Assembly (NCBI GenBank): GCA_000934665.2
Contig: KZ538005.1
Coordinates: forward strand, 62,169-126,000
Length of the DNA stretch: 63,832 nucleotides
Source of the DNA: Catajapyx aquilonaris
Lineage: Eukaryota
Reading direction: 5' to 3'
The stretch's first letter is position 1, and each line of letters opens with the position of its first letter. Shown one piece after another: positions 1 through 63,832 of this stretch. A program made the position numbers and the translations under genes. The notes under the pieces were generated by a model, which was not told the DNA's origin, did not search any database, and saw only the letters and a list, made by a program, of their open reading frames with translations.

Positions 1-39
1 CCCCCCCCCCCCCGAACTGGAACCCTGGCTACGTCACTG
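1..39. mobile_element. Probable right end of a hAT-like MITE truncated by the window edge
   Basis: Poly-C run followed by CTGGCTACGTCACTG (25-39). Its reverse complement CAGTGACGTAGCCAG resembles common CAGTGGCGTAGCC-type TIRs. The partner TIR and TSD are outside the window. Confidence 0.4.
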
Positions 40-3000
40 GGTTCGGAGCAACCAATTTATTAAACCAGCCCGAAACAAAGCCGTCTCACGACTCTCTATA
101 TAAAGTCAAACCCCTCCCCACCATACAGGTCCAAACCCAGACGCCACTGCTCTCTAGTGAGATTTCTATGAATTACCCTTCCTATCCCGCTTCCCTGAAA
201 TGAAATTCTTGCTAGTTTTACACCATGCCATCCTTTCCGCTTTTCTCCTCCATACGGTGTCAGCAGATTTTGCCTATACCACCACTCAAAAAAAGAGGGA
301 CCGCAGCTTTCACATCTTCCGAATCTCATCACGCCATATTAGCCCCGAGTCTAACAACAGCAGGAAGGGAAAAAAAGGCCACCTTTTTTCTCATCCCGCT
401 GATCACGAACAATCCATCTCATAAAAACAGAGCCAAAGAGACGCATATATATAAAGAAGATGCAGGAACGCAATTGAGGGTTTGGAGACATTGTGCGGAT
501 GGTGAGCAGGAATTGCTCCGTGAAGATGGAAGGACCGGGTCGAGTTTGCCTTCCGTCTTCAACTGGCTGCCAAACCAGGTTAGGACCCAACGAACCAATC
601 CTCCTTTTCCAACTGGGACTCTCAGATCCGTGTTCGGGGACAGGACTATGGCACCACTACCACCCAGCAGCCTCTCTGGAAAAAAAACGAGTGTGACGTC
701 ATGTATAACATGGATGGGGAGGACTTACAAGGATTGGGTTCGGGTGCAACAAATCGAATCAATGGAGGACCACCTGAGCGGAGTTCTAATCGGTTTGGGT
801 TGGTTGGTAAGAAGGAAGCAAATGGTTGCATCATTCCCCAGCAGAGCAACGAGTTCTGCGGATGACGGGTCTCATACACTATGTCCTAAAAATATGGGGA
901 GTGTACCTTCGTCATGTCATACCACCATCGCGCTCTGGGAGTTGTTAGACCATCCTAAGTTAAGTCATATTTTCCTTTGAAGCAACGTCTCAAACACTTC
1001 CTGCGAGAATCCCCTGCAGACCTATTCCCGCCCCGGACTGACATTTTCCAAATAATTTCAGCGTATACCCTGCAGCTCACTTTGTTATTCCCAATGCTGC
1101 AGCTTGCAAGGAGACTCTTCTCTCTCACTTACTGCTCGGGCCCGAATTTTCCGTCATGAATAAATCACAACCGCCGGAAACGGCACGAATTGGGTGCTCT
1201 CAGGGAGAGTAGACACACATCGTGCCTTATACGGCCCATGTATATCCATACCAGTTGGTGTATATATATGTATAGGCATATGCATTGCCTCCCCCACCCG
1301 AAGCTGAGAACGCTCTTGTTGGGCCCAGAGCGAGGAATAATCGGTCACTATCGATTGGAAAGGGGGGAGAGATCTATTGGCATCTGCGAAAGGGACCGAT
1401 GCTTGCACTTATTGTACCTCTTCTGAGCCCGCAGAGTGCGCGAATCTATCATGACTATTCATGGCTCCGGCTTGCATGTCGGCGTACCAAGGGGCGTCGG
1501 ATTCAAAAGACATGGCCATTCAAGCTGCTGCCTGGTAACTTGAACCCACATCGATTTCCTCTTAATTATTTACAATTTTCCCACACAACTCAAGCCGGCT
1601 GGGGTAAATACCATGTAACAAAACATGCGACGGAAAAGTAAAACGCAAGTGCGCCTAGCTCAAGATCAGTAACACCTAGCAAAGCTTCGTAATAACTGTC
1701 ACCTCCAGTCACACTCAGTTCTTGGGAAGTTACATTACACTTTGGGTAGAGAGAAAGCGCAGGAGGAATGTGGACTTGACAGGAAATTATTAAAAATAAA
1801 CATCAAGTTTCGTCTATGAGTTTTAAAACAATCTCCGGAATATTGTTAAAACTAGTTTGTATGGCGAGGGACGGTATATAATAAGCTGCTTACTTCTAAA
1901 GTGCCCATCAGGAAGTATTCCTCCAATCTCCTACAGTTTTCCTGCCAGTTCTAGTCCAGTTCCCAAAGGATTTAATATGACAGCATTTTTGAAGAGCCCG
2001 AACTCTGGGGAACGAGGTACTCGAAAAATGTGTTATTTTTTCCCTTTTGGCAAAATGTACATCGAAACACTTCATGTTTCTCACAAGCATACACGAGGGA
2101 TTAGATCAAGTAGGCTTTTGCTATGTGAAATGAGTTTTAAGAGCTCTCGACTATATCCAGGTTATCTAACGGCCAAAGAAACATGCATCTTTCAAATGTT
2201 CAGTACTACTTGTCTTATGGTACTTTCGGAAAAGTAAGTTATAATGCTGATAGTGCTGAGATACTAGTTATAATACTGTGTCCTTAGCTTTCTGAATACC
2301 TGACAGTTTCATCCTAACTTTTCAGGGCAACCACACCGGCCGTTATGTTTTAAGGGTTGCGTGAATGCCAGGATAAACCACCCGGCAGCGTTCGGCAAGT
2401 TTGAGTGGGAAGCCAAAGCAACTAAGGCAACTACGGGAAGTATCGCAGCATTGAAGGTAAATGGAGTAGTATCAATAATTAACAGCATCCAAACCTTTCC
2501 TATTCTAATATGGATTTGAATGTTTATATAAATTTAATTGAGAATGGGAAGGGATCATCCCCGGGAAATTATTCTTAAATCAGCTTCTTCGTAAATGTGT
2601 ATCATAGAATGATGGAAGAGGAAGATGCCTCTGTACTGCATGTGAAATATGCCATGTTCATGACCCTCCTTTCCGCCACTTAATCGAAAGGCTGCTACTG
2701 ATGGTTTATTTGCCAATTATAACTTTCGATAAGGCAAACATCGTTTTGATTTTAACAAATTGCTCACAAAGTCCCAAAAGGCAATGATGCTGGTTCATCC
2801 CCCAACAGATAATATAGTGCATGCTTTTGATTCAACAAAATCCGTATTTAAAAAAATTAAGCAGGCTAACAGACAAAACTATACGAAAGGGCGGGCTTAT
2901 TTCAGTTTGAAAATTTAAACGTAGAACAGAGTTAGGTGTGGCTGTGGTCCCCTGTGGTTCTTTGGCAATGTCCCGTATTTATCGAAGCAAAAGGTGCAGA

Positions 3001-6000
3001 AGGGTGTTGGAAAGGCATGCGGCAGGTTCGGCAGTGAGTTTTCCAGCCAAGTAGCAGGCGCCAGAGATCAATATCCCGATTAAGACAACACGGAATGGCC
3101 AGGGGAACATTAGAAAATCAATGGAGCACTTGTAATTGTCAAGAAAGCGGAGTGAGGATTGGAAAGACATCTTTCTTTGGGGCCGAAATGAAGCGTGGTT
3201 CCCGCTGGAGGGGAGGAGGAGGAGGGGGAGAAGGAGAAGGAGGAGGACACAAAGGAGACTTGATTCGCGATGGAGAGCCACTGCAGGAGAAAAAAGGAAG
3301 AAGAAGACATGACGAACGGGTTCCAAGTTTTCTATGGGGTCCGAAAAATGGGTCGCCATCAATTAGGGGATCTCTTGCTTCCAATAACCACTCACATCGC
3401 CATTTTTGCCCTGGCAAAAAAAAGAGAGAAAGAGGGGGGGAAGGGACACCCTACATGTACCAGCCAGGGCAAGAAAATAACAGACTGGCCAAAACTTCCA
3501 GTTAGGGCCTTACCAACAATAACGGTTATTATACTGTAGCATGAAACAAATTAGCCTATACTAAATAATTATTTTCTCATAGAGTAAAACCAGTTGTTTG
3601 ATGTCGAGCATTGACGAGTCTATTGTTATTTGATAAAACCTGACTTTGCTCCTTCTGATATGGATCAACAGTGTGTGGCATTTATGGCTGGGTGACAGGC
3701 AAGTTTGTAGCCAGTACCTTTCTGTTCGTCTTCCATAGTACACCAAAAAATTTTCCTCCAGCACTTCTTCCTGATGGAAGGTTCACATCCTAACAAGCCT
3801 GTTAAACTTTATAGTCTTCGCGTTACCAAACGCTAGTGTAGTAAAATCTGGCGAAGGAAGCCGCTTGTGTGTACAGCTCCCTTGTGAAAGGTGAAAGGAA
3901 CGGGGGGGAGGATAGGTCCAAAAAAGATGAGGGGCCAAAATGGGGGCAAAGACTGAAATGGGATTTGTACCCCCCTTCTGCCCCCACTCCCCTATTCAAC
4001 CCCAAGCGTCTAGCGATAGCAATAGAGCCCCCCCCCCTTCTTCCATTTTTTCTTTCTCTCATCCTGATGAGAAAAGAAAATGACTTTTGCTTTGCTTAGG
4101 CCGCTCTTTAAAATGCTCGGCAGACTATGAAATTACAGGGTACGCCCAGAAGTAAGGCGAATCGACTGTTTGAATTCTTGCACTGCCCTCATGTATTGCT
4201 CTCTCCAGACTCACATACCCCAGGTGAACGCTCTCCGGATGAATAATTTAGTTGGGGTCCAGCCCTGCTGCCAGATGGCAGCACGTATCTATTGTAGGGA
4301 CGTGAGAGGGCAGGAGATGGCAGTAGTAATTGCCCCCATGGGCAATTTTGCTCCAGAATGACTGGTTACATGGCAATGTTGGAAAATGATCTTACTTTCT
4401 GCAAACATGGGTAACCTTTGTAAAGTCATGCTTTCACCAACTTATACTCGTCAAGAAATTTGACCCCTCCTGTAACCAGAACCAGTCCTCATTAGTGAAT
4501 TCTCCTCAGTGACCCCCCCCCCCCCAATAATTCCGCATCTGATCGATCAGTGATCAATTTGCGCCCAGTTTTCGCGCAATATTAGGAGCGCAAGCCCGTG
4601 AGAGCACATTAAGAGCAGCCTGCGTGTTGCAGTAGTAGTTAAGCTGGGTTCAAAAGGAAGTAGCAGAGGGGAACAACCGGGCCCATTACGGAACTAGAAC
4701 CGCGGCAAACATTTGCAAATTTTCTCGGCTACCGGCACAGAGAGAGAGAGGAAAAAAGTTGGCGATGGCGCTGTTGTTCCTTTCAGGATTTAATTACCTG
4801 GAAACGAGCTGGTTGCTGGTTTATTCAATTATTAGCCTCCTCTCTAAAACGCCGACTTTCTATTACGGACTCTAATTATACCTGCGATATCGTATTAATG
4901 TGAAGGTCTTTTACCAATGGAGGCTGAGAAAGTTTTGGGAGGTAAATGCTAGAGGAGGAAGAGGTTAGAAAGTATTGTCCGATCTGGGGGCTGTGCTATG
5001 GGAATATATTGGAAAGCGATTTATCGGGGATGAGGAAGGAAAGCTCGGAAAATGCGCTGTAACATCCATGACAACGGAGTAATAGCATCATCCGTCAGGT
5101 GTTACACTAGAGAGGTTTTTTTGAGAGCATGATATTTAAAGTTTACTTCGCAAATGGGTATTAATAAAGCGTGCCAAAACTTGTTAGGCAAACGGATTTG
5201 TTTTTTGCATACAGGGTGCACCATAAGTTGAGCTCCTTTTGGCGTAATATATTTTCAAATAATTTGGTCAGCCCTGCCAGTGATAGGCCCTCTTCCTCCA
5301 TTACCTGCCTTAAAATTATGTGGTATCCCTTACATTTCCGCCATTCCATTGTGCCCCCATTCATTCGGACACCCCATTGTCGAGGGAAACACAATGGCAA
5401 ATGATGCAAAACCCACCGCATTCTCTCACAGATGACTACAGGTCAGAGTCAGAGGTGAATGAGCAAGTAATGACACCCACTACTTGAACAGAAATAAAGG
5501 ATCTGGGATGGGAATACCCCTGGAAGCCACCCATGTAAGGGGGGGTCCTGGCCTGGCTACCAGGCTGCCTGCCTGCATGGAATTTGTCACGAATGCACTT
5601 TGGATCCCCCTGGGCGCACACCGGGATCTCGATAAATCAAGCCAGGCCCGTGCAATAATCTGGCCAGGAAAAAAGTTAGTCGCGGGTATGAACAGCCAGC
5701 GCCAGGCTGTAAAGGGACGCCGACCCATTGTTGTATGGAGGGGGGGCACCCCTTCCAAACAGGGAAATAAGGCTAATGATGAAGGGGTGGGGGGTAGAGC
5801 TGGCACGCTCCTATGGCACTTTCCATCTGAGCAGGTCACGCCGATCCTTTCAAAGAATCGGAAATTATGGCAGTCAGGTGAATTATGTTTGTGCCATAAT
5901 GCATACGGTGGGTCATTTATTATGGGGCACTCTGAAGCCATGTGTTGAAACGTGCTGTATCAAGTGTGGCCATGTTGCTCCAGTATAACAGCTGACACCA

Positions 6001-7770
6001 TCATGTGCTGTAGTCCATTTTTGGTGTGAAGCTACGATATGGGGGATATTGAGGCCATTTGTGCAACGGAATTGTCACACAAGAATGAGCGTGGGAAGTT
6101 TTGTCAACACGGAATATATGTTTCAGATATAATGAGCAAAAACACGAGAGTTGAGTCTGAATCAGTATATATAGGCAGAATAATGTTACGGCGGTATGAG
6201 AGAATCGAAAAGAGTAGCCTATATTATTGCGATATGTATTCAATTTTTTTAAAGATGCCTATACATTGTCGGCATACAAGTGAAATCCACCGTCAAAAAA
6301 ACCGTTTTGAAATAATCCAAATATTTGACCTTACACTTTCTTAAAGTCCTTTAAATCAAAGAACGAGCTTACGTCACGTTCAGTCTCGCCTGCAACCGGC
6401 TCTTCCCTCCTAATATGTCCCCTAATCGCTCTGCAAGCATGGTATAGCATGCTCACTGTCAGAAAACACGACTAATGTGACGTCAGATCGTTCTCTCAAT
6501 TAAAGGATTGTACATTCTAGCGGAAGACAAAAAATCCTGGCTTGCTGGCTCATTACTATACGGACTTCACCAGGAGACAGAATATAATAATGCTACTTTG
6601 CTCACACCTGCCAAACTTTAATTGGGCGGATTTCACTAGTCTTTTAGTCCGACGATATATTTTGAAGGTTCAAGGAAAAGGAGGTCGAATTGGGGGGGAG
6701 GGGGGACGATATCATGCTCCAGTTAAATTATAATTGTGTCACGAATTACCAGGACGCGTCGTCCAAAACTATTGTTTTCCCCTACAGTATGCTACTCTTG
6801 ATTATGCACCCTGCTACATGACCTACTTGGTAATGGCAGTTTGATTAAGTTTAATAAATGTAATTATGTTTAGCTGGATTAATTTAATCAGTGTTGAAGG
6901 AATAAGATGTAGAATTATGAGAGTAGAATTTTTCTGATTTTGAGATATGAGTTTAAATTGACAGTTAATAAGAATATTTTGTAACATGTCTATCAGCAGT
7001 ATAATTTGACCATCGGAATCTTGGCTGGGATGTGACTGATCATTTTGAATTTCAGGTTTTCATCTCTATTTTTTCTTTGAGCAATCAATTTATTGAGGTC
7101 TAATAATATGAACATTTTAAAGATTCTTTATGAGCGACGGTATTTTGATCCGTATTTCGGTCGCACATCTTGGATTTAATAATGGAGCAGCTTCAGTATC
7201 AATTCCACGCATTATTTTCTCACACAAATACTGATCCATCATTGCAATATGAGACCTTTTTCTCAAGATTACCACATGCTAAAATATCGCATCTTGCATA
7301 CAATTTAACCATCTTTCACGTGAAATTTGTACTCATGTTACATCATTCTCATCAAGTTAGTATTCAGGCCATCGTTATTAGTTATTTAATTACATCACAC
7401 TCGTATGGGGTCTTCTTACGTGGAAAGGTATGTAGATATCTGAAATCTCCTAGCGACGCCAGGGCATTCCTATGATGAGATTTTATCAACATACGGACAC
7501 CGTCGCGTCGCATTCCGTGTTGTTTTGCTAGACATTCCGGTACTATATTTTCGTTCGGTGGTAGTCTTTGCATGGGACTGCCAGGATCCGAGGATATGAA
7601 GATATGAAAGGTATACCATCACGACTCGCCATTACGTCGGAATTCGGCATTTTGTCTTGTTTGGCTTGTTTACGTCTACCTTGTTTTCTGTAGACGCCCA
7701 AATATTCTTCTCAGTGTCCTTCTTACCATACTTGCGGACACAAGCCCCGAGTGAAAAGTGCCTTCGAACC

Positions 7771-7950
7771 ATGGAGTGTGCTGATCTTAGTACCCAGCTG
7801 AAAATCAAGCTCATTGCTGAGCTGATCCGGAACAGCCTTGGTTCCCTCCGCCATGAGTTCAACGACCGTCATCGAATCTCCAAGATGCGCAACATGATCT
7901 CTCCTCAGAATCGTCAGGTTGACCCCGAAACGCAAGAGGGCATCCGCAAG
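7771..7950 (+). CDS. Orphan gene A exon 1 (60 codons, MECADLSTQLKIKLIAEL...ETQEGIRK)
   Basis: ATG in ACCATGG context at 7771. Open frame to donor AAG|GTCAGT at 7950/7951, phase 0. TCAGT Inr-like motif at 7711. Confidence 0.7.
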
Positions 7951-8269
7951 GTCAGTTGATAACTTCCTGTGTCGTCCCTGTGTCATTAACCCGCCTTTTC
8001 CTGACGACTAATGCTCTTTCTACTAGCTCGAGTTACAAAGGGGTATTCAGCATTGTACAGCATGTAGGTCAAGAAACTTGACTTCCCTGTTGTCAGGTGC
8101 AGATGCCAATACCCTTTGTTCCAGGGACTTGGAGACAATGCTCTTTTTTGCATACTAGACATGTCTGCATCATTGTCATCTCTATTTACGATACTCGGTC
8201 GTGTGAACCTGTTTGTCCCATATTTTCTTGCGTTTTTAAATAAAAAAATTATATAATTTTGTTTTTCAG

Positions 8270-8599
8270 ATTGTGGAAGAATTTGATAGCATCTTAAAGA
8301 GGGGACTGGACTCTCTCAGTAAGCTGGTGGCACTCCTGCGGTCCCTGCGTGACCAAGAGAGATTCACCTATGAATTCCGATGCATGGTCATCCTGGGGGT
8401 CGTTCGCTACCAGGAAATTTTTGGCGAGGATGAAGCGTCCGGGGTTCAAAGTCAGGACCTGACTTGGCGTCTAATTGGTTCCTTCGTAGACGCCACCTTG
8501 CGTACCGATGCTGAAGACATCACCCCGGATATGATCTTCTGGGACCATGACGACAATCCGATGGACTTCGATTTCGACTCCGATGATCAGTCCCTCTAA
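8270..8599 (+). CDS. Orphan gene A exon 2 (IVEEFDSILKRG...DFDFDSDDQSL*); spliced product 169 aa with acidic C-terminal tail
   Basis: Polypyrimidine acceptor TTTTGTTTTTCAG|ATT at 8269/8270, in frame with exon 1. Stop TAA ends at 8599. AATAAA at 8676-8681. Confidence 0.72.
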   Translation: MVEEFDSILKRGLDSLSKLVALLRSLRDQERFTYEFRCMVILGVVRYQEIFGEDEASGVQSQDLTWRLIGSFVDATLRTDAEDITPDMIFWDHDDNPMDFDFDSDDQSL

Positions 8600-8675
8600 A
8601 TCAGATCATCAGCCAACAACAATTTGCACGAGTGTTTTTTTGCTTTACATGCACCTTTTGCCTTTGTGAAACAAG

Positions 8676-8681
8676 AATAAA
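8676..8681 (+). promoter_or_regulatory. Polyadenylation signal of orphan gene A
   Basis: AATAAA 76 nt after the stop codon. Confidence 0.5.
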
Positions 8682-8833
8682 CTGGTAAAAAAATTGGGGT
8701 TGCTTGCACCGGAATTGGATTGTGCACATATTTTTACCGGCGCCGAAGAAACTGTGTCGCGATTCCACGTAATGCACGAGTTCGTTGCACCCACTGAATA
8801 CCATTGTGAGGGTGATACTTGATAAACTTCTAC

Positions 8834-8840
8834 TATATAA
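8834..8840 (+). promoter_or_regulatory. TATA box of orphan gene B
   Basis: CTATATAAGG about 95 nt upstream of ATG 8932 and downstream of the gene A poly(A) signal. Confidence 0.5.
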
Positions 8841-8931
8841 GGAGGCGATGAGACCTACTCTACAGGCAGACAGCAACAGCGATTCATCCTAATCGAACCT
8901 CTCCCCGAGCTTCACTTCCAGAAGAATCAAG

Positions 8932-9105
8932 ATGGGATGTGTCACTGGGATGGGCAAGTACCGGTTGATTTTGATGACGAAAACATTCAGCAGCTGCATC
9001 GAACAACTTCTGAAGATCATGAACATGAGAGCCACCATGCAGCTTCAAGTGGATGACGCCGCCAGGACTGGAATAACTCCCCACAAGTTAGGTTGTATCC
9101 AGCTG
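8932..9105 (+). CDS. Orphan gene B exon 1 (58 codons, MGCVTGMGKYRLIL...HKLGCIQL)
   Basis: ATG in AAGATGG context. Donor CTG|GTACGT at 9105/9106, phase 0. Confidence 0.7.
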
Positions 9106-9162
9106 GTACGTATATCCGTGGACATCCTGGACATTAGTGGAGTCTAATGAAGGTCATTTCAG

Positions 9163-9426
9163 CTGCGTGAAACCATCGAAGAGACAGAGGACGACGTGTC
9201 TTTCGACCTTCGTCATCAGGCAGCCATCGTGCGTGAGCTAGCCGAGCAACGTCGGCTGGACCACGCCTTCAAGAGGGTCCTCAGCTTCTATGTCATGCAC
9301 CGTAGCCTGCAGCTGACTGGCTACACCATAGAGGAGTATTTGATTATTCGACTGATCGACGTCATGAGGGATATCAAAATGCATTCCTTCAAATTGGAGC
9401 CGTTCTTTGCAGCCCTGCGAGGTTGA
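9163..9426 (+). CDS. Orphan gene B exon 2 (LRETIEETEDDVSFDLRHQ...FFAALRG*); spliced product 145 aa
   Basis: 57-nt intron 9106-9162 with CTAAT branch-like motif (9144-9148), in-frame stops and acceptor CATTTCAG|CTG. Frame continues into track ORF 9196-9426. AATAAA at 9470-9475. Confidence 0.72.
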   Translation: MRETIEETEDDVSFDLRHQAAIVRELAEQRRLDHAFKRVLSFYVMHRSLQLTGYTIEEYLIIRLIDVMRDIKMHSFKLEPFFAALRG

Positions 9427-9469
9427 GAAGTTGAAGAAAAGTTGTGCGATGCTTGTATGCAGGAATGTG

Positions 9470-9475
9470 AATAAA
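9470..9475 (+). promoter_or_regulatory. Polyadenylation signal of orphan gene B
   Basis: AATAAA 43 nt after the TGA stop. Confidence 0.5.
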
Positions 9476-10787
9476 ATTTCAGACAATCGCCCACAAATTG
9501 ACCTTATTATTTTCCATTACGTCGTTTTCAGGTCAACAATACAAATAACAGCGTCGAGTATTCTGATTTTAGGACCGGAACATCTGCGATGCTTGCCCCA
9601 GTTTCATTACCACTGTTAAAATTGCCTGGCATTTAATAACGTCATGGCCTCTACATCAGGCACGCGTTAATTCCACTATACCTTCGCATTGTCGGACACT
9701 CAAAAATGCAGCGTTGACAAAATAAATTCCACCACTACAAGACCTGGCAGTACCATACTCGTGTTATCAGCACGACCTTGTACAATACCTGAAAAATATG
9801 TGGTCGTCACACTGTGTACTGAAAATAAGCTGGAACCTGTCAAATTATTAAATTGATTGTCACGCATATAGCGTCAATCAGTCCTTTATATTCTGAGCGG
9901 GCAACAATGCCCCCCCAATTATCAAGCGAGTTTTTCGCGAACTATTCCCAACTGGAACATGCATGACGCTCTGAAGTGAAACAATAAATTGGGACAATGC
10001 GTTTGGAGGCATCTTTTTTCATCGCGACTAATAGCACCGGAGGCGTTAATTTGGGTTGCGAGAGGGATAAATGAGAGGCTTGAATGCGGCTGTCATGGCT
10101 GGTTCCACAGGAATATCATAACTACTAGTTCAACTAGAGCAAATGCCGACTCCGAACTAATTCGAATATCATTGTGCTAAAAAAATAGCTTAATCCGGTC
10201 AGCACAGCTTCACCGAGGAGAGACGCTATTGACCGGAAGTGATGCAATTTCACAGTCCTTTCAAATGCGTGTCATTGGTATTGGCATTTATGACGTTACA
10301 TGCGTACGGGACATAAATTACCATGCTAATTATCCAGGAATAGGACCCACCAAATCGATATTTTGGGGGGTGGTGGAGAAAAAGTTTTGTACTGAATAGA
10401 AGGGGGAGTATAAATAATATGCGTATTTTTAATCAAGTGAAAGAGTCGAGTGGTCAGTATGTGATATTATACACTATCATACGAGCGCGGTTTTGCCGCA
10501 ACATGACACATGTCAGCTCTTATACCACATATGGCTACCAAATGGCAATATCACACTTATTTTTCATATTCCAGCTATAAACTTCATTATCGATTCAATT
10601 CTGCTAACTGGGCATGTAGATCATACATAATGCGATTTTCTACAATATTTTTTATCCTCTCTTACAATATTATTCTGTCATACATATTGCATACCTAGAA
10701 GTGATATCATTTTAAATAGCTAAAATGTGATCACTCAGTTTGAGTGAAAATATTTCATTTCAGTGCAGTGGTTGAATGATTTTCACT

Positions 10788-11199
10788 AAAACGAGTGGGA
10801 GTCAACTCATGTGGAAGAAAGAGTGAAAATCACTCGGAAATATTATAGTGCAGTGGTTTCCAACCGGTGCGGTGGGTCGCGGGAGGTCGCGAGCCTTGGT
10901 TTAACTTTTTTTCCCCTCATTTTGTGTCAATTGAATAATTTTTGCGGCCGTACAGAGTGTATGTTTTCTGGAAAATTGGCAGTTGTAGTGGGGGCTGGGG
11001 AGGGGAGGAAAGGGGGGGGGGGTCGCACATTTATGGAAACATGTTTAGGGGGTCGCAGTTGGTAAAAGGTTGGAAACCACTGTTATAGTGATACCGATAT
11101 CCCGGTGATATCAATATATCAAAATATTTCGAGTGTTTTTTCGCTCGATTTGAGTGATTTTCACTCTTTCTTCCACTTGATATGACTCCCATTCGTTTT
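10788..11199. mobile_element. Older fold-back/MITE-like element with ~48-bp inverted arms, hosting a hAT MITE
   Basis: 10788-10835 (AAAACGAGTGGGAGTCAACTCATGTGGAAGAAAGAGTGAAAATCACTC) is a near-perfect reverse complement of 11152-11199. Confidence 0.7.
10851..11082. mobile_element. hAT-superfamily MITE (232 bp)
   Basis: Perfect 15-bp TIR CAGTGGTTTCCAACC / GGTTGGAAACCACTG. Perfect 8-bp TSD TTATAGTG (10843-10850 and 11083-11090). Internal GGTCGC subterminal repeats. Confidence 0.92.
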
Positions 11200-14100
11200 G
11201 AGTATTGTTTCCAACTTCCATCAATTTTTCTATTAAAAAAAGTAGGTGTGCCTATCTGGCCATCTTGCCTCTTGGGTTATGCCCTTTTTCTTCCTTCCCT
11301 TTTTCTCCAATTGGACTCCGGCCCACCCTCCTCCCCCGCCCTTCTTAATCGAATTCTGTACCCACTTGAGATTCCATACATGTTTTCTGGCATCGGCGCA
11401 GCCTGAAATTAAGATGGAAAGGAGGCCCGCTCATCGCTCTCAAGTGGGGCCCAGGCTGTAGCTTGCATTTAGCAGCCTATTGAAAAGGAACAGAAGGGTG
11501 CTTCACTCCTGTATATATGACTCTCACCCTAGCAACCGGCACAGGTTGGACATTGGTTCGTCATGTTAGGTGGCTAATATCTGCTCCGGACATGTTGACA
11601 GTTTGACCGCATCGGGCGGTAAATGAAGCGATTTTTTGGGGGGGTTGGGCGTGGGGTTGGGGGGATAGTGGGAGGGTCGTTATTTTGGTTGACCTGTGTA
11701 GCGCCCTACAAGTCAAAGCTGGAACCGATTGTGTCATGGGAGAGTGATGCTGCACTTATGGGTTAGGAAACAAACATGGGGGGCGAAAAAACAAAACTCT
11801 GACAGTGAATAAAGGGCGGTAGAGTTTTAAATATTCACGGGGGCGTATAGGATCAGAAACATTGACAATTTTGACAATGAATCACTTCCATCTACTGTAT
11901 GGGGGTAAATATGAATGTCAGAAAGAGATGTTTCGTATACATAGAGTCCGAAGCGGATTCGCGGCATAAAATGGCAGGAATTATAGCTACACATTCAAAG
12001 AGTTTGACTGCCGTGACATGAATCATGGTGTTGAATGACACAATGACTATTTTGGCTTTTCGACCTGTTCGGCGTGTGAAATGAGAGCAGAACAATGTAG
12101 GGCCCTACTGTAGTTTTATTACAAAGTGCAAAATGGTACGATCTGACGAATATTATTACACCAAGCATCTTACTTTCATGATGCATTGAACATCTATACC
12201 TTATTAAATGTCACAAATCAAAATAATGTCGTTTCTATTTCTATACCATCTGCATGGCCGAAAATACCTGGAAAAGAAATATCGTGGCAATAATTCTTTT
12301 CATACTTGTGATTGCGAATATAGGCAAGAGATTCATGGCGCTCATTGCCGTCCCAGAATGCAATGCAGGGTGCGACAAAGCGGCAGCAATGGTCATTCTC
12401 GGGCGAGCGAAACAAATGACAATAATGATGGGTAAACTGCGAGGGGGCACGCCGTCCTGTTGACACGCCCAACAACATATTGCTAGTCGTGATTAGAGGG
12501 CGCATGAATTTGGTAAAAAGGACAAATATTGCGGGATTATCAGCTCGACTTGACGTGTCGTCAATGTTGCCCCCAGTGTCAACACAAAGGTCGCTGGGCG
12601 CCGGCTCTGTTTGAGTAAATCAAAACGGTGTCATCGACTGGCTCCACATTACCTACCGACCCACCTTTCTGCTAAAATAAATTTCGAATAGTTCATATCG
12701 AATGGGCAAGTTACACTTTGTGTAGGCCTATATAAAATAGTTTTTGAAGACTATATACTGGAAAAATTTGTGCCCTTCTAAACAGCACCAAATGCGGGCA
12801 AGGATGGAAGGGTGCGCCACCATGCTTCCGCCCGCTCCCGCAATTGGCGCTGCTTGCGAGGGTACAAGGTAATTTATTTCCAGTAGGCCTAGTTGTATAG
12901 CACAGTATATAGGGCTAAGTTAGTTAGAAACACGTAGCCTAGTGCATGCCAGCTAGATGTATTTTCTAGAACCGGATAGAGATACGCGATCATGATACGG
13001 ATTTGTCAAATCCTTCCGGATTTTCAAGTTTCCTGGAGTAATTAAGGAGGCAAAACATTTTTCATTGGGTCGTATAAGCCTTGACTCTTAAATGTCACGC
13101 TCATCAAGGTCCCTGCACTCTAGTAGTGTGCAGGACATCTCGAACTAATAAAATCCGGCGAATCCCCGCCCGGATTCAATAGAAGAGCGCAGACAAAAGA
13201 AAGTTTTGTAATCTCGGCATTATAATCCGGAGGGGGGGGGGGGGAGGAAGAAAAGGCAACCTCTTTATGAAATCCGTAAAGACCCAGGACTTATGATCTG
13301 AGCGTATGGGTCGTAATCCATGTGGAATTACTGCTGGTATAAGGTCGCCGGAGACCAGGTCCGGAAAATCCCGTTTCACCTTGGCACAATTAATATTTCT
13401 TACGCTGTACAAAGTCCGTCCGATATGTAACTCTCCGTGGCATGTTTGGCGAAATTTGTGCATCGTAAATACGGTATAGTTTATAGCCTACCACGAGGTC
13501 ATGCTGCTGGTGAAGCCGCACATTCGCATTATGTTGCGTGCATTATGTGTAACGTCCGACACGCCTTCACGTTAGTATGATACATTGGCTGTAGATTCAT
13601 CCGTGTTGCTAACATGGCCGACGTCGTATTTTTACTTCTGGCGGTCGTAACAATGGTTTATCAAGATCAGGTGTCAGGTTCGGATTCAGGGGAGCCTTGT
13701 CCAAACATATATTTTTAACAAGTCATCTGATTCTTTATCATCGTGCATGTCTGCAGAGACGGTATCCCTACCGGTACGCAAGAGGTCAAAATAGCATTGG
13801 CATAAGTATCTACACTAGTAATCAACATGTCCGCCACCGTATCGTCGCACTGAAGCAGAGACACCACCGGTTATCCCGTGAACTAGTCTCCATCATATTA
13901 GCCTGCATAGTACACACTTAGTCTTGAGTTGTGAACTACTTAATCCCCTCTAAACCATGTTTATGCCCCCCCCCNCCCCCCCCCCGAATCATCCGTACTT
14001 GTTCATTCCCGCCCTGAATCAACCAGTTGATCCCCCTATGGCACCAGTTGGTACCTCGAAGCAGCCACACCCTGCACATACGAAAAGAAGCGACAACCGA

Positions 14101-17100
14101 AAACCTCTGGGCCATAAGATCCATGTGGAGGAGTTGTTGGCGAGTATCCGGCATCATCCCCCGTAGAGCAATTCGGAAGGGGGAGGATTACCGTGTGTAT
14201 TATGGCGGGAAGCGAGGTTCCGAGGGATCATAACTAAAGCTTTTAGTTCCTCTGCAGGTATTAACCAGTCGGCTCATCGCCCGCTTTAAACCCAGGGTTC
14301 CGTGCCAAAGCCTCTTCGCCTCCGGAGGGGGAGTTGGGTTCCCACCCATGTGAACAGCTTATCGGAGGTGGTTGGGTGGGTGGCCTCTCTAGAGGGGGGG
14401 AATTGCACACCGGAGATTGGCACGTGTGATATTCTCAGTGGGTGTGGAGCGGGATAAAAATAACACTCTGGCCCACCTGCGCCAATTACGCTCGGAAAGA
14501 CTCTTTCCGGATTACAACAGGGTGGGCCCAACCTTATGCAAGATGGTGCAGACTCTGACTATATCAGGTATAATGCAAAACTCATGCTAGACTCGCTTTT
14601 AATTGCTGCATATTCTGCCATTTTATGATAATTGCGCTCATTAAGGAATGGTGCAGGTTTGTCTATAGATTGCATCAAGAGCAGCTGAAACGATACAATC
14701 CTTAACTTTTTTACAAAAATAAACACTCCGCATTCTACCACTAGAGTGCATGGAAAAAGAATCGGGGTTAAAATGGCAATCCCTGTGTACTCGTTATGCT
14801 ATCACACCGAGCAGTGTTTGACGCCTACTTTACAACGTATGTATGTACCTGCGGTGGTTGCCAAGCCCCGTGATGTAATTAATTCAATCTGCTGCGGAAA
14901 TAGTCATGGACTATGTATTAGTTGGTGTAGTTCAGCCCAGGGAATATTGAACAAACCGCGTTATTCCAGCTGGATCGCACCCAAGTTTACAATAGAAACA
15001 GCTGTCGCTGCAGAATGTAAAGGAAGGGCAATTGAGCCCCATTTTAATGAACATTTCATGGGTTGTAAACAGAAATGCAAGTGAGATTAGCTGGATGTGT
15101 AGGCTCAAATCGTGGAGCTACTGCTCTCTAAGTAGGGATTAGAAGGGAAGATGCGGCAACCGCAATTGGCAAGTGTTTGCGATTGTATGATTATTGCCCG
15201 TATTCTCGTCTCTCGAATGTTGCAGGCATTTTGAAACAATTATGAATTATATGCTGAACAAAATTATTGATTATTCGAGCGCCATTCAATATCCTCAATA
15301 TCTAACCAAAATATCTGCAATATTTTCAATAATTCTTCAATCAATCCACTCCTGAAGTATACATTGCAGAGAGGAATTTCAATAATTATCACAGAAAAAA
15401 CGACGTTCTTCTGATTATAATTCACATAAATTAAACGATATTACTGATAGTCTATTCATGTTGCATGCCGACGATATGTATGCAAAGTAGGGTCTGTCTA
15501 ATATTTTCTGTTGAAGAACGCAGTCGAATAATTTCGATTCAATGGCGACCATGAAAGATTTACTTTGCCGGGAAAGTGTCAGTTTTTCCCATCACCACAC
15601 GAAATAAAATATTTGCAGTACATGGGGAGAAACGTGCTCTGGTTTACCACTACTTAAATCATAAACAAATTAGTAATAGGTCGTAGCTTTTGAATAATTT
15701 GATGAGAATAGTAGATTGGTGCCTAATGAGGCTGATCGTATTATGAGCCAGAAATCTTTTTATTACGTTTTTCATCCAAATTTGTGATATACCGGGTGGA
15801 TCAAAACGCATCGGAGATCCATACCTGTAGAAAATACGCAGTCGCTCGCCTCGGGTCTTATCTTCAAGTGAGCTCGGGACAGGAGAATGTAGCAAAAGTC
15901 CGCGAGATTTCCACCAGATTTGTATTCAACACAGTATGTCTACCTTGTAAAATAATGTTCATCATGTTTCATATTTATTTGTAGAAACTTAAAACTTTTT
16001 TGTGCCTGCTTTGTTCGTTATTGGGCATAACTGGAAAGGGCTGCTTTTGTTTGATATTAAGCCCCGAAGTATGGCAGAAGTCATATTTTGCATTTTTGAC
16101 TACATAATAAATTAACCAGATTAGAGCACCAAGTACTCTCATCCCCGGGCAAGTACAGCCACTCGAACATACCCCACCCTCCATTGAGTACATGAAGCCT
16201 CGTGAATGATGGCACCTGAGTGTCACTGCGAAGTGCTCTCCAGATTGAAGTCTATTCGTGATTTGAGCAGTGGCCGCAAAGTATAGTGGGGCGCACTGCA
16301 GGTATAGTTGAGTGGGGGGGGGGGGNGTTGCATAGAGAGTGGTGATTGAGGTAGAAGGAGAGGGTTGCGTGACGGAGGCGTCAGGGCTTGTGGGGAGAGG
16401 AGAGGGTGGGGGAGTGTAATTTATGTGGCAGTGAGATGGCGTAATAGCGGGTGGGAACATTCGGTGGCCTACCTGCGGTTGCCGAAAGCAGCACCTACCT
16501 CCACTATGGCGATTGTTCCGCTTCCTCATGAATTCATCCGGGGCTATTACAGATGAGAGGACCTATGATTCCATGCTATCCCGCACGATAGGCAACCTTT
16601 TGTGTTTGGGAGGCGGTTGGAAGCGGCCAACTGAACGGTTCAACTTGTTTTGCAAAATGCCCATGGTTACATACAAGAAATAAATTGAAGCAGAATCGCT
16701 GCGTGTGAGCTTTCTCGACTACTTTCTAGAAAGGTAGAACATTTGTTTCTGTCATCCTTTTGGCTTGACTGTACTAACACCTTCAAACAGGAAGTATTTT
16801 ATCATATTCACAAACCTTATTCATTACTCCTGTAATTAATTCTAGACGAGGAAGTACACAAATGTGGAGAGAAAAAACCTAGGAAATAATCCATACAGCA
16901 TATTTTTAGAGAATTTCTTTTCTTTTCTCCATTCGATCTCCACGGGTTCAGGAAAATGTGGACAGGACCTCAAATTTATATGGAAGAGTCGGCAGGGGAT
17001 ATTGCTTCCAAAATATAATTTTGGGGACGACTCGCGTGGATTTCATCGGAAGACTGCGGATTGGATATCCATGCATGACCTCGGAGGTGACTTTGGGGGT

Positions 17101-20100
17101 CTCAGAGACGTCAGTTTTTATTATTACTCGTTTCACCTCGGGCACATCCATCACTGAGACACTCAGACTGGAAAGATAGTGAAAGATGAAGAACGGGAAT
17201 CCTTCATTTATGGGAATCCACTGGAGGCAATGCTCGTAGAGGCTCCTGTCTTGTGTACAAAACAAGCATAAAACTAGCAGTGCTACGCACGTTACCAACA
17301 ATGTAAATAATCGTAAACCTGCTTTACCCAACCGTATGAAGTAGTTGAAATAATATCTTTGCCAATTAAATTTTATGAAAGCACAATGATGCCGCTGCAA
17401 ATTAAGGACTATGTGCTTTGCCCCAACATTTTTTTTATTGGAAGAAGGATTTTTTTTTCCACGTTGCGAAGTGCACCAGTGTTGAATGAACCAATGCGGT
17501 AGCTTTGATCCCTGTGATGCAGGCATCGTTTGTATTCAAGTAAGCCTATTAACTCTCGCCTGCTGTTTGCTCATAAGAGGAAAGTTTCACGCACTGTCGG
17601 CTGAATTTCCCAACCCACCTCTATACTTTAGATGTTTCATTTCCCCTAGAGAAAACGACCCTTGCAATTAGGATATCGCAATTATTTTATATTATTTCCC
17701 TCTTTAAAATGTATCGAGTTTTCTCAGAAAAATCACTCTGTATTTATCCTAAATGGAAGAGATCAGGTGTCATCTGGTGGGTCTCCTTAATGCTGCAAAC
17801 TTGTTTCCTTGCTTCCTACGGCATGGTGTGAAGGCAGGCGAGGGCTGCTAAAAGACTCCATATTATTAGTTCTTTGCACCTGAAAACCTTTCCTGAACTC
17901 GTGCGAATGTCACATCCGTTACCGCAGAATGGCCCATAAATGTCCATTCTGTCTGAGATATATCGACTTTTGTCCTTGGGTGTAGCCGTAGTAACCAACT
18001 TTGCCCAAAACTTCTTTTTTTTTTCTTTCACTCTCTGCCTCTGCCTGTGTTTCCGCGGAGTGTAGGCAAAACAAGGCCGTCTTTTTTGCAAGAGAACGAC
18101 TTGAAATCGTTCCCAGTTCGGAATCAGTGCTGTTTTTTTCTGACTGGTTCGCTGCAAGATTCATTTCTTGTGGGACTTGTGCCGTGCAACCGTTGTTTAA
18201 TTATATACAGGTTGCAATTCGTCTTCGGGTACATTTGAATACCTGTAAACTGCGGTGTTTCCACCCTCATGATAATGTGTCATATTTGAACCTATGTAGC
18301 GTAATGTGCCTAGTGAATTTTGTAGGAGTATACAACCTGTTTATGCGGGAGGGTTGACCTGAATTGGTCTCCATTTGTAAACCTAATCCTTACACAAAGA
18401 CCCCTCCTAAGAGGATTAAGCTGTTCTCAAGACCCCCGCCAAGTCCAAGGCGAATAATGAACCGCTTCAGATTATTTTATGGGTCATACCAAGGTACCTG
18501 TAGCACGCAGTCGAGCATGTAGCATTTGTGTGTATGATGCGGCAGGAAATATATTGTCAGAATGTGATATGAGTATGGTGGAAACAGTGCGAGTGAGACA
18601 CATTCGAGGTCATGGAAGAGACCGTGTCACACACCCCAGAAAGGAGAGAACTTGGTTCAAATTCCCAGGCAATCCTCCCCCTGTATCCCAACTTACTGAA
18701 TAATGTACTGGGTTGAAATGCAGGCGTTGGGTGTCTGGGAGACTTCTCCATTTCCCTGGTTCCCCGACTTTCACCTTGAAACACTTCCCTCCATGTACCT
18801 CCCTCCACCAAAAAAAGAAGAAGAAGAAAATCACCTTACCTTTCCCATCAGCTGTTTCTCCTCTTTCTGCGGTGGCATAAAAATTTTAACACCCTCGAAT
18901 AAATCTCTTTGATCACGTAAATCCATTGTTTTCCCTTGATGACTGGCCAGATGCGGATTTTCTCACTATACAACCTGGGTCCTGGAAGATTCCTTTTCCA
19001 GGTCCCATAACCCTTCTCACTCAAAAAATTTATGAAAAGTAAGCAAACCTGAGGGGAAAGTGTAACCAACCTTTTTTTCTACATGCTTCGTCTCGCAGTA
19101 TACTTTTTTTTCTTCTTCTTTCTCTCTTCCTATTTTCCAAGTTCCTGTCATCTCGCCAAAGTAAAAGTATCCCGTGCGGAAATTTATAATGGTGTGTGTT
19201 TTTCGTGTTATTAACGCTTTTGATTTGGTTAGAGCAAAGTCCAAGTATGTAGTTCCCGAGGCAACAAAAGTTAGCTATAAGCAAATTAATTTTCTCGGAA
19301 ACGATGCAAAAAGTGCTGAGGCTAGGTGTAGCCTACGACTGTGTATAATCAAATGGGTGCGACCGACCGTGTTTTTCTTTGAGTTTCTACTTAGTACGGT
19401 ATTATAAATAACTAGACTATCACTATATTATTTTATTATAGTTGGTGTTACATCGTTAGACTTGCTGTTTATTCAAGTTATGTGAAGGATATGGCTGAGA
19501 CAGTTGGCTTGCTTTACGTAATGTGTAGATAAGCATTGAGCACGTTAATAATCATGAGGCGACAACATGCAGTGGGACGAGGATGTAGAAGGTCGAGTTT
19601 CAGAAAAATTGCATTGTTCTCCCGCACATTTGAGGCAGTGCAAAGTACATGCCAGTGTGCCAGATCAGTTTGCACTTGAACTACATGCTTATCTCCACCA
19701 GGCACCACCAACAGTATTTTCTTTAGCTGCAACGAGCCAACAACCCCGATTTTTTATGCGTGCCTGATTAAGATGAAGAATTTTGCAACTTTATCAGTGT
19801 ACATGCACATTTCGGCAAGCATAACTTTTCAAAGACTACGGTCAGGCCATAACAACAAAAATTAAATCGCAATTAATTATTTCCTTATGCATTCTGACTG
19901 TTGAATATGATCCGACATTTAATCCCATCGTGTTCATACAGTTGGGTCTAGAAAGTATCTAATTACATATTATGAACACCAAAATAATGGAATATTTTCC
20001 CTTCGATTTGACACAATTGGTCCTGAGAGGGAGAGATGGAATTCGTCATTTCCACCCTCTTCCGAAAAATGGATCCTATTTTGTACCGAGTAAAATAATC

Positions 20101-23100
20101 ATTTAACGAGTGTCGCCCTATTGGCCAAGGAACAGAAGTGAGGTAAGGCCTTTGTCTCCATCAAACCGGGCTTATTAGGCCCATTAAAGAAGCAATTACC
20201 AAAGTTTACAGGCAAAATCATCGAAGGAGAAGGAACCGGAACAATGGATGCGAAAGGTGATGAAATGTGTGCCAGGGAAACGACGGAGGATAAGCCCGGA
20301 CCTCTCTTTGTTTCCCAGGCCTACATTAAATCCCCCCCCCCCTTCTTCTCCCCAATGCATTAAGAAGGTCCCACAAATCGGAGAGTTGGTTTTACAAAAG
20401 GTGGATTTCTTTCTGCCTTCCGGTTTTAACGTCATAAAATTATTACCAGTAGGCATGAAATATTTCCCTGAGCTCGCTTTACCTTATATAAGTGGCGCCG
20501 TAAAGGAGAGAACAGGTTAGTCATGCAAAGCATCGATCACAATTATCTGACGCACCCCACCCTCCCACCAGCAACAACATGGTGTATAAGGCAAAGTTTC
20601 CTGGTCTGTGCTTGGAAGAAAATAAGGCACCCCCTCCCACCCCCACCCCCTTCTTTTCTTAACAAAAGCAGATTAGGAAATGTGCCTGAGCTCATTTCTC
20701 GTCGCTATCTGCCCAAGAGATGTCATGTGCGGCAAACTTTTCTCCTGAGACTTTTTCCCTTCCGGACGGAGAGCTCTTCGCGGCTTGCATTACGAGCATG
20801 TCAAGAGTTTTTGGGAGCCTAGCTCTTCCCCGACTTTGAAAAATAAAGCGGAAAACCACCAGAAGAGGTTCAAAAACAACTCATTGCTTGCTTACACTCT
20901 GGCGAATTCTGTAATGCAGTATGGCATAACCTGGTTAGAAATCAAAGGGCATGGCCAATGCAATTATAATATCCACGTGCTGGATGTTGATAGATATAGA
21001 AGCAGTCAAGCAGAAACAGCGCTGTTTTGCTGCCATCCAGAGACATACATTACAGAAAATGCCAAGTTACAATTGCCATAATTAGGGCGCGAAAAATGAC
21101 ATAATTGGTGGGTCATCCATATCTCCGTTAAATTATTTCCTTATGAATATCATACAAATCTGAGAGGATTTTTATACTTTCATAGAATCAATCCGGAATC
21201 ATGGAAATGAATGCATTTGCATTGCAGAAACTTTAATATCTTCATGAACGCACCCAAATCGATAATTTTTCCTTAGCCCAGATGGTGAGTAACGCTCTGA
21301 ACGAAGAGCACTTAATGCCACTGCTTTGTTCCATTGTCCGCATTACAATCGCAGTTAACTGGAAGGACCTCCGCAAATTACAACAATGGAGGCAAATCTG
21401 GCGTCGTCGCACGCAATTTCTTGGATGGATCCTTGGTTTTATTTTTTTGACGAGCGCCGGGAAAGAGATCCTCGTACCCACTTTCTTCTCCCTGATTCCT
21501 TTTGACACAGGAAAAGTTTATTCAACCCAAACAGCATGGCCCTTCCCCGAAAAGAAAGCAAACACAGAGAAGAGCATTGCAAAGAGCTCCTGGCTCGTTT
21601 CTTAGAGTCTAGACGGCAAGGTATAAAGGGGGTGGGGGTGGGGGAGACAGAAATAGAAGTAGGCTGCTCTTCCACTTACTTTAATTAGTGTTTCCTAGGC
21701 ATGTGGTTGAGACCTTAGGTCATTACTACTGCATGCTTGCTATGGTATAGCCTTATACAATAACGAGGAGTTTCAACATTTAAGAGTGGCTCCTTGGCAA
21801 CGTTGTAATAGGTAACCTATCGGAATTGCGGCTGGAAGAGTGGGGATTGGGCACAGCTCATGCGCGTCAAGGCTGGACCGTTTCTGATTGGTCAGCGTCA
21901 CGTCCAGGTTGCCACAACTATCTGGATATAATAATTCATGCGTGCTCTGGCGGTAGAACAGATATATCGGTACAGGTGCATGAATAGATTGTCATATAGG
22001 CGTCGCTGTTTTTAATTAAACTGTGGTCAGTACCTTACATGCAGATTTTTTTAAAAAAGGCATCGAATCTCTTTTTGATCACTCAGGAACAGATTTGTTT
22101 TATGGGTGCTTGTGGGTGTAGCTGATGCTCTTTGGTGTGTTCCTCAGAACACGTCCGGATTGACTCGAGGTGGATTCGGTAAGGAGGCAATATCAGTAAT
22201 GGAAGCAAGCAAGCAAGGGGGTTTTGGTTGGGGAGGGGGAGGGGATGAAGGATGGTGGAAGAGCCACACCTATTCAGGCTAGGATCGCCTTTTGCTCCTC
22301 TATTCCCTGCTTCTGACGAGAAAGTGCTGTTATCAGGATCGTAAAATGCCTCGGATTTTCTCCTGCAGCGTATTTGCCGTCTTGTCAGCAGCCGTGATTT
22401 AACAAGACCCTGTCTTTATTGTCACCAAAACAAATTGCCAACCTTCTGCGCACATAACCTGGCAAAATGACATTTTTTTTCATAACTTTCATTGCTGATT
22501 GTTGCCAAGCAAGGCTTGGCTTAGTTTCTACTCGCTCGGGGGGGAAAAAATGAACATGTCGGGAAATATGTGAGAAAAACTGGAATTCACTCAATGGTCT
22601 CGTTTTGATTTTTTTTTTGGCTGCACAGGGTGTCTTTAAAACTAAACCGAGAACCTTCTAGGGTGAAACTGGCGCACGGTTAACCCATTGTCTCATAGCT
22701 ACTTAGGATGATATTGTTGGCATGAAATTTATAATTAATATAATTCCTTCGGCCAGTGGTGACTTGCACCATCTCAAAAGCCCTTCTTGGCAGAGAGTAA
22801 ATGACGGCGCGCCATCTAATCGACACCTCCTACCGCGGTTATAATTACCCTGCTTTGTGATAGTATGATCGATAAAAATACCTGATATACAGAACGATCA
22901 GTCACATTTTGGTCGAAATGTAGTTAGGTATTGTGCTCTTGATGGATAATATCAATGGACAAGTTAGTTTTGTCTTAGGGTAAATTACAGTCCCATAAAA
23001 AATTATCGCAATTTTTGTATAGACAAAATGAAACAAGTGAACAGTTCGATAACATTGGAATTTAGTCACATTCCAAATAGATAAAATAAATATCTGCTAC

Positions 23101-26100
23101 ACAACTTGCCAGTCATCCCTTGTCAATATACAGTAGTATTAATCAGGAAATATCAGTATGTTCCAGTATACGGAAATCAAGACGGGTATTCCCCTAAGGA
23201 GGATCGTGCCTTCGGCACTCTAATTTTCTCTGCGAACGGTTCTTGCACGTGATGGTACCGCTATAAATTACGGATGAATAGTAAAATATTTTTAATTAAA
23301 TAGGCCCACATGGTTCCCTACCCAACATATTTGAGGTCCATTACAGTATGTACAGGTGACGATTCGGAACAGGCCAATTGACATCCGAACATAAAATAAT
23401 CATTATTATAGTGACTACTAACATCGTATAGATGAGCATGTTTTGCCTATAAGTGCTTGACAAGCAGAACCATGCTTTTCCCGGAGTTGAACGTCATAAT
23501 GATACTCTTCCAGTATTTGTTGGCCAATAATATGATTTAAGAGCCAAAATGTGGCATCCAGTTGTGTGTGTGTCCCTGGCCTATCTTTTCTCTTCCACCA
23601 TCCCTCAACCTCCGGTACCCCCTTTTTTCCTATTGAAATTTCCAAGGCGATGCTCCTAAGAAGATTGCTGTGGTGCGTGAGCGGAATGTTCCCGAAGTCG
23701 TGGTGGCCACGCTTCCTTCCTTCGTTCCTTGGGCCTGCCTTACTTGTCTTTATTCCAGGCCCACATCCCCACATCCAATGTTTGATTAAAACCTTCTGCA
23801 GTATCACTAAGCGTTTCAGACTAACTTTTGCGCTTTCCTCACAAGTGGAGTCCAACCTTATACTTTTTCCCAGCTTCATCTAGGCGGATGTCAACTTCAA
23901 AACCGTAGTTCTGCCTCGGGGAACCTGAGAGGGACACGATTGCAGCCATGTGATCATATACATTTTAATATCAGCCAAATGCAGGAGCAGAGCAGAGTAA
24001 ATAATAATAAAATGACTTGCAGGCAGTGGACGTTCAGATATTATATGATATAAGTCAAAAATGTTTGCGTAAAATTTTAGAAATTTAATGAACCATAAAT
24101 CTATAAATACGTAGGCTACAACAAATTTTGCAAACTATCAATATATTTTTCATCGATAAAAATATTGTTTGCAGAATAATATTAGTAATAAAGTGAAATG
24201 CAATTAATATCACGTTGGTAACAGAAAGGTGTTAAAAACTGCCTTATTGCAATATTGAATTCATATAGCCTATGTAGGCCTATTCTGCCTTCGTTAAAGA
24301 TTTTTATCGAAAATTATCACGTTCTTCTACGTTCCGGATATAAAATATATCGATTTTTACGTCCTCTTGCAGACCAAAAATACTGGTCACGAATTATGAA
24401 TTAGGTATCGCTAAATTAATAATTTTCTCAAAAATGGAAATGCTATTTGCCCTGCTATTTAGGCTGAAATGGCTCAATATAGGATAATTTTTCTATCAAA
24501 TATTCACATCCCTTTGTAACCTGATATCTACATTTACCATTTTAAATTATCTGTGATCTTGGTAGCCTATAATAATCAGCAAAAAACATTTATATCGCAA
24601 ATAGGAGACCCATGTTCATGCACTGAACAATATGAGCACATTGACCTGACCTCCCAAATTGAGTTCCCTTCCTACATAAGTCCATAACGACTCCGACTCC
24701 AATCCCTCTCACTCTAATACATATCGTTACCAGAAGCTATTAGGAGTACCCTATAGTGTGACTTGAGAGTCAAAACCACTTCTCATTAGGACCGAAAATT
24801 TTCTCCTGGTTGAGGGATGGGGGGAGGGGAGAGGGGGAATCGATTTCCGGGAACCTCTCCTATTCCCATCATCATCCCCGCTGGGGTTGAGCCCCTGCCG
24901 ATGGAATGATGGGAAGTGACACAAACAGTATGGGTGGCGGCATATTTCATCCCGGGCCTTCCATTCAAGTGAGAACCGACGGCTTTTTGGTCAGGACATA
25001 GGAACCGACCCAAGGCAAGGGCTCGCCCGATTTATTTCTCGCCCCTCCGTTTTGAAGATTGAGATTTAGGCACAAGAAATGGGCCAGGGTAGGGGGAATC
25101 CGGATAAAAAAAGCCCAAGGCGCAAGTCCCAGCCGTTACAATATCCACGGTTACGATGCAAGTTATTACCTACCTTTTCCCAAACGAGCTCGCCGTATTC
25201 ATTGGTGGAAAGACTCAAGGAGATAAGGCTCGGTTCAACATGGCTATTATGAGAATAGAATTTGGGAAATTTCGTAGCGAAAACTGGCAGAAAAACCTGG
25301 CATTTTCGGAGAACTCGTATTCATTGTCACATTCCGTGTGGTGCATGTCTGTACCTGTTGACAACCACGTAGTTCAAGTCCGGACTGTTTGATGTCAGGA
25401 GTGCATACGGCCGTATGTGGCAAAGGATCTGGCTCATAGAGGGCAACATGGTGCAGGCTGAGCCAACTTGACACCCGGGCTTGCTCTGCCATCTACCGCG
25501 GACAAAATGAACGTTGTTGACTCTGGTATAAAATGTCAACTGTAATCGGCCCAGTGCAGTGGAAAAAATATGGCCAGAATATACAAAACAAAGTGTATGA
25601 CATATGCTCTAAAGTACCGTATCTCCAAAGTACTTATGTTTGTAAATCCCCAGCATCTGTTAAAAGTAGGTCTCTTCCAGCCACTTTCTTGTTTCGGCAG
25701 CTCAGTAATTATGCAGGAACAATATTTCATCCGGGATAATCATTTGCTCAAGGATAATGCAAATTGTAATATGAGCCACGTTGGCATTCACATTTCACAA
25801 TGACAATCCGTATTACGCATTATGATACTTATAAGGGATTACGGTAATGCAGTAAGTATCGCAACACAATGCCAACTGCAGTATAATTATAGGACACTAT
25901 ATTCGTCAACATGACCGTTTATCTCGGAAAACATATTTACATAACTTAGTAATGAGAGGCCTGCAATATTGGCAATATCATTGAGGGAAGTGACACGAGG
26001 TGCCTATTCCGGTTTGTAGACTCGTGTAGAAACTATAAACTAATTTAAATTACATCATGCAACCCAAACTGCAGTTAGGCTCTTTTAATTCACGAGAACT

Positions 26101-27320
26101 GTGTAATAACTAACATAAATTGATTGCGACTAGTTACGACACGGGAAGAACAGGTTCAATGGGCGTCAGGAATGTTGTTGGACTCCATTGCATAATATAA
26201 ATAAATAAATCACCGATGTTTTCTCTCGTAAATAAAATTTTATAATTGGTTAAAGAAGTTTTATTTGCTTGCACTCCATAGTATGTCATGAATTTCGCTA
26301 CAATTCAACGTCTTCTGGACAATAATTCACATGTAGTTAACCGAGGCGTTACTGCGAACAGTGGATGATGAGTCATAAAATTTGTTGTTTCATCGAGTCT
26401 AAATCTCGAGTGGTTACAAACAAAGTTCATATCCCGGATATTTTCAAAAGGTTCATTTTATTCAAAAAATAGCACAAAAATGATTTTTTTTCTTCAAAAA
26501 CTAACAATTCACCCGATGAGTCAGAAAAAGCGGTTAAAAACAATTTAAGGAAAAGCAGCTGAAAGGCAGGTGTAAAAACCGCAACGGAAGTGACTTTTCA
26601 TTTTGGTCAACATCTAATTTGGACCTCCACCTTTGCAAGAAGGCAAGTACACCGGCGCAATATTTGCCTGCAAGTCCTCCACCTAATTCCATTACATATT
26701 CGGGATACTATCCCCATCAGATTATGATCTAGCCTGAGAAATAATTAAATCCCGCCGCGAGATTAATACCATTCGGCGTCACTAATAGACGCCAAGTGCG
26801 TAATTATCCGGCGGAGGATTCATGGGCGCTGGTCATTGTACGGCATTGATTAGGCCTATTTAGGCAGGCCCCCCGAAGGCGTCCAACCTGTCTGCCTACC
26901 GAGAGAAATAACTCCTCTTACCTGCCTTAACTCACTCGGTATTAGTTGATTCTGGCCCGCTGAACCTATTTGCTTTGACTTATGGCTCTTTCACGCCTTC
27001 CATTCACCCTTGCCGCAAAGGATGCCCTTTTTTTCTACTTGCACACCGAGTATACGTGCACGTGCATAATGAGGGATGATAACCGAGGAGACAATATATC
27101 GTGCACTGGAAGCTTGGAAGAAAAAAAAAGAGCGGCTTCTGTTATTCCAGTGTCTAACGACGGTGATTGATAATGGGTTAGGGACTCCTTACATGAACTT
27201 AATTAAAGGTGGATTAAGTGGCTGAGGATTGGTCGGCTATGTACAAGCACAGACTATTAAATATCTGCATGGTTCTAACTAAAATATTTTTTTTTGCGGA
27301 TATGGAACACCTGATAGCCT

Positions 27321-27357
27321 TACGACCTCGTATGACCTCGTACGAACCTCGTATGAC
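27321..27357. repeat. Short tandem repeat, ~10-bp unit (TAYGACCTCG)
   Basis: tacgacctcg tatgacctcg tacgaacctcg tatgac. Confidence 0.6.
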
Positions 27358-29930
27358 AGATAGGGGTCTACCCTATGACATTTTGTGATAAATGTTGAAT
27401 ATTTCACTGCCAGCTTTGTAAATCAAGCAAACCGCACTTCTTTTAGTTGTGACCACCGCTACTCGACAGGGGAAAAATGAGTCCTTAAATACGTTCCAAG
27501 GGTGTAATTGTGGAGAATAAAAAAAGGCTTTGACCCCCAATGGGCAACCATCTCTCTTTTCATATCCCCGATCCTTTAGAAGTTGTTCCGAAGGGGAGGA
27601 GAGATTGGGAGATGCTTACCTTTTCTAAAGGAGGATACCCCATCCTTCCAGTGGGGAAGCAGGGGTGAGGATCTATAGAGTGTGAGTGGCGCCCAAACAA
27701 TGTCCTTGGTTGTGACTGCCCATTACTTAAGTCACCATTCAGCAACGATAGGCAGACGAAACCGAGTTTGAAGTGCCCTTTATTGGGCGCCATGACTCGG
27801 CCCTTTTTTTCCCACTCTTTCTCACCTTTGTACCGTACACCAAAGGGACTCTGGGCCTGATTGCACGTTCAAGTGGGGAGTAGTTGTCAATCCCCATTTT
27901 TATTCCCATTTTTTTGTTACACGTATGCTGGATATGGTTAGGTTGGAATTCCTGGGTCGTTTGCTGCATTCCAGAGGTCGCCAACCACTGGATGACTTGG
28001 GGAAAGAGGCTTGAAAAGGAAGGCATAATGCAGTTTAATGACGCTTCTCCTCATTACCTTAACTATTGTGACTCTCCTGTCAAAGGTGTAACAAGGCATG
28101 ACACGGATTATTGTGCGCCCAAGGTTATGCGCGATCATGTCAGTGAGCTTAACGACTGATTTCCAATAAGCATTGCGTGTGCGACCCGGATGCCCTCTTC
28201 GTTTGCATGGAGAAACTCGCCTGTTTTTTTGTTGTGCCATAGAAAATGCTGTCTTGTCATCAGCAGTATGGTGCATGTTCGTAGCATCAGAATTTTTGTG
28301 TGTATTAAAGTGCGTTTCTTGTCGGCATTCCGTACTGCAAGGACAAGGTTGTCAGCATCAAGTGTTTAAGTATTTGGACCATACCCTACAACCTAACCCA
28401 AATTTCAAGTCTTTATGTCGAAGAATTGATTATTAACCGATATTAAACTTACACATACTAGGTCGACTTCTTTTTGCGAAAAGTGCACGCTATGCAAGGT
28501 TCCAAACCACATTCCTAATTTTTAACTAACTGACGTAAAAAGGCTGGTTTCCTTGCACTCACTTCAGTTTACTTTCTCCATATGACTACATGTTTAAAGT
28601 AATATATAGATAAGTCCAACTTTGCCAACTGAAAATATTTTTGCATCGAGCGATGATTACACGCTGAATCAAAAGGATGAGTGAGAGAGAAGGCTAAGTG
28701 GAATCAGTAACGGTATTGTCGGTTATGTCTTTTGCAAAAAGGTTGTTGGTAACGCTTCAGAAGGCACCAAGCTAGTTATCGTTGCCTTGGATTCCTCCTC
28801 TCTTAATTATTCTTCACCATCAAGCGTTTCTCCATTCTCTCCCATTGAGGATGCCTTTGAATCGCCAACTTTCCCAACCTTGTCCAACATGTCCTCCTCC
28901 TTTTGCATCCTTTGTTGGGACAAAACCGTATTTTTTTTATACGATCCACACTCATGGGAGAAAAAAGACAAGGCGTTGCGGTCATAAATCCCGCTTCCGC
29001 TCGGACTCATCAAGCCATATTATCCGAACTGCAAACAAAAAGAACGTCTCTTCATTAGCATACAATTCGAGCGAAATGCTGTCGTTTGCCTATAGCGGGG
29101 CCACCGGTGTCCAGCCGAGTGTGACCCAACCTCCGGGGTCACTCCGGGGTCACTCCGGGCGAGCTCTCTCCTCCTCCACCTGCCTCCAGTGTTCCTGGGA
29201 GCCAATGGACACCAGCTGGGGCCCATTAAAAGGTGGCCAATGAGGACTCGGAGGGATACGCATTGTTGCTTCCGAGGAAGTGTTGCTTGTTGCCATCACT
29301 ATATGGGAAAGGATTTTCCACCCGGGGGACTTTTCTTTTGGGGAGCAGACCCCATGAAATGGCTCTGTGGGGAAACTTCGACATGTTTGAATTGTCCGCT
29401 TTAAAAAAATAAATAATATGCAGGGTCGATTTTGCATTTCAAATGTGAAGGAGTCAAATTTATGCGGCCATTTTTCCCACATTTCATAAGGGTTGAATCA
29501 CTGGTGCTTATGACGAAATTGCACATATTTGGAGAGAACTGACGAAACTGATGTCTTCTTTGCATAGAAAAATCGGACTAGTTACAATATTAACATGTTG
29601 CAATTTTTGCATGATCCGTATTGAATTTTAGAGATTGCCCTTGCATTTTCCATTTCAGTGTGAGAGAATATAAAGCAAAACAATTACACAAGCAGATATT
29701 TTAATAAAAGTTAGCTGTCAAAGATTTTCTCTTGCCCTCATCTTTCATAAGGCTCGCAATAAAAGGTTGCAATTGCAGTGTAATTGCTATTAATGAAAGA
29801 CTGTAAAGAAGTAATTTGATCAGGTCTCCTTTAGCCTACATAAATAGTCTACTACTGATATGGACAATGTCCTAATAATATTATAACACATATCAAGTTC
29901 TATCATTACGTATTTGAGTTAGCTATGGAT

Positions 29931-30084
29931 CAAGGGGGTAATCACTTCGGTACTCCGGTGTACACCTGCTAGTGGTACTCCCAGGTACTCCTTAGGTACT
30001 TTACTCTTTGATACTCCTTGGTAGGCTACTCCTTGAATTTTGGTACTCCAGTGTACACTTTTCAGTCGAGTGGTTACCCCCTTG
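29931..30084. mobile_element. 154-bp MITE with 8-bp TSD (hAT- or P-like)
   Basis: TIR CAAGGGGGTAATCACT / AGTGGTTACCCCCTTG. TSD CTATGGAT at 29923-29930 and 30085-30092. Interior built of degenerate GGTACTCC units. Confidence 0.85.
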
Positions 30085-30580
30085 CTATGGATTATAATGG
30101 TCTCGTTATTTGTCATAAATGTTTGTACTTTCCGCTCATGTTGAGGGCGGGAGAATATAAAACTTCTACTATCAGTACTCCTCCGACATGCACTATCCTT
30201 CACCTCACCTACCTGTTAGAAAGTGCTCTACCAGTAACATGGCTGTAACCTCGGGTTTAGGTTTTTAAATGTCTTCATTCCAAAGGCAGCATCTCAGGAT
30301 CAGTGTTGCCATAGCTCCCAATAATTTGGAGTGAGTGTAACAATATCCGAGAAAAGTTAAGCTTTTTCTTTGGCTTTTTCCTATTTTCCTGTTGTCTAGA
30401 TTTTGTCCTGTTGTCTAGATTTTGAAAACCCGGGTTTAAAATATGCGAAGTTTCAATCTTTGCGTGGTTCAAATGGCTACTTGATGATATTGGAAAGTAC
30501 TGTACATGAATGTTACTTTTTTCACTTTTTACATCAGTGATAATATTAATTTATAATATGCCCAATAACTAAAACTGTGT

Positions 30581-30670
30581 CGCCCTATGGTGGTATTCCA
30601 CCCCACAACCCCCCAAGAGGGCCTCGGGCCCTATCATGGGGTGCACTTTAAAAATATTAAAAAAATAAAA
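30581..30670 (+). mobile_element. 5'-truncated retroposon (3' end shared with the adjacent SINE)
   Basis: ATGGTGGTATTCCACCCC...AGGGCC-TCG-GGCCCT...GGGGT followed by an A-rich tail. Flanked by TAAAACTGTGT at 30570-30580 and 30671-30681. Confidence 0.75.
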
Positions 30671-30735
30671 TAAAACTGTGTTCCTGGAAACTGGAAACCA
30701 AACCATGAATCAGTTTCTTTCTATTTTCATTTAGG

Positions 30736-31097
30736 GGGAGGTGTGGTGGCCGTGATGGTAACGTCTCGGCTTGCTGAGTGAAAGGCCCCAGGTTCGATCC
30801 CCGCCTGGGGAACTTTCCCTTCACCTGCGTCAGGAGGGTCTCTGACCTGCACCAAGGAGGTGTCTGGCAACCTAACCTCCTGGGGAACAGCACATGACCC
30901 CTTTTACCGACATTGCACTTGCACCAATGTTCCCTCCCCAAAAATCCCTATCCTTACCCCATGTCCTTTCATCCTTGCACCGGAGTTAGAAGAAAAAGCA
31001 GACAAATTGAAGGAAAAATGGTGGTATTCCACCCCCCTATAAGGGCCTATGGCCCTAGCACGGGGTAACGTAATAAATAATAATAATAAAATAATAA
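30736..31097 (+). mobile_element. Full-length tRNA-derived SINE (~360 bp)
   Basis: Pol III A box TGGCCGTGATGG (30747-30758) and B box GGTTCGATCC (30791-30800). (TAA)n tail. Perfect ~18-bp TSD TTTCTATTTTCATTTAGG (30718-30735 and 31098-31115). Confidence 0.9.
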
Positions 31098-32749
31098 TTT
31101 CTATTTTCATTTAGGCTACTGTGTGTCCCGAAAATCAGAGCAGATTGATATTGGTGGAAATTCAGCTTACTCCCCTGACTCGAGAAATACCGTACTCTTC
31201 TAGTCAGGTGGGTGCTGAGAGTTCGCAATAGAGATCGTTATCTAAACTGCGAAACTGACGAAACTGTAAGTGTTGACATTAATATTAGTGAACAAAGGAC
31301 GTAAAAAAGCCAATAATATTTACACATGCACTCGCAATCACACAGCTACGTGTTATGTAGACTATTAACATTTTTTGAACACTATGACATACAATCCAAA
31401 CTAACCTGTTAAATATACCCACCAATGACAATTCATAAGAATCGATGAGAATGAAAACGTACACGTACCAAGTCTGCTTTTTCCTAAACCTCATAAGTTT
31501 ATTTATGTTCTGGTCGGAACATACGAAATGGTGTAATTATGCTTAAATATTCACTGGATCCCATACAAGCATTCATTTCATAAAAGGGAATCAAATCCAG
31601 CAACTAAAACCTGTTTATTATTTGCAAAATACGAGGAGGAAAGCACCAATAGTGACTGCAGGTGATCAGATCTCATGGTATAGGTAGGATAATGAATGTA
31701 CAGTAGGTCTAATGACTTGAAAGAAACCGTTTTCATTCGTTTATCATGATGTTGCTTACGTTCATTGCCGGTTCTATTCTCCGATTCGCATAAGTCTGAA
31801 CCTGGTCTGATATACATACGCCTGAGGGGGTGAGCTGTCCCTAAATTAGTCCTCGGTATCGCTGGCGGAAACAGTGCAGGTACATGTAATTCGAATGCCT
31901 AATTATCATGGGCAGCCCATGCAGTAGCTGCACCGCTACCCAAACTGCACATTTTGATGTGAGGAGCGGTATGGAGCGGCATGGTGGGCGCTGCTTTCGG
32001 CCGTATGGATATCCAAAAAGGTTCACTCTTATGTGCATCGGAGAGTATATAAAGTTGAGCAGCGTGGACCTGGGAGATGGGACCAATACTTATCTCACCT
32101 ATTCTTACAAAAAATAACTTTCACCTTCAAAGCCGTACTTACAGTACGTAGGCTACAAAATTTTGTGTAATACTCTTAGGTAACAAAAAGAACTTGACAG
32201 ATTTGCCTCGTAATAAAAGTGCTGCTGATTGAAATATGCATGTACAGTACCTCGTCCATCCTTGCGGAGTCGTACTGGCATGCAAACAATTCACCTGTAG
32301 AAAATGTTTGGAAAATACCACAGATTTGTTACTATCTTATATAATACTATACTGTATATTATGTATACGGATTTAATTGCGAAATGCTTAGTAGAAGTCA
32401 TCACATCATTTGTCGGGAGCTTGATATAAAAGCAGTATGAGCATCTGATTTCCTGACCTTTCGAGACATCGCATTTCCAAAACCTCACGTGTCTTTACTG
32501 TATCGTATGCGTAAATGTAGTAATGAGGAAACTGCAAACCCATATTTCAGTATCAACTAGTCGTTTCAAAAAGTTACCTGACTGTTTAATTTAATGGGAT
32601 GCCCACATATACGTAGTAGACTAACTGCAGGGGCCGCTAATTTCAATTTCTGATTTTATTCATGATATGTTGACGGATTTTGATCAGTGGAAGAAAACAG
32701 AATAATCCGCGGGAAATCGGCAATCACAGCGAGATCCCATCGAAACTTT

Positions 32750-32842
32750 CACTTTGGAAAATCCTATATCCTACCAGGAGGATCGAACGTAGGACCTCAG
32801 AGGTTGAAGAGGTGGGCATAACCACTTCAACACCTCGCCCTC
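32750..32842 (-). mobile_element. Degenerate tRNA-derived SINE head
   Basis: Minus strand reads GAGGGCGAGGTGTTGAAGTGGTTA...GGTCCTACGTTCGATCCTCCTGGT, giving degenerate A and B boxes at tRNA-like spacing. No TSD found. Confidence 0.4.
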
Positions 32843-34778
32843 TGTACCCACTCCCCCCAATGGTTTTCTAACTTACTATATGTAAATGCCATTCTAGGCA
32901 TGGATAAATATCAATAATTTGAATTTAAGTACCTACTAGCACTGAAAAGGGAAAAGATGGTTCTTACCTTTGCAATTTATTGAGCTTTCACATACTGGTG
33001 CTCCATATTTTAATCGATCTTTCCTTAAGAAGAAGTCCTATCCATTTATTATGCAATCTAATGAGCAATTATTATTTTTGATACGTTGATTCTTATACCG
33101 TAATTATTATCATTCTCGAAGCTTTCTTTATCAGCAGGATAATTACATGTATACAGTGTGCTGCAACCATCTTTATGAACTGAAAACAGGCCGGATCATA
33201 TTGACGCGGGTCCATTAGTGGTTGCTTAAATATCTGTCAATTTATGGAAAGAGCACACACATAAGTAATATTTGGAAGCTCGTAAACCAAGCCATGCCAA
33301 TAAATCGGCAATTGCAAAACTAAGTTACAATCATTTGGAAACTGTCTAAATAGAAATGCCACGGGTAAGGCAAAATAATGGCGCTCTTGTATGTGAAATT
33401 TTCATAAAGACATCAAATAATCCAATTAGGTAGTAAGTAGATAGTAAAAAAAACCTCATTCTACAAAGTTTCACTGCATTAACTTAAGCTAATAATTGCT
33501 TCTGTTTACTCAGCGGCTGAGTTAACGAAGCAAACATGTTCCGTCCCCTCATTAAGAGGACGCAATTTAATGCGGAAATGAAGGCCGGCATGAACCAAAA
33601 AATTATCTGTATCAATCTCATGGGAGCAACTTTCACAAAAACTGGACCCATTTGGTGACAAACGTGCGTCCGTACTGTAATTATCACCGAAAGTGGACAG
33701 TAAAGCTATCCCGTAGCACACGTTGGAAAATAACACCTGCCCCATTAATCTCCTGTGCAATTCACAACTACTAAACAACTTTGAGACCGTGAGACTGAAA
33801 AAAGGAGACGCCAAGGTCTGTGCAATCACCTTCATTTCGCATTGTGCAATACCCTCTGGATCTTTATTGAAAATATCATGTGAGAAATCCACTTTAAAGA
33901 ATTTTAACCACTAAATAGCCATTTAGGCTTGAAGATTCATAATGAGCCAGCAAGCCATGGTTTTGTGCATTCGCTAGCATTTTTTGGGAGTTTTTGTGAT
34001 AATTTGATTTCCACCCTGGGGTGAACAAGGTGATTGTGACGTCACAATGCAGGCATGTAATCCGTATAGTGTCACTTTGAAGAGGTGATTCAAGAAAACC
34101 AGTTCCGAGAGATGGAAAATTTTATTAGCAAACTGGCCAGCGACTTGTAAACGGCGGTAAAAGCTACCGGCGTGCGTAATAACTACCTGTAATAAGTCGC
34201 GTCCCAGAGTGGATGCGCATATCATGGCCATCCGAAAAGCCTGTTTTCCGGGGGCCCCTGCCGGAGCGGGCATGTTATTATTTTCTCAAGCCTTTGTCAC
34301 GGCGATTTCATAGCGGGGAACAATCGGCTGATGCGAGACTCTTTATAGGGACTGGCCAACTCATTCCGCTTAAAAGGTTTTTCCGATGCTCAACACACTC
34401 TCTCACCTGCTCGCTTTCCGATCCGGTGTCCCCTATATACATGCGCCCAGAACTGGCCAGAAGCAATTTTCCATGGAGATGCCTAATAACCGACTTACAC
34501 CTGGAGTGGAAAATTGGAAAGGATAGGTATAACATAAGAGCCCTGACACACCCAACATGAGTGTGTTTCCACTCTCGCGAGCGCTCTCGAGTATCGGTCC
34601 TAATGTGAGCGAAAACGTAAGCGAGTAGCCAATTCTCGCACTCCATTCGTACGTTGGCTTCTCGCTCGTTCGAAAACATCAGACCTGATCATGGTCTTAG
34701 AATACTAAGGTCTGGTCACTCCCTCTTATCGCCTGCATGAGGTGCTCACTTGAGAGCGCCATGAGACAGCTTTCACTG

Positions 34779-35374
34779 CAACGAGATAGAATAGAATAGA
34801 GGCCGTAAAGGTCGGACATCTTTGATGCAATTTAGAGCCATCGGGCGGCCATGCCACTTCACGGCAAGAACTTTGAAATTGTAGTATTTCTAACCCTGTT
34901 CTCCTCTCCTGCCTCCTGGCGGGACTAGGAAGAAATGGCTGTCTGGTGAAAGCAACGAGGTATGAATGGGGCTAGAGGCCGTAAAGGTCCGCCATCTTTG
35001 ATGCAATTGCCGGCCATGCCACTTCACTGCAAAAGAGCATTGGTGGTATACAGAAGTAGACAGTAGCGCCATGCGGCCAGAGGGAAAACCAGGCATGAGT
35101 TTACCACCTCACGCGTATTATTCCGTGAAGTGACATGGCCGCTCAATTGCATCAAAGATGGCGGACCTTTACGGCCTCTAACCCTATTTTATACCTCGTT
35201 GCTTTCACCAGACTGCCATTTATTCCCAGCCCCCGCCAGGAGGCAGGAGTGTAGACAGAGGAGAACAGGGTTGGAATGCGACAATTTCAAATTCGCGCAT
35301 GTTCTTGCCGTGAAGTGGCATGGCCACCAAAGATCACGTGACCTTTACGGCCTCTATCCTATTCTATCTCGTTG
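34779..35374. mobile_element. 596-bp fold-back hAT-like MITE with long TIRs
   Basis: Ends CAACGAGATAGAATAG...CTATTCTATCTCGTTG. Perfect 8-bp TSD TTTCACTG (34771-34778 and 35375-35382). Arms about 250 bp. Confidence 0.85.
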
Positions 35375-35485
35375 TTTCACTGCTACATTATGTGGCGACC
35401 CTACCGGACCGCGCTGAACTTAGGTAGAAGGGAAGCCGCTACATGTGGGCCCAACATGTCCGCCGACGACCATGTTGGGTCCTCC

Positions 35486-35752
35486 TAACGAGATATAAAT
35501 AGTATAGAGGCCGTAAAGGTCGGACATCTTTGAAGCAATTGGCGGCCATGACACTTCACGGAATAACACGCGTGAGCTGGTAAACTCATGGCTAGTTTTC
35601 CCTCTGGCCGCATGGCGCTACTGTCTACTTCTGTATACCACCAATGCTCTTTTGCCGTGAAGTGGCATGGCCGCCAATTGCATCAAAGTGGTGGCGCCAC
35701 TTTCCACGTGGTTGGAAAGCTTTACGGCCTCTACCCTATTTATACCTCGTTG
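35486..35752. mobile_element. 267-bp hAT-like MITE, inverted relative of the core (34953-35201) of the 596-bp element
   Basis: Ends TAACGAGATATAAATAG...CTATTTATACCTCGTTG. Perfect 8-bp TSD GGTCCTCC (35478-35485 and 35753-35760). Interior is the reverse complement of ~35030-35125. Confidence 0.85.
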
Positions 35753-38700
35753 GGTCCTCCAATGTAGCGCTTCCCTTTCGTACCTATAAAGTTCAGTGTA
35801 GTCCGGTAGGGTCGCCACATAATGTAGCAGTGAAAGGTCTCATGGCGGTCTCAAGTGAGCACCTCATGCAAAACGCCCCGGCAGGCAATAAGATATGATG
35901 GTAGGGGGTAGTGTCCAGGGGCTGGTCTTGATCAAGCTGTAATTATTACGCTCCAATAATTATTCCTATACTCTTGTTCAATTCCCGTCTGATAGTAACG
36001 ATTGTTGGTCCGGTTACTAGGAGCATCCTTGGCCCGATTACATGAGAAGTAATTGGACGGATTAGAAACAATCTGTTTAGAAGAAGTGTGATCCAACGGG
36101 TCATCTTGAGCAGATGGTGCTGTTTGACATCGGCAAGGTGAACACCAACTGATTTCACCTTGGGATGCGGGTTGGAATGAAGGAAGTGTGAGGATTGCAG
36201 TAACCCGCGATTTTGGTCTTATCTTTCATCGGAGAGTGAAATATGGTGATAGAAAAACCAGCATCGTTAGTCGTAAGATAATAATTTGCCTCGCATCTCC
36301 ACCCATCCAGGGAGATTAATAGGTAGCTCGTTAGTGTTCGACCTTTAGGGCATCTCACCACCTAAAACGAACAAAACAAAGACACTCATTACTTACTACT
36401 TGGCCATGCATCTGACAATGGCATTCATATAATTGCCGTAGGAGTAGAGCACTCACACAAATGCTCGATCATTCCATGCCAATTGAATGATGTGGGCCCC
36501 ACCTGACATCGTGTAATTTGGATGTGTGAAATTGCAGGAAGTTGTTAAGTTAACTGCAATTTTTTGCCAGATATATTTTTCCTCTATATTAGTTACTTTC
36601 AGGCATGACTAATTGTCCTGGTGTTGTATAGGCCCGGAAAAACCGGCTTTTCCATCAAAACGGGTGTTTTTGTAGAGGCCGCGGAAAAAGATTGAAACTG
36701 AGCTTTTTGGAAAAAATTGCATTTTTTACTATGACGTCTACATGAACTTTTCTCATTTTAAAATGTTCGGTTTATTCGGCGACTCAACGTCTTTCTTCTC
36801 ATTCCTGACATTTCATTGGAAACTGCGTCACTTAAATTTTAAATCAAATCAATCGCTTTTCTACCATGATGTGGGTCTAATACTTGTAATAGCTATTAAA
36901 CTTTCATGCTGAATAATTTGCATCCAAGTCCTCTAAAAATTACAAAATTTACCTTAGTGTCTGACCCAATAACTGAGGGAATCCCTACAGAAAATAATCT
37001 TCTCTTGCAATGATTGGTTTCTCCAATATAGAAAAGTAACACTTACTCAACATTTCTTTCAGGGCAAACATAGTGCACGACTTTTACATGCAAAATATTG
37101 ATTGATCTGAAACAGGCCATTTCAGTAAAAGCTTGCTAATGGGCGTAAAAGGTCAAAAAATATATGCACAAATTATGTAATTCGTAAGGAAAAATTCGTA
37201 TTTACAAAGGCACGCATTTTTCTGACTTTTTATAACACTAAATTGTATCATTGTCATTTTTACTAATATAAAACACATATCTTTTACCTGAATCACCTTT
37301 AGGCTTCTGCTTGACATTCTCAGTGTCCTACCAATATTGGTCACAAATGTACTGGAAAAGACATTGCTGAAAGGTATCCTGTGAAGGTGTCTGCCCTTCT
37401 AATCCTTGAGACAAATGACAACGGGGATTAGATAATTGCTCCTGGTAGAGTAATTCACATTGTGCGCTTGGTCAAATCCGGTAGCATGTTACAAACCCCT
37501 TTTAAAACATTACATGCACTACTTTGGTTGTAAGAAATTATTCGTGAATATGTAATGCCCTTGGGAAAGCATGGAGCATTAATAAGAAGCGTAATTCCCA
37601 CGTCACGATCGGTGTTTCTGGTGAGACGTGAGAGCGGCACACGACTCCACAGACTTAAGCTTAAGGATCAAAAAAAGGAAAAGGGAAATGCGTCCCTGAG
37701 ACTCCAGCACCTGCCGTTGAAATTTCTCGTCTTTGATTCTCAGGTAAAAGATGCTGGTGGTCTCTTAACAATGTGGGTCACAAGATGGGACTTATAGGGA
37801 AAGAAAACCCAACAACAAAAACTCTATTTGCATTTGCGGAGAAACGGACCATCCCGTGTGATAACAAGAAGAGTGCAATTAGGACCAGTCTAACTGGGTT
37901 TCGAGTGATGTAATGCAAATAGGAAGGAGGATACTTTCGATGCTTAAAGGTGATCATTGCTGTTGGAAAATTGATTGCACAGCGACGTTTAACGACGATG
38001 GTGGTCGTTTTTTTATTTCTTTCACTTGGGTTGGACCAAATGAGGATACAGGCATAAAAAAGTGCCAGCTATTCATTATGTATTTTTATAGTGCAATATT
38101 GACACATATTTGAAAGGGGGTCCAAGCCGAGAAAGCGAAGGAGGCAATAAAATACGAGAGAAAATCTTGGCTAGTTGGATGCTCGGTACGGATAATTTAT
38201 ACATATTCACTCATTTGAATGTTGAAATATTTGTCGATTGTTAACAATTATAGAATAATGAAAATTTATTAATGCAGAGGAAGAACTGTAAAGTTGTTGC
38301 TGATTTCATGCTGTAAAATATTAAGTGAGCTGGTTTTTGTCAGACCAGGAGATATCTAGACTCTGGCATTAATGAGAAAATAAATAAAAAATTAGAGGTA
38401 ACTGTACTACATTATTATTTATAAGCAAATATTCTATATACAGGTTCAGTATTACTGTGGAGAGGAAAATTAATATCATACTTACAGCATTTGCTTCAAC
38501 ATATCCGATACTTTGTGCATCCATCAGTGGACAACATTGGGGACCTTGCTCCCACTCCATGCATAAAGTAGGCCATAAAATCCTTCCGTTTTATCTCTGG
38601 TGAGTAATTCATCCACATTTTGGTTTTCTGCCGGTGCATCCATGGTCGAGCCCAATCTTTTTTATCCACTGCGGTCATTTGGGAAGGCGGAACTATGTAA

Positions 38701-41700
38701 CCGCATCGATGTCGCCTGCAATGGATCCGCTCCCATCCATTGCTCCAGGCGCGGACAAAACCGCCAATTTTATCTACCGTGACGACAATGGAGACAATAC
38801 TCGATGTCCCCCCCTTTTTTATGGGGTCCTCCACAAAACGAGTGGTGATGAGGTGAGCAAATTCAAAGCCAGGACACGCCATGTGAGGCCCTTCCTGGGT
38901 GGTGGACGCCATCTTGGTGGAATGACCGTTACGCCTTGTCATAAGCAACCTAAGTCAGCCTCGAAATTGCTCGGATTCAGATTTTTCAAAATTTCTTTAC
39001 TCTCCTTGGGAACATTTTCAATTATCATGACCGAGTGGCGTAGCTGGCAAAGGATTGTATAGCAGATTGTAGGAAGGAAACACTGCTAAAGTATATACCT
39101 TTGCATTCCCACATTTTAATAATAAATATTAACATATTTACTCTCTCGTCTAATTTATTTTATCTCGTGTAATTTAAATTTCTTTACTTCTTATGCATAC
39201 AATTAATGCGCATAATTACTAATGTTCATAATAACATAATTCCACCGCCTTACAACTTCGTTCCACCTGAAGAGTTTTTGAAAAAAAAAATACCATCTCA
39301 TAATGCGCTCTAATTGCGATTAAGTTTCCAGGAGCAGTTTAGCCATCCGAAATCGGGTTTGAGCGTGTCTTGATAAAAATCCGGCCCGACTGGTTGCATT
39401 TATGTTGACTGGAAGGAGCTACCTGAGTCTCAGAAGCCTGCCTGAACTGCCACTCACCTCGCATGCAAATTAAGGGCTGGAATTACCACGGCGTGCTTGC
39501 CCCTAGGATTCCTCAACCCGTTTGGAAATGTACGTCACGTATGGTACACACATACTTCCCGGGACCCCAAGCATGTGGATGATTTTTACCGTCAGTTGGC
39601 AGAAGAGCGTTTTACATTGGGAGTGGCAACAGGTGGGCAAGGTCGTGGTTGCGATTTAAAAATATTAAAGGTACACTTCCAGGATTGGGTTTATTTAAAA
39701 AAACGGGGAATTCCCGTTTGAGGACCACCCTGGAGCCTGGTTCCCAGCAAAGCCTTTGGTCCGAATGCACGAGCGGGGAGTCCTCTTTGCACGCTCTTTT
39801 CTGGCCGAGAATAAAAGGCGGGAGAGTAATGTTGACACGAAGCTTCCAACCATGTGAAATGGGCAGGAGGGTATGGGGAAGGGTTGGCTGCACGCGTGAA
39901 CAACCTAATATTCGATAGAAAAGAGACCCATCTCAAAAGGAATGGCCGGTCTGCCAACCGCAAAGGGAATGAAAGAAAAGGAGGGGATTCAAAAAGCATG
40001 TTGCTCATTGAAATTCACCTTGTTTCCCCCCCCCCCCTCCCCCCGACCATTCCTCTTCAGAATGAGATGAGAAAAAGGTGGCCACGAAGCACCATCTCCG
40101 ATCATGCTCTTTTCCCCCGTGAGATCGGGGCGATAAAATTACTCATTTGTTACCACACAGGGGTTTTAGGCATTCAAGAGGTAGCTGCGAAAGGAGTTGC
40201 AAATTGATTTTACACTGGGTTGGGCCTTCTGAAGGCGTCGCTTTCGCATAAAGCTTACCTTTGAATACCTGACCAGTTTTTTATGCGATACATGCTGGTC
40301 ATTCCGCAGACAATTTATAATGATTAAAATTTAAGGTGGCACTTTAATGCGAGGCTAGGCATTTTTTTTCGTGTGAAGCCTGCAACATATTCGACAAAAT
40401 AGTAAGAAAATTGAGAAATTCAGTGGTGTGCATGACCATAACCAACTCATTCTTAGAGGTGATGGACACGCCCTAAAACAGTAGTCGGAGATTGAAATCC
40501 ACGCCTCAATATATTTGGTGCGTTCCGCACGCATGTAAATTTACTGCTTGCGTGCTGGTTCACAACCTGAGCTTTCCGTTTGCCGCTAATTTCATTTCCT
40601 GACCTCGCCTTGCCCATCAGAAATTGACCCAGAAACTGATTAATTTTAATATTTGTATTATAGGTATCCTTATATTACACAAAAAAATAGTATGGGACTG
40701 TGCCATGGCTAGCCATGGCTAGAGTAAAAGAATGTAAGAAATTCAAGGGCCAGACAGGTGGAATCGAACTATGGCCATCTAGCTACATGTGCATGAGACC
40801 TGCCGTACGTCATGCAGGGCGGTTCTCTTTCTATCCCGTGTGACAGATAATCCAACAGTAAAAAAAGTTCATCCTTGCCAGGACGAGTTAGGCCCATAGT
40901 GTTTAGCTTCAGCTGCCGGATGACGACTAGCAGGTGCCATAGAAAACTCAGCCAGAGACCTTCAAATAAGTCTCTCCACTTATTACTCAGACTCGTCCTC
41001 CCCCCCTCTCCCTCCCCCACTCCCTGCCTTATAACGTATCAGCACATAATATGTAAAAGAGTCGAAAAAGGAAGTCTGCCACCTGTTCTTTACCCTTTCT
41101 CGAAGACTCTTCATCCACATGTGTGGTTTGGAGGATATTGGATAATTTTTGCGCATGTCATTATCATAGAAACTGTCATTTTGGCAATCGTTTTGGGCGT
41201 ACCAATGAGAGTGCTGAATTCCTTGTGAAGTGTTATTGTGATTATTTTTTTGCATATTATTGTTAGTCAGTGTATGAATGGGTATAATATTTTGTAGCTT
41301 GTATGTAATATTAGATTGCATGTAGGTGAAATATTCATACACAATATCTTCATCGGGTAAGAAAAATGCATCTGTGTCACTTACGCTTTCATTTAACTAG
41401 TTTCAAGACAGCTTGTAGCGGCGAAAGTAAACGTGTGCGAGCGTAAGCATTTGCCTCAGGCCTACACATTTATGCGGGACATGTGTGAGTGTAGACGATG
41501 CCATCAAGGTCGAGAATGTGGGTGTGTGTGCGTGTGTTCTCCAACCTTGTATAGCACGCTTATATGACACAAGCAAGCAGGCCGCCGATACCATCTCTTT
41601 CCCCTCATTAAACTTATTATAAGGGAGGGAATAAAACGGACACTTCCTTATCTCGATACAAGTATTAATTGGCGGGTTTTTTCTTTCATTCTTTGTTCTA

Positions 41701-44700
41701 AATACCGGAGTAGCGGAAGGTGTTTTGCTGGAGGAGGTTGTGGAGGTTGATGTACAACAGAGGAGGGGAAAGATAAGGAAAAGGTTACGGAGATATGGCC
41801 ACCGTCTTACGTTCGGTCAGGTGTTGCGGAGCACGATCACCTGACAGGCTGTAATAGACGGTTTAATTGCTTTTTGAAGGTGGTTGCAACAATATCGTAA
41901 TATTAAGATATCGGCAATATTTTTGAGCAATTATAACAAAGATGTTTCAAAGAGGTCGTGCACCTTTGAGCCCAGCATTAAAATATGAGAAAACGGTACT
42001 TGTTTTTCAGCAACAATTATTATTTATTTTTAAAAATCTCATACGTAATTTTTGCCCCGACAATAAGTTTCCCTTAATTACTGCCGTAATTGAGTTTCCT
42101 ATTATATACAAGTATATCCCATCTGCCGCCGTAGTTACCACGCCCACTAATGCACGTGTAACGTAATCAAAATAATTGCCGTAACAAAAATGTTAGATCC
42201 CGCAGCATGGAAAAATCCTACTTTTGTGTGAGACAAGTCTGTCGCAATGAAGCCTAGACCTTGTCTGGAGTCTGGTGACCTCAATAGTGACCCTCCCGAT
42301 ATTGCACCTGCCGGGGCAACCTGCACTCGGTGAACGACTGGACTTCCAAAAAGGCCATAATAGTCGAATGGGGCGGAGACAGAAGACGAGGGCCTCGGAT
42401 CTCATGGTCCTCCCCCCCTACAAAACCCGTTCACCCCTGGACTCGTGCCTTGTCCACTATAACCGGACATAACTGCATCTTAACCCTCACCTGCCGCCTC
42501 AGGTATAATATCACACAACCCACAGGGGGTTTAGGAAAAAAAGTGGCACTGCCCATAATTATGATGCAAAATTTACGACTTGATTACGATGGTAGCCTAA
42601 TAGGCGAATTCAATTTATGGGAGTGCAGATTGTACACAAAGACACTGCATGGCGACAAATTGACTTCAGTATGATCTTACCACATTTCCCTATATGAAAA
42701 CACAAAACAAATAGATATAAAATGTCTAGGCGCGAATAGGCCGAGTCAGGTGCAGCTGCTGGTGAAATAAATAGGCAGATGTTTGGGCTGGTGCTGCCTA
42801 AGAGTATTTGCACTCTTGTCTTTGGCCGACAGCAGATGTATCTCCACGCTTGGATGGTTTTTCCCTTCATGGCCAACATACTATTAATAAGCACATCTCC
42901 TTGTGTGGATCGGCGAGACCAATTCATCAGGCGGCTACAGCATTTACAAGTCTTTGTGGCTTGAGTGCTTACCACCTACCGATGCGGCCTGCATCTGAAT
43001 CGAGTTCGACAAGGCTGGATGTTGGACACTATTCAGTAATAACGTAACTCCTTTTCCCCCAGACATTGCATGCATGATCGAACTTTCTTCACCATTAAAC
43101 TATTATATGGCGGAGTGAAACCAGACAAATGGAGCAAGTTGGAGACGGAAATGATGGCTTTTTTGATCGTCGCATTGTAAATAGCACCATCTCCATCTCT
43201 GCGTGCATGGTAAGCCTTAGGAGGGGCCAAATTGCTGGCTATTAGTCGGTGGCGAGGGATGGATAAACATGAGCTTGCTGGACTTCCACGTTATTCAGGT
43301 GCCGAGTCTTGCGGGAACCCCGAAGTGGACAATAGCTTTGCCCATGCCCTGTGGTTTTCCCTCCTGGCACGTCAGGCCCATCACGAAGGCAAGAGAGCTT
43401 ACCCCAAAGCACGCGAGATTGATGGATTTTCCTTCTGTCCAGGAAGAGAAGCTTGGAGAGAAATCTCCATGTTTTTATACACTCGAGGAACCATTCAACT
43501 AGAACAGTATCCGCAGACACATCGAACTTTTCAGATCCTGTCAGAAAAATGCGGGTAAGGATTTGCATTTGCTTCATAAAGATTTTGATTATGATGATTT
43601 GAGAGTCGAAACACGGCATCATGAATGGTGGGAACCGCTAAATAATATGTTGGTGGGGAGGCTACGTTTTTACCACCACTTGCTTTTTTAGCTTAAAGCC
43701 TGGGAATTCCGGTTTTTGTTAAGGTTTTTTTTTCAGGCACGAAGCAACCTCACATGTGACCGTATAAGTTGTTTGACTTATCTTGCATTATTTAATAGAG
43801 TTATTGCGGAAAAAGAAAATCTAACGCGTCTCGTAAATGACGAGAAAATTAGTTGTTTTATGAACTCTTTTCACATTAAACAAATAATGTCGACGGACTT
43901 AATTAGGGTGCGGGAGGGTTTACAAATATATATATATTTTTTGTAACCTGGAAATGAAAATATGTACTTGTATGTTTACCTGCCCCATTTTATTTAAATT
44001 GTTTCTTTAAAACTGACGTATAAAAATATTACGACTTCATCTCATTCAAGTTAGAGATACCGTAGTCATCATTGTCTTACCGAAATATTGTATTCATTTA
44101 GAAGACATAAAAATGGAAAGAAGTGCATATGTGCTGCTTTTGCACTTAATTTTTTTTGTATGAAAGCATGTACAGTACATGTGAAATTATTTCGCCAAAA
44201 AAGTGCAAAGGCTAGTCTGGATGATTTCACAATTAACGCACCACTCTTCGAAGCCTGTAGATGTGCTTTTCGGTAGCAGGTGAGAAAATAAAGCTTAACA
44301 AATCGCCGGCGGAGTGAGAAGATGAGGCAACGAATTCTCAAGTTAATGGCACCGTCATCCTGCCCCATTTCTTGCGATAAGGCGGTCATAAAATAGGCCG
44401 CGGGTCTAAGCCCCATAAACACTTTTTAGTTTTCGTCTTCACACATTCTTAACATGGAAAAATGTAAAAGAGCTTGTGCACCTCCTTCTTTTTTTATTTG
44501 GCTTTTGATGTTTTTTTTCTTCAAATGACCAACGCTCATTTGTATATTTTGTTCATTCAAAAACATTTGACGGCCTTAAAAGAAGACGGCTCTGGCAGGG
44601 ATTATCCAAATGAGCTTCAAGCGGCTCTTATATGGTGATAGGATCCGAAAGAAAAAAAAGACTGAAGATGAGAAGCCCGAGGTGAGGACAGCGGGTTCTC

Positions 44701-47574
44701 CTCACATTGTAAGCCCCCGATTTGCCGTGAAAAATTCTGCTAAAATATTAATGATCCCGGCTCATGAAAAATTGGCCACAGTGAATCACAGATTTGTTCT
44801 GGTATGTGCTCCCGTTCAGTGGGGATTACCTAGGTTAAGAGTGTATGGGGGATAGAAGAAGGATGTCTTCTGCGTGGACCCTCGCCTCCAGGAAGCAAAC
44901 TATGGGCACACTACAAAAAAAATGGTAGACCAGGGTCGAGGGATATCGTTTACTTCTTGGCCAGTCCTCAGTGCGCATGGACTCTGGGCGTGAAACAGGC
45001 TGAAAAGCTGATCATTCACGGTGTGTACATGACGGAACGCGAATTCCTTCAGAAATCTTTTTGGCTAGTAGCTGTCTAGCAGGTGACCAGGAGCCACAAA
45101 ACTGAAGCAGAATAAGATACAATTATTAAAGTATAGATAGCGCAGCTTCGTGTGTATAAGCCAGATGCGCAGTGTGTTACAAATTTTTGGTACTACCATA
45201 AAAAATGACAAGCTCTAATGATGGTGTCTTTATTCGGAGGAATGCACTTTCGCCTACTTATAGGGCTTGTGCATATGTCGTTGGAGCCACAGAATTACCT
45301 GTGTGTTCATTCCGGTGCGGTTAGGATTGAAAGCCAGATGAGAGATTCGCTGGCAACAAAAGGGGGTCTGAAGGAGTTGGGGTCTAGCTGACATACCAGA
45401 AGAAGCATTTTCTTGTGCCTCCCGGGGGCCTTCATCCAGTCGGATAATAACGCCACCGTTCCCTTTGAATGGGCCAAATAGAAGGGCGGGAACAGACGAT
45501 CAAACATAATGTTAGGGTTAAAAATGAGTCCTGCCCTTGTGACTGCAAAGGAGAAAGCCGTTTTCGGGGGCTCATTCCCCCCTCCCCACCTTCCCCCATC
45601 CTCTCTACTACCTAAAAAGTGACGGGACTTATCGCAAAAGCTTTGGGGCTTGCAAGTCACCTCCCATTATCCCAGCTTTATTACGAACGCAGCAGGGTTC
45701 TGATCAAACATCTCGCCCTTTCCATTGGCATGTGCAGGGAGCTGTGAACATTAATTACTTGGACCTGTCTAGTTACACTTTGATTAATTTTCAATTGTTA
45801 ATGGTGATTAATTAATGGTGGTCCGCACACCCCGAGCGACCCCACCGCTGTTGGCGAATGAGGTCCCCATTGTTCCTAGCTTTGATTACAAAGTCTCTTA
45901 AGTAGCGTTATTTTGCCCGAGTCCGTTTACCAACCGAAGTATTGTCAATGCAGAAGAAGAAAAGATCGTTGCCAGGTGAATAGCTCTAAAGTGGAAACCA
46001 CTCTCTGTATATAGACACCCGTGAAAAAAAAGGTTCTGCCAGATTGATTAGATTGAACCCAGGTCCTGTTCAATGGCCGATGAACAATGGTTGTCAGTGG
46101 ACGTGATTTCCAGAGCATGGCGCTTGATTAAACTTTCAACAAGAATAACACCCACTTTCGGAGCCCTCGAAAAGACAGGAGCTTGTCACGGACACTTGTA
46201 ACGATTATGGGCGTCGCATGCACCTGGCTAGATATTGATCACGTCTCTGCTGGCGAAGGTGGGCCGTAAAAAGATGAGTGCCAATGTAATTATTACCTCT
46301 GGCAGCACAAGGGATGTTTGAATCCTCATTGAAGCTGCGACTGGGGCTATTTAACATTTCATTTAGTGGATAACGATGTGTGGATGTGGCCGCTGGAGAG
46401 TGCACCTCCTCATTAATCATCTACCTACCTTGACAAGTAGCAACGGACGCATTTGTCATCACCTCCAAATTTGCGAATCGTCCAGGCTTGCCCAATCCCT
46501 CATGCTATTCGCGGGTTGTGTCAATTGCCACAGCCAACATGGCCCACAGGTGTGAATCAGCCCATGTTGGCAAATCCTCATTAAACCCAGCTGCTAAAAA
46601 GCATGCTGATATCACATTACAATATAGAATTACACTTCAGACTAACTCTTGACTGGAATTTTTGTGCGTAATGTGCGGTATCTTTATTGAGAAAAGGGGC
46701 GGGGATTTGCATGATCTGTAATCTTTGTTATATACAACGCAGCATGTTTACACGAGTAGCTCGTAAAAGTCATAATCATATTCATAAATTCCATTCACTG
46801 TCGCATAATGCTTATTCATGAATTAACAGATTCTTGAAATTTTTCTTTTAGTTGAACATTAATTATCTTTGCCTATGGGGCCAATAGCTTTCTTACCCAC
46901 TTTTTTTGGTATATTATCTGCCGGCTATTTACCTTTTGTGTTTTGCTGAAGCGGTACAGCCTAATATACGAGAAACGTCGAGTAATTTGAGTAACATTGC
47001 GCGACTAATTTCTCTTCTGTTAGCATCACGGTTCCCAATAGAATGGGAAGCAAATTCCGCTAAGCCCGTTATGTAAAAGCATGCTGTGCCATCCCTTCCT
47101 TTCTCCGTCATAAACTAGCCTGTAAGCAAGACTAATGGCACGTCTGGAGAGGCTCCAAGCTACAGCACCTGTACCCCTACAACCGCCTTCCGAGAATCCT
47201 AAATATCCTACCTTGGACAGTGGTTATGTGCCTTACTCGTCCATGGACAGAGCACGTGCCCGCAGCTGGAGGCATGATTGTGCAGGGCGCCCGGTTCGTA
47301 AATCGAGGCCCTTTATTTTTCACCTGCCGGACGAGGCCCTTGCATCGGTGACCCAGTCCCGTGGCCTTCCTGACCTCCAACCCCAAGGGAGGTCGCAAGA
47401 GTTGTCGAAAGTTCGTGATAGGTGGTCGGCATGAGGCGACTATTCCCAGAAATATGTGTTCGGCCTGGAGACTTCAATGACGGGATGGGTGACGAGCCTT
47501 TCTAGTTATGTGGAGCATTTTGATCAGTTGGTGTCAATTTTCTGGTGTTTTGCTATCCTCAAGGGGGTATCATA

Positions 47575-47766
47575 CCGTAACCATGTACCAGAGGTTCCGT
47601 AACAGTTCTCCCGAGCACATTCGCCCGCCGACAACTCGCCCGCCATACCAATTCGCCCGAGCACGGCGGACGAATGTGCATATAGGGCGAATTGGTATGG
47701 CGGGCGAGTTGTCGGTGGGCGAATGTGCTCGGGAGAACTGTTACGAAGGGTGGTACATGGTTACGG
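47575..47766. repeat. Near-perfect 192-bp palindrome (fold-back MITE-like)
   Basis: Arm 47575-47658 pairs with 47685-47766 around a 26-nt spacer. Arms contain repeated YTCGCCC units. Confidence 0.85.
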
Positions 47767-48723
47767 ACATTGTTGAGTTTAAGTTTCATGCGACGCCATA
47801 GCCGTGGCAAAATATTTGTCAGCCCAGTACATCTCGCGAGTCCCTGTAGTCACATAAAGCAGGCAGCAACCTGGCAGGAACATGTCGGCGATATATTCAT
47901 AATTGCAAATTGGGCAGCTGAAAGTGCGGTCCGGAAATTTACGAGGATGGTGTTGCACAGAAGCGTAGCCGTTTCCTTGGAGCCCGTTGGGTGGGTGAAT
48001 GGGGCGGCAGGTGAATCAGCAGGTGGGCATATAGCTCGCTGCCCGCCAAGGTGAGCCATAGTGTACGGCTCAGAACGTGACCTAACTACCAATACACCTC
48101 CGTGGACAGCCCCCCCTTCCTTCGTCTTAGGACCCAGGCACGCGTACCATCAACCGCCTTTCTCTTCTGGCTCGAGAGAAGAAGCTGCCGCCTGGCGATG
48201 CCCCCTTTCCCACCGCATGATTTATCGGCTGCGATGCCTTTTGGCCCCAAAAAACACACCCAAAAGTCGTCGGATAGGCTCACATTCGGACCTGACTGGA
48301 ATGCAGGGGACCGTAAGAGTGGGATTCTTCCCATGAGCATCAAGTTTTCATTCTTGGAGCCAACAAATGGGCAATTCTATCATGGGGAAGATGTACTTCC
48401 GGATAATTCAACTTTCATTCTCATTAGTTGCAGCATAATGGGGCTTATATAAATACCGTGTGCTTCATAAGTTAACGATACTCGTCTTCCATTGCTTTGA
48501 TCACTGCCTGCTACACATAATGAGGTCGCAGTTGATATTAAAATTGGGCTCAAATTTTTCAATAATAAGGCGCTTCCAGCATGGGTGTCATCACATAATT
48601 GTATGTCAGGATATTTAATGATTTTGTTTGAAACCCATGTGTGAGACCAAAATCATGACACTCCCGCATAAAGTGACGTAAGGATTCTAAGGAGTTCCCA
48701 TAATGCAAGTTTAAATCACGTTG

Positions 48724-48960
48724 CAGGGGTCGAATTTTATTTATTTTTTGTCCAGGTGCAAATTTTGCACTCCAGACCTTCATCTGGAGGGCAAATTTCT
48801 TACTTGGAGTGCTTAATATTTAATTACTGTGTTAAGCTACCGTACGTTAAAAGCAGGACCAACTGGAGTGCAAACTTTGCACTCCAAGGCTCAGTTTGGA
48901 GGGCACATGACACTTTTGGAGTGCAAATTGCACCTTTGCGTCCGAATATTTCGACCCCTG
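48724..48960. mobile_element. hAT-like MITE (237 bp), TSD degraded
   Basis: TIR CAGGGGTCGAA / TTCGACCCCTG. Three internal GTGCAAA..TTGCAC palindromic modules. Confidence 0.65.
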
Positions 48961-50617
48961 TAGTTGTTACTTGAAAAACGACCTATATAGTTACGACATT
49001 ATCTCATAACTACATTGCCAAAAAAATAATTAATCTTCGGAAACCTTTTTCTTCCTCTGATTTGGCCTTACGTTATAATATGCATCGTAATGATACAATT
49101 AAATGTGACCGAAGTGGTTAGCTATTTTTGAGGCATAATCTACTTATTATTAAGCAGTTACTTCAGAACAGGGATTATCAGAAAAGGGATTATCAAAATT
49201 GTAAGCTTTTTTATTAGGTTAAGTGGGCATATTTTACACCGCTGACTGCAGAAGGGGCCTAGCCTGCAAATAAAATGGGTTCAACATTGACCTCGGGTGC
49301 TAGGAGATTGTAGCCTATACATAGTTTCTTGTCTATGTCTTAATCTCAGTAATTCTCGATGAATTCTTCTCGACCTAATATAAACAGCGAACTGTTAAAA
49401 ATATTTTGGAAAAGTAACTGTTGAGTGCTTAATAATGAGCAGCTTATTGCGTAAAATTTTAACCACTACTAACACTTGAACAACAACAGACAATGATTAT
49501 TCTGATCAAACGGTGTGCTAGAAACCGCAGTCGTCAGAAGTCACACGACAGAGCCAGCAATCGCACGTGGCTTCCGTTGCGTAATCTCTTTTTGGGCAAT
49601 AGGTTCGTAAAGCGGTGCCCCATCATCAAGCAATACGTTCCGCCGACATTGAGTTAGGCGAGGATGAGGAACTGGTTTTGCTGGGAGGCCATCAACAGTT
49701 GGCATTGTTTTGCGCGATGGAAAAAGCGGATAGAGTATGCTTGCAGGTGGGCCAGGTGTAATTTACATACCCCTGGGGCCCGTCTGTTCTATACCCAATG
49801 ACACCTTAAAGCGCCTTCCTTTCAGGGGCAATTTGAAATGCCCACGTCATACATAGACGCCTAGGTGGCCGTGCTGACGTTTCCTCTTCCTTACCACAGA
49901 ATCACATGTATTGTAAACAATTCCACCAGGAACTGATCCCAAAAGAGCGGACAATCTGCAGGCAATAACGTGGAGGCCATAAATCGCCTAGGTCTTTGTC
50001 TTGTTGGTATAGGTACAATAAGAGGATGATAAATGTGGACAGCAAAACTGTCTCCCTTTTTATATTCCTTACGTTCCTATCAGTCCGATGTAGAAAACAC
50101 TTTCGGGTGCTAGAAAAGAAGTGGCTGTAAATCCCGACCTGACTTGGGTGTAAATCAAAGTCTCCCTTTCCCTCTACAATGAGCCTGTGATGGGGCATGG
50201 CGCCTTTGATTCAATACCGCCCTGATGATGATAATAAGGTGTCCTGATAGGTGGCAGAGAAACGAGGGTTTCAATTTGGGTCGTGCCAATTTGTTCTGGG
50301 TCAACATTACCAACAGTAGACCTACTTGCTCAAGATGGAATTCATTTTCAGCCAGTTAATTACCTTCTGGAATTCTTGGAAGAAGCTGCTGTTGCTGTGG
50401 GCGTCTCAAGAAGCTCTAATTCATGAGATGAGCCAAAAGTGTCCTTAGCTGCTGCGAGTCTTTCACGGTCTATATTTCAGATCGTAAATCGACAGACGGG
50501 AGTGATTGCACTAAATTAAGATCGCTTATAGTTGAACTTGTTCATCCTGTTTTTTTTGGCCCAGACTGGAATGGTGAGAAGGTAAAATGAACAGATGCGG
50601 GTACATGATTTCTCTCT

Positions 50618-50722
50618 TTTATTCAAACGCGCTGATACATGCTTCCCAACAACCTTCAGTCTCTATCCCTGGGGAAGAGGCGTCGCTTTTTTATCCAACA
50701 GTTTTATTGTATCGTTTTTATT
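50618..50722 (-). promoter_or_regulatory. Candidate poly(A) signals of the eyegone-like gene
   Basis: Minus-strand AATAAA at 50717-50722, 50703-50708 and 50618-50623, about 420-530 nt past the stop. Confidence 0.4.
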
Positions 50723-51145
50723 GAGATTAATTATTGGTTCGCACTCTCTGAAAGTGCATTATAGTGCACAACAAACAACCCAAAAATTCAATCTACAGGA
50801 CTACTAAGCACTATCTGGCGTCTTTGTGACAGGTGTGCGTAACATTAACACTACATCGATACATGGATAATGACGGTACGTGCTGTGTACAAGTATGAGA
50901 TTCACTGAAGCCAAGTACTGCACTTCCCGCTATTTCAAGTTCGTCACTAGTTGAGCCACATTGTCCGGTTAAAAGCCATTTAAGTAGGCAAGTGTCCTTT
51001 AACTGTCCGTTAGGTCGTCCGCATAATAATGTGTAAGAGATCAGCTGCCGGAGATATCATCCAGGCTTGTTGTCCGGTGGGGATAGGCTTACTAGGCCTG
51101 GGCCTAGGATGAGCTTACCAAGCCTAGCTAGTCCTGGTGCTAGCA

Positions 51146-51577
51146 CTAGCGGCAACAAGGCGAAGTGGCCCCGCCCGAATGAGCATCTCCCCGGTCGGTC
51201 ACCGACACTTCAGAGCTTTCTGACACGCTACGATGCCGGTCTGTGACCTGACCTCTGCCCCCCGACCCTTCGTCCTCGGACTCGCTCATGTCGATCTCCG
51301 GTTCGGGAGATGACTGTGGGTGACCGTCGTCTATGTCACTGTCCGGGTAATAGTCGGCAGCCGCGGCAGACGACGTGGACGGTTTGGGAGGCCGGAAGGC
51401 GCTATTTTCGCCGCCCATCTTCGGGAGGTCGGAGGTCGGGCAGGTAGGCGGGGGGCCTGGGGATCCAGGGGTGGTACCTGGAGGCGGCGTGCCAGGCGAG
51501 CCAGCTAGGGCGAACGGCTTTAAGAGGTTCATGCGTTGGTGTCGCCTCCATTTGGCTCGTCTGTTGGAAAACCAAAC
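51146..51577 (-). CDS. eyg: eyg exon 6: homeodomain helix 3 ([20 protein letters not shown]) plus Pro/Ser/acidic C-terminus
   Basis: Acceptor CCTTTTAACCTAG|GTT. In frame with track ORF 51146-51532. Ends in TAG. Confidence 0.93.
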   Translation of the reverse strand, partial: VWFSNRRAKWRRHQRMNLLKPFALAGSPGTPPPGTTPGSPGPPPTCPTSDLPKMGGENSAFRPPKPSTSSAAAADYYPDSDIDDGHPQSSPEPEIDMSESEDEGSGGRGQVTDRHRSVSESSEVSVTDRGDAHSGGATSPCCR

Positions 51578-54500
51578 CTAGGTTAAAAGGACACCGATTT
51601 TAGAACCCGTTCTTGTCACAACAACAACACAGGGTAGTAGGAAAAGAAACTGGGTGGTCACTCACCCGTGGAAATTATTGCGCATGTGTAAAATGAGCAC
51701 TAATTTGCAAATTGCAGGGCAGGCAAGCAATATTTCCACAGGCGTGTAATTACATGGGAAGTGCAGACTTTTTACCCACCAGGAAATCAACCCAGCATGC
51801 AAAATGGGCATCAAATTGTGGGAAATTTGTCTGGGGAAGTATTGTTTCGAATGGAAAGATGGACCCACCTGAACTCTGGCCTCGGAGAGGTTGGTCTTGG
51901 AGGCCAACCGCTCGCGAGTGTTGACGCAAGGATAGTGCGTCTTTTCAAACTCTTTCTCCAGTTCCTCCAGTTGTTCCGGGGTGAAGGTGGTCCGGTTCCT
52001 CCGGAACTTGGGCTGGTCACTACCTCCGATGCAACTTCCGGGACCCGTGCCCTCTGACCCAGAAGTGTCATCTCGGGCGTCGGCCTCTGTCAAAAAATAT
52101 ATGTTGCTATCAGTTACGCTCGGTTTCACACCCCACGAAGTGACGTACCAGGGAGTCGAGCGTTGAGACCATCATTGTTGGTTGTGGTCAGCGACACTGG
52201 TACGTCGTTATTGGGTGACGAAGCAGCGGCTGCGGCTGCGGCAGCCGAAACTGCGGCTGTTGCAGCCGACAACGATGCGCTGTGGTTGGGTGGTACCAGG
52301 GGTGACCAAAGTGGGGTTGCTGGCCAAGGAAAGGCGTATGGGTGGTACAGGCCGTAGCCTGCAGCCCGGGCGAATTCCGCTGCTGCTCTTTCGGCTGCTC
52401 GGTTACGCAGAATGCGGTTGATGCTGCTCACACTAGGTGCGGTGTTGTTGGTGCACACACCTGTTTAAAAGATATAAGACTCACCTGAGACTAAGTAAAA
52501 GGAAGATCATGAGGTTTAATTTTTTTGTGTTGAAACTTGCATGCGCTATCAATCAGCACAAGTTTCTCCAGTACGTGTGAGGAATTGTGTGGAATTCGTG
52601 ATATCACGGATTGTGCTCGTGACGGCTTGTGAAGACATTAAAACTGCTAAATGGTCCTGAGAAGGATAACTTGTTACGATTGTGCAGAGTGCAAGGTTGG
52701 TATGTTTTCACGCTCATTTGATTAGTACTCATATTTTGCCAAACATTTTGAGCAAGATTGCAGTACCGGCGGTACGTTCTGACAAAATGAAAGTGTGACT
52801 CGGGGTCAGCCATGCTCCATATACAATCACTACCATGCTATTCAGTGTCGCGTAGGTGAAAAAGTGACCGGTCCAGTCGGTATAATCGATTTGGTTCAGG
52901 CGTTTCCTTCTCACCGGACACACAGGACCAAGGCACCCAAACCTTTTGTTGTGGACCCCCCCCCCTACCCACCAACCTCCCAACCCTATAGAGTGTACAT
53001 ATATTTTTTCGGCGCCGCCTTGCGTCTGTCCCCCATTAAAGCGTGATCCCGGCCTTGGAAGTGGGTACTTTTGTTACAGCTCTCGAAGCAAAGAGGATTA
53101 ATTGTTGCCTGCATTTCCCTAGCCGGGATTAATTTCATTACGGAGAAAATGAGGTTTCTTTGTGGCAAAGGAGAAGCTCATTAGTTTTGATTAATGGACC
53201 CCCGACAGGCCGTCGACTGGGGGCGAGAAGGTGAGTTGGATTCCAATAAAAAATACTATTTGAGTCTAGGAACCAGAGGTACCCAACAGGTAACCCGACT
53301 GATTTGTATTGGCTAAAAAAGACATTAATCTCCAACCAGCCGCTTCCTGAAATCGGGTGTAACTCGGTGCTAATCCGTCCCAAGAATTGTGACCTTAAAA
53401 CACCGTTAAGATTTTCACGTGGCCAATTAACATATGTAAGGTCATCCGAAAGTACCCGTCTTGAAATAACCACAATGCTCTTCCTATTTCTCCGTAATTG
53501 AAGTGCCACACGGATCCGGTTAAATATTATTATTAGGTGCAGAGGTTGCGAAAAATCTCTACACGGCAATTCCTTGTCTCCACTAGTTTACAATTTGGCT
53601 TTTTTTCTATGCCGCTTAATTGCCAAGCCGGTTTAAGAAGCTTATGTAAATCTTGCAGATGTTTATTGGAATGTGCTCACATTTTGCGGAATGAGTTTTT
53701 CCGGTGGCGAAACTACGTCGACGGAATGTTAATGCGTGTAATTGAAGAAATCATTTAGCAACTCGAGTGCTGCTAAAACGCTGTACCAAAAATCGGACAG
53801 AAGCAGGTTTTTTCCCACCTTCTTCACCAACAGAAAATCGCGCCTGATCTCAACTCGTGACATCTAGGATGATGTGGTAATAAGCCTACCGTTTCGTGGC
53901 ACGGGATACTTCATTACCAATCCGACCAGAAAAAATAAGAGAAGAAGGGTACAGACATTCGGGTCACGTTCGTAAGCTTGATGGAAAGGATACCTGAAGA
54001 GAAACCCTCCTACCACCTTTTTTTGCGATTTGTTTCATCCTCTGGTGGTGAGGAGAGATGGACATGCGCACGTCTGTTGTCACAAGACGGGCCAGAAAAT
54101 TTGTAAATGCCATGATTTACATACACAGAAACATAAGTTGTGAGTCTGAGTGACATATGGGGAAAAAACTGTTCCAAAAAAACTAGCTGGGTGAATTCCT
54201 GCACTAGCTACTCTTTTTTATCTAGTTTTTAAAAGTCACTCTGTGTAATGGACGTGTCATTATGTGCAATCAAAGGATGTGAGCCGTGCTTTATCTTTGC
54301 TTAGCTGCCCATGTGCTCTTAACCAAGGTGATGAATGAGACTACTGGTACCTGCTTAAAATTTGTTAGCGCGTAAAATTGGGTAACAAGCTGGCACGTTA
54401 TCACGAGTACGGTGTCTCATAAATACGGTAGTCCTCGTCATTCGACTCGTAATAATTAAAATCGTAAATCAACTTGCGAGTCAGCCCGTCAAGAGTCGTG

Positions 54501-57500
54501 CAAGTATAACCTTTATGGAAGCGGATCCAACAGTGCCATGAAAATTGAAGCAAAATAGTCGCATATGGTATGACTCGGCTCTTCAAAATTCCAAATACTG
54601 TTTGATCATCAATAAAAATTTGCCACCCGGTTGTGTTCAACTTTTTTATCCGCTCATCATTTCGGTGAGAACCTGCACTTTGCATGATTGCGTTCCGGGT
54701 AAAAACAGGAATCAGGCTTAATCACAGGGAGTTAATTCAAATAGCAAATCATACCCATCACTGTTTACACTCATTCCCTGGAGGACTCGCTTTAATAATA
54801 ACCCCATGATTGACCATACCTGTGATTATATTTTACTGCCCTTTCAGGGTATTAAATCAATTTGTACCCAGATTTCTGTCACGAATGTAAATTCGAGCTA
54901 GCAGTTTTTTTGGAAATATCGACGAATATTTCTTGCTTCCTTCTGAATTGACTGCTTACAACCAATTTGGCTGTCAATTGTAGCCAATGAACCGCATTTT
55001 TACATTCGGCATCTGTGTAACTTGAAGGCTCGAAGCGAAAGGCATCCCTATGGCTACATTCCCCCAATTTTTTTGAAGGCAGAACCTCTCTCTTTCCCGG
55101 CGTCTTTGGTATCACCCCCCTCACCTCCAAGACACCCTTTACCACCGAAACCAGCAGCCGTTCACAGGGTGCTAATGAAACAGAGTCTGAACAGGTTTTT
55201 CCTCCCAGAACGGGAACCTGCTACCGGCCGGCACCTTGTGCGCATATTATTGTCTTGCACAAGAGGGCCTGGCGCTTGAGTTACGGCCTGGGCTTATTAT
55301 GTTTTTCTTGCCAAATGGTCGAGTCCGGGGGTAGCTTCCACTCCGTGCTACGTGCCGTAATTTGCCTCGACTCTTGCCCATAAGAAGCGCATAATTATAT
55401 TGACGTGTGAGGATGGGCTGGTATGGAGCACGTTCAGGTTCCAGTTATTTTTTGTGGGTATATCTTCAATTTTTTTTGAGGGAACGATATAGCTTGGAGG
55501 CAGGTTTGGTCTTATAATGTGGCTACAAAGATGCCCTCTGCATGTAAGGCTGTCACGAGGGAGGTGAAATGTGATGCTGACCCAGTTGTCCACCGTTAAG
55601 GAGATTATCTCCTAGTCCATCTTTGGGTACGTCGGTTGCACCTCCGACGGTAACCTGTAATTTGCTTCCACAAAAAGGGGGCAACGACTCAATCTTGGCC
55701 TGCTACTGGGTGGTTCGTATTTTTAGCTTGCTCTACTATGGGCGAGTTGCTCATAAAAATAGCATAGGTTATGGAAATGATGACGTGAAAGTGCCCTCCC
55801 AGAAGGCAAGGTCTTGACACATAATTGCTCAGGTTCTGCACGTAAAGGCGGTGCATTGAATGACATATTTCAGATTAAGTATGGATAGTACAAGGTTTCA
55901 AGCGCAAGAAACACAATTGGTTACAAATAACATGCAGAGAAAGGAGACAGACGTATTGTGTCCCTGCCAGAATCTGGCCTAAACTGTGTAATGAACGCCA
56001 TAAGTCATGTCTGTGCACCTAATTATTGTCGCCTTAACTCAAGACCGGATGGATCTGGTCACACATGGGCAACAAGCACAAAAACACCCGGCGTGTAATT
56101 TGGCATGGTTAATGGTTACGTTTGCCAAATGGAGCCAACTTATATTTTTTGCGTGTTCAAAAGATGCCAGTGTCAATGAGGTGTCCAGCAGCCCTTTGGG
56201 TACGCCGGTACAGAACTGACAATGATTGCGTGCGAGTTCACCAATGTTCGGGGGGCTCCTGATAAAAGCTTGTGGGACCCCTGTAATTGCAGCCTCCCCT
56301 TCGATCCCCCCTCACGCAAAGCTTTACATGGGGAATGACAATAGTTGAGTGACCTCCATGAACCGACGATTCAGATGCTGGCACTTATGTGTCCACCTAC
56401 CTGCACGAAGCTGACCACCACAACAGGTGGTTGGCGTTCTAGCATATGTGTCACAATATAATCACACTGGGGGGGGGGGGACACTGATTCAGACAATATG
56501 TGGTGGACAAAAGAAAATGGACTGATTTGGTGCTTGGGCATTGTCATAACTGGTGCGAGCTTTGTACAAAACAATGGCTATCTTGACGTATGATTATTAT
56601 TATGGAGTATGACTCGACTAATATCGTTGCACATAATGCGAATATTTCAATTAAGAATTGTTATGATACTTACGCTACATGTGACATTCTGGCTAAAGTC
56701 CCTAACTGCAGAATATAGGGCAGTTAAAAAATAGTTAGGATGTCCTTGTCTCGCACATAATTATGGCTATATATATGACCGTACAAGTTACTATCGCCCG
56801 GAATTATGTAAGTGTGCCACTTAAAGCATATGAAATTTATAAACGATGTATTTAAAAATTCGCTGCATTTACTAACATACACCACCCGTGACAAGAGCGT
56901 TTACTTTACGAACGTCCTGACATTAAGTGACCCATAATGTGGTGTAATACTTACTAAAGGCCGGATTGGTCTCTCCTAATTCCTGCGTTTATACCAATAT
57001 CATGAGAAGCCGAGTGATTACACGCATTTCACCATCAGGCTTAAGTTGTTCCGAGGCCATGACGCTGCAAGTAGTGCCCAAAGGCATCTGGTACGACTTG
57101 GCGTAAACTTTTCTCACGATGGCCTAGACACATCACGCAATTCGAGCAATTGGTCCGTGACCAGCGGTAGTAACGTTGCGGTTATATATATTTTTTATCC
57201 CCTTTCGTAGTCATGTTTGATCTAGCCCCAGCACGCTTCTAATCTGCACTTACCTTCAGATATTAGCCGCTCTCGTATCTCCCAGGCGAAAATGGTCGGA
57301 TTCTCCCGTTTGTATTGCTCAATTTTGGCCACGACGGCAGGTGTGGCCACCTTTGGTTTGCTGCCTCCGATGATGCCCGGTGGCCTCAAAGACCCAGCTG
57401 TAAATAACATTGCGACACCCTTATTACGACTACTCAGGAACACTTATGTCTTATCATCTGCTATATTACAGTATTTTAGTCTGATTTCGAAATGAGGCTT

Positions 57501-60500
57501 GTTGCCAGAGTCCTGATGAAATACAGTACATTGCTACTGTATTTTACATGAATATTTGAGCTTATAAATAATATTTTCAATACATATTAATATGGGGAAT
57601 TGCTACAGGTACGTCCTAAACGGAATGAAACTTTTGAAACTTGTTGAAAAATAGCAATATTATATCAGAAAAAAGTTTAAAGTAACACCAATAATAATTG
57701 AGGAGTGGGAATACCAAAGGATCTAAGTGGCAGATAATTAAAAATTGAGATTCTGCGTGCCAAATGCTCTATGTGCCCTGCCTAATCCCATGCAGGAGGC
57801 TCAAAGTGCCAAAAAATTCATTCGTCGTACCGGTATACTGAAGGTATCCCACATGTAAGCATGGTCTTCTCATTTGAAATAAACTCAATTATCTCTCTTC
57901 AAGATTTTTGGGACTTGGAGTCTTTGGGATTTCCACTCTTCAATTATTTATTATTACTGAGAAATTGCACAGACTGCATACATTTTCCAACCAGCTTTTC
58001 AATTACACCGTAAAAAAAACGGTCCCGTCCACACTCATTTGCGCTGCGCAATTAAGACAACGCCTCTCTCGTTATAAACCCGCCATATAATATCGAGAGG
58101 CTATACTTTGCTCACATAATATGTGCATGCTCATATGTACAAAAAAAAAAATCGTTTTGAAATATGAAGTGTACCTAGTCCTTCCTGATCGGCAAGAATG
58201 TGCTGAATTTTCGGCTTTCGCGGAGAAAACTAACGCCATATTTTTTATTACCTCCCAACTCCTACACCCTGCTCATGCTCACGTAATTATGATGCAGGGT
58301 ACCTGAAAATTTTTGGATGGGAGTGTCAATCATGCAGTGGGCATTTGAAGACCAGGGGGGAACCAGTAGCACTTCCTGCAATCAATCTGGATTGCCAACC
58401 AACCCATGCGGTGTGCGTGCGGCACGCAACCTTTCAATGTGTTTTCACTTGTGTCCGCAGAGCCGGTAACAGAATGCCTACACATTCAGGTGATGAGGTA
58501 ACTTAATTGCACATTCCGGTATTCCAGGATTCCAGTCTAAAATTGCGATGGATAGGGCGCGATTCTAGGCGATTTCGGGCGATTTCGGGCATGTTCGAGC
58601 AATTTCGGGCAATTTCAGACGAACTTACCTAGAAGTTTGGTGACTGCTCCCTGCTGGGAGAGCATGTGCTGTGCCAGGTCGTAAGGTCGTAAGCCGTACC
58701 GTGACAGCTCCAGAAGACGGTGCTGACTGGCGTTGAGGGGATTGGAGGCGCCAGCGGCGGCCGCGGCTGCGGCGGCTGCTGCGGCGGCTGAGCCGTACAG
58801 TTCGCGCAACTGGGGCGGTACTGGGCCTAAGAATAAACAAAACATCAAATGGGTATTAGAAGGAAGCTGATGGTTGACCTTGCTTAGGAGGATATAAATA
58901 TTGCATAACTCGTTGCTAATATTGGAGACCACCCTTTTGCAGTGAAAGGCGCAGTTACGATGTGTTGCTATATGGGCTTTGCCTGAGGGTGTGCTGAATG
59001 CATCTACATTTTCCCCTCGAGGTTTTCAATTATGCAGCACCTGAACCACTTTATAAATTCCACAAGGTCTGCCAGCGAGTGTCGGAAGGACACAAATGAG
59101 GAGAATGTTTATCGAAAGATTCATAATAATCAGGTGGTAATATGATGTCCCAACCTACTGCCTAATGCCCTTGCAATAATATTTGGGGGGGAAAAATATA
59201 TAGTAAAGCGTGTAGTAAACAGGATGATGAGGTGCCTAAGTTGATGGATTACTTGCTCCAGTTGCGCATGCGCATTCCCACTGGTAGGTCCCAATACATA
59301 CGCTAGAGTGGAGCAGGTAATCCATCATATTTATCCACCCTGTAATCAGCATCTATTTAATTATAATTTGTACATGTAAGACTATGAAATTGATAAAATA
59401 CTTTATATACGTAACATTCATTTTATGTTGCAAATTATAGTCAACACATGCTGATAATAGCTATTTTAAATAAGGACTACCGCATATTTGTGAAAAAAAC
59501 CACATATTCAGCCTGCATCCTTGTTGCGGGCTACACGTGAAAAACCGAGTAGTGTGAATTGTGCCAAGTTCATCCAAAAGATTCACACGGTGAACCATAA
59601 TAAAAACTGTTCCTGTTCTTGAACTTGATCTGACATTAATCACGCGATCAGTCGTCATAATGGGCGCCTAATGACACATTTTGTTCATTGATTTCCTGGT
59701 TCATGCTCACAAAAAAAAATTAAAATCACTGCTTCTTGGAAGGACATTTTTTTTTCCTCTCCTTATTTTCCCTCAAATTTTTTACCACCCCCATTTTGCA
59801 TGACTTAGTTCACATGCTCGCTCGGCAAAGACCGTGATTAAGAGATCACGACGCGGTCACTTTCATTCGTCTTTTTCCCCTCAAAAAGCGCTTTTTCCCA
59901 TCGAAAGAAAGATGATCGAGGGCCTTGTAGAATCAGATGCAAAGTCCAAAGATTGCTGGAGGCGCGCTTTGCCTCTCGGGAAGTTGCTCCTCAACCAGCA
60001 ATTTGCACGAAAGCCAACCCTGGCTCTGTACTTAGCCATTGTATTGCGTTTTCCCAACTTCTACCATCCCCCCCCCACCTCCCACCCCACCTCCTCGACT
60101 CATTATTTACGGGAGGGAAGACTCAAATTCGACGTCAGATTTTGCCTTAAGAACATGGCTTGTGTGCACCGTGTGTGTGCAGAAACACACAACTCTCTTG
60201 TGGCCCGCGGGGTATAAGCTTCTCCAGGAGGGTTCATCAAACCTTTTGACTTGTGGCCGGAAATTCCGGATCCTATACGGATGCGCAGGCAAGATTGTTG
60301 GAGGATTTATTGCCGAGCGATTATGAAAACATTGTTCGGAATATTTTTAACATTAGGCCGGTTATATTATAAATCCGAGTTTCTTTTTGGAAAATTCTTA
60401 CTTTTGGTTTTCGTCAACAATGGTTGCCATAGCAATTCTTGTTATAACCGAGGTTCTAAAATATGACCAGGTTGATAAAACCCGACCTAAGGCATCATAT

Positions 60501-61621
60501 TGATTTGTCTTGTTTATTATTAACTAAATTACTTCTGCTGTTTTTTTTGCAAATAATGTGATTTTGAATTTAATGTGATTTATAACTGCCCCGCAAAACT
60601 ACGTAATGGCGTTATTGCAGGATATACTGTATTCAAATCTACAAGTAAATAAGAGTGTCTATAATACGTGATTGTGTGTTATTAACCCACGACAAAGTAT
60701 TGAATTAGCCGTGATCTATAATATTTTGAGCTCATTGATAAAAATTGTTTCCCATAGCCTTCGAATATTTTAGTTAACGATAATTATTATTGTATTGCCA
60801 TTGCTACTGTATACATTATAGGTGTAAAGAAATATCTAATAGAGCTGCAGTCACCAAGCAGTTTTGCAAAAGCTGCAAATTCCTACATAAACAGTCACCC
60901 TGATAAGTTAATCCCATTGCATTGGAGTGGTTGAGCTGATCGTTTCAGTGAAATCGTAGACGGGGTATGATAAAATCCAGAATGTTATGTTTTGATCTGC
61001 TAAATGTCTATTATCATAACCAAAATGGAACGTTAGCTATAGCTAAGTGTTATGCTTAGATGATTGTTTGAAAATGATTAATACCGGTAATTTGTTGTTG
61101 ATTATTCATAATGTATTCCATTTAATTGGGTGTCATTTATTTATTTGTGGCATGTTTTTAAGATTATGCTGATTGACCTGGGTCTCCTTCATAGCTGTCT
61201 TTTGCAGCGAAGTGTTGTAATGATATTGTTGTTGATGTTATCGTATATTTTGATCCAGAGCAAACGTTGTGTTCATTCTAGATCCAGGCATGTGGTATTA
61301 GATAATTCATTTTCGCTACATCATGGATAAGTTGTTGACAAGATTGTTATCTAATTCACCAGTTACAATTATTATTTAGTAAACAGCTTGCTCTATGATC
61401 ATGACCGTCAGTGAGATTGTATCTCAGTGAAGAAAATAATCTCCCTATTCCATCTTTCATAAATTATTAGGTGTGTGCATAAATTTTATAAAATAATATC
61501 ATCCAGGGGAGTGTGTTTGTGTTTTTTGCACCAACAGGTCTGTCATTTGCAGACCCATTGCGTAAACAATAACTTTGAGATTAAAATTTTAATATGCAGA
61601 AGATACTTTGCATAATTATTT

Positions 61622-61683
<62 letters not shown>

Positions 61684-61692
61684 CAACAACCG

Positions 61693-61727
<35 letters not shown>

Positions 61728-63737
61728 GCATCATCATCATCACTGGGAAAAATAAGAAATACTGTCAGCAGTAACATGCATTTTGGTTTTGCTGTACACA
61801 ACTTTAAGTTTTCTACATGGCAACGATATTTTTCTGTACTACGAATGAATCAAAATCACAACATCTCCACTGACAATAAAGCTACTTAACATTCTCTATA
61901 AAGAGAACTTTTAATTTGCTTGATATTCTTCATCGTGAATTCATATCTTTACGACGTACTCATTAAAAATAACTCGGGATACAATTATTGCACGCATATT
62001 ATCTTTTAAACACTCGCTTTTGAATCATGTTTGTAGTTACAGGTGAAGTGAGTTACAATAAATTCAGAGTCATTGTGGGAACTACTATCGCATACAGTAC
62101 TTCACATTTTTTTTTTGCAACATGTATCTTGTGCTCAATAAGACATAGGCCTATTTAAAAAAAAACAACTTGCTTTGTCTGTACAGAGATGCTGTCACAA
62201 GTTGATCTCCAGTTGGGCTACCAAAATAATAGAGAAAATGTCTGACTTCTGTGTTTTGAATAGTATGCATAATTGGAAGTTTTTCTCTTAATTTGATTTA
62301 ATCCAACCAGTCTTAACAGTGATGCCAGACACTTATTGACCGGGCGAATAAATTATTTTACTGGGATGAGAATGAAAATAATTAATATTCGGCAAGAGAC
62401 GACATACACAAAACCTTCTTGATAGAAGATAAGAAGAGTCTTGAGAAACAAAAACCAGACGGCACGGAGAACCTTTATAAAACAAAAATAATGGACCCTT
62501 CCAGTTTCCAATATTCAAAGTTGATGACACTGCCATCCAAGTCGTGGGAAGTCACCGTTTGTACCCTGCATGACCTTTTAAAGCCTAGTAGATCTATTTT
62601 AATAGCTCACATCAAATGATATTTCTCTGAAATATGACATACGTTCAATCAAAAGAGCAACCATTACATAACAAAATCATATGGGCAGTATCCCAATGCC
62701 ACTTTGGATGTCCTCTGTAGCAACAGGTATGACAATCAAATGAATCTTAGGTGTATATCTCCCATTATAGGTAGATGTCCCACATAAATCATAGGAAAAT
62801 ATGGACAGAAGAGTTGTGCATCTTGCACCTTTTTGTCGGAGTGTCCGACCCCTCGTTAGGTCGTAATGGCCAATATAATTTACTGACTGATTAATTTTGC
62901 GCACAACAGCAGTATATTTTACTAATGACTTGTACTGCGGTAATTTATATTGAAAATATGAGACTGGACAGAACTTGATGGTTGATATTAGCAGTTGGTA
63001 TAAATAAATGAGAATATTGAATTAATGTTAGCAGATTGATGGCTGGTAGACTTAACCCCCTCCTCTATAACAATATTGAAATATAAATATTTTTACGGAC
63101 AATCGCTCCTTTTGAATATACAGGGTGTTCCAACTTCCAAGTTTGTGGGCCCTTTTAGTTCTAGGAAATTTTGCTCAAAACGTGTTTTTTTGTAGCTTGT
63201 TGTGCCCCGATCCAGGTGCCCTATTCTATTGAAACTGTTACATTCGACCACCTGATAGTATACTGAGGCACCTGGATCGAGGCACAACAAGCTACACGAA
63301 AATAACTACCTCGGGCGATATCAGTGATAAATAAAATGACCCACGAACTTGGAACACCCTGTATGTGATCATAGAACTCTCAGTGATCCCGGCTCCGAGT
63401 GTCACTGTGGCTGGACAATGTAAACTCTATCTAGATGTTAGAACTTGTCGAACTCAACGGTTCCAGCACTTTTACACACTCATTCATAATAGCCTATTTG
63501 TATTGCCAGACTACATAACTGGAGAGACTCAGCGATGGACCCAATCAGACAAGCACATGCTGGCAAGTATCGGTGCCAAAAACCCAGAATCACGTGGTGG
63601 CCAAGAGACCAGAACGGCCTACCTCCTCCATGTGTCGGCACAGACACCGTGATGTTAGGCATCGACGACGGCAAGTCCATCTTCCAAGGTCCGGGACTAC
63701 AGGCGGGGCTCGCCAGGCTGGAATCTGCCACCAGCAT
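51146..63737 (-). CDS. eyg: Eyegone-class Pax transcription factor, 6 coding exons, ~472 aa: join(63737-63623, 58826-58629, 57397-57254, 52460-52149, 52086-51869, 51577-51146)
   Basis: Truncated paired domain ([21 protein letters not shown] / [35 protein letters not shown] / [19 protein letters not shown]). Eyg-type [19 protein letters not shown] linker. Homeodomain [45 protein letters not shown]. All junctions GT-AG with phases 1,1,1,1,0; total 1419 nt = 473 codons. Confidence 0.93.
51869..52086 (-). CDS. eyg: eyg exon 5: homeodomain helices 1-2
   Basis: Acceptor TTTTTTGACAG|AG. Donor CAG|GTGGGT at the classical paired-class Q/V intron position. Confidence 0.95.
52149..52460 (-). CDS. eyg: eyg exon 4: end of RED subdomain plus Ala-rich linker
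   Basis: Acceptor TTTTAAACAG|GT. Donor G|GTACGT. Followed by a 62-nt intron. Confidence 0.93.
57254..57397 (-). CDS. eyg: eyg exon 3: paired-domain linker and RED helices
   Basis: Acceptor TTATTTACAG|CT. Donor G|GTAAGT. Encodes [19 protein letters not shown]. Confidence 0.95.
58561..58620. repeat. 6 x 10-bp degenerate tandem repeat (RATTTCGGGC) at the 5' end of eyg intron 2
   Basis: gattctaggc gatttcgggc gatttcgggc atgttcgagc aatttcgggc aatttcagac. Confidence 0.75.
58629..58826 (-). CDS. eyg: eyg exon 2: 12-Ala tract plus remnant PAI helices
   Basis: Acceptor TTTATTCTTAG|GC. Donor G|GTAAGT. 198 nt, phase 1-1. Confidence 0.92.
   Translation of the reverse strand, partial: AQYRPSCANCTAQPPQQPPQPRPPLAPPIPSTPVSTVFWSCHGTAYDLTTWHSTCSPSREQSPNF
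61622..61742. repeat. Compound microsatellite (TAA)n(CAA)n(CAT)n
   Basis: Directly visible; it explains the poly-Ile and poly-Met ORFs in the track. Confidence 0.95.
63121..63361. mobile_element. Tc1/mariner-type fold-back MITE in eyg intron 1
   Basis: TA|CAGGGTGTTCCAA ... TTGGAACACCCTG|TA. Inner inverted arm TGTAGCTTGTTGTGCCCCGATCCAGGTGCC pairs with GGCACCTGGATCGAGGCACAACAAGCTACA. Confidence 0.85.
63623..63737 (-). CDS. eyg: Probable eyg first coding exon ([38 protein letters not shown])
   Basis: GC-rich segment. ATG at 63737 preceded by an in-frame stop. Donor GAG|GTAGGC in phase 1 (115 nt), matching the phase-1 acceptor of exon 2. Confidence 0.7.
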
Positions 63738-63832
63738 CCTCCGACCTGAACAATGGTCACCCTATGTGTATGGGTAACTGGTACCCTTCTCCCCTGGACG
63801 CCCCGCAACAAACGTCCGATCAGCGGGGACAA

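Follow-up and report, generated by a model that had tools for sequence, protein, structure and literature searches.

Two short predicted genes, here called A (169 aa) and B (145 aa), lie in tandem on the + strand of the window, the whole stretch of 63,832 nucleotides of Catajapyx aquilonaris contig KZ538005.1 that was analyzed. Their coding regions are separated by a spacer of 332 bp. The original prediction had joined four open reading frame fragments into two two-exon genes, each starting at an ATG in a good Kozak context, interrupted by a GT-AG intron in phase 0 and followed by an AATAAA signal. Direct reading of the sequence together with translation by coordinates confirms both models base for base, with gene A composed of exons 7771–7950 and 8270–8599 and gene B of exons 8932–9105 and 9163–9426. 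The features of the two genes are listed below in window coordinates, with a slash marking exon–intron junctions.

7680..7693, + strand: acceptor-like site CTTGTTTTCTGTAG located 5' of the gene A ATG, with the frame open back to 7600
7771..7950, + strand: gene A exon 1, ATG in the context ACCATGG, 60 codons, donor AAG/GTCAGT at its end
7951..8269, + strand: gene A predicted intron, 319 nt, GT..AG, phase 0, 40% GC
8270..8599, + strand: gene A exon 2, 109 codons plus TAA, encoding predicted helices followed by an acidic tail
8676..8681, + strand: gene A poly(A) signal AATAAA, 77 nt past the stop, read from the sequence
8834..8841, + strand: gene B putative TATA box TATATAAG in the spacer, read from the sequence
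8932..9105, + strand: gene B exon 1, ATG in the context AAGATGG, 58 codons, donor CTG/GTACGT
9106..9162, + strand: gene B predicted intron, 57 nt, GTACGT..CAG, phase 0
9163..9426, + strand: gene B exon 2, 87 codons plus TGA, predicted helical
9470..9475, + strand: gene B poly(A) signal AATAAA, 44 nt past the stop, read from the sequence

The acceptor of gene A ends with TTTTTCAG immediately before the junction and is preceded by a strong pyrimidine tract, and the intron of gene B has a branch-like CTAAT 15 nt before its CAG acceptor and holds an in-frame TAA. A TATA box had also been claimed for the spacer and is indeed found there at 8834–8841; we take TATATAAG, which fits the consensus, to be a canonical TATA box serving gene B. 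An initiator-like CA occupies 8863–8864, approximately 30 nt 3' of this element, and an in-frame stop at 8890–8892 lies 5' of the gene B ATG. The acceptor-like CTTGTTTTCTGTAG and the frame that stays open upstream of the gene A ATG suggest that gene A may have an additional 5' exon.

The surroundings of the two genes were surveyed by a Pfam scan of 150 of the 152 window ORFs of at least 84 aa, in which only one exon, belonging to a Pax-type homeobox gene, passes a curated cut-off. One further row is a plausible partial match, and three other weak rows all fall under their cut-offs:

51665–52171, - strand: homeodomain exon of the Pax-type gene, Pfam 59.7 bits against a cut-off of 22.9
52129–52464, - strand: plausible partial match to the end of a paired box, Pfam 18.2 bits against a cut-off of 22

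Since only the homeodomain exon passes, the region is gene-poor, as had been supposed, and resembles the deserts found around developmental regulators; A and B thus sit in a gene desert, approximately 42 kb from the Pax-type gene. Rfam gives 0 matches in the window, and tblastn reveals no third paralogue of A or B inside it.

Searches for relatives were performed with exon pieces of A and B, and a full HMMER scan was carried out for A exon 2 only. None of the four exon products matches a Pfam family at E ≤ 10, and a word-indexed search of 5.8 billion proteins finds no homologue of exon 2 of either gene. With A exon 2 as query against 1.84 billion representatives, phmmer returns one match (P0001, E 4e-6), a 1432-aa bacterial protein containing six repeats, which was rejected as a relative of A because it is a chance match summed over repeats. 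The best ESM Atlas scores, 0.87 and 0.78, lie under the lead level of 0.9, and all matches there are bacterial or viral. A metagenome scan yields no relative of A or B, and PDB sequence searches give only chance rows or designed helical proteins; the latter were likewise rejected as relatives, their E value of 3e-6 being summed over repeats with no single stretch passing. The earlier statement that no known family is recognizable is therefore borne out by the Pfam, word-indexed, phmmer and PDB searches, and in these searches on exon pieces A and B are orphans, that is, genes having no detectable homologue or domain. The lack of a homologue is limited in meaning, since the proteome of the species itself, and probably those of its close relatives, appear to be absent from the protein database. 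This absence is apparent from the relatives of the Pax-type C-terminal exon: among the best 71, the 67 that are named are all from arthropods (chelicerates, a centipede, springtails, and insects), with identity of at most 60% over stretches covering at least 41% of the query; higher identity is confined to two short stretches, one of 100% covering 14% of the query and one of 85% covering 19%.

The relationship between A and B was evaluated at the level of gene layout, exon products, and complete proteins. The genes have in common their strand, their two exons, and a phase-0 intron, which follows codon 60 in A and codon 58 in B. Between the exon-2 products, the highest-scoring ungapped block reaches a score of 35, contains 8 identities in 30 positions exactly as originally counted, and falls at offset 0, precisely in register with the intron; the next-best offset, among approximately 170, scores 21. 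At offset 0, none of 3000 plain shuffles attains a score of 35, compared with 21 of 5000 that preserve the hydrophobic pattern and 3 to 11 of 5000 that preserve local composition (p about 0.001–0.004 for the in-register block). At any offset the score is reached by 14 of 500 shuffles. For exon 1, the best block lies at offset -10, and 2 of 1000 shuffles reach its score at any offset. Comparison of cognate exons gives a score of 35 for exon 1 and also 35 for exon 2, whereas the four non-cognate pairings of these real exons give 18–22. Smith-Waterman alignment of A with B gives 49, a score attained by 9 of 2000 plain shuffles, 8 of 2000 hydrophobic-pattern-keeping shuffles, and 10 to 28 of 2000 local-composition-keeping shuffles (p about 0.005–0.014).

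Two further alignments had been proposed by eye within exon 1. The gap-free alignment of the N-terminal 33 residues does contain the 6 identities counted, but is at chance level, its score of 15 being reached by 189 of 3000 shuffles; the alignment of the exon-1 ends is likewise at chance level, with a score of 14 reached by 280 of 3000. The best exon-1 block, at offset -10, conflicts with the earlier N-terminal alignment.

Standard comparisons give a different picture from that of the in-register block. With default settings, BLASTP of A against B aligns nothing in exon 2 at E ≤ 100 and just four residues in exon 1 (E = 6). In favor of kinship, BLASTP with a word size of 2 reaches E 0.035. The profile-profile comparison suggested as a check did not bear out the relationship: hhalign of the full proteins returns P 0.091 and a probability of 0.6%, with P 0.27 for the reversed control. 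In tblastn searches of the window the A–B cross matches have E values of 6.8 and 14 and stand among chance matches. Identity between the two proteins is approximately 20%, and no DNA similarity between the genes is found, in agreement with what had been noted by eye. In the reversed-sequence controls, Smith-Waterman alignment of A with reversed B still reaches 42 (true pair, 49), and the ungapped exon-2 comparison reaches 30 after reversal (true pair, 35); part of the A/B score therefore reflects shared helical composition.

The principal alternative is that both genes are real and are not paralogues, having originated independently as young or rapidly evolving orphans, for example de novo from intergenic DNA, and standing side by side by chance, in which case their likeness would reflect only a common amphipathic-helix composition. 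The default BLASTP and hhalign results, the reversed-sequence score of 42 out of 49, and the lack of DNA similarity are all compatible with this explanation, as is the tracing of most ant orphan genes to intergenic regions reported in one study (PMC3590893). It does not readily account for a best exon-2 block in exact intron register, for cognate exon pairs that outscore all non-cognate pairs, or for a common two-exon, phase-0 layout with an exon 1 of 58–60 codons, and the strong codon-position bias of A and B would be a better fit to established genes than to very young ORFs. Independent origin is accordingly regarded as a minority explanation, albeit one to be taken seriously. The old duplication under putative purifying selection that was proposed originally is weakly supported, homology being favored by the intron register and the cognate exon scores and opposed by default BLASTP, hhalign, and the reversed-sequence control. 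On the strength of the sequence tests, the shared layout, and the adjacency of the genes taken together, it is somewhat probable that A and B are paralogues if both genes are real; their paralogy is plausible but borderline, and is not established.

The protein-coding nature of A and B was assessed from base composition and from the frequency of comparable models in the window. In 4 of 4 exons the GC content is 49–53%, GC3 is 0.62–0.66, and GC2 is 0.32–0.40, the values by codon position for exon 1 being 0.57/0.35/0.65 in gene A and 0.41/0.40/0.66 in gene B. The GC content of both introns, the spacer, and the flanks is 38–44%. The codon-position periodicity is confined to the exons and stops at the splice sites, and the homeobox exon in the same window has a GC3 of 0.68. 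When the 388 stop-to-stop ORFs of at least 58 aa on both strands of the window are ranked by codon-position GC periodicity, the exon-2 frames of B and A occupy ranks 1 and 2, followed at rank 3 by the A exon 2 antisense; ORFs containing the exon-1 parts are diluted by non-coding sequence and rank 16 and 35. In quality, the splice signals of both genes equal or exceed those of the genuine homeodomain intron in the Pax-type gene (CAG/GTGGGT ... AACCTAG/G).

Complete gene models were sought on both strands of the window by requiring a Kozak ATG, an exon 1 of at least 150 nt, a GTnnGT donor, an intron of 45–500 nt, a YAG acceptor with at least 5 pyrimidines in 10, an exon 2 of at least 240 nt, and AATAAA 10–130 nt past the stop. 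Only A and B are recovered, together with an internal ATG of B at 8950. Among shuffled windows, 3 of 200 contain one model each (mean 0.015), numbers that give an order of magnitude only because the criteria were fixed after A and B had been seen. A stricter version of the scan recovers A only, with 0 models in 60 shuffles, and a version omitting the Kozak and poly(A) conditions yields 11 starts, the Pax exon among them, whereas 60 shuffles average 1.2.

These data bear on the explanation that A and B are not protein-coding and consist instead of chance ORFs and signals, a non-coding transcript, or a decayed pair of pseudogenes. Long ORFs are common in the window, which contains 56 of at least 110 aa, and the language-model recognition value of B exon 2 is 2153, below the mark of 2300 that is reached by 91 of 100 known-family proteins. 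Nevertheless, all four exons display the same GC1/GC2/GC3 pattern ending at the splice sites, the two exon-2 ORFs head the ranking, complete models are roughly 100-fold rarer in shuffled windows, and every signal (start, splice, TATA, and poly(A)) stands where a gene would have it. A non-coding origin is thus judged unlikely, and the sequence properties indicate that both predicted genes probably encode proteins.

Structure predictions made without alignment and for the exon pieces only place helices in A exon 2 at residues 2–11, 16–27, 34–51, and 61–77 (pLDDT 52) and in B exon 2 at residues 2–50, 56–71, and 79–85 (pLDDT 59), with similar helix boundaries in the two products. The alpha-helical character proposed at the outset is thus predicted for exon 2 of both proteins, at low confidence. 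Protein A is acidic (pI 4.65), and its tail, residues 131–169, has 13 D/E and 1 K/R; protein B is basic (pI 8.49). No 18-residue window hydrophobic enough for a membrane span is present in either protein, and by reading neither has a start resembling a signal peptide. The N-terminus of B is MGCVTGM, having Gly2, Cys3, and a small residue at position 6, and fits the PROSITE-style N-myristoylation pattern, with Cys3 open to palmitoylation. In A, position 2 is Glu, and Gly2 is thus missing. The motif in B is short and common, and acylation of B is accordingly offered as a tentative possibility.

The opposite net charges of the two proteins (pI 4.65 and 8.49), together with their adjacency and possible paralogy, are the only points in favor of the two genes working as a linked module with two components, whether as a heterodimer or as a selfish pair of the toxin-antidote type. 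Such a function could be added to the preferred explanation rather than replacing it. Tandem duplicates are, however, usually just duplicates, and a module of this type is considered quite improbable here. A more elaborate form of the same idea, in which A and B would represent a previously unseen helical-bundle family of an arthropod lineage, the membrane-bound, acylated, basic B recruiting soluble A, the acidic, aromatic-rich tail of A engaging a further partner, and tight linkage preserving the matched pair, is very doubtful.

The original prediction also entertained viral or mobile-element cargo. Contigs from four DNA runs of one sample, which may be the source of the window, span 6000–10878 as one piece, and the depth over this region equals the background (27, 24, and 20 in three runs). 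Within these contigs there is no variant between 6668 and 10675 and no second copy at least 85% alike to that interval, such that the A/B locus is single copy. Contigs of another run with the same species label cover only three repeat bins and none of A or B. High-copy repeats flank the locus at 6334–6667 and 10676–11000; the two are not the same element, one being MITE-like and having inverted ends of 48 nt (10788–11199), and A and B are not enclosed by any pair of direct or inverted repeats. Scans of IMG/VR find no encoded relative of A or B, by a method that detects close relatives only and in a collection with few arthropod viruses. In favor of such an insertion are the tight packing of two small genes, each having its own promoter, in gene-poor surroundings and the high-copy repeats nearby, but the cargo explanation is unsupported given the single-copy locus, the lack of a bracketing repeat pair, and the lack of a close relative in IMG/VR, and with spliceosomal introns in both genes and a composition that departs from the surroundings in the exons and not in the spacer or introns, it is regarded as highly improbable.

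The reading that we prefer, in which we place roughly even confidence as a whole, is that A and B are real nuclear genes of an arthropod, distinct from each other and each having two exons and its own signals, that they encode small, non-secreted, presumably cytosolic, mostly alpha-helical orphan proteins, and that they are probably old tandem duplicates. The lack of detectable relatives marks them as taxonomically restricted. According to this reading, an old tandem duplication would have given rise to A and B, which would have kept the phase-0 intron position as their sequences drifted to approximately 20% identity. The fold of each protein might be a bundle of some five helices. From its Met-Gly-Cys start, B would likely be N-myristoylated and palmitoylated and hence seated at the membrane, whereas A, which has no Gly2 and ends in a disordered tail that is acidic and rich in aromatic residues, would likely be soluble, this C-terminal tail docking onto other proteins.

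If confirmed, A and B would be two genes missed by homology-based annotation and would constitute a small new protein family of one arthropod lineage. This would be useful for genome annotation, and the pair would provide a test case of old tandem duplicates that drift beyond the reach of sequence searches and yet keep their intron position. The pair opens no long-standing question, and nothing points to an unusual mechanism.

Among known systems, the designed helical proteins dTor_6x35L and 2L6HC3_6 are the only PDB sequence matches, a likeness that reflects their idealized amphipathic helices; such proteins have no ancestry in common with natural ones, and the E value of 3e-6 is repeat-summed. 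Src-family kinases and G-alpha subunits are membrane-anchored proteins that are dually acylated at an N-terminal Met-Gly-Cys. The MGC start of B, which fits the N-myristoylation pattern, may resemble theirs, although the motif is short, the rest of B has no similarity to them, and A has no Gly2. The pair resembles tandem duplicates with a conserved intron position in its common strand, its separation of 332 bp, its two-exon layout with a phase-0 intron, and its alignment block in intron register; it differs from them in its identity of approximately 20%, in standard tests that are not significant, and in having no DNA similarity. With the arthropod orphan genes surveyed in PMC3590893 the pair shares short products, a small number of exons, the lack of a detectable homologue or domain, and an intergenic location. 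In that study most ant orphans arise in intergenic regions and cluster little, whereas A and B stand in tandem. According to the same study, orphans account for 10–30% of a genome's genes, and duplication is one of the routes by which they arise (PMC3590893); the tandem orphan pair A/B is therefore an instance of a common lineage-specific gene type rather than a new kind of system.

Upstream of gene A, the two-exon plus-strand model that begins with an ATG at 7771, the reading frame stays open to 7600, and a strong acceptor-like site (a pyrimidine tract followed by TAG) lies at 7680-7693, 78 nt 5' of the ATG. No TATA box is found upstream of gene A; an initiator-like motif, TCAGT, occurs there at 7711-7715. 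Judged from the sequence, gene A may possess an unseen 5' exon, either coding or non-coding.

Around the exons of gene A and its downstream neighbor, the two-exon gene B, the opposite strand carries four ORFs of 92-109 aa, situated either across from these exons or in the gaps separating them.

Antisense ORFs around genes A and B
7726-8007, minus, antisense ORF
7989-8315, minus, antisense ORF
8604-8888, minus, antisense ORF
9241-9516, minus, antisense ORF

None of these four has a Pfam match, and the antisense ORFs near the exons are most simply regarded as shadows of coding-strand composition. Another antisense ORF, 8297-8470, ranks third in codon-position GC periodicity among the 388 stop-to-stop ORFs of at least 58 aa on both strands.

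A MITE-like element occupies 10788-11199, with inverted ends of 48 nt that are 92% complementary and spaced 316 nt apart. Within it, across 10843-11000, contig depth climbs from 27 to several thousand, indicating a very high-copy family. Another high-copy repeat, at 6276-6667 (depth 420-840 versus 27 in DNA sequencing run X1), belongs to a different family. Its inverted arms, each 16 nt long, span 6276-6291 and 6625-6640, and numerous contigs end or join at this repeat. The assembly contains two single N bases, at 13975 and 16326.

A Pax-type gene is located on the minus strand at 51146-59025.

Features of the Pax-type gene
51665-52171, minus, homeodomain exon (Pfam E 2.4e-16)
52129-52464, minus, plausible terminal part of a paired box
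within ORF 58615-59025, minus, paired-domain-like stretch, recognized by eye only

The homeodomain is interrupted by the classic internal intron (donor near 51870, acceptor near 51578), and arthropod 'Pax-6-like' proteins are the best relatives.
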